A stretch of DNA of 64,000 nucleotides from Escherichia virus KFS-EC. Within the stretch, counting starts at the first letter, position 1; each line of letters starts with the position of its first letter. Position numbers and translations under genes: made by a program. The stretch lies in the sequence record MH560358, one strand, 5' to 3'. Positions 1 to 64,000 of the stretch are shown here, piece by piece. The notes beneath the pieces are model-generated. The model ran no database searches, had not been told where the DNA came from, and saw nothing but the letters and a program-made list of their open reading frames with translations.

Positions 1-16
1 GGTTGCAGATGACCTT

Positions 17-2566
17 ATGTGGAGTAATACCGCAAACTATTTCGATGACCCGACCGCACGAAATCTTGATAAATTTGGGGCATTTCGTACTAATGATATG
101 GATGGTCATCTAGCACTTGCTTTGCATATTCCCCATCCTAGCGGTATAAATCATGCTCGTGGGTTTGATTTTACTTATGGTTCTAACGTTGTTCCTACTG
201 TAAAAACCTATGGTTATAACGCTGATGGTGTATTGGCATATTCATATCGCATGTATCACGAAGGTGATAAGCCTAGTCCGTCAGAATTAAATGTATACAG
301 CAAACAAGAAGTAGACCGGATGTTCCAGAAGACCATCAACTTTGGTGTAGAAACTGGATGGTTTAAAATTGCTACCGCCTTTATTCCGCAAAATGATGGA
401 CGTAGCTTGAAAATTAGATTGATTGGTGGAAGTGGGTGGAACGTAGGACAAACTGGACAATGTAATATTATTGAACTTGTTATAAGGACTAGCAACGGTT
501 CGCCTAAAGGAATTAACTTTGTTGCGTATCATCATGTTTCTGGTTACGAAAATCAATTTTGTGCCATTAATACAGGTGATGACACTTATGATATCTATGC
601 ATATTACTTCGAATTTACTAATATGGTAATGGCTGAATATCAAGCGTCCAGCGGTGTTAATTTAACTGTACTTGATCGACCTGAATATGTCGGCGAAAAA
701 CCTGTAGCTGATCATATCTATGATGCATATACAATATACTCCTTTAACAGTTTCAGTAACCGTGGAACGTTAAATTTTGCTGGAAACCCTCAAGGCCAAT
801 ATGACATTGAGCATTTGAACGTGCAACAAACTAACAGCAAAAAGATGTTGCGTCGCTTCCGTAGTTCTGGTCCTGCCACTATCTGGCATGAGACAGTTGA
901 TGATAACCAGTATCGTCTTGCTACTGGATACGAAGATACAAATCAGGAATTATTGCTGACAGCAACATCCGGGTTACATGTCAAGAAATTAACATTGGAT
1001 GGCGGTGTCACTGGAAATTCTGGTATTGATATTCGTCGAGGACCAAACGAATCAAGCCATTTTAATTTCATGGATTATCGCACTGGACAAGATGTTCGTA
1101 ATGGTTGGTTTGGTTTTGGTGATGGAACAACCAAAGATTTTATTTGGTGGAACGATAACGGTCAAAACTCTATAAACCTGATTGAAGACGGTGAATTACA
1201 TATTACTGGCGGTAGAGGCCAGAAAATTGTAATGAATAGCGAAGTTGCATTATCTGAAAATGCTCGTTTGGCTGTTAAAGGTGGCAATTATGGCTTAATT
1301 TTTAGAAATGATGGCGTTGGCTTCCATATTCTTACCACAGATCTCGGTGATTCATTTGGACCGTGGAATACTCGTAGACCATTCAGCTATGATTTTGCGG
1401 ACGGTGGATTGTATTTAGGTGGTACTGCAACCGCTCGTTGTTTGCATCTGGGAATTGATGGTAGCACTCGTCTCGAAGACAACCTTTTCTTTAAAGCTGG
1501 TTCTCGTCAATCTATGGACTATATGGAACTAGTCCATTGGGGGGCAAGCAATACAGGTCGAAATAACGTTTTAAGTCTTCGTGACTCAAAAGGATTTTTC
1601 GCAGAATTTGAACGATTGGGTGATGATACCATTAAAAACACCTTCTTCGGGAAACTTAAAGTTAATCGTGGTTCTGACGCAATCGTCATGAATGCCGAAA
1701 CGGGTGATTCGTCTATATATTTGCTGGGTACTTGTGCTGATAATAACAACTGGTATATCGGTAAAGGTGGTGCTGATAATGGATTAGCGTTCTATAGCTA
1801 TGCTACTAATGCTGCTATCAATATTACAAACGCTGGTGATATCGCGCTAAGTCCAAAAGGTGTCGAAATGACTCATGTCAATAACGTTCGATTCTATGTT
1901 CATGGTGAACGTTGGACTGCTAGCCAATCTGGAGGCTGGGGCGATCAATGGGGATTAGAAGCGCCGATATTTGTCGATCATGGTTATGTTGGACCAGATA
2001 GCTATTATCCAATTATTAAAGGAAGAAGTTTAATCACCAATCAAGGGTATACAACTGCCGTCGATTTTGGTCTTCGTCGTGTTCCTCAAAATTGGGGGCA
2101 AGCTATTATTCGTGTTGGATCTGCGGATGCATCGCCAGCGGCTGGTCATCCTCAAGCTGTATTCGAGTTCCATCATGATGGTACTTTCTATTCTCCTGGT
2201 AATGGTAACTTTAACGATGTTTATATTCGTTCCGATGGTCGTCTGAAAATTAATGTTGAAGATTACGAAGAAAATGCGGTGGATAAGGTAAATAAACTCA
2301 AAGTTAAAACCTACGATAAAGTTAAATCTCTTAATGACCGAGAAGTTATAGGTCATGAGATTGGTATTATCGCACAGGATTTACAAGAGGTATTACCGGA
2401 AGCTGTTAAAACCGCAAAAATTGGTGGTCTTGATAACCCAGAAGAAATTTTAACAATTTCAAACTCCGCAGTGAACGCGCTTTTAATTAAAGCGGTCCAA
2501 GAAATGAGCGAAGAAAATAAACTTCTTCGTGAACGTCTTGCTGCAATTGAAGCTAAATTAGGGTAA
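17..2566 (+). CDS. tail fiber protein, 3' portion (gp37-like long tail fiber distal subunit) with C-terminal intramolecular chaperone domain; 5' end lies outside the window
   Basis: 849-aa ORF open to window start; last ~130 aa (DKVKSLNDREVIGHEIGIIAQDLQEV... then coiled coil) fit the tail-fiber/endosialidase intramolecular chaperone pattern; sits just upstream of holin t as gene 37/38 does in T4. Confidence 0.6.
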   Translation: MWSNTANYFDDPTARNLDKFGAFRTNDMDGHLALALHIPHPSGINHARGFDFTYGSNVVPTVKTYGYNADGVLAYSYRMYHEGDKPSPSELNVYSKQEVDRMFQKTINFGVETGWFKIATAFIPQNDGRSLKIRLIGGSGWNVGQTGQCNIIELVIRTSNGSPKGINFVAYHHVSGYENQFCAINTGDDTYDIYAYYFEFTNMVMAEYQASSGVNLTVLDRPEYVGEKPVADHIYDAYTIYSFNSFSNRGTLNFAGNPQGQYDIEHLNVQQTNSKKMLRRFRSSGPATIWHETVDDNQYRLATGYEDTNQELLLTATSGLHVKKLTLDGGVTGNSGIDIRRGPNESSHFNFMDYRTGQDVRNGWFGFGDGTTKDFIWWNDNGQNSINLIEDGELHITGGRGQKIVMNSEVALSENARLAVKGGNYGLIFRNDGVGFHILTTDLGDSFGPWNTRRPFSYDFADGGLYLGGTATARCLHLGIDGSTRLEDNLFFKAGSRQSMDYMELVHWGASNTGRNNVLSLRDSKGFFAEFERLGDDTIKNTFFGKLKVNRGSDAIVMNAETGDSSIYLLGTCADNNNWYIGKGGADNGLAFYSYATNAAINITNAGDIALSPKGVEMTHVNNVRFYVHGERWTASQSGGWGDQWGLEAPIFVDHGYVGPDSYYPIIKGRSLITNQGYTTAVDFGLRRVPQNWGQAIIRVGSADASPAAGHPQAVFEFHHDGTFYSPGNGNFNDVYIRSDGRLKINVEDYEENAVDKVNKLKVKTYDKVKSLNDREVIGHEIGIIAQDLQEVLPEAVKTAKIGGLDNPEEILTISNSAVNALLIKAVQEMSEENKLLRERLAAIEAKLG

Positions 2567-2573
2567 TTGGAAA

Positions 2574-2591
2574 GCGGGGAGAAATCTCCGC
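2574..2591 (+). other. stem-loop (GNRA-type loop) just after tail fiber stop; no T-tract
   Basis: gcggggagaaatctccgc forms a 7-bp stem with GAAA loop 8 nt after the stop codon; not followed by a U-run, so probably an RNA stability/processing structure rather than a terminator. Confidence 0.3.
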
Positions 2592-2604
2592 TAAGGATTC
2601 TTAT

Positions 2605-2928
2605 ATGGGATATTGGGTAAGTAGTGAAATTAATACTAAAATCGATGCTTTAAAATGGCATGTATTTGATATTCCTAACGGCTATGGTACTGCTCGTGCT
2701 GGTGTCGCTGTAATGCGTCATAATGCTGGTGGTGGGTGGTCTGATGCACATATTAACGTAGATGGTTTGACCGTTGCTCGTCGTCGTGGTGGGACCAATT
2801 GGGGATCTACTATAAATTCGTTTGTTCCTGCTGGCTGCACCGTCTCCTTTGGTTTAGGGGGTGAAGGTGGTGACTCAGAATTGCTTTTGCATGGCTTTTG
2901 TGTGTCTGGAAGTCATAAGGGGTCATGA
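2605..2928 (+). CDS. hypothetical protein, Gly-rich, in the position gene 38 occupies in T-even phages
   Basis: 107-aa ORF with AAGGA 8 nt upstream of ATG; co-directional with tail fiber gene. Confidence 0.4.
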   Translation: MGYWVSSEINTKIDALKWHVFDIPNGYGTARAGVAVMRHNAGGGWSDAHINVDGLTVARRRGGTNWGSTINSFVPAGCTVSFGLGGEGGDSELLLHGFCVSGSHKGS

Positions 2929-3087
2929 TTGGGGACAGATCCATTCTTGTATTGTGCCGCAGGGAGTAACGATCACGGTAACTACAAACAGGGGTATTTC
3001 CCATCTTCGTTATAGACGCTTGAGCAACCGTTAAAAAAAGAATTAAGGAAAACTCCCAGGGAAGGGAACTACTAAGGAGAAACGGCT

Positions 3088-3306
3088 ATGGTCTATAATA
3101 TCGTCATTGGTGCTTTGTCTAATTTCGGAATGAAACTATTGTCAAAGTTAATTAGTGAAAAGATGCTCACTAAAATTTTCTTCTATTGCGCTCGTCGTCT
3201 TGCGGCTTATACCAATACGCCAATTGATGATCGTTTTGTGGAAGAACTTTATAAGGAGTTTAATAAAGATCAGTCAGAAGATAGCAACGAGCAAAATAAA
3301 AAATAG
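3088..3306 (+). CDS. hypothetical small protein
   Basis: 72-aa ORF with strong RBS (AAGGAG, 7 nt spacing). Confidence 0.45.
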   Translation: MVYNIVIGALSNFGMKLLSKLISEKMLTKIFFYCARRLAAYTNTPIDDRFVEELYKEFNKDQSEDSNEQNKK

Positions 3307-3361
3307 TGATAGTCAAGTACCTAAATAAGAGTACACTGTCATAGTTATCTTAGGGCATTAT

Positions 3362-4018
3362 ATGCAAGTTTCTGAAAAAGGGAAAGACTTTTCTATCTCA
3401 AATGTCCTGCGCGCTATTTTCACAACTAAAAGCACGGAGTTGCTCGTACTTCGTGTTTTTGCTGCCGTCGTGTTGTCCATATTAGCATTTGTCGTTTATA
3501 GTAAAAACGAGTTATTTGCGCTTTATAAAGAGACTCGTTATGAGACTTATGCTCACGTTCTCCAGGTAGAGAAAGACCGCAATTTTGATAATGCAGCACA
3601 GGAGCAGTTACAGATAGTTCATGTGTCGGCTGATGCCGATTTTTCTGCTGTTTTTAGTTTTCGTCCGAAAAACCTAAACTATTTTGTTGATTTGGTGGCA
3701 TATGAAGGAAAGTTACCGCATACAATCGATGAAAAAAATTTAGGCGGATTCCCTATCAATAAAACGAGTGAAGAATATCGTAGGCATCTTTTAGGTAAAT
3801 CCTATTTTACCGATAAAGATTTCCAGTATATTCCATCAAGAGAAAAGAAATTAGAGAGTATCGATATAGGGGTTATGTATTCTTGTCCTATATTCAATCT
3901 CGACAATGTCTATTCTGGTAGTATCTCCATTGCATGGAAGAATAAACCGGATATTGACATTGAGAATTTAGATACTCTTTGCAATCAATCTGCCAGAATC
4001 CTCGGAAGGATTAGATAA
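3362..4018 (+). CDS. t: holin (T4 t-type, class III holin)
   Basis: 218 aa, same length as T4 T; single N-proximal TM segment; extended identity to T4 holin (EQLQIVHVSADADFSAVFSFRPKNLNYFVDLVAYEGKLP, SCPIFNLDNVYSGSI, ARILGR). Confidence 0.92.
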   Translation: MQVSEKGKDFSISNVLRAIFTTKSTELLVLRVFAAVVLSILAFVVYSKNELFALYKETRYETYAHVLQVEKDRNFDNAAQEQLQIVHVSADADFSAVFSFRPKNLNYFVDLVAYEGKLPHTIDEKNLGGFPINKTSEEYRRHLLGKSYFTDKDFQYIPSREKKLESIDIGVMYSCPIFNLDNVYSGSISIAWKNKPDIDIENLDTLCNQSARILGRIR

Positions 4019-4024
4019 CTTAAA

Positions 4025-4056
4025 GGGGAAGCCTTTCGGCCTCCCCTTCTTTTTAT
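4025..4056. terminator. bidirectional rho-independent terminator between convergent late (plus) and early (minus) units
   Basis: ggggaagcc-tttc-ggcctcccc hairpin followed by ttctttttatt; sits between holin stop (4018) and end of minus-strand ORF (4053). Confidence 0.65.
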
Positions 4057-4301
4057 TGGCGCATAGAAGCCCCTGAATCACATTTTGACGCTGTATGATG
4101 AAAACAGGTAGCGTACCAGTCATCGGCTTGTTTGTCTTCGTCAGAAAACGCGTAATTGCGTTGTATGCCGTTTTCTACTTTGACCAGTGCAATAGCTGTT
4201 TCTGGAAGATCAATCAATCGGACAAAATCACCATCTTCCCACTCTACACGAGCAATATCATAGCCCATCTCAAAGTATACAATCGCTTGTTCTAATTTCA
4301 T
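4053..4301 (-). CDS. hypothetical protein (82 aa)
   Basis: ORF in track; start overlaps stop of upstream gene (4298); last gene of minus-strand unit before terminator. Confidence 0.5.
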   Translation of the reverse strand: MKLEQAIVYFEMGYDIARVEWEDGDFVRLIDLPETAIALVKVENGIQRNYAFSDEDKQADDWYATCFHHTASKCDSGASMRQ

Positions 4302-4627
4302 TCTGGAAACTTCCCGTAAACATTCTCTGCCAGCTTACGTGCATCTTTTACAATATCTTTCATATAATGACTATAATTTTTAGCTAGATCAATGATGCAA
4401 TCAACAAAGAAGTAATAGCGTCGCAGTGCTACCAGCTCAACATCTTCAAGATGACCATTTTCTCCAATCGCTGAAATATGTTTAAATTCCTTTCGGATCG
4501 CGTCCATCGCTACATTAACTTCTTTTATAATATCTTTCGTATTATATGCACCTCGACTAATCAAAATTTTGGTTAGGTCTTCTGCTTTTTCGTGAAAGTT
4601 GTCAATTTCAAACTCGATCATAATCAC
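4298..4627 (-). CDS. hypothetical protein, paralog of 4736..5068
   Basis: 109-aa ORF; C-terminal ...KDIVKDARKLAENVYGKF resembles ...TKIVDEARIMTENIFGKF of the neighbouring gene. Confidence 0.5.
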   Translation of the reverse strand: MIMIEFEIDNFHEKAEDLTKILISRGAYNTKDIIKEVNVAMDAIRKEFKHISAIGENGHLEDVELVALRRYYFFVDCIIDLAKNYSHYMKDIVKDARKLAENVYGKFPE

Positions 4628-4735
4628 CTCTCATAATTTCACGCTGTTGTTTCAACATTTTTTCGTGGTTTGCTAATTCTATACCTTGTAATAGCATAAC
4701 CAGTGCAATTTTCAATGATTCATCATCTTTCATAA

Positions 4736-5068
4736 TCAAAATTTACCGAAAATATTCTCTGTCATAATTCTTGCTTCGTCGACTATTTTCGTCATGTTCA
4801 TGGTGTAGTTATGATCATTTAGTGCCTTAATGACAACGAGCAAGGAATCTAAAAACACTCGATATCGGGTATATTCTACGCTATTTGTGAATACCGATGT
4901 TTTCTCTACTTTATCGATCAGATAGCCTAAAGCCGATAGCGCCTCGTTTACTTCCCTTGTTACTTTATCGGCGCTAAACAACACCGGATAAAGACGCGGT
5001 GTGATTAACCGCGCTGCCTCTTTCAATTCGGTCGCTTTCCATGATTCATATTTGTCATAGTTAAACAT
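4736..5068 (-). CDS. hypothetical protein, paralog of 4298..4627
   Basis: 110-aa ORF; shared C-terminal motif with the adjacent gene. Confidence 0.5.
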   Translation of the reverse strand: MFNYDKYESWKATELKEAARLITPRLYPVLFSADKVTREVNEALSALGYLIDKVEKTSVFTNSVEYTRYRVFLDSLLVVIKALNDHNYTMNMTKIVDEARIMTENIFGKF

Positions 5069-5080
5069 TGTATAGTCTCC

Positions 5081-5413
5081 TTACAGATGAAAACCTGTTA
5101 CGATCACCGCGTCGATCATACCGCTAGGAATAAACGGTTCGCCCTCTTTTATTTCAACTTTGAATTGATGCCATTTCGCTAATACTTCTTCCGGTACACC
5201 CAGCGATTCGGCGTCTGCTTTAGTTTCATCCATAATCCAACTAGGCTGCATGAGAGCATAGTTTACATAGTCCATTTCTGGGGTCATGTCATCAATGTTA
5301 ATATATTTGCAGTTGACGCGTTTCAGAATTTCAAATTCTTTATTATCAACCTGTACCATGTATAATTCAGTAGTTTCTGGAATCAGTTCCCACACAATCA
5401 GTACATTTTTCAT
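5081..5413 (-). CDS. hypothetical protein
   Basis: 110-aa ORF, tightly packed co-directional. Confidence 0.5.
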   Translation of the reverse strand: MKNVLIVWELIPETTELYMVQVDNKEFEILKRVNCKYINIDDMTPEMDYVNYALMQPSWIMDETKADAESLGVPEEVLAKWHQFKVEIKEGEPFIPSGMIDAVIVTGFHL

Positions 5414-5421
5414 AGTTCACC

Positions 5422-5790
5422 TCACTTAACAAAGATTTTCTTTAATGCTTTCAGGATCGTTGCTTCCGGCGCTTCTTCCGGTGGAGGAAGCAATTCTACC
5501 ACTTCCTCTTCCAACTCGATATAGTCTACCAGATATTCTACATAGAATGCAAGTGCTTCCATGAAATTAGATGCTACATCCGATTCACCACACGCGCCTA
5601 CATGCATTGTATAAACATCACTGCGATCAAGTTTGTGGATGCTTCCAAGATAGTTTCGGTTATACCAGACTTCCCACACTTTCAACTTTCCGGTTTTGGT
5701 TGCTGTTTTATAATCGGTTTCGTAATGATGCAATTGACGTTGCAAATCATTGATAATAACACATTTTTCGTAATTGTTTTGAATTTCCAT
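5422..5790 (-). CDS. hypothetical protein with acidic Pro-rich C-terminus
   Basis: 122-aa ORF. Confidence 0.5.
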   Translation of the reverse strand: MEIQNNYEKCVIINDLQRQLHHYETDYKTATKTGKLKVWEVWYNRNYLGSIHKLDRSDVYTMHVGACGESDVASNFMEALAFYVEYLVDYIELEEEVVELLPPPEEAPEATILKALKKIFVK

Positions 5791-5800
5791 GATGTAATCC

Positions 5801-5992
5801 TCACTTATCGTTAAGAAGTTCTAAAACTTTCTGTCGTACTTTGTCAATATTAGTTGATTCAAAAACTGTACGGTATCCCCAGCTTTGACCGTATGAGCGG
5901 TTGCAATCTCCATATCCCCATTGTTCAACCTGATAGTATTCAAGGAATGGGTGCTGCCGAACTATGATACCATCGCGATTAAAAATTACCAT
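5801..5992 (-). CDS. hypothetical small protein
   Basis: 63-aa ORF. Confidence 0.4.
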   Translation of the reverse strand: MVIFNRDGIIVRQHPFLEYYQVEQWGYGDCNRSYGQSWGYRTVFESTNIDKVRQKVLELLNDK

Positions 5993-6015
5993 AATATAAT
6001 CCTCACGTCAACAAC

Positions 6016-6297
6016 TTATTTTCGGTTGTACTTCTGCCACTTTCGGTAATACTGCTTGTAAAATTGTTTTGCGTTTTCACCATCTTTACTATACATGTTA
6101 TCTACCATCAAGTCAATAAGACCTCCCGGTGTCTGGTAGTTCCCCGCTCGGATAAGTTCTTTAATTAAATTGTCCTGATGATCTTTGTATACTACGTTAA
6201 TGATGGTCTTTTCTGCTTTCTTCGTCCCGATCATCCGGTGATTAGCTTTCATCGCATCCCACCAATCTTTTGTGATCTTCATGTTATTGAATTGCAT
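6016..6297 (-). CDS. hypothetical protein
   Basis: 93-aa ORF. Confidence 0.45.
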   Translation of the reverse strand: MQFNNMKITKDWWDAMKANHRMIGTKKAEKTIINVVYKDHQDNLIKELIRAGNYQTPGGLIDLMVDNMYSKDGENAKQFYKQYYRKWQKYNRK

Positions 6298-6308
6298 AAT
6301 TTAACCTC

Positions 6309-7067
6309 TTACTTGCAAACGTATTGATCTACATCAATTGCGCCACCGAATGTAGGATGACGTTTTTCGAATCGAATAGTTCCGTCGTTTGGTTCGAAAA
6401 CGGAGTATTCATATAGATCTTTCTTGCCAACATTCTTATAAAACCCGCCTTTAGTCATAACGGTTTCTTGTACGTTTGCTTTGTGTACGTTGTATTCATC
6501 AATGTATACAAAATCAACCATCTTCCCATTTTTAATTGTTACTTTAAGATCTCCTGGTTGGTTTCCATATTTTGCATACAGTGGGGCTTCTTTAATTTTG
6601 GTGGAAATTCCATCTTTCATACTCCACTCATAACGAACGGTGCATTGATAGGTAAAAGTTTCGACCTTCGGTTCTTCTACAACTTTTGCTTCCTGTTTCG
6701 GTTGTTCTTCGTCAACCTTCGCAGAAGTCTCTGAATCGCTTTCCGACGCAGTTTCTTCTTTAGGTAATACATTCATCAAGTTTTGAATTTGAGCGTTATA
6801 TACAGCCTCCAGTGGCTGAATCTGCCCGATATTGATCATTGTATCACGAACAGTTTTATTCCAGTTGCGTTGCTCTTGTTTAAGCGACAGATCAATCTTA
6901 ACAGCCTTAACATATACTTCATGAAGTTTAGAATCCAGTGCGGAGATTGACTCATTGGCACAAATAAACTTCTCTGATTTGGTAGTGGCTTTAGCGCAAT
7001 CAAAGGACGCAGCATTAGCACCGAAAGCAGTAGCAGAAAGAACGATAGCAGCGATAATGTTTTTCAT
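6309..7067 (-). CDS. secreted two-domain protein; N-terminal domain resembles the LprI/DUF1311 lysozyme-inhibitor-like fold
   Basis: Signal peptide MKNIIAAIVLSATAFGANA; then FDCAKATTKSEKFICANESISALDSKLHEVY...QRNW (CxxAxT...E..IC...LD..L..Y...Q..W pattern), acidic linker, ~110-aa C-terminal domain; RBS GAGGAA. Confidence 0.6.
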   Translation of the reverse strand: MKNIIAAIVLSATAFGANAASFDCAKATTKSEKFICANESISALDSKLHEVYVKAVKIDLSLKQEQRNWNKTVRDTMINIGQIQPLEAVYNAQIQNLMNVLPKEETASESDSETSAKVDEEQPKQEAKVVEEPKVETFTYQCTVRYEWSMKDGISTKIKEAPLYAKYGNQPGDLKVTIKNGKMVDFVYIDEYNVHKANVQETVMTKGGFYKNVGKKDLYEYSVFEPNDGTIRFEKRHPTFGGAIDVDQYVCK

Positions 7068-7095
7068 AATATATTCCTCAATGTTTTGTCTTGAT

Positions 7096-7130
7096 GGGAG
7101 TATCTTACTACTCCCTTAATCCGGTGTCAA
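7096..7130 (-). promoter_or_regulatory. early sigma70-type promoter with stem-loop over -10 (PeSL-like)
   Basis: minus strand TTGACA-17 bp-TAAGAT; GGGAGTA/TACTCCC inverted repeat encloses the -10; upstream of 6309..7067. Confidence 0.55.
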
Positions 7131-7137
7131 CTACTTT

Positions 7138-7293
7138 TTAAATTTCTTCTACAGTAAAGTCTTCAATGTTGTTGTGCTCGGAGAACGTTGCCAGACCAGC
7201 ATTCCATGCATCATCCTCAGAGAAGAATACACCGTAACGTTCATATCCTTTAGCGCCTTCAAATTTAATCATTAATTTGTGAGTATGTTTCAT
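7138..7293 (-). CDS. hypothetical small protein (51 aa)
   Basis: ATG at 7293 preceded by GGAG RBS; longer track ORF (to 7356) runs through the promoter so the internal start is used. Confidence 0.45.
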   Translation of the reverse strand: MKHTHKLMIKFEGAKGYERYGVFFSEDDAWNAGLATFSEHNNIEDFTVEEI

Positions 7294-7324
7294 TTTGATT
7301 CTCCTTCGTTGTCTTGATGGGTTT

Positions 7325-7354
7325 AGTATAGGGGATCGCCGATCCCCTGTCAAC
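7325..7354 (-). promoter_or_regulatory. early sigma70-type promoter with palindromic spacer (PeSL-like)
   Basis: minus strand TTGACA + GGGGATCGGCGATCCCC (17-bp perfect palindrome) + TATACT. Confidence 0.6.
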
Positions 7355-7363
7355 ATCTATTTT

Positions 7364-7576
7364 TTAATTTTTACCCGCTCGTGCATTAATACGCATTTTC
7401 TGCATAGCCATGATCTGGCTTACTGCTTCTTCTTTACGTTCTTGCGTGATAACGTGACCAGATTCCGCAAACTCTCCCGCAACTTCTTCTACGATCTCGC
7501 GAACTTGAGAACGTCCAAAGATGCGGTTTCCTTCGTAGCTCATAAATTCAGTCACTACTTGCTCAATAGATTTCAT
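7364..7576 (-). CDS. hypothetical small protein (70 aa)
   Basis: ATG at 7576 with GGAG RBS; track ORF N-terminus overlaps promoter. Confidence 0.45.
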   Translation of the reverse strand: MKSIEQVVTEFMSYEGNRIFGRSQVREIVEEVAGEFAESGHVITQERKEEAVSQIMAMQKMRINARAGKN

Positions 7577-7595
7577 GTGATTCTCCTTTCGTTTG

Positions 7596-7634
7596 GTATG
7601 GGAGTATAATACTACTCCCATTTCTTTACGTCAA
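7596..7634 (-). promoter_or_regulatory. early sigma70-type promoter with stem-loop over -10 (PeSL-like)
   Basis: minus strand TTGACG-17-TATTAT with GGGAGTA..TACTCCC inverted repeat around -10. Confidence 0.55.
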
Positions 7635-7637
7635 CAA

Positions 7638-7799
7638 CTATTTTAAATTATTTTCGACCTTCACCCATTCCGCGTATTCTTGCGCGGCTACTTTCGGATT
7701 TAGTCCGTCTTCGTACATTGCATCAAGTAATTCTTTGTCGGTGGGCTTATACCCTAGATAAGCCTCCACCTGATTTTTCCAAATTTTATACCAGTTCAT
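7638..7799 (-). CDS. hypothetical small protein (53 aa)
   Basis: internal ATG at 7799 (MNWYKIW...) chosen because the upstream gene ends at 7804. Confidence 0.4.
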   Translation of the reverse strand: MNWYKIWKNQVEAYLGYKPTDKELLDAMYEDGLNPKVAAQEYAEWVKVENNLK

Positions 7800-7803
7800 A
7801 TTA

Positions 7804-8076
7804 TCACCAATCAAGAGCGCGTGTCTCTGCGTCTTCCCATGCTTGATCCATAACAGCCTTGAAAACATATTCTAGAGTATCATCTTTAGAGAATCCGAAG
7901 ACTTTAGACGGAATATCTTCGATTGCTACTCCCGCAACTTCTGCATTACGCGCTTGGCAATAATGCAACTCTAAGTTATCGAGATAGCGACCGCCTAATT
8001 TCTCCATATCATCCCAGCATTTCCAGTAACCTACTTTATTTGCAATTGCTAACACTTTGCTGTTTTCGTTGCTCAT
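7804..8076 (-). CDS. hypothetical protein (90 aa)
   Basis: ATG at 8076 downstream of promoter at 8107..8136. Confidence 0.45.
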   Translation of the reverse strand: MSNENSKVLAIANKVGYWKCWDDMEKLGGRYLDNLELHYCQARNAEVAGVAIEDIPSKVFGFSKDDTLEYVFKAVMDQAWEDAETRALDW

Positions 8077-8106
8077 CTTTGATTCTCCTTTTGTTTGGTA
8101 TGTGTG

Positions 8107-8136
8107 TATTATGCGAGGCTGGATTCGTGAAGTCAA
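8107..8136 (-). promoter_or_regulatory. early sigma70-type promoter
   Basis: minus strand TTGACT-18-ATAATA directly downstream of terminator hairpin. Confidence 0.5.
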
Positions 8137-8139
8137 CAA

Positions 8140-8176
8140 CTTTTTAAAATAAAAAAGCCGACCACAAGGATCGGCT
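8140..8176 (-). terminator. rho-independent terminator (minus strand)
   Basis: AGCCGA tccttgtgg TCGGCT hairpin followed on the minus strand by TTTTTTATTTT; after stop of 8187..8582. Confidence 0.6.
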
Positions 8177-8186
8177 TAATAATCAG

Positions 8187-8582
8187 TTACTTACTAAATT
8201 TCTTTTTGGCTTCGTCTACCGCATGAGATGCCAGTACCGCAGCCGCATGTGCACTTTTATCTGTGTTGCAGAGAACGCCCAGATAAACATCACGCCAAAG
8301 TTTAATCATCTCGTAGATCATATCAATATCATTTTCTTGTTTGTTGGCGATGCTATTCGTCGTTATCTGGTAAGGTAACGGCTTGATCTGTACTGGTTCC
8401 GCCATCGGGCTAATCGGTTTCGGATCAGTCATAATAGGTGCTGTTGTGGGTGGTGTTTTCCATACATCATTATTCCACGGTTTAATCGTTGTGTCGTAAA
8501 GTTTATAAGGATTTTTGTCTGGGTCAACCATCCATGCATGATGAGTACCCAAACCATTTGAAGTGATGCGTCGTTCAGTCAT
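8187..8582 (-). CDS. hypothetical protein, Pro-rich central region
   Basis: 131-aa ORF. Confidence 0.5.
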   Translation of the reverse strand: MTERRITSNGLGTHHAWMVDPDKNPYKLYDTTIKPWNNDVWKTPPTTAPIMTDPKPISPMAEPVQIKPLPYQITTNSIANKQENDIDMIYEMIKLWRDVYLGVLCNTDKSAHAAAVLASHAVDEAKKKFSK

Positions 8583-8784
8583 ACTTTCCCTCCAAAAATT
8601 CTTTCATCAAATAGTCTATCGTTGCTCTGTGTTCTGGTGTGTTTGTTATCTCTGCTAACTTATTCAGAGATTCAATAGTGATCCGGTTGGCTTCTTCCAT
8701 AGTCTCAACGACCATTGGCACAATCTTTTTATTGTTGTACACAAATGCAATATAACCGCCTTCTGGATATTCTTTCATAATCAA
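8575..8784 (-). CDS. hypothetical small protein
   Basis: 69-aa ORF overlapping both neighbours by 4-8 nt (translational coupling). Confidence 0.45.
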   Translation of the reverse strand: MIMKEYPEGGYIAFVYNNKKIVPMVVETMEEANRITIESLNKLAEITNTPEHRATIDYLMKEFLEGKYD

Positions 8785-10142
8785 CCCTTCTTAAGTTCTT
8801 TAAGATCTTTCTTATATTCCTTCATTGCGGTCGTCTTTGTCCAATACTCATATTCACTATGATGTTTATCGGCATCTTTGACCAGTCGATCATACTCTTC
8901 TTGAGTAACGCTATATAATGGCATAGAAACTAGCTTATCGGCGTATGGACGCAGTTTTTCATGTCCATTTATGGATTGCATTACCTCGGCCTTTTTCTTG
9001 CCCTGTAGCTCGATTTCGCCCTTAATTACGCGATCGATAAATTCGGCTTTAGCCATTGCATAATTGTATGCTTCCAGCGTTTCCGCTTGCATCAATTCAA
9101 TGCGTTTATCGACATACCCTAATCGGATTTCGACGAATCGACGGATCAGATCGCTCGCTTTCTCGAATACTTCTACTAAACCACGTTCGTTAACTACTAC
9201 GATATTCTGGGCTACTAACTGCGTTAGTTTAAAATCCTTCATGATTTGCTCATGTCGAGCGGATTCATCTTCGCTTTTGAAATAATCGCGTTTCAGTGTT
9301 ACTTCAAATCTGAATCCGTCCTTAGAGCAACGGTCATTATACGATACAATCAGATCTTTTTCTTCCAGTGCATCCAGTACCGCTACATATTCTTCACGGT
9401 CGAACTTATAAGGAACTTCTGATATTGTCAGTTTAGTCTTGCCGTTTAGTTCATATGTACCCTCAAGAATCACACCATCGCGATCATCTCGCGGGATAAC
9501 TTTACCTGTGAATTTCGGGAATTGAACACTAGGTTCTTTATCCAGTTTTCCGGCAAGTGCTAGCTCTGTGCATTCAATAAGGCTTTCCAGTGAATGCGGT
9601 AAAATGTCAGTTTTATACCCTGTAGCAATACCACTAATACCATTAGCCAATACCATTGGCACAACTGGCAAGTAGAAAGCTGGCGGGATGTGTTCCAGAT
9701 CTTCGTGCTTAGGTGCGCAATTCATATCTTTATAGATTTTAAAGAAGTTTTCATGCACACGAGCAAAGATATAACGTGCCGCACCTGCTTTCTGGACTAA
9801 ACGCGATCCGAAGTTACCTTGACCGTCAAGCAGTGGAGTATTATTGCTCCATGTATTCGCCATGAGTGATCCGGCTTCTACGGCATTAGTTTCCCCGTGG
9901 TGATAACCCAACTCAGCAACACCAGATCCAATATCTGCCATCTTACGGAATTTCTTACGGTCGCCTTTACTCTTTTGCAAAGCACATTCCATAACAAAGC
10001 GTTGCACTGGTTTAAGTCCGTCTACCAATTGAGGAATCCCGCGTTCCTCGGCAGAATAGATCGCATATTCCTTAGCTTCATTATGTACAATGCTTTCAAG
10101 GCTGCGGTAAGTAACTGATTTATTCATCTTCACCTCATACAC
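8781..10142 (-). CDS. 52: DNA topoisomerase II medium subunit (GyrA-like), T4 gp52 homolog
   Basis: 453 aa (T4 gp52 about 442); GyrA-type N-terminal motifs (LKPVQRFV, active-site region); conserved position near rIIB. Confidence 0.88.
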   Translation of the reverse strand: MYEVKMNKSVTYRSLESIVHNEAKEYAIYSAEERGIPQLVDGLKPVQRFVMECALQKSKGDRKKFRKMADIGSGVAELGYHHGETNAVEAGSLMANTWSNNTPLLDGQGNFGSRLVQKAGAARYIFARVHENFFKIYKDMNCAPKHEDLEHIPPAFYLPVVPMVLANGISGIATGYKTDILPHSLESLIECTELALAGKLDKEPSVQFPKFTGKVIPRDDRDGVILEGTYELNGKTKLTISEVPYKFDREEYVAVLDALEEKDLIVSYNDRCSKDGFRFEVTLKRDYFKSEDESARHEQIMKDFKLTQLVAQNIVVVNERGLVEVFEKASDLIRRFVEIRLGYVDKRIELMQAETLEAYNYAMAKAEFIDRVIKGEIELQGKKKAEVMQSINGHEKLRPYADKLVSMPLYSVTQEEYDRLVKDADKHHSEYEYWTKTTAMKEYKKDLKELKKG

Positions 10143-10497
10143 GCTTACAAATCACATTCTTTACTTTATCAGATTTATCAGCCCAATCCAATAGCCATTT
10201 TAACGGAAGGATTGAAACAATAAACGGGGCAGCAATCAAAGCAAACATGATACACCGGATAATCAGGAAAGCGCAAGTAACAAAGCTAGCGATACTGATC
10301 CCGACAAAACAAAATACCATAGAAAACAGAGTAATGATATAGAAAGGCCAGAATACCCACTCCCGCATCTTAACGCCTTTGTATTCTCTGAATTGCTTAA
10401 AATCTACAAACAACTCTCGGATAGACGCATACAGGACCGAAAAATCATCTTTCATTGCTCTGAATGAGCAATCTTCTATTTTAGAATGACCTAGCAT
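10135..10497 (-). CDS. hypothetical membrane protein
   Basis: 120 aa with two strongly hydrophobic segments. Confidence 0.5.
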   Translation of the reverse strand: MLGHSKIEDCSFRAMKDDFSVLYASIRELFVDFKQFREYKGVKMREWVFWPFYIITLFSMVFCFVGISIASFVTCAFLIIRCIMFALIAAPFIVSILPLKWLLDWADKSDKVKNVICKRV

Positions 10498-10499
10498 TA

Positions 10500-10793
10500 T
10501 TAACCGCCTTTCATCATTGATACTGGAATTGTTTTCTGATTTGTGTATAATTGGCCTACTTCAATTTTTTCTTGAATCACCACGACGTTACAATATCCAC
10601 TGTCTTTAAGTTTTCTGATAATGACTCGCTTTTGTTCGTCGGTAATAGGATTGACTGTTCTCACCAATTCACCGCAAATAATAGCACCATCTTTACAATT
10701 ACCAGTAACTTTCATGCTACGACCGTGAACAACAACCACGTCACCGTAAATCACATTTTCGTCGTCGTATTTGGTAATAACCGTTACCGTCAT
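10500..10793 (-). CDS. hypothetical protein
   Basis: 97-aa ORF; RBS AGAGGGAA; preceded by hairpin ggccgcgcaaagcggcc (10814..10830). Confidence 0.5.
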   Translation of the reverse strand: MTVTVITKYDDENVIYGDVVVVHGRSMKVTGNCKDGAIICGELVRTVNPITDEQKRVIIRKLKDSGYCNVVVIQEKIEVGQLYTNQKTIPVSMMKGG

Positions 10794-10838
10794 AATGTAT
10801 TCCCTCTAAGAAAGGCCGCGCAAAGCGGCCTATGTTGA

Positions 10839-11165
10839 TTATTGTTCTACAGTATAGCCGTTGTTTTCAAGCCATGCAATAACAATCTTTTCACCAATTT
10901 CATCGAGCATTTCATCAGCGCCATATTCTTTGATGAAAATCGATGGATCATTATTGCTTACTACGTGCTGGATCACAACATGTTCAGGAATTGCGTCTAG
11001 CAGTTCGCTATGATCATACTCATTAACGATATCTTCAACACTAACACTATTAACCAAATCAACATCATCCATAGTCACAGTAACGCGACCGGACGGACGA
11101 AGTGAATATTGGCTACTTTCAACTTCAACATGTGCACTTTCGCAAGTAACTTTCATATCAACCAT
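10839..11165 (-). CDS. hypothetical acidic protein
   Basis: 108-aa ORF. Confidence 0.5.
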   Translation of the reverse strand: MVDMKVTCESAHVEVESSQYSLRPSGRVTVTMDDVDLVNSVSVEDIVNEYDHSELLDAIPEHVVIQHVVSNNDPSIFIKEYGADEMLDEIGEKIVIAWLENNGYTVEQ

Positions 11166-11179
11166 AATTAATTCCTCTG

Positions 11180-12172
11180 TTAGTAATGGCTAAAACCTTC
11201 GGTTACATCTTCAACCACATAGTAACGATGACAGCGCATTTTGGCATTCGCATAATCTTTCGGAATACTTACAACATGACGCGGATCAACTTTACATTTA
11301 ATGATTCGGCCTCTTCCACCGCCATAGTGCGGAATATAGTGTTTCGCTGCAACGTGGAGGCCATTAGAGCAAGTGCGATCATCATCTGGGTCCACGTCTT
11401 TACGCTTCATTTTAACCGTGCGCCCTGGGCTATTATCAAACGTATGCGTAAAGAAATCTTTATAATCAACATCAACACGTTTCCATGCATAGAAACAACC
11501 ATCTTCCCCGATCTCAATGTCGTTGTGCTCTAAGAAGTCAAACAGACGATCTACGGCCTTACGGCTAGGGTTTTTCTTGCACTTCTCAAAGAAGTTCAGA
11601 TAGTGCGTATATGGCTTATTCTCTTTAATCGACTCCACAACTCGACGAGTCAGATTATTATCAAGAACAATATTATGATAATACACAATACCATTTTCGA
11701 TACGGAAAGCGCCGTGATAATATACTTCAACCGCTTTCTTAATGTCAATCAGCGTAATTGCTTTAATAAAATCATTCTGCTTAACCGCTTCCAGTGCTTC
11801 ATTAAAGTTAACATGTGATGGATCAGCAGTATAAACAATGTCACCACATGTAATAGTAATAAACTTAGTTGAGGCTATGGCTACGATTTTTGAGGAAGTA
11901 GTCACGGGCTTTTTTGCGCGTTCACCGCCTTTTCCTTTACTGGTTTTACGGCGTGCTTTACGTTTTTCTAGTGCCTTGCGACCTTCCGCTACTGCGTCTT
12001 TCTGAATCAGTAATACGCGGGAAGCAGTACGACGAGATACACCAAATGCTGCCGCAAGTGCTTCGCGGGTAGTAAACTTACCTTCGCCCCACTGTTTAGC
12101 CAGTTTGATTTGTTTTTCAGAATCCAGGCATTGAACGTTACGGTCAGAGACGGTGATTTTTGCTTTAGTCAT
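11180..12172 (-). CDS. rIIB: rIIB protein
   Basis: Strong similarity to T4 rIIB (SRLFDFL, FDNSPGRTVKMKR.DV.PDDDRTCS.GLHVAAKHYI.HYGG.RGRI.KCKV.PR.VVSIP.DY.NAKMR); start taken at ATG 12172 with AGAGGA RBS 9 nt upstream. Confidence 0.92.
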   Translation of the reverse strand: MTKAKITVSDRNVQCLDSEKQIKLAKQWGEGKFTTREALAAAFGVSRRTASRVLLIQKDAVAEGRKALEKRKARRKTSKGKGGERAKKPVTTSSKIVAIASTKFITITCGDIVYTADPSHVNFNEALEAVKQNDFIKAITLIDIKKAVEVYYHGAFRIENGIVYYHNIVLDNNLTRRVVESIKENKPYTHYLNFFEKCKKNPSRKAVDRLFDFLEHNDIEIGEDGCFYAWKRVDVDYKDFFTHTFDNSPGRTVKMKRKDVDPDDDRTCSNGLHVAAKHYIPHYGGGRGRIIKCKVDPRHVVSIPKDYANAKMRCHRYYVVEDVTEGFSHY

Positions 12173-12234
12173 AGTATTCATTCCTCTATTAGTTGGGCGA
12201 CTATCGCCGCCCGATTCACATCATTATACCAGAA

Positions 12235-12366
12235 TTATTTTGCTTCGACAACCTTGCGGATTGTGCGGTCTGATACATTATAGATTCGTGCCAGTTCGCC
12301 TTTAGTCAAGCCGCGAGCGTATTGTTTACGGATGGTTTCTTTCTGGATAGCGGTCAGTTTAGTCAT
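12235..12366 (-). CDS. unannotated small helix-turn-helix protein (43 aa) between rIIA and rIIB, resembling the rIIB N-terminal segment
   Basis: MTKLTAIQKETIRKQYARGLTKGELARIYNVSDRTIRKVVEAK; GAGGTGA RBS 4 nt from ATG; aligns with rIIB residues ~20-60 (EKQIKLAKQWGEGKFTTREALAAAFGVSRRTASRVL); below the 60-aa track cutoff. Confidence 0.5.
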   Translation of the reverse strand: MTKLTAIQKETIRKQYARGLTKGELARIYNVSDRTIRKVVEAK

Positions 12367-12377
12367 AATATCACCTC

Positions 12378-14486
12378 TTAAAATTTAACATTCTTAACCA
12401 GTTTCATAAAGTCTTGTGCGCGTTTGTCATTATGCAGAATACGATACCAGTTATCTACAATATCATACAGTAACGGGCTATTCTCTTTAAACTTCGCACA
12501 AACTGCTTTAATTCGTTCGTTTGCTACCGTGAATTTTTCATCACAAATCTTTTTAGTTTCTTCGTCCATAATCCAACGAGTACGAAGGAGTAACTTGGAA
12601 ACCTCTTTATTATAATGACGACCGTACAGTCTGTCAATAAATTCTGGAACACAGCGTTCTAGTTCATCGTCATGAAACAACATAGTGATCACACCCAGAT
12701 ATTCGCCATACCCCAGATGATTGGTCTTAACCTTCTTAGCCAGACCAGCCAGCTTACCGCAAACAAATTCTAGCGCACATTCCAATTGTTCGTCAACGAG
12801 ATATTTTTGTGTCTCGTTTCGAGTAATAATATACTTTGTTACCCCGAAGTAGTCAAGCGCCGTGTGTAATGTATTTTCACTATGGATCGATTTACGACTA
12901 CGGCTTTCGAATGCATCACCTACGCGGAACATGTGCAAGCCTGATAACTCGCGAATCTCTGCCGCTTTCATGTGATGGCTGGTTTTATGCCAATTGTCAC
13001 CAATCTTTTCCATAATATACACGTTAGGCAGCTTGGGAGTAGCTTCACGTTGTGTACGCTCGGTCTTTTCCGGTTTAACTGCTTTAGCACGCAGATCATC
13101 GGCCTCAGACACTTTAATCACGGTCATTTCAGAATCATCATAATACTGTTTGATGTACTCGAAAGTCTCCATATGTTTTTCGTTGTTCTGACGGAACACC
13201 AGTACCTTTTTATTGATTCCGTATTCCTGGACCATGCCGTTAAGAGTCAGTGCACGCAGTTTCGGTTTATCTGTATCATCAATAAGACACGTAATATCTT
13301 CTTTATGCATCCATACAAAATGCGTAATGTTGTATTGACTGCTAACGAAAGCAGGGCGCAATTTACTGATTGTGTGACGAGTACGATACAGAGTATACAC
13401 CTGACCTTCTACGTCATTTGGCGAATCTTTACCAGCATTCACAAACTTATTATAGATTGCTACCGGATCATCCCACTGACCGATCTTACCCATCTTGCTA
13501 ATAATATTGCGTTGCGTCGATGAATACTCGCTCATAAATTGAGCAAGTTTACGCTCTGTTTTAATGTTGGCGATCTTTTCTTTAACCTTTTCCAACATCA
13601 TTTCATTGATTTCTGCAATGCGTTTTTCGATGTTCGCTTTAGTCTCAATTGACAAGTGAACTTCTTCACGCGATGGCATAAGGTCCAGATCACCCAACTC
13701 AAAATTAATGTAAATGGTCTGGTGCTGGCGGTTTACAGCTTCTAACCATGTTCCGCGAACATATTCATACGGGATCGGATACTGGATCTTACCCATGATT
13801 GCATATACTACATAGGAATCGTTATCACGCCCATTACAAACATAATAATTATCAAAGCTAGGGAAATAATTAATTTCGATTGCATTGATATTAGGTTTGT
13901 GTTCCCCAAAATGACGCAGTACAAATTGCGCTTCTCGATGCCATGTCTGAATGTCTTTTTCTTTCACCGGAATAGTGATTTTCAGACCATTGTCTTCATA
14001 GGTCGGTTCGTCGAAAATCTGCACCATTTTCGGCATCGAGTTTTGCACAAATGCCGTAAAGCCATAAGCGCGACCATTGTAATAGTTTACGATTGTAAAG
14101 GTGTCGGTATAGCTATAAGCAGATTTCGCACCTAAACCAAAAGATCCGATATAATCATTAGTCTGGTCTTTTGTTGATTCAAAGTAAACCGTAAACAGTT
14201 GTTCTAATTCTTTCTTAGACGGAATACCAGTACCATAATCACGCACAGAAAAATACGGTTCGATTGCAGTCGGTAAATGAATATCAAACGGACGATCTAA
14301 GGTTCCGGCTTCTTTGTGAGTGTCGGTAGCATTGCACGAATACTCACGGACGCAAGCACGCTCACAATATTGATAAGTGTTCTTAGAAAGCACCATAAAA
14401 GCCTTGCTACTTGCTTTCAGTGAAAAATCAACCGCACCGCTCAAGTCACTGCCAAATACTTCTTCATTATCAATATGCATTTTCAT
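12378..14486 (-). CDS. rIIA: rIIA protein (GHKL-type ATPase domain)
   Basis: 702 aa (T4 725); N-terminal histidine-kinase-like ATPase motifs (DYGTGIP, GSFGLGAKSAY); adjacent to rIIB in T4 order; RBS GAGGA. Confidence 0.92.
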   Translation of the reverse strand: MKMHIDNEEVFGSDLSGAVDFSLKASSKAFMVLSKNTYQYCERACVREYSCNATDTHKEAGTLDRPFDIHLPTAIEPYFSVRDYGTGIPSKKELEQLFTVYFESTKDQTNDYIGSFGLGAKSAYSYTDTFTIVNYYNGRAYGFTAFVQNSMPKMVQIFDEPTYEDNGLKITIPVKEKDIQTWHREAQFVLRHFGEHKPNINAIEINYFPSFDNYYVCNGRDNDSYVVYAIMGKIQYPIPYEYVRGTWLEAVNRQHQTIYINFELGDLDLMPSREEVHLSIETKANIEKRIAEINEMMLEKVKEKIANIKTERKLAQFMSEYSSTQRNIISKMGKIGQWDDPVAIYNKFVNAGKDSPNDVEGQVYTLYRTRHTISKLRPAFVSSQYNITHFVWMHKEDITCLIDDTDKPKLRALTLNGMVQEYGINKKVLVFRQNNEKHMETFEYIKQYYDDSEMTVIKVSEADDLRAKAVKPEKTERTQREATPKLPNVYIMEKIGDNWHKTSHHMKAAEIRELSGLHMFRVGDAFESRSRKSIHSENTLHTALDYFGVTKYIITRNETQKYLVDEQLECALEFVCGKLAGLAKKVKTNHLGYGEYLGVITMLFHDDELERCVPEFIDRLYGRHYNKEVSKLLLRTRWIMDEETKKICDEKFTVANERIKAVCAKFKENSPLLYDIVDNWYRILHNDKRAQDFMKLVKNVKF

Positions 14487-14500
14487 AATATAATCCTCAC

Positions 14501-14758
14501 TTAATTAAAATCTTCTTTGTCCATCTCTGCGTAGATTACATCCCACGCCCATAAATCAATAAACGCATTATATGTCACGGTGCAATCGTTGTCAATCACT
14601 TCTTTCGCATATTTCTTGATGTTTTCGTAGGAAACTTGCGGATCAATTTTGTGTTTACGAAGGTGTGCATATTCATACCTCAAACATTTCATAAACAGGT
14701 CCATCGATTTCTTTTCTCGATGACACTTGGCGATCAGAAAATCAAAACTTCGACTCAT
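14501..14758 (-). CDS. hypothetical protein (rIIA.1 position)
   Basis: 85-aa ORF directly upstream of rIIA. Confidence 0.5.
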   Translation of the reverse strand: MSRSFDFLIAKCHREKKSMDLFMKCLRYEYAHLRKHKIDPQVSYENIKKYAKEVIDNDCTVTYNAFIDLWAWDVIYAEMDKEDFN

Positions 14759-14768
14759 TTTCTACTCC

Positions 14769-14963
14769 TTATACATTTTCAATCACCCATTGCAGATGGG
14801 CTTCTGCGTCAACCAGTTCAGCGCGGCTTTTCTCTAAACACTTGCTGTATTCTTTACGTTCCCAATCAGCAATTTCGTTTTTCAGGACTTCTTCATAGTA
14901 AGCAATTACGCCTTTCAGGTCTGAAACTTTACGGCTTGCCAGTTCGATGTAATGGTTACGCAT
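14769..14963 (-). CDS. hypothetical small protein
   Basis: 64-aa ORF. Confidence 0.4.
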   Translation of the reverse strand: MRNHYIELASRKVSDLKGVIAYYEEVLKNEIADWERKEYSKCLEKSRAELVDAEAHLQWVIENV

Positions 14964-15159
14964 TTTGATTCTCCTTTGTTACTAGATAACGAATTTGGTC
15001 TTGCATTGCGATCAGTTCCCAGCGTGCTACTTTCATCATGGAAACCGACTCTTTGAACATAATATTAGCTTTTTCCTTATTCCCTGTCAAGTAGATTTCT
15101 GCAATTTTTTCACAAAATTTTTGAGTTTCTTCATTCTTAAACGGTTTCATATAAGTCAA
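14956..15159 (-). CDS. hypothetical small protein
   Basis: 67-aa ORF; first codon in track is TTG, true start may be ATG at 15150. Confidence 0.4.
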   Translation of the reverse strand: MTYMKPFKNEETQKFCEKIAEIYLTGNKEKANIMFKESVSMMKVARWELIAMQDQIRYLVTKENQNA

Positions 15160-15174
15160 CCTTTTGTTTTCGAT

Positions 15175-15209
15175 GGGGACATTATGATATATCCCCGATC
15201 CAGTGTCAA
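15175..15209 (-). promoter_or_regulatory. early sigma70-type promoter with stem-loop over -10 (PeSL-like)
   Basis: minus strand TTGACA-17-CATAAT; GGGGA...TCCCC inverted repeat spans the -10. Confidence 0.5.
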
Positions 15210-15216
15210 CAGATTT

Positions 15217-15597
15217 TTAATCTTTTTTCAGTACATCCATTACTCGCTCTGCGATCAGTTCTCGTAAGCACTGATAACCATGATATTTGATGGCAATGTC
15301 ACGCAGATCATTAACCAGTTCCCGTACTTCATGGTCTTTCAGATCGTCTCTGTATTTCGATTTAACCGTGTCTTTAGGTGGACTGTGGATAACCTGAAAA
15401 CCTTGTTCTGCAATCACTGCGGCTTCTCGCTGGCGTTCATGTTGTACTGTATTTTTGATCAGGTCTGCTTCCATGAACTTTGCCATACTCATCATCATGT
15501 TATTCTTTTTGCTCATTATTAAATCCTCATAAAAGAAAAGGGAGACTCCCATTATAGAGAATCTCCCTTGTATGTCAAGTGTTATGATTGCATCCAA
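15217..15597 (-). CDS. hypothetical protein
   Basis: 126-aa ORF immediately downstream of topoisomerase gene; start may be internal (MSKKNN...). Confidence 0.45.
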   Translation of the reverse strand: MDAIITLDIQGRFSIMGVSLFFYEDLIMSKKNNMMMSMAKFMEADLIKNTVQHERQREAAVIAEQGFQVIHSPPKDTVKSKYRDDLKDHEVRELVNDLRDIAIKYHGYQCLRELIAERVMDVLKKD

Positions 15598-17405
15598 ATT
15601 TTGCGTTGATCTGCATCTTCACTATAGAGCAAATCGAATAGCTCTTTATAGTTTTCCGGCAACGTGATGATCTCCATGACAGGATCGTTGATCACGCGAT
15701 GATAGTCTGATTCTGTGAGCGATGCTAAACCTTTGATATATCGAATGTTGTAACCTTTGATATTATCTCGGTCGTTCTCGAAATCTTCTAGGTCATAATA
15801 CCATCGAACATCATCACCTTTCTTTGGTTCCGCAATGATAATAGGTGTTTTGATAAACCGGATTCGTCCATCTTCGAACAATTCAGGCCAACGTGCAAAG
15901 AAAGAGATCAGACTAGGTTTAATAGACCCGATGCCGTCAGTATCAGCGTCAGTCATAATCGCAATATTTTTGTATTGCATAACTTCCAATGCATCAACAC
16001 CAAATTGCAAGCCAGTGATCGCCATGATGTTAAAAATTTCGGCGTTCTTAACGATCTTTGCCTCCGGTTGTTCCCACGTTGTAAGAGTTTTGCCTCGCAA
16101 CGGGAAACCGCCATGTAAATCTTGGTCACGTACAGAGATCAGATAGTTGATCGCGGAATCACCTTCCGTCAAAAACAGGGTAGTTTCTGCGTCAGTTCCA
16201 ATAAGGTTAGCTTTAACGTGTTTTGACACCTTAGCCCGTTTTGCTGCCTTTGCTGCCTTAGTCGCTGCCGCTTTATCTGCTGCCTCTTTGCGTGCCAGGA
16301 CTACAGCAATAATAGGCATGATAATGTTTTCTTTCTTCGCAATGACTTTAGCCAGCTTTTTAAAATCAAGATCAATATGACGCTTGATATCACCAGTCGG
16401 GTTAGTCAAGCGTTCTTTTGTCTGTGAATCAAAACGAAGGTTAGGCAATTCACGAACAATAAGAATACAGGTCAATCCAGATTTAACCGCAGCTTTAGTA
16501 ACATCAACCTTATATTCTTTCTTGATTCGTTTTACAATCTCTTCACAAAGATCATCTGTCACATAATCAACGTGTGTTCCCCCGTTTTTGGTAAACAGAC
16601 CGTTAGCAAAGGATACTGATTTAAAACCTTCTCCCTCGACCGCCGGAACTAGGGCAAGTGAAAAGTTTTTATCTTCAATGACAAACGGATCATCATTGTA
16701 TAGTTTAGCATAATCCTTGAACTTACTAACAATACGTTTACCATTAAACTTAAACGTGATCTTAGGAAATATTACGCTCAATGATTGCAGACGATCATGA
16801 ACAATATCTAAAACAGAGTTGTCCATCATATAACCTTCGAAGTGGTCGAAGTCTGGACAAAATGTAACCTTCGTTCCCTTCAATTTTGATGGTTTTGATG
16901 ACCATGTGACATTTTCAGCACCGTTTGTGCATTGAACGGTCATTTCTGTTTCGCCGTCACAGGTCACACCAGTAAACCAATCGCTAAAGAAATTTGATAA
17001 CGACGACCCAACACCGTTCATCCCTTGCGTTAATCGATTGGTATCATCAAAGTTAGACCCTGCTTTTGTTCGTGTCCATGCGGCTACAGGTTGCGGAATC
17101 TGCGTACCCTCTGGGGTAGTAACCATATGTTGAGGAATACCGCGACCATTGTCTGTTACCGTAACAATATTGTTTTGGATATCGACGCTAATCACATTGG
17201 CAAATTCAAAGTTAGTGCGGATCGCCTCGTCTACAGAGTTGTCGATGATCTCATCAATGATTTTAACCAGTCCTGGAACATATGAAATTTTTGTCCATTT
17301 ACCGAACAGGAAACGTTGATGTTCTTCGTAAGTTGTTGATCCTATATACATTCCTGCACGCTTAAGGACATGTTCACGATCAGATAAAATGCGAAACTCA
17401 CTCAT
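15582..17405 (-). CDS. 39: DNA topoisomerase II large subunit (GyrB-like), gp39 with the gene-60 segment fused in one ORF
   Basis: 607 aa; near-colinear with T4 gp39 (ILSDREHVLKRAGMYIGS, VPGLVKIIDEIIDNSVDE, DNGRGIP, GMNGVGSS) and continues through the region that is separate gp60 in T4; RBS GAGG. Confidence 0.93.
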   Translation of the reverse strand: MSEFRILSDREHVLKRAGMYIGSTTYEEHQRFLFGKWTKISYVPGLVKIIDEIIDNSVDEAIRTNFEFANVISVDIQNNIVTVTDNGRGIPQHMVTTPEGTQIPQPVAAWTRTKAGSNFDDTNRLTQGMNGVGSSLSNFFSDWFTGVTCDGETEMTVQCTNGAENVTWSSKPSKLKGTKVTFCPDFDHFEGYMMDNSVLDIVHDRLQSLSVIFPKITFKFNGKRIVSKFKDYAKLYNDDPFVIEDKNFSLALVPAVEGEGFKSVSFANGLFTKNGGTHVDYVTDDLCEEIVKRIKKEYKVDVTKAAVKSGLTCILIVRELPNLRFDSQTKERLTNPTGDIKRHIDLDFKKLAKVIAKKENIIMPIIAVVLARKEAADKAAATKAAKAAKRAKVSKHVKANLIGTDAETTLFLTEGDSAINYLISVRDQDLHGGFPLRGKTLTTWEQPEAKIVKNAEIFNIMAITGLQFGVDALEVMQYKNIAIMTDADTDGIGSIKPSLISFFARWPELFEDGRIRFIKTPIIIAEPKKGDDVRWYYDLEDFENDRDNIKGYNIRYIKGLASLTESDYHRVINDPVMEIITLPENYKELFDLLYSEDADQRKIWMQS

Positions 17406-17504
17406 TATTAAACCTCTTCATAACATAACCATAACTTACTGCAACCGCCACAAAGACGGCTGCAACAATCATATTAAAAATTGAGTGATTGTCAAGTATA
17501 TGAC

Positions 17505-17678
17505 TCATGACACGCGCACATTTTTATCATAGTACCCGCCATTAATCCCGCGCGGGGCAGTTAATCCCTGTTTGCATTCTTTACCACATTCAGGGCATTC
17601 TGCCTTTTCACGCTCGGAAATTTTGCGGATTTTCTGAAATTGACCGTGTTCTTCACAAGAATAATCGTATAATGGCAT
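17505..17678 (-). CDS. FmdB-family zinc-ribbon protein
   Basis: MPLYDYSCEEHG...CPECGK: two CxxC pairs in the FmdB arrangement; ATG 17678 with AAAGGGGA RBS; track ORF start (17759) overlaps dexA. Confidence 0.5.
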   Translation of the reverse strand: MPLYDYSCEEHGQFQKIRKISEREKAECPECGKECKQGLTAPRGINGGYYDKNVRVS

Positions 17679-17679
17679 A

Positions 17680-18348
17680 TTATCCCCTTTGTTTCTTAAC
17701 TGAATTTGGATCTGGATTTTCTGGTAGGTCTTCCAGACCCATAGCATAACGTTGTGCATAGATTAGCATAAGAATATCGCGAGCGCAATCATGAATTGCA
17801 TCATGTGCGATAAAACCATCTAGCGTACCCATTGGTAACGGACACTCACACATCCCGCGATGCATCAATGTACGCTCAATGGCGGTGCGAACATCTCGGA
17901 TATTCCAGAATCGCACAGGTTCAAGGCTGAACGTCTCTCGTGTATTGTGTGCACGGCGGATCATATCAACTAGTAACGGAATATCAAACGCATTACCGCG
18001 TGACCACAATACGGATTTAACCGGATCTACTCCTACGGCTTCATAGAATGCGTTAAAACGCGCTAAACCTTCTTTAGTTGATACTTCCGTACCATTTGTG
18101 ATTAATTGCTTTCTCATGCCTTCTGAGGCGGTATTCTTCCACCATTCAACCACACCATGATCAAACACCCTTACACCTTTCTGGGAAGGAATATCAAATT
18201 TTACCAGAAAGGAATTGTCAACCAGTTCTTTAAATGTAGGTGGATTGTGCGGATCTTCTTTAAATCCGATTGCCGCCATATTGATAACCGCCCCATCAGG
18301 CGGATAACCTAAACTTTCAAAGTCAATCATTAAATCCACTGGAAGCAT
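17680..18348 (-). CDS. dexA: exonuclease A (DnaQ-like 3'-5' exonuclease), DexA homolog
   Basis: 222 aa (T4 227); N-terminal MLPVDLMIDFESLG exonuclease motif I; position between 39 and dda; GGAGG RBS before ATG 18348. Confidence 0.8.
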   Translation of the reverse strand: MLPVDLMIDFESLGYPPDGAVINMAAIGFKEDPHNPPTFKELVDNSFLVKFDIPSQKGVRVFDHGVVEWWKNTASEGMRKQLITNGTEVSTKEGLARFNAFYEAVGVDPVKSVLWSRGNAFDIPLLVDMIRRAHNTRETFSLEPVRFWNIRDVRTAIERTLMHRGMCECPLPMGTLDGFIAHDAIHDCARDILMLIYAQRYAMGLEDLPENPDPNSVKKQRG

Positions 18349-18349
18349 T

Positions 18350-18589
18350 TTAAATATCCTCCGCGATGTGCCGGAATAACTCCAGATCATTTTTATCTAA
18401 CACTAGATTGCATTTGGTTGACCGATAATTGCAAACATTAATCAGTAAACTTTCCATCGCCTGTACCGACTGTACTTTATGTCGAAAAGACATTACATGT
18501 TGTGCATAATCAGCGTGAATTTTATCACGATGGAATGTTACGATGGCATCTAAACATAACAGTTTATCAATTTCATCAATAATCATCAT
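18350..18589 (-). CDS. hypothetical small protein
   Basis: 79-aa ORF between dda and dexA. Confidence 0.4.
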   Translation of the reverse strand: MMIIDEIDKLLCLDAIVTFHRDKIHADYAQHVMSFRHKVQSVQAMESLLINVCNYRSTKCNLVLDKNDLELFRHIAEDI

Positions 18590-18590
18590 A

Positions 18591-18773
18591 TCAGTAACCC
18601 CGCTTAGTGAAGTGATCTATCATGGAATTAATACAATCGGCCTCGCTGATTCCAGATATACCCCATCCGTAGTTACCCCACCTGAAATGCATGTATACAC
18701 ATTCGCCATGATACGATACTTTCACTTCGTCAAATTCTGGGATACTTCGCATAATCATAATAATATTCCTCAA
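18591..18773 (-). CDS. hypothetical small protein
   Basis: 60-aa ORF overlapping dda stop. Confidence 0.4.
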   Translation of the reverse strand: MRNIIMIMRSIPEFDEVKVSYHGECVYMHFRWGNYGWGISGISEADCINSMIDHFTKRGY

Positions 18774-20161
18774 ATATAGTCTACACGATACCGAGCACGG
18801 GTAACACCAACATATAATAACTGCATTGCCAATTCAAAGTCAACATTGTCTGTACACATGCAAGGGGTATACAGGAACACGCGGTCTACGCTGATCCCTT
18901 GTGACTTATGAATGGTGCAAGCTGGTAATGCTTTTACATTCAAGAACATACGCCTCATCGTCCAGAAGGAATCCCAATCTGGTTTAAATTTTGGATTCTC
19001 TTTCTTCATTTCGCGATATTGTCCGGCGACCGTATTCAGATAGATAGAGAAAATGTTCTTCTGACGTTGTTCTGTCAGAATGTTGATTTCTACTAAATCC
19101 GGTTTATCTGTAGTGATTCCGACTGCATCTAAACCGACTTTCTGATTTAGGATTTCTTTGTCTTCGTCATCATCGACGCTTTCCACTTTCAGAGTATAGC
19201 CTAAAACTGGTTGCGGATCTACCCCCGTGCAACGTAATGTAAATTCGCGCGGGATGACCTCTTTAACTCGGATCATCTCACCATTGTTAAAAATAACATT
19301 GGGAATCTTCTTCCCGCGTTCATCTCGCAGATATTCGATCAACGGTTCCTGAGTAACCAGAATTTCATCTACAATCACTGGTTCATCGGTGTTATAAACG
19401 CGCTTACGTACAATTTCATTGAGTTTTTCGACGCTCTTGTTAGTGTAGGCCAGAATACGGTTTTCTAGAAGGTCTTCCGGCGTTTTAACGGTTTCGAAAT
19501 AATGCTTCATAAACTCCGGCAGAGTTGAGCTATGGAATACACCCTCGTTACCGCACTGCTTTTCGAATACCCATTTACCGTTACGGACAGCGGTCGCCAC
19601 ATCAATTATTGGCGCATTAGATCGTTTAATCTCTGTAAGTTCTACATTCTGGAACCTTTCATCGGTGAAGAAAGGAGAGATCGACGTTGCACCGCTCGTA
19701 TCAACTGGTCGTAACTGGTACAGATCACCCACAGCAATAATAACAATTCGACCGTTAATACTCTTCATGAGGATATCAAATAGTTTCTTATCGACCATAC
19801 TCGCTTCATCAACAATGATGATCTGAACATCATCAAGTTTAGGAGTATCTTTTTGCTCAAATACTTGAGTGTCTTCATAGTTGGTCGGATTGAGTCGCAG
19901 AAGTGCATGTAAGGTAAACGCTTGACGGCCTACCGCCTTACTCAAAACTTTTTTAGCCTGGTGGGTAGGCGTTGCCAAAACCACACCAGTTACACCACGG
20001 CGGACCATTTCCTGAACAATGAATTTCATCATTGCGGTTTTACCAGTACCCGCCGCACCACGGACAGTTGTATGCTTCTTTTGTTCAATACGTTTCATTA
20101 GAACATCAAAAGCATGTTTTTGCCCGTCTGTTAACATATCGAAAGTTAATACTCTGCTCAT
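18770..20161 (-). CDS. dda: Dda DNA helicase (SF1)
   Basis: 463 aa; Walker A GAAGTGKT, Walker B IIIVDEASM, SF1 motifs; T4 order dexA-dda. Confidence 0.9.
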   Translation of the reverse strand: MSRVLTFDMLTDGQKHAFDVLMKRIEQKKHTTVRGAAGTGKTAMMKFIVQEMVRRGVTGVVLATPTHQAKKVLSKAVGRQAFTLHALLRLNPTNYEDTQVFEQKDTPKLDDVQIIIVDEASMVDKKLFDILMKSINGRIVIIAVGDLYQLRPVDTSGATSISPFFTDERFQNVELTEIKRSNAPIIDVATAVRNGKWVFEKQCGNEGVFHSSTLPEFMKHYFETVKTPEDLLENRILAYTNKSVEKLNEIVRKRVYNTDEPVIVDEILVTQEPLIEYLRDERGKKIPNVIFNNGEMIRVKEVIPREFTLRCTGVDPQPVLGYTLKVESVDDDEDKEILNQKVGLDAVGITTDKPDLVEINILTEQRQKNIFSIYLNTVAGQYREMKKENPKFKPDWDSFWTMRRMFLNVKALPACTIHKSQGISVDRVFLYTPCMCTDNVDFELAMQLLYVGVTRARYRVDYI

Positions 20162-20475
20162 TATCCTAAAATCCTCACCTTGCGAACACAGATAGTATTG
20201 AGTTCTCGCCGTACCCGTTCTTTTTCATATTCAGGAATTTTATATTCGATACCATCCCGAACAATTTCAGAAGACCGGATTATGCCAAATTTTCGTTTAG
20301 GTACAACCTTGTATTTCGGTTCACCCGCCAATAGACTCTCACAATAATCTATCTGATCACACATTGACGCTAACGCAGCATCATGTGTTTCGCAAGTTAG
20401 GACGCGACCCTTCGCGTCCACTGAGTATTGAAAGAATCCGTCTTTATCACGATAACATATAGCAAATACATGCAT
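20161..20475 (-). CDS. hypothetical protein
   Basis: 104-aa ORF, start/stop overlaps with neighbours. Confidence 0.5.
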   Translation of the reverse strand: MHVFAICYRDKDGFFQYSVDAKGRVLTCETHDAALASMCDQIDYCESLLAGEPKYKVVPKRKFGIIRSSEIVRDGIEYKIPEYEKERVRRELNTICVRKVRILG

Positions 20476-21230
20476 TATAAACCTACCTTCGCTTTCATCA
20501 ATTCAATCCACGACGCATCAATCGGAAGCCCGTATTTCACGCGTTCTTTTTGTGCTGGCGTTAAGTTCTCATACTTAGAAAGAGATTCAATCAAAACGCT
20601 GGTATATTTTAGCACGATTTCGGTATTGTTTGCAATAGCCTTAAGTTTTTCTTCTTTCTTGTTGATTTCGCTAAGGGCTTGCTTGAGATCTGCAATTTTC
20701 TGATAACGTTCTTCCATACGGAAGAGAGTATTTTTAATCGCTCGCTCGGCTGCCTCTGCTTTCTCCGGTTCGTTGTGCTTTTTGTGGCGCTCGATTGCTA
20801 ATTTCTTTTCTTCGATTGCTATTTCCTGATTTTTGATGCGATTCTCGTTAAGTTCGATCCACTCGATGTACTTCGCACGTAGGGTAATTTCATCATCAGA
20901 AAGTTTACCGTTAGTTCCTAGTTCCTGGATCTCTTTAAGAGATTCGATAGTGTGATTGCCACGGAAAGAATTGTATTTCCGTTTAACCGGAATTACATTG
21001 CCATCAACATATCCTAGATTGCAATCAATGCGCTCTAAGGAGAGTCCATCATCACCTTCACCGAACGCTTCACCTGAATATGCGCAATGAGTCTGACGGT
21101 AAATGTTACGCACAGTGACTAAGCTCATAGAGAAGTCTTTGTTGCGACGTGAAGCGCCAGTCATGATAGAGTTCAGACGGAAAACAACCAGCGCCAATTC
21201 TTCGTTAGATTTAAAAGCAAACAGTTTCAT
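20475..21230 (-). CDS. hypothetical protein with degenerate HNH-like N-terminal motif and C-terminal coiled coil (occupies the srd-like position)
   Basis: 251 aa; HCAYSGEAF..DGLSLERID..GYVDGNVIPV resembles an HNH core lacking the catalytic His; Lys/Glu-rich C-terminal half. Confidence 0.5.
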   Translation of the reverse strand: MKLFAFKSNEELALVVFRLNSIMTGASRRNKDFSMSLVTVRNIYRQTHCAYSGEAFGEGDDGLSLERIDCNLGYVDGNVIPVKRKYNSFRGNHTIESLKEIQELGTNGKLSDDEITLRAKYIEWIELNENRIKNQEIAIEEKKLAIERHKKHNEPEKAEAAERAIKNTLFRMEERYQKIADLKQALSEINKKEEKLKAIANNTEIVLKYTSVLIESLSKYENLTPAQKERVKYGLPIDASWIELMKAKVGL

Positions 21231-21258
21231 AATTGATTCTCCTTAGTTGGTATGTGTG

Positions 21259-21289
21259 TATTATTGTCTATCTGGTTTGTGCTGTCAAC
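21259..21289 (-). promoter_or_regulatory. early sigma70-type promoter
   Basis: minus strand TTGACA-18-ATAATA, followed by conserved leader and AAGGAGAATC RBS of 20475..21230. Confidence 0.5.
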
Positions 21290-21291
21290 AC

Positions 21292-21795
21292 TTAAATTAA
21301 AGAAAATTTGTAAATCTCTATCAGATCGCCATTACACGCGTAAACTTCCTCGATCTCATCAAGGATCATGGTCGTCCCTGTCTTGTATATGCACTCGCGC
21401 TCATCTGCCAACATAGCATACAAAGACAGTCGAGTAGTTGGATTGTCATACTCTTTAGACACCACTCGGTCAATAGCATGTTCGTAATAATTCATGCAAG
21501 GCTTGGTAGGTTTTATTGCAATAATCTTTCCTGTTGCATAAACATCGGTTGCAAAGTCCTCTGCTGTTGATTGCAGTGGCGTAAAGCTCATAGGACGCTC
21601 TACAACGAAAGAATCACCCACAATTAAGGTATCCAGCTTACGGCCTTCTCTTTTGCTCACACCGCGATACAAGGCTTCATGATGCACTAACCGCTCAGTC
21701 TTTTCGATCAATCCATTAAGGATCGACATATCGATATTTTCTTTAGAGTTCATCACTTCATCAATGATGTTAAGTTCTTCTGGTGTAAATTGCAT
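21292..21795 (-). CDS. ADP-ribosyltransferase, ModA/ModB-like (R-S-E class)
   Basis: 167 aa; motifs in order YRG, STAED (S-T-S-like) and ERE; located between dda and gene 56 as modA/modB in T4. Confidence 0.55.
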   Translation of the reverse strand: MQFTPEELNIIDEVMNSKENIDMSILNGLIEKTERLVHHEALYRGVSKREGRKLDTLIVGDSFVVERPMSFTPLQSTAEDFATDVYATGKIIAIKPTKPCMNYYEHAIDRVVSKEYDNPTTRLSLYAMLADERECIYKTGTTMILDEIEEVYACNGDLIEIYKFSLI

Positions 21796-21802
21796 AATAA
21801 AA

Positions 21803-21857
21803 AAGCCTCCAATCTTTCGACGGGAGGCATAATAAAACCATTATAGAGTAGTGTCAA
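21803..21857 (-). promoter_or_regulatory. early promoter followed by leader hairpin that includes the RBS of the ModA-like gene
   Basis: minus strand TTGACA (21852..21857)-17-TATTAT (21829..21834), then GCCUCC-12 nt-GGAGGC hairpin (21805..21828) and UUUUUUAUU immediately before the ATG at 21795. Confidence 0.45.
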
Positions 21858-21864
21858 CTAATTT

Positions 21865-22383
21865 TTAGTAGCCGCGTTCTTGACGGGCGAAGTTTTCAGC
21901 ATTTTTCAGATAGTACAGCTTGAAGATATCCTTAGCGGTTAAACCTAAGCCCAGCATTTTAATCAGCACAAAATGCCAGATATCGATCAATTCCATCGAA
22001 ATTTCGGTTTTATCGTCATCTGACAGGTCAGCAAATTTACGCGATCGTGCTTCGCCGTGGTTTTTCTTCCACACTTTAGTAATTGCGCTTGCATCTTTGC
22101 CATTTGACATGCCACCCAGGGCAACATAAAGTTCTCGTGTCTCGTCGTCGATTGCGTCATCCCACAACTTCATCCAGTCAAGGATTTCTCCACAAGTTTC
22201 CAGCTTATCAGGATGCGGCACCCACTCAAATTTATCAGCTAGTGCGACCTGTAATCCTTTTTGCATATCTAACATTACTTGCAGCGGATCTTTGCCGCTA
22301 GTGATTGCCTCGGAATACGCAATACCAGCTTTAGACATAGTTTCATCATTAACAAGACCAGCACAAGAATTAAATTCACTCAT
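21865..22383 (-). CDS. 56: dCTP pyrophosphatase (MazG-like), gp56 homolog
   Basis: 172 aa from ATG 22383 (T4 gp56 171 aa); MazG-type EExxE motifs (ELIDIWHF); longer track ORF starts upstream. Confidence 0.8.
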   Translation of the reverse strand: MSEFNSCAGLVNDETMSKAGIAYSEAITSGKDPLQVMLDMQKGLQVALADKFEWVPHPDKLETCGEILDWMKLWDDAIDDETRELYVALGGMSNGKDASAITKVWKKNHGEARSRKFADLSDDDKTEISMELIDIWHFVLIKMLGLGLTAKDIFKLYYLKNAENFARQERGY

Positions 22384-22393
22384 AATAAACCTC

Positions 22394-22957
22394 TCAAATA
22401 ACATTAAACACTGCAAATTCACCGTGATACTTATACGCATAGTCATTATATACTATTGCGGCGTCTATTTCTAGGTCAAATTGTCCTATATAGACTTTAT
22501 TTCCTTCATTGTCCCTTATCTGGGCGACCCATTTACCCGAACGACTATTATAATGCACTCCTTTAAAATTGCTAGTTTTAGTTTGGTTATTTCTTCTCAT
22601 ATTTTGGGTATTCTGTTTTTGTGTCGCCTCTCTTAAGTTTGGAGGGTCGTTGTTTTCTGGATTCCCGTCAATATGGTCAATGACAGGTGGGCAATACCCA
22701 TGCTCTAAGAAGAATACTATTCTATGCACAAGCTCAAAATATTGTTTTCCTTCAAAAGAAAACGAGACTTTTAGGTGTCCGGCTGTGACTTTAGATACCT
22801 TTACTATATCACCAACCTTATAAAACTGGCCTTCTTTCGTCGTTCGGCTTGCTTTGCTGTTTGTTTTATGAATCAATATACCACTTTCGTGTCTATATCT
22901 TCGACGTATTTCATCCTTTAGTTCATCGCTCCATTCTTTGGCTTTCCTTACCCTCAC
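22394..22957 (-). mobile_element. free-standing homing endonuclease gene, HNH nuclease plus AP2 DNA-binding domain
   Basis: 187 aa; HNH core IDHIDGNPENNDPPNLREATQKQN; AP2-like FKGVHYNSRSGKWVAQI...YIGQF; GTG start with GAGGG RBS; inserted between genes 56 and 61. Confidence 0.75.
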
Positions 22958-22974
22958 AATACAACCCTCATTAA

Positions 22975-24003
22975 TTAAAATTTACAATATTTCATAAACC
23001 GCATTTTAGCCATCAGACCTTGTACGGTGTTCTCTTTGATATATTCCATGATCTGGTCGCGTGTAGCGCCCTCGTCCTGAATCATGGCGTTAACGTCTTT
23101 AGAATGCCACGGGCAACGGTCCCACAATACAATCTTTTCCCCTGCATTGATAAACTTTTCCAGTCGGTGCATTGTATCGGCAGACCGTGGTTCCGCATCA
23201 AGTACAAACACTCGCTGGTCTGGGAAAGGGATTTCATCTAATCCCAAAGTACCGCCAGTAATTGCACACCCGTTATCAATAAACAATGAATCGATCGGAC
23301 CTTCTAAGAAATACACTGGTTTACTCGGATCGGCGCGTTCAAGACCATAGACCTTACTCGCTAACTCGTGAGTTTTAATCGTCATATATTTGGTCTTTCC
23401 GTAATCCTTTCTCAATGCTCGCCCCTGAATGGATTCTATCTTGTTCTCGCGGTTAAAGATAGGAATCACTAAACGTGGTTCAGGTTGTGGATTCTTGAAA
23501 GTATCAGCCTTAATGTGATTTGCTACCTTTTGCCATTCTCTCGTGAAATACAGAAGATCCCATTTATCGTGAGGGATGCAACGATCACTGACATACTTTA
23601 TTATAGGATGATTAGCCGGAAGAGTATCTAATCTCTCGCAGAAAGGCAATGTTTGCACTTTCTTAATCTCCGACTTTTCTACCTTTTTCAGTGGCTTGAA
23701 CGTGGTGTTCTTGTGGTCGCCTTGTTCCTTCCGTCGTTCCATAAGCCATTCCCTGAATAGGTCCGGCTTATACTGTTTGAGAAATTCACCTAACGGCTGA
23801 TTGTAGTTACAGTTGAAACAGCCGCAACGCAAACTATCCTTATAGGTATAGATACGGAATCGCGCTTGAGTATGATTTTTCTTTGAGTCACCGCAGATCG
23901 GACAACTACAGACCAGCGTAAATGAGCTAGTATGCAACCGTTTAAAATTTCGTTCGCCGTATATGGCTTTTTCCGCTATTTCATAATCTGCGTAGTAAAT
24001 CAT
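22975..24003 (-). CDS. 61: DNA primase, gp61 homolog
   Basis: 342 aa (same as T4 gp61); N-terminal zinc ribbon CPICGDS...CFNC; TOPRIM region. Confidence 0.88.
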   Translation of the reverse strand: MIYYADYEIAEKAIYGERNFKRLHTSSFTLVCSCPICGDSKKNHTQARFRIYTYKDSLRCGCFNCNYNQPLGEFLKQYKPDLFREWLMERRKEQGDHKNTTFKPLKKVEKSEIKKVQTLPFCERLDTLPANHPIIKYVSDRCIPHDKWDLLYFTREWQKVANHIKADTFKNPQPEPRLVIPIFNRENKIESIQGRALRKDYGKTKYMTIKTHELASKVYGLERADPSKPVYFLEGPIDSLFIDNGCAITGGTLGLDEIPFPDQRVFVLDAEPRSADTMHRLEKFINAGEKIVLWDRCPWHSKDVNAMIQDEGATRDQIMEYIKENTVQGLMAKMRFMKYCKF

Positions 24004-24012
24004 AATAACCTC

Positions 24013-24216
24013 TTATAGCTCAAATTTCATGAAAGTTCCTACACTTTCATTTTCATTCTCTCCGTTTTCATCTAAGCCAAATTTGTAGACACTACCATCT
24101 GGCGATGTGTAAGAGAATACACGAAAACGGCCTACCGAATCAAGTTCTGTAAATTCATATTCTTTTCCGGCTTCAAAAAGTGCATATGTGCTTTTAAGAC
24201 ATTTCATCGTAATCAT
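24013..24216 (-). CDS. hypothetical small protein
   Basis: 67-aa ORF; ATG overlaps the stop of the small membrane ORF upstream (ATGA). Confidence 0.45.
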   Translation of the reverse strand: MITMKCLKSTYALFEAGKEYEFTELDSVGRFRVFSYTSPDGSVYKFGLDENGENENESVGTFMKFEL

Positions 24217-24371
24217 TTAAGCGCCACCGACAACAGAATGAGAACTACACCAACATACATTGTGATCTCGGATAACTTTTCTGTTTTTGTTTTGTGTCCA
24301 GATAATCCGAAAACAACAACACCGATAATAGCGGACAGCAAGCCAACGATAAACATGATGATACTAAGCAC
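24213..24371 (-). CDS. unannotated small membrane protein (about 52 aa, two hydrophobic segments)
   Basis: GTG 24371 (AAGGAG 7 nt upstream) or ATG 24356; VLSIIMFIVGLLSAIIGVVVFGLSGHKTKTEKLSEITMYVGVVLILLSVALK; stop overlaps next ATG; the overlapping plus-strand track ORF 24238..24594 is antisense. Confidence 0.4.
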   Translation of the reverse strand: MLSIIMFIVGLLSAIIGVVVFGLSGHKTKTEKLSEITMYVGVVLILLSVALK

Positions 24372-24536
24372 CGTCTTTCTCCTTTTTGCGTTTTTCTTTA
24401 CCCGCTACACTAGGTCCACGATTGGTAATAGATCCGCTCGTTTCACCTGCTGCGATCTTCTCAGGATTGCCGCCAGCATCGCCAGTGGTCATATCTTCTT
24501 TGAGTTTATTTTCTTCAACAAACTGTTTAAATCCAA

Positions 24537-24914
24537 TCATAGAATAATCTCTTTCAGTAAGTCAACAATCTGGTCTTTCGTCAGTTTATCCTGATTCTCT
24601 ACAATCTTGATAACACAAGCATTAACATCTTTTCGAGTCACGCGGGAGATCGTTTTAATACGATGAAACGGTTCGTAGAAATATACTGCTTCATTATAGA
24701 GCGCAGCAATTTTTCGACGCATTTGATCTTTATCTGACAAGAAAACAAGTGCTGTTTTATGACCTTCTACACCCGCCACGTTATATAGTTCAGCAACACC
24801 CCAGCGACCTTCCGGTTCAATCATTCCGGCGTGTTTACCGTCGATAAAAATAAGAATATCTCCGTTGAATGCGGTTTTGAATGCTACATCTTCCGGCGTA
24901 ATCATATTTTTCAT
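24537..24914 (-). CDS. hypothetical protein
   Basis: 125-aa ORF. Confidence 0.5.
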   Translation of the reverse strand: MKNMITPEDVAFKTAFNGDILIFIDGKHAGMIEPEGRWGVAELYNVAGVEGHKTALVFLSDKDQMRRKIAALYNEAVYFYEPFHRIKTISRVTRKDVNACVIKIVENQDKLTKDQIVDLLKEIIL

Positions 24915-24944
24915 AATATAGTCTCCTTAGAGTTTCATTATAGA

Positions 24945-25580
24945 TCAAGCGAATGTAGAAAGCAAATGTTTTGTTTCTTTCAGTTGTCGTTCAAGATCTT
25001 TGCGTTTCTCTTTAAGTTGCATTTTAGCATTATTTCGCTGTTTTTCAACATCTTTATCAATACTCTTATTCCAGTTATCAATATCAGAATAAGTTGGCAT
25101 ACCCAATTCTAGACCTAATGCGGTTGGATACAAGGTAACAGTCCATAAACCGCTAATCTTCTTAAATAGGTCGGGGTGTAGTGTACTATCTACATCTTCC
25201 GGTGTCAACTCTTTTTCTTCTTTCAGTGGTGGGATCTCGTCATATGGTTCCAGTGCATTTACTTTAATGTCAGATACCTCATCAAAGAATCCGCGTACAT
25301 CCGCAGGAAATACACAAGCAATTTCCCAACCGTGATCACGCAGAGAAGTAATATTTTTCACTCCCCCACCATGTGTGATGATTGATGTGACATTGCCATC
25401 AAGGTCCACCGAATTTACGAGAAATGGCTTATCGTCTGTCAGATCATTATAAAACTGTGCTTCGGCTGTAGTCATCTCCAGAAACAGATCTCGGATCGGA
25501 CGACCATCAGGTGCGTTACCTTCCTTGAGAGTATAAAAGCGACTTACGATCCATTTTGGCGGTAAAGCATTAGCGATCAT
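24945..25580 (-). CDS. hypothetical protein with C-terminal coiled coil
   Basis: 211-aa ORF directly downstream of gene 41. Confidence 0.5.
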   Translation of the reverse strand: MIANALPPKWIVSRFYTLKEGNAPDGRPIRDLFLEMTTAEAQFYNDLTDDKPFLVNSVDLDGNVTSIITHGGGVKNITSLRDHGWEIACVFPADVRGFFDEVSDIKVNALEPYDEIPPLKEEKELTPEDVDSTLHPDLFKKISGLWTVTLYPTALGLELGMPTYSDIDNWNKSIDKDVEKQRNNAKMQLKEKRKDLERQLKETKHLLSTFA

Positions 25581-25630
25581 GTTATATCTCCTATCAAATC
25601 ATTCACCAGCGCCCCGCAGGGCGCATTTTA

Positions 25631-27043
25631 TTAGAAAGTCATGTTATTTGCTAGCTCGTCGAGTTTTTCTCGTTTCTCGGCTTGCTGTGCGCTTTGTGGT
25701 TTAACCTGTGCATTCTCCTGATCTGCGATCTGGTTTGGGACTTCATACCAACGCTGATTGCCTTTTTTCACACCAACGTTAAACCGTGAATAATAGTTCT
25801 TATCACCGTAACGAGACTTGATCTGCTTCATGAGTTGGACGCCCATTTTAGCCAGGTCTTCGGTTTCGATAACACCCAACATAAAGTCGGCAGTAGCCGG
25901 AAGACCTGCCGATTCAGCGGTATCACTCATGTTAAGGTCGGAAGCATCCCAACCCGCGCGGGTAGTCTGTGCCGCAGTCCAACCAACAACATCCCACTTA
26001 ACAAAAAATCCTCGCAGTTCTTCCGCAATCGCCTTAACTAGTGTGTAACTATTTTCAGAGTATACACGCAAGCGAGACGATGCGCAAATCCCAAGATAGT
26101 CAACAATCACAACATCAGGTTTAAACTGTTTCTTGAGTCGCAATTCATTCATTAACGCCTCAAAGTGATTGGAGTTCGCGCCACCAGTCGGATACTGCTT
26201 GATCATCAATTTTCCAACCGGACGATCTCCGTTCTTCTTATTCTTAACCCGCTTCATACGTGCGGAATATTCCGCAAAAGAAACATTACCATTATCCAAT
26301 TCATCTAATGTAATGTCAAGCAAGTTTGCGTCAATACGTTTGGCTACGACATGCTCTGCCATCTCCATTGAGATATACAATACATCATAACCACATTCCA
26401 TATAATCCGCAGCAAGAGAACACAGTCCAAGCGATTTGCCAACGTTTACACCAGCAAGCAACACATTTAGCGTTTTTCTTTCCGCCCCTCCTTTCGTGAT
26501 TTTATTCAACATCGGCAGCTTAAATGGGATCTTATTCGCCTTAGTCTGATATAACAGGAATCGTTTTTCAAAGTCATTAAACCAGTCATGACCTACATCA
26601 GAATCAAACGTAATGGATAGTGCTTCCTGCATAATTTCAGGAATAGCGCCCTCACTAGGCAATTTCTTATTCTGTTTCTCTTTTGGTAGTTGTGCGTTCG
26701 CCTGAATCTCTAGCGCCCGTGACATTGCATTGTACATAGCACGGTCACGAATAAATTTTTCGGTTTCCTTCATTAACCAATCAAGGTCTTCCGGTGTATT
26801 CTCCAGCGAATCGAGAAGAGTTTTAGCCCCTTCATATGTTGTCTGATTGCCTCTCTCCTTGTCTAAAGCAATCTGTAATGCAGTTGGCGTAGGAATATTG
26901 GAATATTCGTCTACGTGCTTTTTAATCAGCTTATAAATCAGTTTTTCTTCGTCTTCGGTGAAGTAGTCCGCTTTAAGGTGAGGCCATACATTCGTAAAGA
27001 ATGCGCCATTGTAAATCAACTGTGAAAAGATAGTTTTAATCAT
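25631..27043 (-). CDS. 41: replicative DNA helicase (DnaB-like), gp41 homolog
   Basis: 470 aa (T4 475); Walker A GVNVGKS, RecA-fold helicase motifs; position between uvsX/40 and 61. Confidence 0.9.
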   Translation of the reverse strand: MIKTIFSQLIYNGAFFTNVWPHLKADYFTEDEEKLIYKLIKKHVDEYSNIPTPTALQIALDKERGNQTTYEGAKTLLDSLENTPEDLDWLMKETEKFIRDRAMYNAMSRALEIQANAQLPKEKQNKKLPSEGAIPEIMQEALSITFDSDVGHDWFNDFEKRFLLYQTKANKIPFKLPMLNKITKGGAERKTLNVLLAGVNVGKSLGLCSLAADYMECGYDVLYISMEMAEHVVAKRIDANLLDITLDELDNGNVSFAEYSARMKRVKNKKNGDRPVGKLMIKQYPTGGANSNHFEALMNELRLKKQFKPDVVIVDYLGICASSRLRVYSENSYTLVKAIAEELRGFFVKWDVVGWTAAQTTRAGWDASDLNMSDTAESAGLPATADFMLGVIETEDLAKMGVQLMKQIKSRYGDKNYYSRFNVGVKKGNQRWYEVPNQIADQENAQVKPQSAQQAEKREKLDELANNMTF

Positions 27044-27357
27044 ACGTAGCCCCCAACTACACGCATAACAAAGGTCTTGAGTTTATACCAGAAAGTTTCT
27101 TTTTTCAACTTTTCTTCTGCTTCTTTGATCTGCGCGGTTAACGCCTTAATGACGTGTGGATATACCACATCACGATCTGACGGCGTGGAGTAGTCGACCA
27201 CAATACCTTTAGTGTCTGGATCGTATTCAACATTATGAATATAGACAATATGATGTTCTCCCTCTTCATCAACAATTATCAGTTCCTGAATAACTGTCTT
27301 CATTGCTTCTTGAATCAAGCTGTGTGCTTCTTCTAAACTTGTTGGTTTCTTATCCAT
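27040..27357 (-). CDS. hypothetical protein in the gene-40 position
   Basis: 105-aa ORF, ATGA overlap with gene 41; called by position only. Confidence 0.45.
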   Translation of the reverse strand: MDKKPTSLEEAHSLIQEAMKTVIQELIIVDEEGEHHIVYIHNVEYDPDTKGIVVDYSTPSDRDVVYPHVIKALTAQIKEAEEKLKKETFWYKLKTFVMRVVGGYV

Positions 27358-27398
27358 AATATAATCCTCTCAGTCAAAATATCATTTTACTACTTTAA

Positions 27399-28148
27399 TT
27401 ATTCTATGTCAACAAATTTCCAATTTGGAAAGTCTGGACTCATACAACGACGCCGAACGGTTCCGCGCTCGTTTCCTAGTACCTTAGATACTTCCGATAC
27501 AGATTTATAAATCACACCATCAACAAATACAGCCTTTCGGTCTTTCCTGTTTTGGTTTTTGCTCTTTTCTCTTCTGGCTTCTACGTTATCCGAATCATTC
27601 CATTGTCTCTTTGCTGTCTCTCTGGAAGATATTGCCTTTTGTTCTTTAACAATATCTTTAACGAGTTGTTCTTGTCCTGTTATCTTCGCCCACACATTAA
27701 CAGACTGGATAGCATTAGCCTCACTCATTCCCCAGCGTTTGCCGGATATATTCTTACGACGCACGCGTAGAAATTCGTTAAAGACTTCTTCGCATTGGTG
27801 CATATAATCACGAAATCCATATTTCTTAGCCCATGCCTCTTTAATTGCATCAGACATATTTTCGGCAATACGTCTACGCATCCATGCATACTCCTTATTA
27901 TTGCGACCGTGACTGGTCATGCACATCATACGCGAAGCCATAATAAGACCCACATGTTTAGGATACATTTTAGCTAAAAGTAGATGTGCTGTAAAGTGTT
28001 CCTCTGGAGTCAATGGAACGAGATTTTCGTGGTCATCGGTTCCACCCATACAACGTGGTTTAACGTGATGGATCTCTACATATCCGGTCGGCTTCTCGCG
28101 GGTTCTTGCTCGTTCAATCAATTTTTCGTAATGTGCTTTGTAGTTCAT
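27399..28148 (-). mobile_element. free-standing HNH homing endonuclease gene
   Basis: 249 aa from ATG 28148 (GGAGGA RBS); HNH core YVEIHHVKPRCMGGTDDHENLVPLTPEEHFTAH; basic C-terminal DNA-binding tail; inserted between gene 40 position and uvsX. Confidence 0.75.
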
Positions 28149-28163
28149 GTGATCCTCCATATG

Positions 28164-28183
28164 AAAAAGGGGCATAACGCCCC
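28164..28183 (-). terminator. rho-independent terminator after uvsX
   Basis: minus strand GGGGCGUUAUGCCCC hairpin followed by UUUUU, 16 nt after uvsX stop. Confidence 0.55.
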
Positions 28184-28199
28184 TTAACTGTCACTGATA

Positions 28200-29270
28200 T
28201 TATGCTAACATATCTTCGATTTCTTTGTCAACTGCTTCGTCGCTGATAATCTGGCCTAACTGATAATGATCGTTGATTGCTTTCTGGAAGTGCTCATTGG
28301 TCAGTAGAGGTTTCCAGAACTCCACACTGTCAGTGTCTTTTGCACGCACCTTGCGGTCTTCAACTTCCATTTCTCCGGTCTCCTCGTTAAGAATAGCGCG
28401 AGAATACCAGCCATTTGATGGTTTAACTACCCAACCCAACTCCACCGCAAGATCCAGCAATCCAGAATAAGGATCGATGCCACCACTAAACGTTACGCTA
28501 ATCGGGAACTTTGATCCCTCTCTAACCGTTCGTGATTTCTCGGCTTTCAGAATAAAGTCATAACCCGTAACCTCGGTTCCTTCTTTCTGCTGGCGACGCC
28601 CAATGATGAAAATTTCATTGGAAGAGTAAACGCCACCAGTACCGCCACCCATGATATCTTTCGGGTAAAGATCCATTGAGCTATAAACGTGGTTAATCGC
28701 AATGCACGGAATATCATTCATGGTCAGATACGGCGTAATCATACGGAACAAGCCTTTAAGTGCTTTAGCTCTCGTCATATCCTGCGCCGATTTCTCATTA
28801 ATCGCGTCTTCAACTTCTTTTTTACTTGCCAAGTTACCGATTGAGTCAATAAAGATGATCACTTTATCTTCACGGGTAATTTGCTCAAGCTGGTTCATGA
28901 TCTCAAATTTAAGTTCTTCGATGTTCTTGATTGGAACGTGCACCACTCGATCAGGATCTACACCCATAGATGACAGATACGCGGAAGTAATGCCAAATTC
29001 TGAATCAAAGAACAAACAAGCCGCATCTGGATTCTGTTTCATGTATGCACTAACACAAGTTAATCCCATGTTTGATTTAAAGTGCTTAGACGGACCAGCA
29101 AAGAAAATCAGACCAGATTGAAAGCCTTTTTTAAGATCACCAGAAAACGCAATATTCAGCATCGGGTTCTTAGTGCGAGTATTTGTTTTTTCGTTAAAGA
29201 AGCTGGATTTAGACAGTACCGCAGTAGTTTTCAGGGTAGAGTTCTTTTTCAGTTTTTCCAGTACAGACAT
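28200..29270 (-). CDS. uvsX: UvsX recombinase (RecA-like)
   Basis: 356 aa; RecA-fold Walker A (GPSKHFKSN) and conserved core; T4 order 41-40-uvsX. Confidence 0.88.
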   Translation of the reverse strand: MSVLEKLKKNSTLKTTAVLSKSSFFNEKTNTRTKNPMLNIAFSGDLKKGFQSGLIFFAGPSKHFKSNMGLTCVSAYMKQNPDAACLFFDSEFGITSAYLSSMGVDPDRVVHVPIKNIEELKFEIMNQLEQITREDKVIIFIDSIGNLASKKEVEDAINEKSAQDMTRAKALKGLFRMITPYLTMNDIPCIAINHVYSSMDLYPKDIMGGGTGGVYSSNEIFIIGRRQQKEGTEVTGYDFILKAEKSRTVREGSKFPISVTFSGGIDPYSGLLDLAVELGWVVKPSNGWYSRAILNEETGEMEVEDRKVRAKDTDSVEFWKPLLTNEHFQKAINDHYQLGQIISDEAVDKEIEDMLA

Positions 29271-29281
29271 TATTAATACCT

Positions 29282-29509
29282 CTATTCAGTTAATCCGTAA
29301 TACTTTAATTGCTTCATTGTTATTCGATCTTTGTAGTGCTCTTGAATTAACTTTTTCATCACATCAACATCGATCGTCACAAATACTTCGTTGCTGTGAT
29401 TTCCGTGAACTTTCTTGAAATGCTCTATGCCTTCCTCACGTTCACGTTTAATCTTTTCAATGTCTCTCATAATATATTTCTCACATTGGCGGGTATCGTA
29501 ACCCAACAC
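29282..29509 (-). CDS. hypothetical small protein
   Basis: 75-aa ORF between DNA polymerase and uvsX (where beta-gt/42/imm sit in T4). Confidence 0.45.
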   Translation of the reverse strand: MLGYDTRQCEKYIMRDIEKIKREREEGIEHFKKVHGNHSNEVFVTIDVDVMKKLIQEHYKDRITMKQLKYYGLTE

Positions 29510-29531
29510 CCGCCATTATACACACTTTATC

Positions 29532-32210
29532 TTAAATGTCAAACAGGTCCGTAAGCGATGCCACCTTTTCATATTGCAGCTTTGCAGCCGTGGTAATGTT
29601 CTCCAGTGGTTTGACGAAAGTCTTATTAAACAACAAAGGCCAGTCCAACCACTTCAACACCTCTGATTCAATTTCTGGAGGAATACGAGTACCAGACAAC
29701 CAACCAAAACAGATTTCTCCAAACGGATTTCGATCTTTAAGCGGTACAATCATAACCTTCTCGCCTTCACGAATCGGATCTAGTCCGAATTTTCGAGCAT
29801 TACGATTATAACACAATACACTCTTAACCGCATACGGACAACCCTTAATCGGATACCCGTTTGAATCGCTGTATTTCTGTAGGTTGTTTGCAGATGATAC
29901 CGCAGCAACATCAAGATAGTCAAGTTTTCTAAATTCTTGCTCAAAAATACCGTAGTATTCCTGCAATGACTCTTCACCTTCCTGCAACATACGGCGAATA
30001 CATTCTTTCAGTGATTTCTGACATGCTTTAGGGGTGGAGCTACGTTGCGTTTCCAAGCCCATGATTTTTAGCTTAGGTTCAGCAAAGCGCGTTCCTTCCA
30101 TATCCCAAACATTAAGAGCATAACGCTTTTTGCCAGTCCAGAATCCACCGATACCCGCAGATTTCAACGGAGGACCAGCAATTGCCTCACGGTCCATAAA
30201 CATCAAGTGCTCATAGTTATTCATGTACTCGCATAACTCGCGATATCCCTTGTCGATAATAGGTTCCATCCGATGTTTACCGAAATTATCAAGGAAGTCA
30301 ACAAGTTTTTCGGTATCGTCGAAACGATCTTCCCCGCCAACCTTATCAACAACATTGTTAACCAGCACATAAACGGAGTCAGTATCACAATAACGAACAT
30401 ATGCAAAATCGGTTGTTCCGCAAAGCTCGTTTAAGTATTCGTTAATCTTACGCTCAATCCACTGAATTGCAAGCTGACCAAACAAGGTGATCGCACTAGC
30501 GTTACGGAGATCATAAAAACGGAATTTAGGATTCCCCAACGCACCATAAAGGGAGTTGATCAAAACTTTTCGAGAAAGCTGGTTTGTATTGCACAAGATC
30601 GACTCGTCTTTACATTCTTCCAGCAATTTCTCTAAGGCATCTTTACTTAATTCAGAAAGCATCGATTTAAACGCTTCATCAAAGTCGTGACGCACTTCAA
30701 CGCTATAGCTAATGGTTCCCCCATAAACATGATTTTCATCGTGTAGAATCGCTTTACAGAGTTCAGCATTGCGATCACATGCCAGCATCATATTTTTGTA
30801 CTGCTTGCGCTGGTCGAATACCTTTTTAATCTCAATCGGTACGATACCATGAATATCTTTTCGATACATCCACCCGTTAGGCGAGCAAGAATACTCATCG
30901 CTCGGACGCGGGGCAGTTTTATTGATATACTCGTGCATCGGTGCAGCATCAAAAGATCCAGCGATTGTTTCCGGCGAAATGTTAACCTGACGGATGATTG
31001 ATGGATACAGACTTGTTAAGTCAAAGCTCATCATCCAGCGATAAGCATTAGGTACAGGTTCTTTTACAAAAGCACCTGGATAAGTCTGCTTAGGCTGTAT
31101 CTTGTTCTCCGGTACTACTTTACCCTCAGCTTTCAGAGATCCGAAAATAATAGCATCCCATACTTTCATCGGGTTATAAACATGGTTAAATTTAATCTTT
31201 GCATAGAAACATAGGCTATACACCAGATCGATAAATCCGCGCTTTTTATCAATCGCCAGCACACGATCAACGTCGCCGATGTTATAATCGATGTAAAGTT
31301 GATGGTTGTCATCACGCAATTTCTTTAACGGACCGTCATAATCAACCTTACCGATTCCTGTCTCATATTCAGCAACATAATCTAATGCATATGTTGGTTG
31401 AGTCGTAAAGCTAAATTTCTTGTACAGGTCAATATAATCAAGGCTTTCGATCCCCATGATCGTAAATGCTTCACGCTCGTTGCCAAAATCATCCTGTGAG
31501 ATTCGGGATTTAATCTTACCGCACGGGCTTAGACGGGTAGCGGTTCTACTTCCGAACTTATTACTGATACGCTTAATGATATATGGAATATCGAATGTTT
31601 CTGTGTTCCAGCCAGTGAAACCAACTGGTCGGTTTTCCTCAAAGAATCGGATGTATTCTAACAGCAATTCATCTTCTGTATCATAGACATTATAAACAAC
31701 GCGCTCTACAATATCTGGACGAAGAATGGATTTGCTTGCTTCCCAAGATTCACCGTTTTTTCCTTTCAAGTCAAATACAAAGAAACGATCATGTACGGAA
31801 TCATAATGCGTAATTGCATCGATAGGATATTTCGCTTCTTCTGGTTTAGGAAATTCCGGTGCAGTGACCTCAATATCAACCCAGGATACACGGATTTTAT
31901 TTCGGTCATATCGAATCTCACCTTTATATGTATCGGACAGATAGGAGATGATAAAATCATCCATCCCTAGTGCCTCCTGCCCCATTTCTCCCATCTTTTT
32001 ACGCCATTTGTTGGCCTCGTTCATAGATGGGAATTTTTTAGCAATGCAAGGCTTGCCATAGATATCTTTATAATTCGTAACCATACCAGGCGCGGCATGA
32101 TGAAATAAAGTTGGCGTATATTCAACGTAACGCTCTTGTTCTTGTCCAGCATCATCAATATAACGCTCGTAGATCTTATCACCTACTCGCTCACATGACA
32201 GAAAATACAT
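29532..32210 (-). CDS. 43: DNA polymerase (family B), gp43 homolog
   Basis: 892 aa from ATG 32210 (AAGGAG 8 nt upstream); extensive colinearity with T4 gp43 (FPSMNEANKW, DIEVT, YSCSPNGWMY, SLYPSIIRQVNISPET, NSLYGALG, CDTDSVYV). Confidence 0.95.
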   Translation of the reverse strand: MYFLSCERVGDKIYERYIDDAGQEQERYVEYTPTLFHHAAPGMVTNYKDIYGKPCIAKKFPSMNEANKWRKKMGEMGQEALGMDDFIISYLSDTYKGEIRYDRNKIRVSWVDIEVTAPEFPKPEEAKYPIDAITHYDSVHDRFFVFDLKGKNGESWEASKSILRPDIVERVVYNVYDTEDELLLEYIRFFEENRPVGFTGWNTETFDIPYIIKRISNKFGSRTATRLSPCGKIKSRISQDDFGNEREAFTIMGIESLDYIDLYKKFSFTTQPTYALDYVAEYETGIGKVDYDGPLKKLRDDNHQLYIDYNIGDVDRVLAIDKKRGFIDLVYSLCFYAKIKFNHVYNPMKVWDAIIFGSLKAEGKVVPENKIQPKQTYPGAFVKEPVPNAYRWMMSFDLTSLYPSIIRQVNISPETIAGSFDAAPMHEYINKTAPRPSDEYSCSPNGWMYRKDIHGIVPIEIKKVFDQRKQYKNMMLACDRNAELCKAILHDENHVYGGTISYSVEVRHDFDEAFKSMLSELSKDALEKLLEECKDESILCNTNQLSRKVLINSLYGALGNPKFRFYDLRNASAITLFGQLAIQWIERKINEYLNELCGTTDFAYVRYCDTDSVYVLVNNVVDKVGGEDRFDDTEKLVDFLDNFGKHRMEPIIDKGYRELCEYMNNYEHLMFMDREAIAGPPLKSAGIGGFWTGKKRYALNVWDMEGTRFAEPKLKIMGLETQRSSTPKACQKSLKECIRRMLQEGEESLQEYYGIFEQEFRKLDYLDVAAVSSANNLQKYSDSNGYPIKGCPYAVKSVLCYNRNARKFGLDPIREGEKVMIVPLKDRNPFGEICFGWLSGTRIPPEIESEVLKWLDWPLLFNKTFVKPLENITTAAKLQYEKVASLTDLFDI

Positions 32211-32242
32211 AATATAAACTCCTTCACTTACGAAAGACACTC

Positions 32243-32281
32243 ATTATAGGGGAATCGACCTAGTTTGTCAATACCCCTATC
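32243..32281 (-). promoter_or_regulatory. early sigma70-type promoter for gene 43 with inverted repeat enclosing the -35 box
   Basis: minus strand TTGACA-17-TATAAT; ATAGGGG ... CCCCTAT arms flank the -35 and spacer. Confidence 0.55.
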
Positions 32282-32292
32282 CCATCAGTATC

Positions 32293-32655
32293 TTATCGCC
32301 CGATTTGATATTTCTCTATCAGTGTCCATTCTTCTTTCTGTTTGAAAGACAGTACACGGAAATTATTAACTTCGGTCGTTTCAAAATCACTATCAATCAG
32401 GGTACACAGATTCCACTGCGCCAGAAGTTTTGCAATGTTATTGCGGCGTAATTCATCTTCCCACGTCATTTTAACACTACGACCATCTAATTTCAACAAC
32501 TCCTTGAAATGAACGATGTAATAGCGCCCCTTCTTCTGGAGAATATGACAAGACTGATACAGTGTCTTGTCTCGATTGTTGGCAATGCCGCAGCGGGTTA
32601 AAGTCTCCTTAATTTTAAGGAAGTTTTCAGGACTAATCAAATTAATTTCAATCAT
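32293..32655 (-). CDS. regA: translational repressor RegA
   Basis: 120 aa; high identity to T4 RegA (KETLTRCGIANN.DK.LYQSCHILQKKG.YYIVHFKE, NNFRV.SFKQK). Confidence 0.93.
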   Translation of the reverse strand: MIEINLISPENFLKIKETLTRCGIANNRDKTLYQSCHILQKKGRYYIVHFKELLKLDGRSVKMTWEDELRRNNIAKLLAQWNLCTLIDSDFETTEVNNFRVLSFKQKEEWTLIEKYQIGR

Positions 32656-32656
32656 T

Positions 32657-33235
32657 TTACCACCTTTCTATAATCTTTTTAAGTCGTTTCCTTTCTGTCT
32701 GATTCTTAGTAACACCCGCCAAAAGTTCATCGGTCGCATACGGTTTAATGTGCTTCAATAACTTGTCCATATATCCCTTTTCATTAGCCAAATCGAGATA
32801 AAACCGGGCGTCATCCATATTTACACAATATGCTTTCGCCACTGCCATTAAAACCAATTTTTGGTCCAATTCTTCTGTTAGTTTAGCCCATTTACCGTAT
32901 CGTTTCCCCTTAGAAATACTCTGTAAGAGATAATCAAAATGCATTTGATCTGGGAGGCCATGACCGATTAAATTCATCACATACGCGCTATATAGGCAAT
33001 CTGCGTGCTGGGAAAGAGCGGTGTTAATCCATCTCTGGTTATATGCAGAATTGTTTCCCACATTAACGCGCTGTTTATCTAAGGTGATATGATCCATCAG
33101 AGCAAATAATGCATTGTCGGTTTTCTCGGTGAATGTGTCAGCTAATTCAGACACCTTTTCCCAATCACGAGAGCGCCATGCAATTTCATGCTCGTTTAAT
33201 TGTGTATCATCTTCACCGAAAAATTGACCTAACAT
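32657..33235 (-). CDS. 62: clamp loader small subunit, gp62 homolog
   Basis: 192 aa (T4 187); conserved position between regA and 44. Confidence 0.75.
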   Translation of the reverse strand: MLGQFFGEDDTQLNEHEIAWRSRDWEKVSELADTFTEKTDNALFALMDHITLDKQRVNVGNNSAYNQRWINTALSQHADCLYSAYVMNLIGHGLPDQMHFDYLLQSISKGKRYGKWAKLTEELDQKLVLMAVAKAYCVNMDDARFYLDLANEKGYMDKLLKHIKPYATDELLAGVTKNQTERKRLKKIIERW

Positions 33236-34224
33236 TATACGAACTCCAATTCAACCATTAATTGCATTAACAAAAAGACAATGTGAATCTCTTTATCAGC
33301 CGCGTGCGCAAACATCTGATTATTTTCACCGATAATCTCAGTGAGACGAATAATAGAAGCTGGCTTAACTTGAGTATACAACTCAGTATAAAGTTTCTTG
33401 ACAAATTGAGCGTATGTATTGGTATATCGCGGTGCAAGTTTACGCACATTAGCAAACTGTTTAGTTTTAAGTGCTTCCACCACATCGGTTACTTCGGTAT
33501 TGCTACTTTCGATAACCATGCTCAATACGCCAGCATCAATTTTACCGTGTTTAGCGTAGCGGTCCAAAAGTTTCATTACGCGTCGGAAGTCTGGGAAGTT
33601 CTGCTTAACCAGTTCCGCTAATACGCGCATTTCTTCGACTGGCACACCTTCTTTATCAAGAATTGCTTTACACCGGACGATCATTTCTTTCATCATGCGA
33701 AGCTGATCATCTTTAGTCGGAGATCCAAACGTGATGGGGTCAAATCGAGATCGTAACGCTGGGATAATACCTTCTAGATCGTTTGCTGTGATAATGAATG
33801 TCACGTTGTTTGAGTATGCCTCAGAGAAACTACGCAAGTGTCTTTGAGCGTCAGCCAACCCAGCTCGGTCATACTCATCGATAATAACAACTTTGCCTTT
33901 TTCTCTTTTTTCTTCATCGAGTGATACACTCTGCGCAAAGCGTGTAATCTCATCGCGGATAAAATCAATCTTACAATCTGCGCCGTTAACAAACAGATAA
34001 TCAACACCCACATCTTCGCAAAGCGCCTTAGCAACGGTTGTTTTACCAGTACCTGGCGATGGGCTATGCAGGATCATAGAAGGGATTCGGCCTTGCTTAA
34101 CAATCTGCGCGAAGATCTTTTTATCTGCTTCCGGCAGAATACATTCAGAAATTGATTTCGGACGGTATTTCTGTTCCCACTGAAACTCATTTTCATTAAC
34201 ACTCAGCATATAATCACCTCTCAC
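33235..34224 (-). CDS. 44: clamp loader ATPase subunit (AAA+), gp44 homolog
   Basis: 329 aa; Walker A SPGTGKTT, Walker B IIDEYD, SRF-like arginine finger region. Confidence 0.9.
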   Translation of the reverse strand: MRGDYMLSVNENEFQWEQKYRPKSISECILPEADKKIFAQIVKQGRIPSMILHSPSPGTGKTTVAKALCEDVGVDYLFVNGADCKIDFIRDEITRFAQSVSLDEEKREKGKVVIIDEYDRAGLADAQRHLRSFSEAYSNNVTFIITANDLEGIIPALRSRFDPITFGSPTKDDQLRMMKEMIVRCKAILDKEGVPVEEMRVLAELVKQNFPDFRRVMKLLDRYAKHGKIDAGVLSMVIESSNTEVTDVVEALKTKQFANVRKLAPRYTNTYAQFVKKLYTELYTQVKPASIIRLTEIIGENNQMFAHAADKEIHIVFLLMQLMVELEFV

Positions 34225-34274
34225 AAATTACATCATTAAAACGGGGAGTATTTACACTCCCCACAAACATTATA

Positions 34275-34964
34275 TTAGTCGGTGTAGCTGGAGTCAAGGT
34301 CACACGCGATCATATAAGATACGGTTTCACTTGCCAGCCATACAGCCTTACGGCGAGTGAAGCTCAGTTTGTAATCGCCGAAGTCAGTAGCAACCAGTTT
34401 CATGTTATCTTTACGAATAAAGAAATGGAAGTCGGCGGTTCCGGCATATTCGCCCATGTCAAGACAAAACATCTCATTAGGATTATTTTTGTCAATCTCT
34501 TCCCAACCTTTGATCATCAGACGACCATCAATCGGTAGAAATTCAAGGCGATCCACTTTAAGCTGATTGCTCATTTTCATAAGCTGTTTCAGATCGTCGT
34601 TGCTCAGTTCGTAATCTACATCGCTTGCAGGTGGAGTAACTCGGCCTTTCGGTGATACGATAGCAGCAGAACTAGCACCAGGATAATTAATTTTCAGACG
34701 ATCATTAGACACACGAATGTTTCCGGTGCGGTTATCAACCGTAATATCTGCTTCATCGCCCACCAGATTCAGAATGCCCAGGAAAGAGTTAAGATCATAG
34801 ATCCCGATTTCGTGTTCCAGTTCTTGATTCAGAGTCGCTTCACCATATACAACGTTTGTCATGTTTTTGGTGATTAGGACGTTTCCTTTTTTCAGGATGA
34901 TACCTGGGTTAATAGCGGAAAAGTTTTTCAGGGTAGCAATGGTTTCTTTAGTCAGTTTCATCAA
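34275..34964 (-). CDS. 45: sliding clamp, gp45 homolog
   Basis: 229 aa (T4 228); N-terminal MKLTKETIATLKNF..INPGI matches T4 gp45 MKLSKDTTALLKNF..INSGI. Confidence 0.88.
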   Translation of the reverse strand: MMKLTKETIATLKNFSAINPGIILKKGNVLITKNMTNVVYGEATLNQELEHEIGIYDLNSFLGILNLVGDEADITVDNRTGNIRVSNDRLKINYPGASSAAIVSPKGRVTPPASDVDYELSNDDLKQLMKMSNQLKVDRLEFLPIDGRLMIKGWEEIDKNNPNEMFCLDMGEYAGTADFHFFIRKDNMKLVATDFGDYKLSFTRRKAVWLASETVSYMIACDLDSSYTD

Positions 34965-34991
34965 ATCACCTTTATCATGTTAATCAATTAA

Positions 34992-35390
34992 TTACGGGTT
35001 TACTTCGTGCTCATTTTGAATCTTTAGCATTCTTTCGATAAATTTTTTCTCGGCTTCCTTATCGGATGAGTGAGTATACTTCAATCCAATGTAAGCTGTC
35101 AAGTATTGTTGCAGAGCATAGACAGTAACAGGATTCTTTGCGGTCTTTTTTCCGTCGAGATATACCAGATCACCACGAACATCAAACGCAAGTTTACGAC
35201 GAATCACATTATCAACAAATTTATCTAGGACAAAATACCACTCAATACACTCTATCCCGTGACGGTAGTTCATTACATCATTATCTTTGATATAGTCAAA
35301 CGGAATATGACATAATTTACTATTTTGTAGGATGAATAGCATTTGTTCTTTTAAGCTCATACGTTTCATTCTATCACTTCCCATCAGCAA
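34992..35390 (-). CDS. hypothetical protein in the rpbA position
   Basis: 132-aa ORF adjacent to gene 45; assignment by position only. Confidence 0.45.
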   Translation of the reverse strand: MLMGSDRMKRMSLKEQMLFILQNSKLCHIPFDYIKDNDVMNYRHGIECIEWYFVLDKFVDNVIRRKLAFDVRGDLVYLDGKKTAKNPVTVYALQQYLTAYIGLKYTHSSDKEAEKKFIERMLKIQNEHEVNP

Positions 35391-35766
35391 TTGCGATCAG
35401 ACGAGTTACTACTACGCTAGCGGCTTCAATCAGCAGTTCATCAGTGTCAATCTGATAACCCTTTTCGAGAATATCTTTACCTCGAATAGTTTTAGCGCCT
35501 TTAGCAATTGAATCATCGTAATACTTGCGCATTGCCGCGATCCATTCTTTTTGCACCATATCATCAATATGCGCGTACAGTTCAAAGCGTGCTTGCTGTG
35601 GGATAACCTTCATTTTAGCTTTCTCGCTTTCCGGCATTTGTAGTACCCACGCTTTACGGATCTTGTTCATTGCTCGGTCAAATTCGAGACTGGTTTTCTT
35701 GTTCTGAATGTCTGCTACAGTAATTTTAGCCAGGTTTGCGGAAGTAGTCATAATATTAATCTCCAA
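35374..35766 (-). CDS. hypothetical protein
   Basis: 130-aa ORF. Confidence 0.5.
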   Translation of the reverse strand: MEINIMTTSANLAKITVADIQNKKTSLEFDRAMNKIRKAWVLQMPESEKAKMKVIPQQARFELYAHIDDMVQKEWIAAMRKYYDDSIAKGAKTIRGKDILEKGYQIDTDELLIEAASVVVTRLIAIADGK

Positions 35767-35781
35767 AATAAAATCAGTATA

Positions 35782-36012
35782 TCACGTTCTAAAGTTTGTT
35801 GCAACCCCAGCATCAGGGTAATCAAGTTTATCAAAGTTGGGGACCAGCATAAACTCATGATGACGACAAGACAACATTTTTGTTATGTCTTCATCGCTGT
35901 ATATGCTGTTTTTCATATCCCCCATACTAACTACATATTCTTCACCGGAATATAGATTGATTAATGTATACAATTCTAACTCCGGCTGCGTTACTCTGTC
36001 AAATGTTAACAT
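35782..36012 (-). CDS. hypothetical small protein
   Basis: 76-aa ORF. Confidence 0.4.
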   Translation of the reverse strand: MLTFDRVTQPELELYTLINLYSGEEYVVSMGDMKNSIYSDEDITKMLSCRHHEFMLVPNFDKLDYPDAGVATNFRT

Positions 36013-37696
36013 TCATTTCAGTGAATCGCCCACGTTTAACCATCTTGAGATGACGGCTAAAATCATCAGGGTTATGGTCACGATGGCTGATAATATACAC
36101 GTTATCATCTAACTTGTCAATGATGGAATCAAGTGCTTTTACGCCCTGAACGTCCGTAGCCCCATCATAAATTTCGTCGAGTACCAACAAAGAAATATTA
36201 GTACCAGATACTTTACCAGCAACATCACGCCATGTAAAGAGCATCGCAAGGTCAATACGTGCCTTTTCGCCTTGACTGAACGATGTATACGAAAACGATT
36301 CACGCCCCCGTGATTTGATTGTTTCGTTAAACTCTTCATCTAGCGTAAAGATATAATCCGCTTCCATGATATCAAGATAATACGCAATCCGATCATTGAA
36401 ATATGGAATATATTTCTTGACGATAGACGCCTTAACACCGGAATCCTTCAACATTTCTGTTACAAATCCACGGTGATATTTTTCAAGAACTAGCTTTGAT
36501 TTTTCATTAGTGATCTCTACCAGTTCGTGTTCCAGTTTAGCAAGTTCTTCGGAATTGTCAACCCTTTCTTTTTGTAATTCCTGAATTGCTTTCTGGATCT
36601 GTTTAGCCCGACCGACAGATGCCGTTAAATTCGCTCTCTGTGACTCTATAGCGCGTTTAATTTCCAAGACCTTAGTTTGTGCTGTCTGGAAAGAATTTGC
36701 TTTCTCTGCGTATTCTACGCGTTTCTCGTCAATAAGAGACAGTTTATGTTCCGCTTGTGCTTTTTGTTCGCGTACAGCCTGATCATTACCCTGAATGATC
36801 GGTTGTGTGCACGTAGGACAGATCCCGCCTTTCTCGTGCATATGGATAACACGGTCAAAGTTCTGGATCTGCGCACCAATCTGTGCGATAGCAGTATTAA
36901 TTTTAGCCAATGCCGCGCTAGGATCTTCCGGCATAACAACAGCCAATAGCTCATCTGTCAAGCGTGTTTCTTCGGCTTTAAATGCTTTAGCCGATTCTAC
37001 CTCTTTATCATACATATTCTGTAAACGCTGTAGATTCTCGGCACTCGCCTTGCTAGCGTCTTCGATGTACTTTTTATGAGTATTGATTTGTTGCTGAACG
37101 TGATTAGCTTTCATTTCCTGCATTTGGATATTCTGGGTAATCTCGCGCACATACGCTTTATTCAGTTTATCCATTTCGCCTAGAGTAGCAATATCAAGCA
37201 AATCCTCGACCAGTTTACGGCGACCCGCTGCCGGAAGACTCATAAACGGAACATAACCAGCAGTGCCTAAAACAACGATCTGTTTAAAGCTGGCTAGGTT
37301 CATTCCTATGATACCTTCAAAATATTCCTGAAAGTCTTTGGTGCTTGCGCTCTCGTCGATCTTTTGACCGTCGCGATGCACTTCGAATACTTCCGGTTTT
37401 TGACCACGTTTGATATAAAACTCTTTCCCGTCCAGATCAAACCAGACTTCGACTAACAGTTTCTTTTTGTTGACGCTGTTAATCAATTGGCCTTTCTTGA
37501 TACTACGAAACGGTTTACCGAACAACACAAAGCAAAGCGCCTCGATCATTGTTGATTTACCAGCACCGTTAACACCAGTGATTAGTGTCTTTTTGAATCC
37601 GTCTAGCTGAATCTCAACAGGTTCAGCACCCACGCTCATTATATTTTGATAGCGCAAGGTTTTAAAATTTAACTTTGCCATTAATCCACTCCGCAA
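35999..37696 (-). CDS. 46: recombination endonuclease subunit (SbcC/Rad50-like), gp46 homolog
   Basis: 565 aa (T4 560); Walker A GVNGAGKST, long coiled-coil with CPTC zinc hook, C-terminal signature/D-loop. Confidence 0.9.
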   Translation of the reverse strand: MRSGLMAKLNFKTLRYQNIMSVGAEPVEIQLDGFKKTLITGVNGAGKSTMIEALCFVLFGKPFRSIKKGQLINSVNKKKLLVEVWFDLDGKEFYIKRGQKPEVFEVHRDGQKIDESASTKDFQEYFEGIIGMNLASFKQIVVLGTAGYVPFMSLPAAGRRKLVEDLLDIATLGEMDKLNKAYVREITQNIQMQEMKANHVQQQINTHKKYIEDASKASAENLQRLQNMYDKEVESAKAFKAEETRLTDELLAVVMPEDPSAALAKINTAIAQIGAQIQNFDRVIHMHEKGGICPTCTQPIIQGNDQAVREQKAQAEHKLSLIDEKRVEYAEKANSFQTAQTKVLEIKRAIESQRANLTASVGRAKQIQKAIQELQKERVDNSEELAKLEHELVEITNEKSKLVLEKYHRGFVTEMLKDSGVKASIVKKYIPYFNDRIAYYLDIMEADYIFTLDEEFNETIKSRGRESFSYTSFSQGEKARIDLAMLFTWRDVAGKVSGTNISLLVLDEIYDGATDVQGVKALDSIIDKLDDNVYIISHRDHNPDDFSRHLKMVKRGRFTEMNVNI

Positions 37697-37925
37697 TCAC
37701 ACATTCCATAATATTAAATGCTAACACATCTTCATCAATGTTGTAAACACTTGCTGCCTTCACTTTAACTAATGTGTCTCTGCGATCTGGCAGCATGATC
37801 ACATAATCCAGTGTCGCAGGATCATATGTCATAAAGGGATCAACATAAATCCCTTTATTCAATGCCAGATATTCGCGAAGACCTTCTATAACCCTGTGTC
37901 TAAGGTAGGTCATCGATAGAATCAT
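37662..37925 (-). CDS. hypothetical small protein
   Basis: 87-aa ORF. Confidence 0.4.
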   Translation of the reverse strand: MILSMTYLRHRVIEGLREYLALNKGIYVDPFMTYDPATLDYVIMLPDRRDTLVKVKAASVYNIDEDVLAFNIMECVIAEWINGKVKF

Positions 37926-38518
37926 TTTAGTTTATGTTCCTCTAAAAATTCTTCAATTTCACCTTGCAGGTCTTCCGCTTGTTGTTCCAGAATATCGCGA
38001 AATTCACCTACAGTCAAGCGATAATCACACTTCACCAGTCGATGTGGGAGAATATACCCTTTATACATTGTCTCTGACGCTTCCAGGAATACCCCACTAT
38101 GCATGACAGAGATCCAACCTGTTAACGTCAATGGAGTATTCGGAAAATAATACTTGCTGGATTGTTTCCACTGTACGAAAGCACCATATACAATCGGATT
38201 ATATTCACCAACCACACTCTTAATAATGGATTCTACTTTGTCTTTTACAAAGTCGCCAATGCCCATAGTCACCATCAATTCTTGTGGGTGAATCACTTTA
38301 AGGTAACGACGGTAGCCGTCATCATACCACAGCTTAACCACTGGCTGACCCCACATTTTAGCAATACGCGCTTTCAGATAACCATAGATCGGATTCTTGT
38401 AATATGATTGTTTTAGTGTGTACGCGTGCACCAATTCAATAAAATATTCCATTGCTATCGAATCAGGATCAGCCGCGACCATAGTCGTATTCATAATATG
38501 TTCCTCGTTCAATTTCAT
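37922..38518 (-). CDS. hypothetical protein
   Basis: 198-aa ORF. Confidence 0.5.
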   Translation of the reverse strand: MKLNEEHIMNTTMVAADPDSIAMEYFIELVHAYTLKQSYYKNPIYGYLKARIAKMWGQPVVKLWYDDGYRRYLKVIHPQELMVTMGIGDFVKDKVESIIKSVVGEYNPIVYGAFVQWKQSSKYYFPNTPLTLTGWISVMHSGVFLEASETMYKGYILPHRLVKCDYRLTVGEFRDILEQQAEDLQGEIEEFLEEHKLK

Positions 38519-38786
38519 ATTGTTTCAGGTCTTCTAAAAGTTCATCCACTGCTTGTTTCAGCACATGACGCAGCGTAAAGTAATAGCTTTCATCAAATTC
38601 TATTTCCTCGCGAGGAATAGAGCGAAACTTGCACTTAACGGTAGTATCAGTGAGTCGCTTTTCGACCATCATCCGAACTTCTTCATGCTCTTTGGAATAC
38701 CATACATCAACGGAGATCCCCTTGCGTCGAGCAAACATAGGCAATGCCGCATTAAATTCCATTACCTTTTGTGCAAGTGTTTTCAT
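38469..38786 (-). CDS. hypothetical protein
   Basis: 105-aa ORF. Confidence 0.45.
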   Translation of the reverse strand: MKTLAQKVMEFNAALPMFARRKGISVDVWYSKEHEEVRMMVEKRLTDTTVKCKFRSIPREEIEFDESYYFTLRHVLKQAVDELLEDLKQYEIERGTYYEYDYGRG

Positions 38787-39046
38787 CGTACAGACTCCAT
38801 AGACCCACGAGCAATAACATTCTGGGTAATATCAGCAACCTTACGGGATACGATGTTTGTTAGCCCCTCTTTGGTGATATTTTCACGATCAAATGGGATT
38901 TCGTCATGAGTCCACAAACCATAGTTAGACCGAAATGATAGCATATACTGACCATCTCGCACAACCTCAAATACATGAATCTTAGTGAATTTCGATAAAC
39001 CTTCGTTGATTTCTTTCAGTGCATTAGTAATCATAACAACCTCCAA
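38783..39046 (-). CDS. hypothetical small protein
   Basis: 87-aa ORF. Confidence 0.45.
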   Translation of the reverse strand: MEVVMITNALKEINEGLSKFTKIHVFEVVRDGQYMLSFRSNYGLWTHDEIPFDRENITKEGLTNIVSRKVADITQNVIARGSMESVR

Positions 39047-39088
39047 TCAATTTTTAGAGAGTATAACGGGGATTTCTCCCCGCGTCAA

Positions 39089-40114
39089 CTAACTTTTTGC
39101 GTTATTTACTTCGGCTAAAAGTTCATCAGAAATACGCTTGACCGCCGCAAGTTCTTCCGGTTCTAGGTTTTGTTCTTCCAGATATTCATAGACCATCTGA
39201 ATAGTGCTTTTAACTTCAATAACACCTGTTTCCTGTGATGCGCTACTCTCCAGTTTATGGACCACTTTTAGCTTGTGTACAACGGCCTCTAACGCGCTTT
39301 CTAACTTAGTTAATCCATTATCAGCGACCGTTGCGATAAGACGCACACTAAGCCCTTTAAATCGTTCTACATCGATTTTATCGTCTGACGGGTAAGTGAT
39401 ACGCACATGATAAGTTTTGTCATTCTGGATAAACTCTTTTTTGTGTGTATCGGTATCGAATACCCAAAAACCACGCGGATCGTTTTCGTCACCCGCCGTT
39501 AGTGTGTATGGTGTACCAATATACGTTACGTTACCGCCATCACTAATAGTATGAAAATGACCAGAAAACACTTCACGGTATTTCTTGAGGAAGTCCGCGC
39601 TATAACCTTCGGATTTTAGCCCTTTATAGAAATAGTAACCGGACAATTCCCAATGGCCTACACAATATTCGCTGAATGAGTTTTGAATAAACTCTAAAAT
39701 CTCTGATTTATTGTCATCACAAAACCACGGGAACAGATCAAATGATACACCATCAAAGGTAACTGTTTCAGGTTTATCAATGACCTTAATGCAATCATAC
39801 TGGCTTAACACTTCACGCGGTGCGTTAGGCTGGATCTTGTTTCGTTTAAACATATCATGATTCCCGACCGTGGTATAACAAGTAATACCAGCCTCTTCCA
39901 GTAACGGGATGACCTTAGTACGGTTAAATTTCATGGTTTCATGGGTAATTGCTTTTCGGCAATCAAACCAATCCCCTGTTTGAATCCATGTCTTAATATT
40001 ATGCTCTTTGGAGTATTCAACCGCTTTCTTGATGGTATCAAGAATATACTCATGCACCCACGGATCATCGCCACCGATACCAGTATGCAGATCACCTAAA
40101 AGCAAAATTTTCAT
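39089..40114 (-). CDS. 47: recombination endonuclease subunit (SbcD/Mre11-like), gp47 homolog
   Basis: 341 aa (T4 339); calcineurin-like phosphoesterase motifs (LLLGDLH, GDWFD, GNHD, GHFH). Confidence 0.9.
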   Translation of the reverse strand: MKILLLGDLHTGIGGDDPWVHEYILDTIKKAVEYSKEHNIKTWIQTGDWFDCRKAITHETMKFNRTKVIPLLEEAGITCYTTVGNHDMFKRNKIQPNAPREVLSQYDCIKVIDKPETVTFDGVSFDLFPWFCDDNKSEILEFIQNSFSEYCVGHWELSGYYFYKGLKSEGYSADFLKKYREVFSGHFHTISDGGNVTYIGTPYTLTAGDENDPRGFWVFDTDTHKKEFIQNDKTYHVRITYPSDDKIDVERFKGLSVRLIATVADNGLTKLESALEAVVHKLKVVHKLESSASQETGVIEVKSTIQMVYEYLEEQNLEPEELAAVKRISDELLAEVNNAKS

Positions 40115-40154
40115 AGTCTCTTCCTCTCTTCGTTTTCGATGCTCTCACTATATC

Positions 40155-40182
40155 ACAGAAAAATAAAAAGGGAAACCCTTTT
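40155..40182 (-). terminator. candidate rho-independent terminator upstream of gene 47
   Basis: minus strand AAAGGG-uuu-CCCUUU hairpin followed by UUUAUUUUU. Confidence 0.45.
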
Positions 40183-40204
40183 CAGAGTCTCCCTTATAAA
40201 GCCA

Positions 40205-40492
40205 TTACAGCATACTTAATACCGTTTGCCGTGTACTAATCCACATAGCAGAAAGCAGTTCTGGCGTGTGTGGCTGTTTGTAGATATCACGTAATTTTCC
40301 GATAGCGTAGATATACGCATCACGGTTATCATCGATGATAGCTTGTTCAGCCCACCGCTTAAGGCGTGCAATCTCTCGCGAGTTCTTACGCAAGATCTTT
40401 TCCGCTTTCTTAGCGGCTTTAGCCTCTAGTTCTGCTTGTACTTTGTCTACTTCATTCACCGCAATCTGGTCATGCTGTTCATCGTAAGTCAT
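40205..40492 (-). CDS. hypothetical protein
   Basis: 95-aa ORF. Confidence 0.45.
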   Translation of the reverse strand: MTYDEQHDQIAVNEVDKVQAELEAKAAKKAEKILRKNSREIARLKRWAEQAIIDDNRDAYIYAIGKLRDIYKQPHTPELLSAMWISTRQTVLSML

Positions 40493-40728
40493 GTTATTTT
40501 TCCTTCTGGGATATAGTCGATGATTAAAGAAAATTCATCTTCTGATACATTATAGCTATGTGAGATTGTACCCGTCAAGACCTCAAGATCCGGTGATTTG
40601 ATATTGCACGGATCGATAATCACCGGAACGCCGCAATCTCTCAAAAATAATTTGGCGAAATACGGCACGAGGTCAGTTTCAAACTCTGCTTCTTCCAGCA
40701 AACGGGAAATGTTAATTTTCAATCTCAT
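40489..40728 (-). CDS. hypothetical small protein
   Basis: 79-aa ORF overlapping gene 55 stop. Confidence 0.45.
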
Positions 40729-41245
40729 AAAATTGGTCCAGGCTAGGCAATTCCTCGGTCAATACATCTTCAACCTTTGGCGCTTTCGGTTTATTGACCG
40801 ATTCCTCGTAGTTGTTGATTTTATCGTAAATGTCCTGTATGAATGCCTCATCAGCAATCTGGCACATATCAGCGTCGCGTTCGTCATATACATGATGCAC
40901 AAAATATTTGTATTTTGCGGCTGTCGCTGTTCTCTCTTTTTTAATGCGCTGTACAAAAGCATTAAAGCACGCTTGCGTGATGTAAGCATGAGGATTTTTA
41001 TACTTTGTCTCGTCAAAATTAATCAAACCCTTGACCGCCGCTTCGATTCCGTCGTCGATCATTTCTTCGCGCCATGTTTGACTATAACCAGAAAAGTTAA
41101 AACGACGTGATAGATTTTTAGAGATTTGCATAATTGCTAGGCCGATTTGATCGCTCATTGGAACTTGCCGACCTTCTGCTGCAATTTGTTGTTTCCAACG
41201 GCAAATTTCTTCGTAAAGCTCTTTATTGTTTACATAATCAGACAC
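40712..41245 (-). CDS. 55: late-transcription sigma factor gp55
   Basis: 177 aa; near-identity blocks with T4 gp55 ([80 protein letters not shown]). Confidence 0.95.
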
Positions 41246-41285
41246 TTCGCACCCTCGCTATTATTTAGGAAATAACCCTTTCGGG

Positions 41286-42755
41286 CTATTCCCCATTGCC
41301 ATTATACTTTCTTTGCTTAGTTATCCACACTCTAACCATCTCTACTGATTCACCGTCAGACGGATCAAGAGTTTTTCCCTTTTTCTTCATGCGGTACTTA
41401 AATCCGTTAAATCTTGCATTCTCTTGCTCGTTAAAATCGAACATCTTTTTAAATGATTTTCGCCCTTTACGCTCACCACATTCTAGCGGAATCATTCGGT
41501 CTGTTATTACATTGGCATTAGGTAGAAACGTTTTTAGATAATCTACCAACGCCCAATCAGGAACATATAGATTAACATTCTCCTTGCTCTCGTTGTCTCT
41601 CAGGTTACAACGCAAACATAATTGAAATGCTGGTTCCAGATAATCAGACACATGACGCGCTTTCAAAAACTCATTTGTCGGGAGATCACAACTATTAGCA
41701 AGACCTTTTAAAATATCAATCTCCCATCGTTGAGGGTTAAAGCTGAACATCACAGCAACATTTTTATGATGAATGTAAGAGTTAAGACCATAAGACCCGT
41801 AAGGTATCCGCTCGCCAATACCATTTGTGCACGCTTCACGGTCCCGATTCACGGTATAAATGAAGTCATCACCACATTCATTTTTAACCATATCAACAAG
41901 ACGTTCAAAGGTATTGTTTGTTTCTGACTGGTGACGCGACCATCGTTCGGAGTCCGTCATAAGGATGATGTTAACTCTATCTGTATTTTTATACTCTTTG
42001 AAATATAGTCTGGATTCTAGCGCACTCGGAACAAAATCGCAATTTGCATAGTATCGTAGATACTTCCCGCTATATGTATCAAAGAGATTTGCACATGCTA
42101 TCGTAACCTTTTTAAAGTCTCCCCACGTACCGTGTTTGTTATCGTTCAAGAAAACAATTTTCGACCCATTCTTCCGGTGTCCTTCGTTATGTTTTACCAT
42201 AACGTTGATTTTCTTCTCTAATAACGCCTCATAAAGCCCTCTAAGAGAAGAATCGATCATATCAGTACCATCCTTTGCACTTTCTATCTTTTCTTTGATA
42301 GCGGCCTTCTCAGAGTCTTTTAGAACTAAGTTCTGTAGGCATTCCGATTCGTCGGCGATTGGTTCGCAATGCTTCGTGATAAGTTCAAGATTAGACTTAA
42401 ACGGATACTCATTAAATTCAACCAGTTGAGGAACTTCATCAATGTAAAGAGCATATTCACCAAACATTTTTGAACGTTCCATATTAGATAACGCTGTATG
42501 TGTAATGAATATCACATCAGCACCGTCTTTAACTGATTGCATTATCGACGCTTGCACTGTCTTAAGGCTTCTTAGTCTGGTGCTATCAATCAAGACAGCA
42601 CGACCGCCCATTCTTTTAAACTTATTGTAAGATTGTTCACTTAAAACACGAGATGGCGAAGCAATAACCGCTTTTTCTTTTGTCTCTAGGACGTGGGAAA
42701 GTATAGCATCAGTTTTCCCCGCCGCTGGCAATGCGATTAATGTTTCAATCTTCAT
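41286..42755 (-). CDS. P-loop NTPase of unknown function
   Basis: 489 aa; N-terminal Walker A ALPAAGKT (res 8-15) and Walker B-like LYIDEV (~res 103); remaining ~370 aa Cys/Trp-rich without recognised motifs. Confidence 0.55.
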   Translation of the reverse strand: MKIETLIALPAAGKTDAILSHVLETKEKAVIASPSRVLSEQSYNKFKRMGGRAVLIDSTRLRSLKTVQASIMQSVKDGADVIFITHTALSNMERSKMFGEYALYIDEVPQLVEFNEYPFKSNLELITKHCEPIADESECLQNLVLKDSEKAAIKEKIESAKDGTDMIDSSLRGLYEALLEKKINVMVKHNEGHRKNGSKIVFLNDNKHGTWGDFKKVTIACANLFDTYSGKYLRYYANCDFVPSALESRLYFKEYKNTDRVNIILMTDSERWSRHQSETNNTFERLVDMVKNECGDDFIYTVNRDREACTNGIGERIPYGSYGLNSYIHHKNVAVMFSFNPQRWEIDILKGLANSCDLPTNEFLKARHVSDYLEPAFQLCLRCNLRDNESKENVNLYVPDWALVDYLKTFLPNANVITDRMIPLECGERKGRKSFKKMFDFNEQENARFNGFKYRMKKKGKTLDPSDGESVEMVRVWITKQRKYNGNGE

Positions 42756-43060
42756 TAGAAACCCTTACGTCGTGCTTTCTGGCATTTCTTGATCATTTTA
42801 TCAGAAATTTCGCGCTTAGGTGCAATCTCTTTCACACCGAAAGCACTAATGCCAAATTCAGAGAGAATATATTCAACCAACAATTCACGCACACGCGATT
42901 TACCGATATTCACGCCGTTATTTTTCAGATATGTCTGGCCTTCGACTTGCATCAGATCTAAATCTGCGTCGGTAATATTGATTTCTTCCATGCGCCCAAA
43001 TCGAGAATAAACCATGTGTGCGATTGCATTGTGTACTAACATAATATATTCCTCACTCAA
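42755..43060 (-). CDS. hypothetical protein
   Basis: 101-aa ORF coupled to the NTPase gene (ATG/stop overlap). Confidence 0.45.
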   Translation of the reverse strand: MSEEYIMLVHNAIAHMVYSRFGRMEEINITDADLDLMQVEGQTYLKNNGVNIGKSRVRELLVEYILSEFGISAFGVKEIAPKREISDKMIKKCQKARRKGF

Positions 43061-43063
43061 GAA

Positions 43064-43222
43064 TTACTTAATGATACTTACTTTACCAGATCCATGACAA
43101 TGAGCGCAACACCCATCACCACGCAATCCTGTTCCGTTACAGTGTTTACACTTCTTCAACGGTAAAGTCATTATAGCAAATAAAGCAATAATGAACACCG
43201 AAACTAAATTCTCAATAATCAT
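43064..43222 (-). CDS. unannotated small protein: N-terminal hydrophobic segment plus DnaJ-type zinc finger (2 x CxxCxGxG)
   Basis: 52 aa: MIIENLVSVFIIALFAIMTLPLKKCKHCNGTGLRGDGCCAHCHGSGKVSIIK; ATG 43222 overlaps nrdH stop; below track cutoff. Confidence 0.45.
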   Translation of the reverse strand: MIIENLVSVFIIALFAIMTLPLKKCKHCNGTGLRGDGCCAHCHGSGKVSIIK

Positions 43223-43481
43223 AAATCGCCCTCAGTTCTTTATAGCCTCCAATGTGCTCGTTGTCAATGAATATCTGGGGGTATACAAACCGGAGGCTCT
43301 TTGAGTTTAGCCTCCCCGCCAGTTCTTCAATCATATCACGGTCGGGAATAATGTCAACCCCGACCTGCTTGAATACTGGTTTAAGTGTATACGGAATACC
43401 CAGATCATCCAGTAGCTTCATTGCACTAATACAACCATAACAATGATAAGCCTCTTTCGGTATACCGTATATCTCGATCAT
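43212..43481 (-). CDS. nrdH: glutaredoxin-like protein NrdH
   Basis: 89 aa; CYGC redox motif near N-terminus; adjacent to nrdG/nrdD. Confidence 0.7.
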   Translation of the reverse strand: MIEIYGIPKEAYHCYGCISAMKLLDDLGIPYTLKPVFKQVGVDIIPDRDMIEELAGRLNSKSLRFVYPQIFIDNEHIGGYKELRAIYDY

Positions 43482-43978
43482 TTCTCAGCCTTTAATCTTT
43501 CTAGTTCTTCTTCCAGTTCCTTGATCCGTTGGTCACGTTCAAAGTCACGCTGCAACTTAATGGCGAATACTCGTTTAAACTGATTGTAATCATCGATTTT
43601 AAACACTTCTTCTTCGCCATAGCGACGCACAGAAACTTCGTAGTTATTGAAGAATTGTTGCATCATTGCTTCGGATGATAGCTCTGCTGATACCACTTTA
43701 AAATATTGATCTTCTGTAGGCGAAAACCAATTACAAGCATAAAGATAAACCTTTTCATTGTCTGGACACTGGTAAGCCTTACCATCGATTTCAATCACAG
43801 AAACATATTCAGGTATACTAGATGAATCAATAGCTAAGACTTTAAACGCACGGTCCCCGATAAACTCGGAGATCACACGATTCGCATCACTGGTTGCAAA
43901 TGCTTTACGCGCTTGTTCGTTTTTCCACTGATAGGTCATACCAACAACAAACATATTACCAACCTCGCTCTTTACCAA
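43478..43978 (-). CDS. hypothetical protein, one copy of the WxxGKTYxWKD/IEIDG repeat module plus coiled-coil tail
   Basis: 166 aa; shares module with 43956..44780, 44793..45266 and 49663..50841. Confidence 0.55.
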   Translation of the reverse strand: MVKSEVGNMFVVGMTYQWKNEQARKAFATSDANRVISEFIGDRAFKVLAIDSSSIPEYVSVIEIDGKAYQCPDNEKVYLYACNWFSPTEDQYFKVVSAELSSEAMMQQFFNNYEVSVRRYGEEEVFKIDDYNQFKRVFAIKLQRDFERDQRIKELEEELERLKAEK

Positions 43979-44780
43979 TCAAAAATTCAACTTCACGACG
44001 TTTAATGTCTTCTTGAAGGTCTTTAATCTTCTGGCGATCTTGCATTATTTCGTCCATCTTGTCAAGTGCTGCGATGAAATCATCGAAACGTTCAAAGGTT
44101 TTACCTTCATTTGCTTCGCCAAATTTAACCATTGTCAGGCCGTAACGACTACTAAACAGACGTTTCAACTGTCCAACGATTTTAGAATCAGTGGTTATAA
44201 CTTCCAATTCTTCTACTTCACGAAAGAATTTTCTATCAGAATCAATAAACCAGCTAGTTCCTTTATGGTCTCTATCTTCGGTTGCGCTCATTAGAGTATG
44301 GTCTTTACCATCAATTTCAATTACATCAATTTGCCCACATGGACTAACATTTTTAACAGTAAAAGGTCTATAATTTATTGCTCGTGCAATAACATAATTA
44401 AGGTTAGATACGTTTTCAGCATAATGGCAGAAGTCGGTCATAGCATTCGCATCTTTCCAAGTATAAGTTTTACCAACTTCCCATTTCTGGGGAACTTCTT
44501 CAACTTCACGAAAGAATTTTCTATCGAATGGACTAAAGAAATATGTTGCAGTCCAAATGTCTTTTCCTGTAGCAGTTTTCGCCGTATGATAAACACCGTC
44601 TAGCTCTATTGCATTAATCCAACCGTTGCCATCAATCTCGATGATGGTAAATGGCTTGTCACCAATAGCTGCACTAATATCGCTGTTAAGTGGAGAAAGA
44701 ACACCTTCTCCGTTAGTAATAAACTCAGTTTTAGCGTTTTCGTCTTTCCAGGTGTAAGTTTTACCAATTTCCCATTTCAT
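43956..44780 (-). CDS. hypothetical protein, two tandem copies of the repeat module plus coiled-coil tail
   Basis: 274 aa; internal duplication (WEIGKTYTWKDENA...DRKFFREVEE and WEVGKTYTWKDANA...DRKFFREVEE). Confidence 0.55.
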   Translation of the reverse strand: MKWEIGKTYTWKDENAKTEFITNGEGVLSPLNSDISAAIGDKPFTIIEIDGNGWINAIELDGVYHTAKTATGKDIWTATYFFSPFDRKFFREVEEVPQKWEVGKTYTWKDANAMTDFCHYAENVSNLNYVIARAINYRPFTVKNVSPCGQIDVIEIDGKDHTLMSATEDRDHKGTSWFIDSDRKFFREVEELEVITTDSKIVGQLKRLFSSRYGLTMVKFGEANEGKTFERFDDFIAALDKMDEIMQDRQKIKDLQEDIKRREVEFLIGKERGW

Positions 44781-44792
44781 AATATATTCCCC

Positions 44793-45266
44793 TTAACCGA
44801 TTTTATCAAGTTCGTTTAATGCTTTCTCTGCTTCCTGTATAGCTTGCACCCTTTCCGGCATTTTGTCAAGAAAATCTTTCAACTCTTCAAAACTGGAGAT
44901 ATGACGCAAGGCGTTAGCACCGATAGCCGCATGTGATTTGCATTCAAAGCGGATTTTATAATTATCCATCGCCAACTTGAGAAGATCAATTAATTTAGAT
45001 TCTTCTGGAATAATAATTTCTTCAAATCTGCTACGGTCATGATCCAGAAACCAACAAGATAGACCTACATCGGTTGAACTCATATAAGTTCCATCATGAA
45101 GATAAACAGACCGCACGTATCCTTTTTTCGCATCAACCGACGCAACTTTAAACGGTAATCTCAGATATTTCAAATAATCAACATCATACCATTTAAAAAA
45201 TTGGTTTGCATCTTTTACATCTTTCCACGCATAGGTCTTACCAGCTTCCCATTCCATAATAATCAC
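44793..45266 (-). CDS. hypothetical protein, one copy of the repeat module
   Basis: 157 aa; MEWEAGKTYAWKD... same module family. Confidence 0.55.
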   Translation of the reverse strand: MIIMEWEAGKTYAWKDVKDANQFFKWYDVDYLKYLRLPFKVASVDAKKGYVRSVYLHDGTYMSSTDVGLSCWFLDHDRSRFEEIIIPEESKLIDLLKLAMDNYKIRFECKSHAAIGANALRHISSFEELKDFLDKMPERVQAIQEAEKALNELDKIG

Positions 45267-45267
45267 C

Positions 45268-45777
45268 TCAAATAATTTTCACTGGAATACTATTAACAAT
45301 CTTGTATTGTACTTGATTGTCAGACCCCCGCCACGGCTTCTTCGTTGGCATATCTTTAATATAACGCCCATCGATGAACACGTCAACTGATTCTACAATT
45401 TTTCTTTGCTCATCATTCAATTGGTCAAGGGTATAACCAGACCATAGCCAAATATCTTTATTTGGCATCCATGATTTTACTTCATCGATGATCCGCTGTA
45501 CACCCTTTAAATTGCGTTTATACAGTGGATCGCCACCTAAGAATGTTAGCCCCTGAATAAAATCAGGTCTAAGCAGATCCAGAATCAATCCCATTGTATC
45601 ATCGGTGAATGGTTCCCCGTTCTTAGGATTGAGTAGGCTAGCATTAAAGCAACCATCACATGCGTGTGAACATCCGGTAACGTAAAGGGAGACTCTCACT
45701 CCCTCACCGTTAACCATATCACAATCTTTAATATCGGCATAGCGTAGTTTGCCGTATGTATCAGAACTCATATTCAA
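45268..45777 (-). CDS. nrdG: anaerobic ribonucleotide reductase activating protein (radical SAM)
   Basis: 169 aa; radical-SAM cluster CSHACDGC; adjacent to nrdD. Confidence 0.85.
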   Translation of the reverse strand: MNMSSDTYGKLRYADIKDCDMVNGEGVRVSLYVTGCSHACDGCFNASLLNPKNGEPFTDDTMGLILDLLRPDFIQGLTFLGGDPLYKRNLKGVQRIIDEVKSWMPNKDIWLWSGYTLDQLNDEQRKIVESVDVFIDGRYIKDMPTKKPWRGSDNQVQYKIVNSIPVKII

Positions 45778-45913
45778 TTACCCCGAACTCGTTTACAATC
45801 TGCGCTTTATAGTAACCACCGCGAGATGCCAATAGATAAGCTGGGCTTAGGTATTCGTATTCACGGATTTCTACTTGTGCGTTTTCAGTTTCCCAAATCA
45901 GTAAAGTCCACAT
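45761..45913 (-). CDS. hypothetical small protein (50 aa)
   Basis: ATG 45913 with GGAG RBS downstream of promoter 45955..45984; track ORF N-terminus is read-through of the promoter. Confidence 0.35.
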   Translation of the reverse strand: MWTLLIWETENAQVEIREYEYLSPAYLLASRGGYYKAQIVNEFGVIEYEF

Positions 45914-45954
45914 ATTTGATTCTCCTGTAAAGTTGTATCTCGTCTTGATGTGTG

Positions 45955-45984
45955 TAGTATAGGGGATCTCGCGATCCCCGTCAA
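45955..45984 (-). promoter_or_regulatory. early sigma70-type promoter with palindromic spacer (PeSL-like)
   Basis: minus strand TTGACG + GGGATCGCGAGATCCCC + TATACT. Confidence 0.55.
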
Positions 45985-45988
45985 GCAT

Positions 45989-46555
45989 TTATTTAAATTT
46001 TTCGAGAGATTTCAACCACAGGCGGCCTGGTAGGTACTCTCCGGCAAACATGAAATTGTCATCTGGATAAGAACGCAGCATATTCAAAATAAACTTCCGG
46101 CACTCTTCGTAATCTTTACGTTTAAGATAAATCACATTCTCGCCAGTACCGATCACACCTTTGCTGTATCCATGCTCTTTACGCACAGACCATTGTACAG
46201 TATCCTTTTTAACCCGAATCACAACAGGTTCCCAATACCCAGCGCATCCGGCTACACCACACGAACAGGTGAGGAAGTATTGACCTTTTGCTTTGTTTTC
46301 CTCCCACCCGATATTAACCGGATGCCATTCGTGAAACAAGGCTAAAGCATCGTGTGTCTCTTCGATCTGTTTATTGTCAATTCTTACCGTAACCATCCAT
46401 ACAGGGATCTTATTTGTTGGTTCATCATCATAACATGAATCATCATAACATGAATCATCATCAATATGTTCTAATGTCATATCAACATTAATTGATTTTG
46501 CGTGTTCCAGGTGTCGTTGTGCTTTACGTTTACGGTTTAATGATTTCATAGTCAC
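45989..46555 (-). CDS. hypothetical protein (Cys-rich), contains in-frame 15-bp tandem duplication
   Basis: 188-aa ORF; DSCYDDSCYDD encoded by catcataacatgaat x2 at 46426..46455; true start may be internal. Confidence 0.45.
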   Translation of the reverse strand: MTMKSLNRKRKAQRHLEHAKSINVDMTLEHIDDDSCYDDSCYDDEPTNKIPVWMVTVRIDNKQIEETHDALALFHEWHPVNIGWEENKAKGQYFLTCSCGVAGCAGYWEPVVIRVKKDTVQWSVRKEHGYSKGVIGTGENVIYLKRKDYEECRKFILNMLRSYPDDNFMFAGEYLPGRLWLKSLEKFK

Positions 46556-46566
46556 CTCACATTATT

Positions 46567-47106
46567 TCAAAGATCGCGATATTGTACATTATGAAAATGA
46601 GAACTTGCATTACCAATATTGTAGATAACAAATTCTTCATCCGGCGCTTGCGCTACAAATTGAGTATGAGCAACCGCTACGACTTTAAAAATACGATCCG
46701 TGATCTTGTGCTTAATTTCTGCCCCTACTTCCATAGGAACATATTCATTTGTTTCTGTTTCAGTCGCAAAACAGCCATCTTCTTCATAAGCACGAACAAA
46801 TCGGTCGCAATCAGTACGCTTAACAAATTCAAGAGTATATAATTCTCGTGAATTGTCGGTATAGACCAATACAGAATTATTATGATAGCGAATCACATAC
46901 AGGTTATTATCATCGTCAATTACGCAAAAGCTACGGATTCCTTCGCCTTGACTCCAGCAGATATTAACCACCGTTCCTCTAATAAAAAAACTTTCCTTTA
47001 AATTAAAACTAGTCAATGTGCTAGCGTGCATTTTAACAACAACACCATCACCAATTTCCAGTTTACGAAGTTTAACTTCTTTGCTCAGTACACAAAACAT
47101 CATCAT
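46567..47106 (-). CDS. hypothetical protein
   Basis: ATG triplet at 47100-47106 with AGAGAGGA RBS downstream of promoter; track ORF extends to 47154. Confidence 0.5.
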   Translation of the reverse strand: MMMFCVLSKEVKLRKLEIGDGVVVKMHASTLTSFNLKESFFIRGTVVNICWSQGEGIRSFCVIDDDNNLYVIRYHNNSVLVYTDNSRELYTLEFVKRTDCDRFVRAYEEDGCFATETETNEYVPMEVGAEIKHKITDRIFKVVAVAHTQFVAQAPDEEFVIYNIGNASSHFHNVQYRDL

Positions 47107-47134
47107 ATTGTCCTCTCTTTGTTTCGATGTGAGC

Positions 47135-47162
47135 ATTATACATGAGCTAATCATGTTGTCAA
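47135..47162 (-). promoter_or_regulatory. early sigma70-type promoter
   Basis: minus strand TTGACA-16-TATAAT immediately after terminator hairpin. Confidence 0.55.
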
Positions 47163-47169
47163 CACCCCA

Positions 47170-47200
47170 AAACGAAAAAGCCGACCCTTTCGGATCGGCT
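47170..47200 (-). terminator. rho-independent terminator after nrdD
   Basis: minus strand AGCCGA..TCGGCU hairpin followed by UUUUUCGUUUU, 6 nt after nrdD stop. Confidence 0.6.
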
Positions 47201-47205
47201 AAAAA

Positions 47206-49068
47206 TTACATGTGCTTAACGCGGTTTACCATCTCGGAGTGTTTCCCGTGGTTAAATGGACGCAGATCAACAGATCCAAGATATCCACTAACGCGACGGA
47301 TAACATTCATCTTTTCCAGATTGTCATTTCCGCAATCAGGGCAAACAAAACCAGACTCGGTCGCTCTCATTTCCTTATTAGATCCGCATACATGACATAC
47401 ATCAGAAGGAGTATTAACACCGAAGTAGTGCAATTTATCCATTGCATAGTCTACTACAGTTTCAAGACCTTTCAGGTTGTTTTTCATGTCTGGGAACTCA
47501 ACATAAGAGATCATGCCACCGGACGCCAGCCAGTGATAATCTTTCTCAAAGTCGATTTTCTCAAATGGAGTGACTTTCCGGTCTACGTCAAGGTGGAATG
47601 AGTTGGTGTACCAGTCTTTATCGGTAGCACCCTTAACAATACCAAATTGCTCTCTGTCCAGTCGATTAAATCGATAGCAAAGGCTCTCGGCTGGCGTACC
47701 GTAAAGACTAAACCCAAGTCCGGTTTCATCCTTCCATTTTTCAGTATAATGACGCAAGATCTTAAGAATATGTTTACCGTATCGCTGCGCATCTTCCGAA
47801 TCAAACGGATGAACACCAAACAGGACGCTCAATACCTCATGTAAACCAATATATCCAATAGAGATACTAGCGCGACCATCTTTCAACACTTCCAAAATTT
47901 CATCGTTTTGATGAATACGGAAAAATGCACCTTCGGTATACAGTACAGGAGCAACATTGGCTTTAGCGCCTTTTAAAGCGTCTACGCGACTCATGAGCGC
48001 ATCAAAACAAATAGGCATACGATTAGCTAGCTCTTGTTCGAATAGCTCAATTCTGCGCATTACAGACGCTTTACCAGCACGACGCGCGGCAATAAGAGCA
48101 ATACGCGGAAGATTCAGAGTCACAACACCCAAGTTATTACGTCCGTCTAATACTTCTTCGCCTTTCTCATTATGCCACACACCCAGGAAGCTACGACAAC
48201 CCATCGGGCTAACCGGAACACTAGATCCGGTGATACTACGGTTATTCTTCGCAGAGATATAATCAGGGTAAAGACGCTTACTAGAACATTCCAATGCAAG
48301 TTGCTTAATGTCGTAGTTCGGATCTTCCGGTTTAAGGTTTAATCCTTCTTCTAAGAACATCACCAGCTTAGGAAACACCGGAGTGATACCATCTTTACCT
48401 AAACCTTTAGTTCGAACTTTCAGGATCGCTTTCTGAATCAGTTTTTCTTCCCAGCTAGTCCCCATACCAAATGTTAAAGTCACAAAAGGTGTTTGACCGT
48501 TGGTGGAGAACAAAGTGTTGATTTCATATTCCAACGCTTGATACCCGTCTAGCGTTTCTTTTTCTGTCTTCTCTTGTGCATAGAGAGTATCCGCTTTGAT
48601 TCCGTAGGTTTCGGCATCAGCAAGGTGTTTATGATATGTTTTCTCAACGTATGGCGCTAAAACCTGATCGATGTTTGCAATTGTGGTCCCGCCATATTGA
48701 TGACTTGCCACCTGTGCGATAATTTGAGCGGTTACAGCACAAGCAACGCCGATTGATTTCGGACTTTCGATTTGTGCGCTACCCAATTTAAAACCATTCT
48801 CTAACATGTCTTTGAGATTAACAAGACAGCAGTTAGTAAACGGCATAGCGGGTGCATAATCCATATCATGATAATGAATGTCACCGTCTACATGCGCTTT
48901 ATAGATGTGCTCAGGTAACACGGTTTTAGCAATCTGTTTAGACACAGCACCAGCAATCAGATCTCGACGTGTCGGGAATGTTCGCGCGTCTTTGTTCGCG
49001 TTCTCTTTGCTTACTTCGTTTTCTTTACCCGTTGCGATCTCTGTAATGTCTTTGATTAGTTTTTCCAT
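47206..49068 (-). CDS. nrdD: anaerobic ribonucleoside-triphosphate reductase
   Basis: 620 aa (T4 605); C-terminal glycyl-radical motif RVSGYLGS and zinc-ribbon CPDCG...C; uninterrupted (no intron). Confidence 0.92.
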   Translation of the reverse strand: MEKLIKDITEIATGKENEVSKENANKDARTFPTRRDLIAGAVSKQIAKTVLPEHIYKAHVDGDIHYHDMDYAPAMPFTNCCLVNLKDMLENGFKLGSAQIESPKSIGVACAVTAQIIAQVASHQYGGTTIANIDQVLAPYVEKTYHKHLADAETYGIKADTLYAQEKTEKETLDGYQALEYEINTLFSTNGQTPFVTLTFGMGTSWEEKLIQKAILKVRTKGLGKDGITPVFPKLVMFLEEGLNLKPEDPNYDIKQLALECSSKRLYPDYISAKNNRSITGSSVPVSPMGCRSFLGVWHNEKGEEVLDGRNNLGVVTLNLPRIALIAARRAGKASVMRRIELFEQELANRMPICFDALMSRVDALKGAKANVAPVLYTEGAFFRIHQNDEILEVLKDGRASISIGYIGLHEVLSVLFGVHPFDSEDAQRYGKHILKILRHYTEKWKDETGLGFSLYGTPAESLCYRFNRLDREQFGIVKGATDKDWYTNSFHLDVDRKVTPFEKIDFEKDYHWLASGGMISYVEFPDMKNNLKGLETVVDYAMDKLHYFGVNTPSDVCHVCGSNKEMRATESGFVCPDCGNDNLEKMNVIRRVSGYLGSVDLRPFNHGKHSEMVNRVKHM

Positions 49069-49112
49069 TGTATCACCTATGAAAAAGCGGGATTTCTCCC
49101 GCTCGTTGATAG

Positions 49113-49607
49113 TTATTTTACCAGTTCTGCTAATTCTTTTTCCGCCGCTTCCAGTTCAGCTTTCAGTTGTTTGATCTCTTGTCGCTTCTTATTAGCGGCT
49201 TCCTGCTTACTATTTCGGATAATCTGATCTAGATATGAATCCCACTCCTGAATATTTTTGATAATGTAACCGTCAACATTAATTGGTCGTAGATTCAGTA
49301 CAGCTTCCAGTTTAGTCGCAAAAACTTTAATTGCTGGGGTGAAGTATTCATATTCGTTATCTTCAAACCAATAACCTAGACTTGCATTCTCAATACGAAG
49401 ACGAAGTTTAAGATCAAGGTCTTTATCTTCGGTGTAAAGATCTTTCACCTGCCCCATCGAGCTAACAACAACTTTAAAACGAATTTTATCTACACCGCCA
49501 AAAACATCTTCAAGAATATCAGCAATTGAGCTATTAGCGCAAGATTGGTCGCTGAATGCGTCAAGATTTTCTTTAGTTACAGTATACCAAATATCTTGTT
49601 TCCACAT
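49113..49607 (-). CDS. hypothetical protein with C-terminal coiled coil
   Basis: 164-aa ORF downstream of promoter 49633..49666. Confidence 0.5.
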   Translation of the reverse strand: MWKQDIWYTVTKENLDAFSDQSCANSSIADILEDVFGGVDKIRFKVVVSSMGQVKDLYTEDKDLDLKLRLRIENASLGYWFEDNEYEYFTPAIKVFATKLEAVLNLRPINVDGYIIKNIQEWDSYLDQIIRNSKQEAANKKRQEIKQLKAELEAAEKELAELVK

Positions 49608-49632
49608 AATATAATCCTCTCGTTGTTAAGTT

Positions 49633-49666
49633 GGGAGTATTATAGCATACTCCCTTCGCATGTCAA
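49633..49666 (-). promoter_or_regulatory. early sigma70-type promoter with stem-loop over -10 (PeSL-like)
   Basis: minus strand TTGACA-16-TATAAT inside GGGAGTAT..ATACTCCC inverted repeat. Confidence 0.55.
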
Positions 49667-50841
49667 GCACTAACTTTTTTCTTTACTGCTTTCACCTTCT
49701 GGCGAATTGCTCGAATCTCTTCGATCTCTTTTTCAGTCTCTTTAACAATTTCTTTGCGATTCTGAATATCTGTATCTAGATTCTCATCGAGTTTAGGAAG
49801 CATGTCGATCAAGAACTTTTTAAAGTCTTTCAGGTTTCGGATAACAGCACCTTCACCCATTACCGCAACACCCACACCATCCGGCAGATCACCAAACAGC
49901 TTAACCAGTTCAGACAGATGATCATAGTCTTCTAATGCTTCCTCCGGTTCAGATGGCAGTTCAACAAAGTTATAACGTTCATCATTGCTGATCAAGTGAT
50001 ACCAGCAAAGCCCGAAAGATTTCGGTGTATATTCTACACCATCAATTTCAACCGCGTCAACACTTCCATAATCATCTACTTTAGTTACCTTAAATCCTTG
50101 TCCCAGCTTTTGAACAATTTCAACAACATGACTTGATACAGTTTCAGCGGTAAACCAATATGGCAAATTATGCTGATTTGGCTTGTAGCGTTCACCTACT
50201 TTAAATCTCTGACCATCCGCTTGCATAGCATGAAATTGTTGTTTCGTGATTTCCGCGAAGTATTCAAATTCGCTACCGTCAAACAAGCAATTCCATTGAC
50301 CACAAAAACGGTCCGCCTTGACGGTTTCACCTTTCGCGGTGATCATGGTAGCTGATCCGTGCAATTCTTCTTCAACTAAAAAGCCATATTCGACAAAATC
50401 AACAAGTTTCATAGCTTCTTTGTGATCTGGATCATGCTCTCCCCAGAATCTCTTAAATTCTTGCAAACCTTCTGGTGTAAACGAATAACATTTACCTTTT
50501 TCAAAGTAAGTCGGCATTGCATCCTCTTTCTTGTTCATCGCTTCGTATGCCTCTTTTGATATACGTTTAAAGTATTTGCGCTCATTGTGCATAATCATAG
50601 TAGACCAATAATAAACGATATCCTCAGCGGAATAAACTACATCTCCAGCTTCAATAGTAATAACATGACCGTGGTCATCTTTTTCTAATACTTTAAAGCC
50701 CTTTTCGACGATTTCAGCAACCCGAATATGACCACGGCGCGAAGCATCGGTCAGAATAATTGAATAGCGAGAAAAGTCTAGAAACTCATCTTTACCGCCT
50801 TCACGGAATGCATAGTAATGACCTTCAAAGAATTTAGCCAT
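49663..50841 (-). CDS. hypothetical protein with three copies of the repeat module and a coiled-coil tail
   Basis: 392 aa; modules related to those in 43478..45266; GAGGA RBS. Confidence 0.55.
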   Translation of the reverse strand: MAKFFEGHYYAFREGGKDEFLDFSRYSIILTDASRRGHIRVAEIVEKGFKVLEKDDHGHVITIEAGDVVYSAEDIVYYWSTMIMHNERKYFKRISKEAYEAMNKKEDAMPTYFEKGKCYSFTPEGLQEFKRFWGEHDPDHKEAMKLVDFVEYGFLVEEELHGSATMITAKGETVKADRFCGQWNCLFDGSEFEYFAEITKQQFHAMQADGQRFKVGERYKPNQHNLPYWFTAETVSSHVVEIVQKLGQGFKVTKVDDYGSVDAVEIDGVEYTPKSFGLCWYHLISNDERYNFVELPSEPEEALEDYDHLSELVKLFGDLPDGVGVAVMGEGAVIRNLKDFKKFLIDMLPKLDENLDTDIQNRKEIVKETEKEIEEIRAIRQKVKAVKKKVSA

Positions 50842-50866
50842 AATAGAATCCTCTCGTTGTTTATAT

Positions 50867-50901
50867 GGGAGTATCTTACTACTCCCATTTCATGCTGTCA
50901 A
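50867..50901 (-). promoter_or_regulatory. early sigma70-type promoter with stem-loop over -10 (PeSL-like)
   Basis: minus strand TTGACA-17-TAAGAT inside GGGAGTA..TACTCCC inverted repeat; near-identical to element at 7096..7130. Confidence 0.55.
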
Positions 50902-50904
50902 CTA

Positions 50905-51378
50905 CTATCTTAATCTTTGTATAAATTGTTTCTTATACTTCTTCGTGATCTCTTCTCTTGTATCAGCGTCACAATAATCGAAACCTTCTGCGTCCATAAT
51001 AGCAAGCATCTCCGCGCGTGTCAAGCGTGAAAATCGTTTTACTTTATCAACAGCATATTGAGGATGTAAATGATTGTCGGTGTAGTCTCCTTTGATGTAA
51101 TTAACATAGTTTGTAGCCCAAACAACGAAATCAGCACCTAAAGCACCAACACCAAACCGTTTAAAGTCTCCGGTCAACGATCCTTCTAGGCGGTTGCAAC
51201 ACGAATGAAGCAATCCCCTTACGCGGCCTTGCCCTTTACCATCGAGATCGTGGTCGTGGTCAAGATGGTTTTTGCTCATATCCTCAAAAAGTGGCAATTG
51301 ACAAAGGGGGCAAATGCCCCCCTGTTTTTCGAATAGTTCTTGTTTGTACTCTTTAGCACTCTTAGCAGTCAGTAACAT
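50905..51378 (-). CDS. 49: recombination endonuclease VII (Holliday junction resolvase), gp49 homolog
   Basis: 157 aa from ATG 51378 (GGAGGG RBS); CPLC...NHLDHDH...GKGQGRVRGLL...CN motif block as in T4 Endo VII. Confidence 0.88.
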   Translation of the reverse strand: MLLTAKSAKEYKQELFEKQGGICPLCQLPLFEDMSKNHLDHDHDLDGKGQGRVRGLLHSCCNRLEGSLTGDFKRFGVGALGADFVVWATNYVNYIKGDYTDNHLHPQYAVDKVKRFSRLTRAEMLAIMDAEGFDYCDADTREEITKKYKKQFIQRLR

Positions 51379-51402
51379 AAATTCACCCTCCAAAGAAGGT
51401 AT

Positions 51403-51696
51403 TTAACCATTAATCTTGTTTTTGACTACAAAGGATCGGAACTCATCAAAACCACCGATATAATCACCATTATAGAAAATCTGCGGCATGGTGGCAATAA
51501 CTTCTACCCCTGCGCGATCCTGAATATCGGCAATGATATAATCAATCTTTACCGGACGACCGTTTTCGTCCACACCATCATTAACCGGAATGTAGATGTA
51601 AGGGATCTTACGCGCTTCACAAAGGCGCTTTGCATTCTGGCAATACTTACAGTTGTAACCTTCAAAACCAAAAATTTCTACCATGTTATACCTCAA
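51403..51696 (-). CDS. nrdC: thioredoxin/glutaredoxin NrdC
   Basis: 97 aa; CKYCQNAKRL redox motif and TMPQ.F..G..IGGFD as in T4 NrdC. Confidence 0.8.
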   Translation of the reverse strand: MRYNMVEIFGFEGYNCKYCQNAKRLCEARKIPYIYIPVNDGVDENGRPVKIDYIIADIQDRAGVEVIATMPQIFYNGDYIGGFDEFRSFVVKNKING

Positions 51697-52505
51697 TCTA
51701 CGTTAGTTACATAAACTTCTTGCGTATCAGAAGACTTACCACCTGAACGATCTAGGCAATAGGTCTTATTCAACAGGACGCAGTTTAAATCATTCCGCTT
51801 GATAAAGTCAAGGAGATGATCATTTACCTTTCCCTTATGATGTGTGACATTACTGATACCAAACCGAAAACCACGCTCCATAATAGATTCTACCCACTGA
51901 TAGAATTTAATCTCTTCCTCGTCACTCCAGAACTTATTATATTCCGCAGAAGTGATAAGGTACGGCGGGTCCAAATAAACGAAATCACCTGGCAAGATCT
52001 CGATCTCGTCATAGCGACCAGACGTAAAACTGATTCGACCGTCTTTGTTTTCTTCCTTAAAATTCAGGACACGCTCTACCGCGTTTTCGTTAAAAGTCCG
52101 GCGACCAAAATTAGCATTAAATTCTCCCTTCCTGTTATGGCGGTTAATGTTGCTAAAACTGTGCTGAATCAGAACAAACAGAGATAGCGGATCTGGATTC
52201 TCGTTATACTTCTTGCGGAATGCCATATAAGAATCTTTATCATCACGAGACAAACCATTTTCGGCAATGATACGCTTGATCGTAGAAACCGGATCAGGAC
52301 ACTCGTCAATCTCTTTGTACGCGTCAATTAAGCGGTGATCATAGTCATTAGCCAGAACATCCCCTTCGACGTACAGAGACACGCTCAAGCCGCCACAAAA
52401 GGCATCAACAAAGCGGTTATAGTGCTTAGGGAAATACTTACTAACACTAGGCAATAACTTTTCCTTATTGCCAGTATAGGGAATTAAACCTAATGCTTTC
52501 TTCAT
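51693..52505 (-). CDS. dam: DNA adenine methyltransferase (Dam)
   Basis: 270 aa from ATG 52505 (TAATG coupling with upstream gene); motifs YTGNK, FVD.FCGGLSV, DFVYLDPPY, YNKFWS.EEE as in T4 Dam. Confidence 0.9.
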   Translation of the reverse strand: MKKALGLIPYTGNKEKLLPSVSKYFPKHYNRFVDAFCGGLSVSLYVEGDVLANDYDHRLIDAYKEIDECPDPVSTIKRIIAENGLSRDDKDSYMAFRKKYNENPDPLSLFVLIQHSFSNINRHNRKGEFNANFGRRTFNENAVERVLNFKEENKDGRISFTSGRYDEIEILPGDFVYLDPPYLITSAEYNKFWSDEEEIKFYQWVESIMERGFRFGISNVTHHKGKVNDHLLDFIKRNDLNCVLLNKTYCLDRSGGKSSDTQEVYVTNVD

Positions 52506-52936
52506 TATCCCTTCCTCAAATAAGTTCTCTCGATCTCTACCAGTTCGAAAAATTCTTGCCAATCACACGGAAAATTGCAGTTTCCGAAATGATCCTCTTT
52601 GTAAAGTTCTTTACCGGATGGCAGCTTAATATCTGTTACGCTGTAGTATCCGCAACAATCGCAATCACCATCTGTATATTCTGTTTTAGTCGGAATATCC
52701 ATCATTGCCAGATACAAAGGTACATCGTCTTGCTCAAAGTTCATGTAACCTTCATGGTCGAATGAAACAAAGTTATCATCGCCACCGAAAGGGATATAAT
52801 GGTCATAATCGGTTACAGGTTGACCGTGCAATTCCCATTCTACAATTTTAACATTACCACTAAACTTTATACCCATAATTTCAACAAGAAAATGAGTATC
52901 GTCAATGTAAATCTTACTAGGGGTTGGATAAACCAT
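52505..52936 (-). CDS. hypothetical Cys-rich protein
   Basis: 143-aa ORF translationally coupled to dam. Confidence 0.5.
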   Translation of the reverse strand: MVYPTPSKIYIDDTHFLVEIMGIKFSGNVKIVEWELHGQPVTDYDHYIPFGGDDNFVSFDHEGYMNFEQDDVPLYLAMMDIPTKTEYTDGDCDCCGYYSVTDIKLPSGKELYKEDHFGNCNFPCDWQEFFELVEIERTYLRKG

Positions 52937-52946
52937 TATATAATCC

Positions 52947-53243
52947 TCATATCTCAGAGAATAGAATCTCTGTTAGCTTCACTGACTGCTCTCTGAATGT
53001 TAGCGTATACTCGAAAGGAAAGTCAACACCCAACTTCAAAAGAGAATAGCCTACATCCTCTTTATGCTTATCGGTTAGGGCAATCCTAACCAATTCCCGT
53101 TGAATCTCTTTAGGCGGTGAATGGATAGTAACACGGGTATCATGCAATGTCCAGTCACCATTACGAATCAAGATTAACGGTTTATCGTCATTGAAGATCA
53201 CCGACCCCTTTCCGGTCGGTGAGTGTTTTATACTAATCATCAA
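52947..53243 (-). CDS. hypothetical protein
   Basis: 98-aa ORF. Confidence 0.45.
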   Translation of the reverse strand: MMISIKHSPTGKGSVIFNDDKPLILIRNGDWTLHDTRVTIHSPPKEIQRELVRIALTDKHKEDVGYSLLKLGVDFPFEYTLTFREQSVKLTEILFSEI

Positions 53244-53454
53244 ATTCTAAGAAATATTCTGGAACGATATACCCGTTAAAGTCATTGCACTTATAAAAAC
53301 GTGGTGCATTCAATGCTGAATGAGCATTAGTAAAGAGTTTACCCTCTAGAAACAGAATGTAATTAATAGGTCTAATACCGACAGAATCAGGGTCTAAACC
53401 TTTTTCTTTCAGTTCAGCCAGCGTTAAAACTCGGCCAGATCGTAACTTAGCCAT
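53233..53454 (-). CDS. hypothetical small protein
   Basis: 73-aa ORF. Confidence 0.4.
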   Translation of the reverse strand: MAKLRSGRVLTLAELKEKGLDPDSVGIRPINYILFLEGKLFTNAHSALNAPRFYKCNDFNGYIVPEYFLEFDD

Positions 53455-53740
53455 GATTTACCCCTAATTCATCAAGATTATGTCGCAGCATTTCAGAGTA
53501 TTTTTCTACTTCCTTGATCTTAGTGTGGATCTCCACGATCTCATCTTCACTATCAGAAAGTTTAATGGCAATTGCTAGCATGCTTTTACCAGCTTTCATA
53601 GTCTCTTTCCGTTCAACCAATAGATCCGCGTGTTTCAGTAGCAGTTCTTCACGTCGAACATAAGCAACAGTTAGAGCTTCATCAGCGATTTCTAAAGCAT
53701 TTTCAGCGACACCAACAACCATTTTACGAGTAGACAGCAT
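53447..53740 (-). CDS. hypothetical protein
   Basis: 97-aa ORF. Confidence 0.45.
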   Translation of the reverse strand: MLSTRKMVVGVAENALEIADEALTVAYVRREELLLKHADLLVERKETMKAGKSMLAIAIKLSDSEDEIVEIHTKIKEVEKYSEMLRHNLDELGVNHG

Positions 53741-53754
53741 AAATTCACCTCACA

Positions 53755-54063
53755 TTATTTCACGTTAACGCCGTCATCAATCCAGCCGACGCTATTTGGT
53801 TTAACAGTTTTACCATAGGATGCATACTTAATCAAGCATGGTTTAACATCATTATCAAATCTTCCTAAACGTACTCCCAAATCAGGAATATCCATGTATG
53901 CGGCTTTATATCCCCATGTGCCATATTCAGAATCAATCTCAACCGGACGGCCTTTAAAAGCATACACTACACCGTGACGGTCAACGATAACATAACAATA
54001 ACCAGCCGGAAGATACACAGTTTCGCCGTAAACTTTAACTGGAGTAGCAGAAGAGATAAACAT
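53755..54063 (-). CDS. hypothetical protein
   Basis: 102-aa ORF. Confidence 0.45.
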   Translation of the reverse strand: MFISSATPVKVYGETVYLPAGYCYVIVDRHGVVYAFKGRPVEIDSEYGTWGYKAAYMDIPDLGVRLGRFDNDVKPCLIKYASYGKTVKPNSVGWIDDGVNVK

Positions 54064-54132
54064 AATATAATCCTCACATCGTTCATTTGATGCGGTTATT
54101 ATATGATAACCGCATTTTCATGTCAACAGTTT

Positions 54133-54441
54133 TTAAAAATCTTCTTCCGGTTTATATCGACCGTCATCGACTGGTTTTGGACTGAATCCTTTATGCGTGC
54201 GCGGCTTCGCTTCCGGTTTACCAGCAATCATCAAACCAAAACATTTCAGCCCCTTATAACACATAACAATATCAACCACGGTCCACGTTATAGGCCATAC
54301 GATTGCAGCAATACAAAATGCTCCTGTATCGACCTCTTTGGTGTCCTTGTCGAATCTGGCGTACAAGCAGAATACTAGATACGAGATCATTGCACCAGTA
54401 GTCCAGATATAAAGCACATTAACAATATCTTGTGTTGTCAC
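54133..54441 (-). CDS. hypothetical membrane protein
   Basis: GTG 54441 with AAGGAGG RBS (5-nt spacing); two TM segments; track ORF (to 54555) would overlap the upstream gene by 100 nt. Confidence 0.4.
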   Translation of the reverse strand: MTTQDIVNVLYIWTTGAMISYLVFCLYARFDKDTKEVDTGAFCIAAIVWPITWTVVDIVMCYKGLKCFGLMIAGKPEAKPRTHKGFSPKPVDDGRYKPEEDF

Positions 54442-54451
54442 ATTATCCTCC

Positions 54452-54730
54452 TTACATGTCTTGCAGTGCATAAAAGCATTTTTCTTCATAGTCATAGAAA
54501 ATGTCAAAGTATGCTTTTTCCACATACTCGCCATTAATCCAAGCGGCAGTAACAATCAGAGTGGTCCAGTTAGATCCGCTCTCAACGGTAAAGGTTTTAA
54601 TACCCAGCTTCGCTGCCAAGTCGAACGCAAACCGGACGCAACCACGGCAGGAAGTGATATTGGAAGTTTTGATTTTAAAGCCACCGCGAGTTTTAGAAAT
54701 TTCTACTTTAGCGAAAGACAGGTTGATCAT
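54452..54730 (-). CDS. hypothetical protein
   Basis: ATG 54730 with GGAG RBS downstream of promoter 54772..54801. Confidence 0.45.
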   Translation of the reverse strand: MINLSFAKVEISKTRGGFKIKTSNITSCRGCVRFAFDLAAKLGIKTFTVESGSNWTTLIVTAAWINGEYVEKAYFDIFYDYEEKCFYALQDM

Positions 54731-54771
54731 TTTGATTCTCCTTAAGAAAGTGTGTTTCGTTTTGATGTGTG

Positions 54772-54801
54772 TAGTATAGGGGATCACCGATCCCCTGTCA
54801 A
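54772..54801 (-). promoter_or_regulatory. early sigma70-type promoter with palindromic spacer (PeSL-like)
   Basis: minus strand TTGACA + GGGGATCGGTGATCCCC + TATACT. Confidence 0.6.
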
Positions 54802-54810
54802 CAACTTTTT

Positions 54811-55140
54811 TTATGATTTTAGTGAATTAACCACTACATCAAAATGATGTACAGAGCACACCTTACGAAACACATATTCATCATGTTTCGGAATCGCCCC
54901 CAACCGCTTTATTTCGCTCGCCGACACGATAAACCGTTTATCAGGTGCATTTACCTTATATGCTTCAACAACGCACGGAAAACGCGTTTTAGAGAGTTCG
55001 GGATAGTTTTCTGACTCCATCAGGACAATGAATACCCTATTACATTGATTGTAGAATCCGGTTTTTGATTTCATCAAGTTTTCTTCTCTGTGAAATTCGT
55101 GCAATCTTCCTTTCATGATTTCGTTGGTTCTCGTCTTCAC
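54811..55140 (-). CDS. hypothetical protein (start uncertain)
   Basis: 109-aa track ORF; overlaps upstream ORF by 100 nt, so a later in-frame start (55074 or 55020) is likely. Confidence 0.4.
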   Translation of the reverse strand: MKTRTNEIMKGRLHEFHREENLMKSKTGFYNQCNRVFIVLMESENYPELSKTRFPCVVEAYKVNAPDKRFIVSASEIKRLGAIPKHDEYVFRKVCSVHHFDVVVNSLKS

Positions 55141-55381
55141 AGTTTACCCACTCAACAAGGTCTTTACCTAACTCGAAAGCCCATTCTCGGTCCTGCTTTA
55201 CGTTTTGTAGGTATGGACTTTCCGACACTCGACGAAGTGATCTTGTCGTAACAAGAATGATCCCAGGAATGTTCGGATGTTCCTTTCCATATACAATAGG
55301 ACGCGAGTCACTATCAATACCCTGTAAGAAGGTGTATCCCGAATCACTTAGGATCATATACATTTTCATTTCATCCATCAC
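55040..55381 (-). CDS. hypothetical protein
   Basis: 113-aa ORF. Confidence 0.45.
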   Translation of the reverse strand: MMDEMKMYMILSDSGYTFLQGIDSDSRPIVYGKEHPNIPGIILVTTRSLRRVSESPYLQNVKQDREWAFELGKDLVEWVNCEDENQRNHERKIARISQRRKLDEIKNRILQSM

Positions 55382-55638
55382 AGTTTCCTCAACCAGTTAT
55401 TAAAGCGAGTAAACCATGATGCTTTTCGTGCTTCTTCTTCGGCTTTGCACGCACGCAAACCACTGAAACACCATTCATAATCATCACTGAAACATGATTC
55501 AACAGGAACACCCGCATTTCGTAGTTCTCTGGTCGTTATCATGAATCCTTGACATAATGGGCGACCTTCAACAATGATAGGAAGTTTAACTTTTTCCATG
55601 AAAGTATACCCAGCACGGTCAATAATTTCAATCTTCAT
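55378..55638 (-). CDS. hypothetical small protein, MKIEIID family member 1
   Basis: 86 aa; MKIEIIDRAGYTFMEKVKLPIIVEGR...; paralog of 55657..55854 and 57973..58194. Confidence 0.5.
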   Translation of the reverse strand: MKIEIIDRAGYTFMEKVKLPIIVEGRPLCQGFMITTRELRNAGVPVESCFSDDYEWCFSGLRACKAEEEARKASWFTRFNNWLRKL

Positions 55639-55656
55639 AATATAATCCTCAATTAG

Positions 55657-55854
55657 TTATACCGCCCAGGCTTCATTTGCACGAAAACACCATTCATACT
55701 CAGGAAAATAACCTTTAATTGGTACGCCAGCTTTTTGTAGTTCCTGCGTTTCTACAAGATAATCAAGCCCATATCGACGACCTTCCACGATGATAGGAAG
55801 TTTAACGCCATTCATGAAAGAAAATCCACCATCATCAATAATTTCAATTTTCAT
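55657..55854 (-). CDS. hypothetical small protein, MKIEIID family member 2
   Basis: 65 aa; MKIEIIDDGGFSFMNGVKLPIIVEGR... Confidence 0.5.
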   Translation of the reverse strand: MKIEIIDDGGFSFMNGVKLPIIVEGRRYGLDYLVETQELQKAGVPIKGYFPEYEWCFRANEAWAV

Positions 55855-56099
55855 TTGACATTATCTCCATAGATCTTTCCATCAATATCAATTTCACCAG
55901 CGCGAACATCTAGGATAAGATGTGGTAGGTGTATGCAGTTTTCCCACCCTACGCGCTTCATTTCTTCTACGGTAACGTAAGCCCATCCGTTCGCTGTAAT
56001 AAAGTCTACTTCAACCTTGAGAGGAAAGCAAGACTTTTCTATGTCTTCGAATCCGATAATGTGTTTTGTCGTTGAATATGGAATATATCCGGTGATCAT
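55851..56099 (-). CDS. hypothetical small protein
   Basis: 82-aa ORF. Confidence 0.4.
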   Translation of the reverse strand: MITGYIPYSTTKHIIGFEDIEKSCFPLKVEVDFITANGWAYVTVEEMKRVGWENCIHLPHLILDVRAGEIDIDGKIYGDNVK

Positions 56100-56557
56100 T
56101 TTGTGATCTCCTTATACTCAACACACCATAAGCGGGTAGCCCATGATAAACGCTCATAACGCTGGCAGAAATCGGACCATAGATATTGTGCACCGTTCGG
56201 CATAGTTGAAATATGCGTTTTCTCACCTACTTTCACGAAAGAAGTATTCGATTTTGTGATCTCGACCGGAGTATATCCGAAAGCTGGTTCCAAGTCAACA
56301 TCTGAACTAAATGCTAATTTAACAGAATTTGTTTTTCTGACCGCTGTCCTGTTTCCTTCCGGGTATAACACAGCAGGTTTAGCGCCTAAGCGGATAAACT
56401 CAGTATTTTTAATGAACAGAATATCATGATAACCGTCATATTCCGACACTTCCATAGTAACAGGAAAATCGATATGTGCTAAACCTGGTAGATCTCGCAT
56501 ATCATGAAATGTAGCCATAAGCTTTTTCATTCTATATTCCTCACTCTTCTGTTTCAT
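56096..56557 (-). CDS. hypothetical protein
   Basis: 153-aa ORF. Confidence 0.5.
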   Translation of the reverse strand: MKQKSEEYRMKKLMATFHDMRDLPGLAHIDFPVTMEVSEYDGYHDILFIKNTEFIRLGAKPAVLYPEGNRTAVRKTNSVKLAFSSDVDLEPAFGYTPVEITKSNTSFVKVGEKTHISTMPNGAQYLWSDFCQRYERLSWATRLWCVEYKEITK

Positions 56558-56738
56558 TTCTTTTATATGGTACTATAACAGGATTAATACAGCAAGCACC
56601 AATTACGTTATGAGCACCACAATTTAAACATTTATAGTCATGGAACTTATTAAGGAATCGACCAAACTCATAGCCGACTAACGCCGCATGTACTTGAGTC
56701 TCGATCTCATCCATATCAGCCAATGTTTTAACCTTCAT
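56541..56738 (-). CDS. hypothetical small Cys-containing protein
   Basis: ATG 56738 with GAGGA RBS; track ORF start (56777) overlaps upstream gene. Confidence 0.4.
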   Translation of the reverse strand: MKVKTLADMDEIETQVHAALVGYEFGRFLNKFHDYKCLNCGAHNVIGACCINPVIVPYKRNETEE

Positions 56739-56748
56739 AATATAATCC

Positions 56749-57039
56749 TCAAATTGTAGTTTTGCGAAGATGGTCATTACATGCTTTTAATGCATCGGTC
56801 GCGGTGTCATAGCGAGTATTATCATAGCACCAATAACCATCTGTCAACTGATAAATTAATCCATCCTTTTTAGCTTCGATGAAAGACAATTCTTTGAAAG
56901 TTTCTACTTTCTTTGCTGATACTCCACGGTCACGGCGCTTATAGAGTTTAGCCAAAATGCGTTCAGCTTGTTCCTCTTTATCACCAGACAGATCCCAGAT
57001 GATGTTTCGGATATGCTTGATTAATTGTTCAGTGGTCAT
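56749..57039 (-). CDS. hypothetical protein
   Basis: 96-aa ORF downstream of promoter 57069..57096. Confidence 0.45.
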   Translation of the reverse strand: MTTEQLIKHIRNIIWDLSGDKEEQAERILAKLYKRRDRGVSAKKVETFKELSFIEAKKDGLIYQLTDGYWCYDNTRYDTATDALKACNDHLRKTTI

Positions 57040-57068
57040 CTTTGATTCTCCTTAGTTGGTATGCGTGC

Positions 57069-57096
57069 ATTATAGCATTGTGATTATCTTTGTCAA
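57069..57096 (-). promoter_or_regulatory. early sigma70-type promoter
   Basis: minus strand TTGACA-16-TATAAT, followed by leader ...AACTAAGGAGAATC and ATG 57039. Confidence 0.55.
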
Positions 57097-57097
57097 C

Positions 57098-57133
57098 ACC
57101 CAAAAACAAAAAAGGCTACCCCGAAGGATAGCC
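57098..57133 (-). terminator. rho-independent terminator after the gp38-like gene
   Basis: minus strand GGCUAUCC-uucg-GGGUAGCC hairpin followed by UUUUUUGUUUUUG. Confidence 0.55.
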
Positions 57134-57140
57134 CATAAAA

Positions 57141-57917
57141 TTACACGCGAGCACCGTAGATCGTGCCTACTTTATCCCAGCGTGGAGCATTACCAGTAAC
57201 GGCTTTACCAGCAGCACCACCGTTATATTCTGTACCGTTACCCTGAGTATTACATCTTCCTCCAGCAGCACCAACGTTACCGCCCGCACCGCCTGTATAT
57301 GCACTAAGAGACCCCTTACCAACAGATCCTTTACCCGGAGCGGAAATGGAGCCAGCGGTTGCACCAGAACCCATATTAGAGGAAGACCCGGCAGCACCGA
57401 ATGGGCAACCACCGCCGCCACCAAATACTAGTCGACCCCTGTTACCGCCGCCACCGCCGCCACCGCCGCCAGCGATAGCACCGTTATTTGTAATTCGTAG
57501 ACGTGTACCGATAGCGTTATTGATTGCGTTTCCACCAGCAGCGCCAGCAGCGTTACTACCACCATTACCCCCACGTCCGTAGACAGTCACACCGGAGTTA
57601 ATGATCAATGTTACATATTCGTTTGTTAACGAGCTAGGGAAGTCAAGACAAGGAACGCCAGTAGATTGGGAAACAATATTACCTGTGATAGTAATTACTA
57701 CCGGAGTAGATCCTTGTGCTTTCATCCAGTTAATAAGAGTGTCTTTATTGTAAGAGTTACTAGCACCAATGCTATAATGAATCTCTTTAGAGCGTCCGAC
57801 CATTGCCGACATATACGCCGGACGACCTAAGCGTACAGCTTGCATTGCGGCGCTCATCCACCGTTGACCAGTCTCGGACACAGCAGATGATCCTACCCAT
57901 CCAGAAGATATTGCCAT
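57141..57917 (-). CDS. glycine-rich gp38-type tail-fiber adhesin-like protein
   Basis: 258 aa; N-terminus GWVGSSAVSETGQRWMS...GRSKEI resembles the gp37-binding region of T2-type gp38 as recalled; then YGRGGNGGSN..GAAGGN, NNGAIAGGGGGGGGG and further Gly-rich blocks separated by short variable segments; GAGGA RBS. Confidence 0.6.
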   Translation of the reverse strand: MAISSGWVGSSAVSETGQRWMSAAMQAVRLGRPAYMSAMVGRSKEIHYSIGASNSYNKDTLINWMKAQGSTPVVITITGNIVSQSTGVPCLDFPSSLTNEYVTLIINSGVTVYGRGGNGGSNAAGAAGGNAINNAIGTRLRITNNGAIAGGGGGGGGGNRGRLVFGGGGGCPFGAAGSSSNMGSGATAGSISAPGKGSVGKGSLSAYTGGAGGNVGAAGGRCNTQGNGTEYNGGAAGKAVTGNAPRWDKVGTIYGARV

Positions 57918-57972
57918 AAAATTTCCTCATAAGAAAAGCCCCAATTAAGGGGGCATTGATTGATAATATTAC

Positions 57973-58194
57973 TTAGATGACCTCTGCTTCACCATCCAGG
58001 AAGAAAGACCATGTTTTGTTAGGATAGCGAAGCGCCCATGATTCAGCAGTTTTAACACCCGCTTCGAACAATTGACGGCTGGTTACTTTAGCCATACCAT
58101 CTTCGATGGCAACGTTTTCAATAATCATCGGGTACTTAGCGCCACGCATGAAACCGAAACCAGCGGAAGATTTGATAATTTTAACAGTTGCCAT
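57973..58194 (-). CDS. hypothetical small protein, MKIEIID family member 3
   Basis: 73 aa; MATVKIIKSSAGFGFMRGAKYPMIIEN...; followed by hairpin GCCCC..GGGGC + U-run (57933..57960). Confidence 0.45.
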   Translation of the reverse strand: MATVKIIKSSAGFGFMRGAKYPMIIENVAIEDGMAKVTSRQLFEAGVKTAESWALRYPNKTWSFFLDGEAEVI

Positions 58195-58234
58195 TTTTGA
58201 TTCTCCTAGAAAGTGTATCTCGTTTCGATGGGTG

Positions 58235-58264
58235 TATTATGCAATAACACCGGATCGCTGTCAA
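58235..58264 (-). promoter_or_regulatory. early sigma70-type promoter
   Basis: minus strand TTGACA-18-ATAATA with conserved leader and GGAGAATC RBS. Confidence 0.5.
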
Positions 58265-58281
58265 CACTTTCTAAGAAATTT

Positions 58282-58566
58282 TTAAACTAATCGAATATAG
58301 CCCAGAATTTCAGCACTTTTAGCCAGATCTAAAACTTCCCATTCAAGGTCTCCATAGTCATAATTTGCAACCATCAACTGACCATTTTTCATGCAGCAAT
58401 CATGAGAGAAAATTTGCCCCGCATAAACTACGATAGTGATAAACTTTCCTGATTCTGGCGGTGTGGAAGACAAAGCGACCATATGACCATTCAGCTTAGT
58501 CACCAGTGATGGAACAATAAAATTCGGGCTTACCTTAATACCGTTAAATTCGTTTGTGTCTTTCAT
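58282..58566 (-). CDS. hypothetical protein
   Basis: 94-aa ORF. Confidence 0.45.
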   Translation of the reverse strand: MKDTNEFNGIKVSPNFIVPSLVTKLNGHMVALSSTPPESGKFITIVVYAGQIFSHDCCMKNGQLMVANYDYGDLEWEVLDLAKSAEILGYIRLV

Positions 58567-58913
58567 GCCAGACCTCGCAAAATACTAATAGCATAATCAT
58601 GCTGGTTATTCATAATATCAATTGCATTGTGATAACGAGCTAAACCATCAAGGATAAATTCTTGTTTATCCTGTTTCAGTTTGGTATCACGCGCAGCCAT
58701 AAGAGCATCAAGAACAGGTCCAAAGTGATTATCTAATTCATCTTCGGTTGCAATGTTTCCTATTGCCTCGTCGATCCGTGATTCTAATGCTTGCTTTTCG
58801 TTGATCACTTGCTGGGTATATTCCAACACATCAAGAATATCGCGGGTAACGTCGCCATGATAAGGTATTCCCGCATGAAGATGATCAATTAGTCGTTGAA
58901 TGTCAATGTTCAT
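58563..58913 (-). CDS. hypothetical protein
   Basis: 116-aa ORF. Confidence 0.45.
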   Translation of the reverse strand: MNIDIQRLIDHLHAGIPYHGDVTRDILDVLEYTQQVINEKQALESRIDEAIGNIATEDELDNHFGPVLDALMAARDTKLKQDKQEFILDGLARYHNAIDIMNNQHDYAISILRGLA

Positions 58914-59248
58914 TTGTAACCCTCCTCTGAAAGCACATCCCAGATCGTTGAGTCAAGGTGCATTAAATTCCACATAATAGAGTCATAACTACCGAAGCCA
59001 GAAGTAAAAATTACATCACACTGGCGATATGTCTTATGAAAATCGGTGGCTGTCTCTGCATCAATAGGCATATCGTCACCTGAAAGCACCAGACATTTAA
59101 GAATCATAACTCTGTTAGCCGTTGGCGCTTGCTTAGTCTTTTCAGCATATTTTTCGATGATCCGTTTTGCCTTTTCTTCTTTGATACGTCCAGACCAAAT
59201 CCGGTTTCTATATTGATTCATAATAATTTCAATCACATCATTTTGCAT
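58910..59248 (-). CDS. hypothetical protein
   Basis: 112-aa ORF. Confidence 0.45.
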   Translation of the reverse strand: MQNDVIEIIMNQYRNRIWSGRIKEEKAKRIIEKYAEKTKQAPTANRVMILKCLVLSGDDMPIDAETATDFHKTYRQCDVIFTSGFGSYDSIMWNLMHLDSTIWDVLSEEGYK

Positions 59249-59447
59249 TCTTCACGGTCTCCATAATTGTTTTGTAAGCCAGTTTAAGATGGTCACCGAA
59301 AAACTTTGCGGTGTTACCCTTCGGATCGCGGAGCATGGTTTCTACGATCTCATCGGCAGTAACAATTTCTCCTTTCTTTGCTGCATGTTCTACCATATAC
59401 TTCAAAGTTTCTTCGGAAGCAAGTGCTGCGGCTACTGGATTAATCAT
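59238..59447 (-). CDS. hypothetical small protein
   Basis: 69-aa ORF downstream of promoter. Confidence 0.4.
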   Translation of the reverse strand: MINPVAAALASEETLKYMVEHAAKKGEIVTADEIVETMLRDPKGNTAKFFGDHLKLAYKTIMETVKNAK

Positions 59448-59475
59448 TTTGATTCTCCTTTGTTGTCGATGTGTG

Positions 59476-59505
59476 CATTATGCTATACCCTATTCCGGTT
59501 GTCAA
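59476..59505 (-). promoter_or_regulatory. early sigma70-type promoter
   Basis: minus strand TTGACA-18-ATAATG, followed by GGAGAATC leader. Confidence 0.5.
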
Positions 59506-59521
59506 CACCTAAAAACGAAAA

Positions 59522-59541
59522 AGCCACCCTTTCGGATGGCT
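59522..59541. terminator. bidirectional-looking hairpin terminator
   Basis: AGCCA ccctttcgga TGGCT hairpin with A-run upstream and T-run downstream. Confidence 0.5.
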
Positions 59542-59775
59542 TTTTGATTATATTTTATTCACGTCCATTTGTATAGTAGTGTTTGAATCGACCTTTGCTA
59601 AACTAGTTAAACATAGTAACCAATTCACCATCCCTTTCCAATGATAACACTTCCTCGTCTTAGACGGGTCTTCTGATTCGGCAGTAATTGAACACGCGAA
59701 AGTATGAGGAAGCCAAATAGTTGTGTTGATGCTAGTATTCTTTTACTTCTGGTATGTATCCCAATGTGACTAACA

Positions 59776-60174
59776 TTAAGCCAATCGAGTGAGTTTATAA
59801 ATTGTTTTAAAGCATAGAGCTTTGATATCGTCTAAAACGCTCTGTAACGAGCTATCAACATCATTATAAATCTCACTAGCCATTTGCGTTAACTCTTGCA
59901 AATAGGCAATTTCGCTCATCTCCTTGCGGACGACCAACGTTGGCTGATAACGACCAGTGATCCCAATATTGGTTTCAGTGAAATCATCAACCAATTCTTG
60001 CATTTCAAGATAGAACTCTTCTAGAGCCTTATGTTTTGCATAAGATCCAGGACCAGTTACTCCAAAATGCGCAGAATGCATATAAGTAACACTCATCAGA
60101 CATTCACCGATAAAGCGGTCAACTTTATTAGCTTTCCCCTCTTCGGACGTCTTTAGAAAATCAATGAATTTCAT
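59776..60174 (-). CDS. ferritin/Dps-like protein
   Basis: 132 aa from ATG 60174 (GGAG RBS); MHSAHFGVTGPGSYAKHKALEEFYLEMQELVDDF resembles the Dps HW.VKGP.F..LHE.FEE.Y helix; start overlaps stop of upstream gene by 14 nt. Confidence 0.45.
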   Translation of the reverse strand: MKFIDFLKTSEEGKANKVDRFIGECLMSVTYMHSAHFGVTGPGSYAKHKALEEFYLEMQELVDDFTETNIGITGRYQPTLVVRKEMSEIAYLQELTQMASEIYNDVDSSLQSVLDDIKALCFKTIYKLTRLA

Positions 60175-60463
60175 GTTCTCTATTCTCCATATTATGCAAC
60201 ATAACAAACTGTTGTGCGGCATATTCCCCCATAATAAAACACTGCTTAGAATCCATACATTTACTACGAGCATACATCTTCATAATATGGGCATGAAATT
60301 TCTGGCTGGTTTCAATGGAAGGAGATATTTTGTTTACATATACTATCATTGCACCGTCGAAATAATCAGTAAAGTCACCAGTTGGATCATATTGATCAGC
60401 ACTGACACTTCCGACCGCAGTCAAGCATATTGCCGCTGTTAGAGTTTTACGAATAAATGACAT
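60161..60463 (-). CDS. secreted/periplasmic hypothetical protein
   Basis: 100 aa; signal peptide MSFIRKTLTAAICLTAVGSVSA. Confidence 0.5.
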   Translation of the reverse strand: MSFIRKTLTAAICLTAVGSVSADQYDPTGDFTDYFDGAMIVYVNKISPSIETSQKFHAHIMKMYARSKCMDSKQCFIMGEYAAQQFVMLHNMENREHEIH

Positions 60464-60531
60464 AAGTCATTCCCCCAGATTTAAAATATTCAGTTATATT
60501 TATAATCTGGGGCTTTATTTATGATTAACTC

Positions 60532-61128
60532 TTAGTTGGTAGTGCCATCAATAAAATGTTTACGGCACACAGAAACATATTTATCCTCTGCACCAACTTC
60601 GATTTGAGCACCATCGCGAATAACATTACCCTCTTTATCTACACGAAGGACCATTGTTGCTTTCTTGCCACAATGACAAATACCCTTCATTTCGACCAGT
60701 TTATCAGCAAATGCCATCAATGCCGCAGATCCTTCAAATAGATTGCCCTGAAAGTCAGTGCGAAGGCCATAGCACAGTACAGGGATATTTGCATCATCAA
60801 CAAGCGCACACAAGCCTAAAACATGCTCTTTAGTCATAAATTGGGCTTCATCTACAAATACAGCATCAGGACGCCAGCGATCTGGTCTACGCTTACCTAA
60901 CGATTCACGATAAACCAAGTCGAAAAGATCATCCGATTCAGTGAAGGTGATCGCTGGAGCACTTAGACCAATTCGGGAAACAACTTCACTTTCTGAATCT
61001 CGATTATCAATCGCTGGCTTAAGAATTAATACTCGCATATCACGTTCGGTATAGTTATAAGCACTTTGTAACAGAGAAGTTGATTTGCCAGCGTTCATAG
61101 ATGCATAGTAGAAATATAATTGCGCCAT
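60532..61128 (-). CDS. tk: thymidine kinase
   Basis: 198 aa (T4 193); P-loop MNAGKST, VDEAQF, C-terminal zinc-binding CHCG...C. Confidence 0.92.
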   Translation of the reverse strand: MAQLYFYYASMNAGKSTSLLQSAYNYTERDMRVLILKPAIDNRDSESEVVSRIGLSAPAITFTESDDLFDLVYRESLGKRRPDRWRPDAVFVDEAQFMTKEHVLGLCALVDDANIPVLCYGLRTDFQGNLFEGSAALMAFADKLVEMKGICHCGKKATMVLRVDKEGNVIRDGAQIEVGAEDKYVSVCRKHFIDGTTN

Positions 61129-61421
61129 TAATTAATCTCCAAAAATCCAGCAAGACCTAAACCGATATAAGTCCAGATACCAATAAAAAAGATGTTAATG
61201 CTCATGGCAAGGATAAACCCTTTTAGCGTTTTAGGATATCCAACCCAATATTCCAGACCATCTTCTAACCGGATCAGTTTATTGCCCTGAGAGTCCATAT
61301 CGACTACAACATGTTTATTTCGAGATTGCAATAGATATTGTTTTACAATCTCTACACCCGCCATAATAACAATAACGAAAATAAAAGTCCACACAACAAG
61401 ATTAATGATAGTCTCAAGCAT
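61128..61421 (-). CDS. hypothetical membrane protein
   Basis: 97 aa with N- and C-terminal TM segments; stop overlaps tk start. Confidence 0.5.
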   Translation of the reverse strand: MLETIINLVVWTFIFVIVIMAGVEIVKQYLLQSRNKHVVVDMDSQGNKLIRLEDGLEYWVGYPKTLKGFILAMSINIFFIGIWTYIGLGLAGFLEIN

Positions 61422-61656
61422 TTTCTATCACCTCCACCCAATCAGGTGTTTCCTGAAAGACTCCTTCACCTTCATGATGGTCGCAACCTTTATTGCTGCA
61501 ATACATCCACCAATCCCACATTCCCCACGGTAAACGCTGCATATCGTCGTTACAGCAAGTGAAGATGATAGGCCAACCACATCTACCACAACGGCAGTTT
61601 TCCTTCATGTGAGCGGTATTAGGCTTCTTCATAGATGACTCCAATATAATCGACAT
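61414..61656 (-). CDS. hypothetical Cys/Trp-rich protein
   Basis: 80-aa ORF; CRCGRCGW and CSNKGCDHH clusters. Confidence 0.45.
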   Translation of the reverse strand: MSIILESSMKKPNTAHMKENCRCGRCGWPIIFTCCNDDMQRLPWGMWDWWMYCSNKGCDHHEGEGVFQETPDWVEVIENA

Positions 61657-61859
61657 TTACATTTAGGGCAATGCGGTTCTTTAATATAATACCCGTCTGT
61701 CTTTGGAACACTAACAGGAGCGGTTTTTATATTGTATTCAATGAAACAACGAAAACAAGTTACGTTTTCTACAGACTGACGTTTCACCCAATCACCGGAA
61801 TATAGATCATTTTTATTTGTCATATTCAACCACCACAATGTTAATGTCTGGAGTAGCAA
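61629..61859 (-). CDS. hypothetical zinc-ribbon protein
   Basis: 76-aa ORF; CFRC...CPKCKC. Confidence 0.45.
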   Translation of the reverse strand: MLLQTLTLWWLNMTNKNDLYSGDWVKRQSVENVTCFRCFIEYNIKTAPVSVPKTDGYYIKEPHCPKCKCRLYWSHL

Positions 61860-62268
61860 TATTAATGATCTCTTCTACACATTCCCACTCAAGGCCACCG
61901 ATACCGCAACCGATTTTAGGAATATAGAAAGGCTGTATAGCACCCTCAAAAACATCATTGAGAGACTCAAATCCTTTCAGGATAGCACCATATTCAGCAT
62001 TTGGACCCGGTCGGAATTGGGTATAGAGATTCACCCCGCACCAGTTATAACCATTAACTTGATGCGTCCAGACACTAAACCCACCCAGCTTTTCGACCTT
62101 ACCGCGAGAAGTTTGCTTGTCAATCTCTAACGCTTGCGGGAACTCTTTCGCGATCTTCGCAGCAATACCAGCGCCCATAGTATGAAAACAATTACAACCA
62201 TGAATTAAATGACCGTTTCCTTGTTTAAACAGGGCGATGAGATCGCCCTTTACAGTATCAATAATCAT
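61813..62268 (-). CDS. macro-domain protein (ADP-ribose binding/processing)
   Basis: 151 aa; HGCNC...MGAGIA...G.....GG matches the macro-domain N-terminal signature. Confidence 0.6.
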   Translation of the reverse strand: MIIDTVKGDLIALFKQGNGHLIHGCNCFHTMGAGIAAKIAKEFPQALEIDKQTSRGKVEKLGGFSVWTHQVNGYNWCGVNLYTQFRPGPNAEYGAILKGFESLNDVFEGAIQPFYIPKIGCGIGGLEWECVEEIINIATPDINIVVVEYDK

Positions 62269-62283
62269 AATATAAACCTCACA

Positions 62284-62643
62284 TTAGTCACGGGAAGACA
62301 ACCCAGCCATAAAACGGCTTAACAGTGTGTCGCGATAAGCAAAGCATAATTGCTTATCAGGGGCAGTATCACACAGGTTACGTTTTGTTTTAGCAAAGCT
62401 GGCAATACTCAGATCCCACGCTCGATTTTTTCGTTTTTCGTCTCGACCTTGTTTGTATGCTTCATCAAGTTCGAGCGCGATAAAATCACTACACATGTTA
62501 TCATCATCACAGAAAGTTTTAATGATCTTTTTGTTGATCTCAAATCCTTTGTATTCGAACTTTGGATAAGGGCGCTCATTACTAGCAAGCGCACCAGCAG
62601 AGAACATCATAGCAATCATAGCAATTATTGTCAACTTTTTCAT
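62284..62643 (-). CDS. secreted/periplasmic hypothetical protein
   Basis: 119 aa; signal peptide MKKLTIIAMIAMMFSAGALA; four Cys. Confidence 0.5.
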   Translation of the reverse strand: MKKLTIIAMIAMMFSAGALASNERPYPKFEYKGFEINKKIIKTFCDDDNMCSDFIALELDEAYKQGRDEKRKNRAWDLSIASFAKTKRNLCDTAPDKQLCFAYRDTLLSRFMAGLSSRD

Positions 62644-62650
62644 ATATTCC

Positions 62651-63241
62651 TCAATAGCGTTTAGTCTTAAGAATGCCTTTACTCTTTAGATGGTTAGCCT
62701 TTTTTAGTACGTCATCAGCATAACCTAATCCGGCTTTATAGTTCCATCCAGCATTGTAAGAAGCTAGCGCGAGTCTGATATTACCGTTTCGAATATCCAG
62801 CCAGTATGCTAACTCATCCATCGCGTAGAATGCAGAAACCTCGCGATTCATGATAAAGTTGATAGTCTGGCGATCACTCATTTTAACACCGCGCTTTGCA
62901 TTTTTCGCTTTCACCGTTTTAAGGTAATTTTGAAATAATCCATAAGCATGATGATTTTTCTTTGGTGCTAAGTTTGCACCCGCGCTTGATTCTTGCCATG
63001 CGATACCCGCCAGGATGTGACCTAAACCCTTTCCGTTATAGCGAATATTCGGATGGTACTTTTTCAACTTACCGCTTTTCTCGAATTGCTCGCCGTATTG
63101 ATAGGCGAAATGTAAATTATCTAGTTGGTGTGCTGTAAAGTTGTCTATCGGCGCTTTTTTGATCGGTGCGCTAGTCGATGCGTGTGTAGCACCAACGGCT
63201 AGTGACAGACTCAATACTATCGCTTTTAGAACTTTTAACAT
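62651..63241 (-). CDS. secreted lytic transglycosylase (SLT domain)
   Basis: 196 aa; signal peptide MLKVLKAIVLSLSLAVGATHA; SLT motifs GIAWQESS, GLFQ, AYNAG. Confidence 0.7.
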   Translation of the reverse strand: MLKVLKAIVLSLSLAVGATHASTSAPIKKAPIDNFTAHQLDNLHFAYQYGEQFEKSGKLKKYHPNIRYNGKGLGHILAGIAWQESSAGANLAPKKNHHAYGLFQNYLKTVKAKNAKRGVKMSDRQTINFIMNREVSAFYAMDELAYWLDIRNGNIRLALASYNAGWNYKAGLGYADDVLKKANHLKSKGILKTKRY

Positions 63242-63326
63242 TAATTTCTCCTGTTTGGCTTAACTTTCTGATTCCATAATATAGCCCTATCACCAGAAAG
63301 TCAAGCATTAATTTAACCAATTTCCA

Positions 63327-63749
63327 TTATTGGTCTACCTTCAAAACAACAGCCGACATTTTACCCGCCAGTCGTTTTGGATTCTCTATAATCATTCGGC
63401 AGCATAGACCGTGATATGGCTTACCATCTTCGATTAGATCTACTGTCATCCCGATCCACATGTTACCGTCAGTAATTTCTAATCGATTAGGTCGGTCTTC
63501 CATTTTCAGGAAGTCGAAGATCTCCGGCAAACGAGTTTCTATCTTATTGAATAGTTCCATTGTCTTATGTTCATCGATATGACGATCGGTTAGACGGTCG
63601 ATCATATGCGGACTAAAGCGAATGAAAATATACTCACCATAACCATCATTCAAGCACTTTTCTTTGATCTGCGCATTGGTTTTGCGCATTTCGGTTTCGA
63701 AGAATCTACGCAGCTTACTACGGCGAACATGTACGTTAATTGTTTCCAT
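63327..63749 (-). CDS. regB: site-specific RNA endonuclease RegB
   Basis: 140 aa from ATG 63749; VRRSKLRRFFE near N-terminus and RLEITDGNMW...CRM...RL.GK block resemble T4 RegB as recalled; T4 order tk-(vs)-regB. Confidence 0.65.
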   Translation of the reverse strand: METINVHVRRSKLRRFFETEMRKTNAQIKEKCLNDGYGEYIFIRFSPHMIDRLTDRHIDEHKTMELFNKIETRLPEIFDFLKMEDRPNRLEITDGNMWIGMTVDLIEDGKPYHGLCCRMIIENPKRLAGKMSAVVLKVDQ

Positions 63750-63753
63750 TTTA

Positions 63754-63981
63754 TTATCCTTTCTTAAACAAATTGCGAAGCCAGTATACAAACGGGATTT
63801 CTTTAAACTTGAATTTCTCTATAGTTAATTCTTTAGTAGCAAGATGAATACCATAAGCATCATGTGTCACGATATGCCATTTTCTATAGTCCAAATGTGA
63901 ACAACCGTCTGGATCTAGGTTAATAAGAGTTTCTCGCTCACTAGGATTATTTTTCCACAATTTTGTAATAGGATCGCACAT
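63754..63981 (-). CDS. hypothetical small protein
   Basis: 75-aa ORF, start close to window edge. Confidence 0.4.
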   Translation of the reverse strand: MCDPITKLWKNNPSERETLINLDPDGCSHLDYRKWHIVTHDAYGIHLATKELTIEKFKFKEIPFVYWLRNLFKKG

Positions 63982-64000
63982 AATTCGACCTAGCGTACCA

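Follow-up and report, generated by a model that had tools for sequence, protein, structure and literature searches.

A Gln-type macrodomain encoded by a Krischvirus, an ortholog of T4 Tk.4 (AdfM) and probable antagonist of DarT2

Introduction

Hydrolysis of thymidine-linked ADP-ribose (dT-ADPr) is known for the macrodomain proteins SCO6735, DarG, TARG1 and PhiKZ AdfM. In bacteriophage T4, tk.4 was the single significant match when a transposon library was grown on a DarTG2 host (HIDEN-SEQ), and a clean deletion of the gene rendered the phage sensitive specifically to DarTG2, upon which tk.4 was renamed adfM; on E. coli K-12 the gene is dispensable unless DarTG2 is present (bioRxiv 10.1101/2025.11.20.689424). 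These genetic data, reported in a preprint, were collected at 30 °C in minimal medium, and the removal of ADP-ribose from DNA by Tk.4 is a proposal of the same study (bioRxiv 10.1101/2025.11.20.689424). Earlier work had indicated that T4-like phages resist DarTG2 through a factor other than AdfA and AdfN (PMC11257639).

Biochemical evidence has been given for gp104 (AdfM) of phage PhiKZ, which takes the DarT2-added ADP-ribose off a TNTC oligonucleotide and whose activity is lowered by the N23A exchange (PMC13309987, Cell Rep 2026). SCO6735 of Streptomyces coelicolor (PDB 5e3b), an accepted member of the ALC1-like/TARG1-like class described by Rack et al. (PMC7050489), has neither the catalytic Lys, in whose place it carries Gln85, nor the Asp; the Q85A variant is inactive and N27S nearly so, and His24 is conserved but its mutation was uninformative (PMC9411070). 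The enzyme removes ADP-ribose from thymidine in DNA and confers protection against DarT, and the catalytically dead Q85A variant still inhibits DarT by interaction (PMC9411070). SCO6735 is the one studied enzyme behind the Gln-type mechanism, which was derived from molecular dynamics (MD) simulations.

Here we describe a 151-residue macrodomain protein encoded in a 64,000-nucleotide stretch of phage DNA (MH560358), the whole of which is referred to as the window.

Results

Source of the DNA and organization of the locus

Positions 61000-63300 of the window were 100% identical to Shigella phage Sf20 and 99.8% identical to Krischvirus RB49, which bears out the phage origin assumed in the first-pass annotation; the source DNA is that of a Krischvirus (RB49/Sf20), an RB49-like T4-type phage. 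The same segment was present in one place, over at least 80% of its length, in 56 RB49-like records, nearly all of them at 95% identity or above, and positions 62500-64000 were 99.5% identical to Sf20. Positions 1-1500, which simple coordinate mapping would place in the Sf20 region 47000-90000, gave no blastn match to that region (E ≤ 1e-20), so that collinearity or identity with Sf20 does not extend over the entire window. The Sf20 position predicted for this end is near the distal long-tail-fibre gene. Elsewhere in the window, a 588-bp segment at 22378-22965, between a dCTPase-like gene and the primase gene, carries a 187-aa ORF (22394..22957, minus strand) that resembles, as judged by eye, an HNH/AP2-type homing endonuclease. 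The corresponding interval of phage GEC-3S measures only about 11 bp, and the comparison suggests a mobile endonuclease insertion, variable among Krischviruses.

The ORF of the macrodomain protein runs on the minus strand from an ATG at 62268 to a stop at 61813, with a gap of 15 nt between the vs stop codon and its start (Table 1). It belongs to a block of minus-strand genes that reads regB, vs.1, vs, tk.4 ortholog, three small ORFs, tk. The order tk...tk.4-vs-vs.1-regB is common to T4, JSE, GEC-3S and Sf20, the full T4 order being tk, tk.1-3, tk.4, vs, vs.1, regB. Two small zinc-binding ORFs occupy the place of T4 tk.1-tk.3, directly 3' of the tk.4 ortholog, and the one at 61629-61823 overlaps its stop by 11 nt. 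In T4, vs was the most strongly depleted gene in minimal medium in the HIDEN-SEQ preprint (bioRxiv 10.1101/2025.11.20.689424); taken together with the tk.4 phenotype, this places two conditionally important genes in one small block.

Table 1. Features of the macrodomain locus, in coordinates of the window, and key residues of the protein
Feature	Position	Strand	Description	Basis
tk.4/adfM ortholog	61813..62268	(-)	151-aa standalone macrodomain, TARG1/ALC1-like class	
Key residues of the 61813..62268 product	D9, H23, N26, loop 31-36, D50		loop 31-36 is MGAGIA	
Further key residues of the same product	N80-L-Y-T-Q84; P117-K-I-G-C-G-I-G-G125		the second is a loop	
Shine-Dalgarno sequence	62277..62280	(-)	GAGG, 8 nt 5' of the tk.4 ATG	sequence read directly
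vs stop codon	62284-62286	(-)	TAA	sequence read directly
vs	62284..62643	(-)	valyl-tRNA synthetase modifier; upstream neighbour, synteny marker	PHROG 1256, E=2e-33, and annotations
vs.1	62651..63241	(-)	SLT lytic-transglycosylase domain; first gene after the promoter, synteny marker	Pfam SLT; PHROG 600
Putative sigma-70/early-type promoter	63276..63304	(-)	TTGACT, 17 nt, TATTAT; between regB and vs.1	consensus scan
tk	60532..61128	(-)	thymidine kinase; downstream end of the conserved tk...tk.4 block	
Small ORF	61414-61656	(-)	'Phage zinc binding domain'	Pfam PF23895, E=9e-34
Small ORF	61629-61823	(-)	'Phage zinc binding domain'	Pfam PF23903, E=6e-23

The sigma-70 consensus scan returned 14 sites, with 10.5 expected. 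The promoter-like site between regB and vs.1 coincides with an annotated promoter of phage GEC-3S (51865-51893) and probably marks the start of a vs.1-vs-tk.4-...-tk transcription unit. Because of this coincidence the tk.4 ortholog, as a member of that unit, is probably transcribed early. The top consensus match of the region was found at 62606-62634 on the minus strand (TTGACA, 17 nt, TATGAT, with an extended -10 TG; 11 of 12 positions), within the vs ORF as annotated (62284..62643), at its 5' end. The site may be a chance match, or it may serve as an internal promoter from which tk.4 is expressed independently of vs.1 and vs. A scan for terminators gave three weak matches, where 2.4 were expected by chance, and none was usable.

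Fold and class of the protein

The macrodomain signature recognized in the first-pass annotation was located in the protein as H23-G-C-N-C27, M31-G-A-G-I-A36 and G-C-G-I-G-G at residues 120-125. Profile searches confirmed the assignment: Pfam Macro (PF01661) matched with 29.9 bits, above its gathering cut-off of 22, with residues 22-135 covering the entire profile (1-118 of 118), and PHROG 335 matched with E=6e-63. An AlphaFold2 model, computed from a 96-sequence homolog alignment, had a mean pLDDT of 97.5 and a pTM of 0.91. It is a compact alpha/beta domain with five helices and has the three-layer alpha/beta/alpha architecture of the macro fold. When the model was compared to the PDB with Foldseek, the top matches were TARG1 (E=4e-11, TM 0.76-0.82), Poa1p and the DarG macrodomains of M. 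tuberculosis and T. aquaticus. On account of these matches we assign the modelled protein to the ALC1-like/TARG1-like class of PMC7050489. Its minimal domain, free of extensions and with five helices, is that of this class, and its nearest structural relatives are TARG1, DarG and SCO6735, not MacroD, PARG or viral macrodomains. A role in the regulation of RNase III was considered and rejected; the label is a legacy PDB/COG name carried over from YmdB, which is of the MacroD type, whereas the present protein is of the TARG1 class.

The similarity to DarG was restricted to the macro part. The PADLOC DarG profile matched with E=9e-15 and 53 bits over positions 3-141 of 329, and the NCBIfam model antitoxin_DarG (NF048014) with E=2e-13 over positions 2-141 of 338, at 50.5 bits compared to an equivalog cut-off of 250. 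Relative to the DarG macrodomains of M. tuberculosis (5m3i), T. aquaticus (5m31/5m3e) and T. africanus DarTG (7omu), the phage protein is devoid of the C-terminal DarT-binding domain. No darT was found beside the gene, its neighbours being vs and the small zinc-binding ORFs. We therefore classify the protein as antitoxin-like and not as a DarG, given its domain content and gene neighbourhood. PhiKZ gp104 is closer to DarG, scoring 133 bits with the same PADLOC profile compared to the 53 bits found here, and T4 Tk.4 scored lower, at 36 bits.

A glutamine at the position of the catalytic lysine

In place of the classical dyad of human TARG1/OARD1 (4j5r), Lys84 and Asp125, the phage protein has Gln84 and Gly124. 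Gln84 aligned with TARG1 K84 in the profile alignment and with M. tuberculosis DarG K80 (with a chain index offset by 10), and Gly124 aligned with TARG1 Asp125. SCO6735, itself an accepted class member, shows this arrangement as well, and we therefore regard Gln84/Gly124 as the marker of a subtype and not as grounds for exclusion from the ALC1-like class.

A profile match to the 5e3b chain of SCO6735 was obtained with E=5e-14. Both proteins are standalone minimal macrodomains with no cognate DarT, both have Gln in place of the catalytic Lys and a His-x-x-Asn motif (H23/N26 here, H24/N27 in SCO6735), and neither has an Asp at the position of TARG1 D125. The equivalence of H23/N26/Q84 with H24/N27/Q85 was drawn indirectly, through TARG1 K84 and DarG K80, the statement in the SCO6735 paper and the consistent numbering. 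The two proteins differ in that SCO6735 belongs to the cell, with a housekeeping or antitoxin-like function, and is not phage-encoded, and in their identity of about 23%. The phage protein probably lacks the DNA-positioning lysines K34 and K89 of SCO6735, their correspondence having been derived from the numbering offset; position 33 is Ala in the phage protein and Lys in M. tuberculosis DarG and BT1257. The first-pass annotation had made its reading depend on a macro-like fold and on the presence of the catalytic residues. The fold is macro-like and counterparts of SCO6735 Asn27, Gln85 and His24 are in place, whereas the classical catalytic Lys is replaced by Gln84. A Gln-type active site is unusual but already documented.

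Residue conservation was read from an HMM alignment of 258 family members. Asn26 and Asn80 were invariant (258/258 each), Asp50 and Tyr82 were each conserved in 257/258 sequences, Gln84 in 254/258 and His23 in 248/258, and T4 Tk.4 has identical residues at all of these positions. Outside the family, position 84 is Lys in TARG1, M. tuberculosis DarG and PhiKZ gp104 and Gln in BT1257. Position 50 is Tyr in M. tuberculosis DarG, PhiKZ AdfM and BT1257 and falls in a gap in TARG1, and position 82 is Pro or Ile in these proteins. Judged from the alignments, D50 and Y82 are near-invariant residues specific to the Tk.4 family.

The same comparison divides the proteins that carry the name AdfM. PhiKZ gp104 resembles the present protein as a standalone phage macrodomain directed against DarTG2, and its conserved Asn N23 corresponds to N26 here; it differs by its 26% identity, its Lys-type active site with an FPTK motif and its import into the phage nucleus. 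By their active-site residues, T4-type AdfM proteins are classed as Gln-type, and PhiKZ AdfM and DarG (whose catalytic Lys80 is the counterpart of Gln84) as Lys-type. The name AdfM thus covers two subgroups of the class.

Relationship to T4 Tk.4 and the ADP-ribose genes of the phage

In a BLASTP comparison, residues 1-150 of the protein aligned with residues 1-152 of T4 Tk.4 (E=3e-45, 44% identity). No other macro ORF was found in the 64-kb window, the tk.4 ortholog being the sole match. The full-length identity, the single macro ORF and the conserved gene order lead us to assign the 151-aa protein as the syntenic ortholog of T4 Tk.4. The two proteins are of similar length (151 and 155 aa), their genes share the order regB-vs.1-vs-tk.4-...-tk, and both have the motifs HGCNCFHTMG(A/S)G, D50, NLYTQF-PGPN and P-x-IG-x-GIG as well as Gln at the catalytic position; they differ by a sequence divergence of 56%.

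The window was also searched for other anti-DarT and ADP-ribose enzymes, using T4 AdfN (30.3), AdfA (61.2), Alt, ModA and ModB as queries in tblastn and in phmmer --max against 289 ORFs of at least 50 aa. Only a ModB-like ORF and the Tk.4 ortholog were recovered. The former, at 21292..21795 on the minus strand, had been described in the first-pass annotation as ModA-like; the Mod type holds (PHROG 832, E=1e-20), but the protein is nearer to ModB (phmmer E=6.6e-10) than to ModA (E=2.3e-4). The window, in which the primase gene that precedes 61.2 in T4 is present, gave no homolog of T4 61.2 (AdfA).

Beyond the window, Sf20 encodes an annotated NADAR protein similar to T4 30.3 (AdfN, anti-DarTG1), gp83 (14679-15158 of its region), and two annotated Alt-like ADP-ribosyltransferases, gp54 (1306-2130) and gp55 (2565-4334). 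Since a NADAR homolog of T4 30.3/AdfN is encoded in the same phage genome, the T4 pairing of a guanine eraser (NADAR) with a thymine eraser (macrodomain) seems to be conserved in RB49-type phages. Sf20 also has, outside the window, a homolog of T4 57B (gp266, 13487-13951 of its region). T4 57B is the anti-CBASS factor Acb1 according to the HIDEN-SEQ preprint (bioRxiv 10.1101/2025.11.20.689424).

Distribution and existing annotation

Matches were detected by tblastn in 2,733 of 50,697 phage records, with hosts or groups comprising Escherichia, Klebsiella, Salmonella, Pseudomonas, Vibrio, Acinetobacter, Aeromonas and cyanophage. A family profile retrieved 18,251 cluster representatives when the threshold was set to E≤1e-3, falling to 1,363 at E≤1e-30; most are standalone and about 150 aa long. 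The nearest relatives outside Krischvirus were from Vequintavirus phages of E. coli (67-68% identity), above the T4-like syntenic orthologs (44-52%). Because the Vequintavirus homologs have another gene neighbourhood and are yet nearer than the syntenic T4-like orthologs, the comparison suggests that the macrodomain gene has been exchanged horizontally between phage families that share hosts. In Vequintavirus JLBYU08 the homolog lies at 3001-3459 of the examined region, in a differing neighbourhood where it adjoins SSB genes. A close cellular homolog was considered as a possible DarG antitoxin and discarded; the one case examined, a Pelagimonas protein, is standalone among housekeeping genes, without DarT.

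Both the family and its published function are already known, and the gene is already annotated: Sf20 gp232 is listed in GenBank as 'contains macro domain; similar to phage T4 Tk.4', and the records of JSE, Phi1 and GEC-3S label the gene 'tk.4, phosphatase, contains A1pp motif'. The common 'phosphatase' label on PHROG 335 is probably wrong.

Discussion

The protein is likely to be an early, standalone, Gln-type dT-ADPr DNA glycohydrolase, the Krischvirus ortholog of tk.4 (adfM), that neutralises DarT2. The first-pass annotation had proposed that the protein counters an ADP-ribosylating defence toxin of the host, and orthology to T4 Tk.4, whose knock-out sensitises the phage to DarTG2, lends this support. 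An orphan antitoxin-like macrodomain would be made early, from the sigma-70-type promoter 5' of vs.1. On thymidine in single-stranded phage DNA, the ADP-ribose mark is placed by DarT2, the toxin of the host's toxin-antitoxin defence DarTG2, and the macrodomain would hydrolyse the N-glycosidic bond between the two in the phage ssDNA; with the mark removed, phage DNA replication could go ahead. In the active site, Asn26 would hold Gln84, Gln84 would position the distal ribose, and the chemistry would be done by a substrate-positioned water. Since Gln84 replaces the classical catalytic Lys, the activity is modelled on SCO6735 and not on DarG. By analogy with its relatives, the 61813..62268 protein probably shares their substrate and role, and early expression is presumed for it as well.

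DarT2-modified DNA may also be too narrow a description of the substrate. The protein could be a broader nucleic-acid de-ADP-ribosylase that acts, besides or instead of DNA, on RNA with uridine-linked or phosphate-end-linked ADP-ribose, in answer to other ART-based RNA-targeting defences, or it could neutralise DarT2 in part by binding. Uridine-linked ADP-ribose (U-ADPr) on ssRNA is hydrolysed by TARG1, by DarG and, in particular, by the Gln-type SCO6735, the dead SCO6735 Q85A variant still inhibits DarT by interaction, and the near-invariant D50 and Y82 are the family's own, absent from DarG, TARG1, BT1257 and PhiKZ AdfM. We nevertheless consider this reading unlikely: the literature searched yielded no ART with uridine of bacterial RNA as its target in the course of a phage infection, binding of DarT2 is disfavoured by the missing dedicated DarT-binding domain of DarG, and DNA repair alone explains the T4 phenotype. 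The related proposal for the family as a whole, that Tk.4 proteins form a distinct phage-borne TARG1-class lineage, defined by Gln84 with D50 and Y82, with substrates beyond DarT2-modified DNA (e.g. uridine-ADP-ribosylated RNA or the products of other nucleic-acid ADP-ribosylating defences), would similarly have to be called a long shot. If it were true, the wider substrate range would explain the retention of the gene in thousands of phages of many families.

The legacy names with 'phosphatase, A1pp motif', the structural similarity to yeast Poa1p (6lfq) and the argument of Iyer et al. favour an enzyme of small molecules, either an ADP-ribose-1''-phosphate phosphatase like Poa1p or an O-acetyl-ADP-ribose deacetylase, which would clear NAD-derived metabolites or defence signals (Thoeris-type cyclic ADPR isomers) and take no part in DNA repair. 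We hold this to be quite improbable, as the sole phenotype of the T4 ortholog is DarTG2-specific and the macrodomains active on base-linked ADPr are those of the TARG1 class. Poa1p, by contrast, dephosphorylates a small molecule. In addition, none of the Sf20 genome regions examined has an annotated enzyme of the Tpt1/KptA type, which would supply Appr>p or Appr-1''-p, and 'A1pp phosphatase' is a carried-over domain name.

The other role raised in the first-pass annotation, tuning or reversal of the ADP-ribosylation of host proteins by the phage's own ModB-like (21292..21795) and two Alt-like transferases, found no support and appears very improbable indeed. The phage does encode Mod- and Alt-type ARTs, but their T4 counterparts Alt, ModA and ModB act specifically on arginine. 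ADP-ribose on Glu/Asp of proteins is also removed by TARG1 and SCO6735 (PMC9411070, PMC7050489), but cleavage of arginine-ADP-ribose is assigned to ARH1, with macrodomain hydrolases listed for other substrates only (PMC7050489). Moreover, tk.4 is unlinked to mod and alt, with about 40 kb of the window between it and the Mod gene, and T4 can do without its tk.4 on K-12 if DarTG2 is absent. Homologs of the macro protein are also present in phage groups such as Vequintavirus that are not known to carry Alt or Mod enzymes.

With DarT2 antagonism as the preferred reading, we propose to replace 'phosphatase' as the label of PHROG 335 by 'anti-DarT2 macrodomain (AdfM/Tk.4-like), predicted dT-ADPr DNA glycohydrolase'. 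Two mechanistic subtypes now stand under the one name AdfM, which may be of interest to enzymologists. The protein adds one more well-supported case to the orphan antitoxin-like phage enzymes that erase DNA ADP-ribosylation, and RB49-type phages appear to be equipped like T4, guanine being dealt with by an AdfN-like NADAR protein and thymine by an AdfM-like macrodomain.
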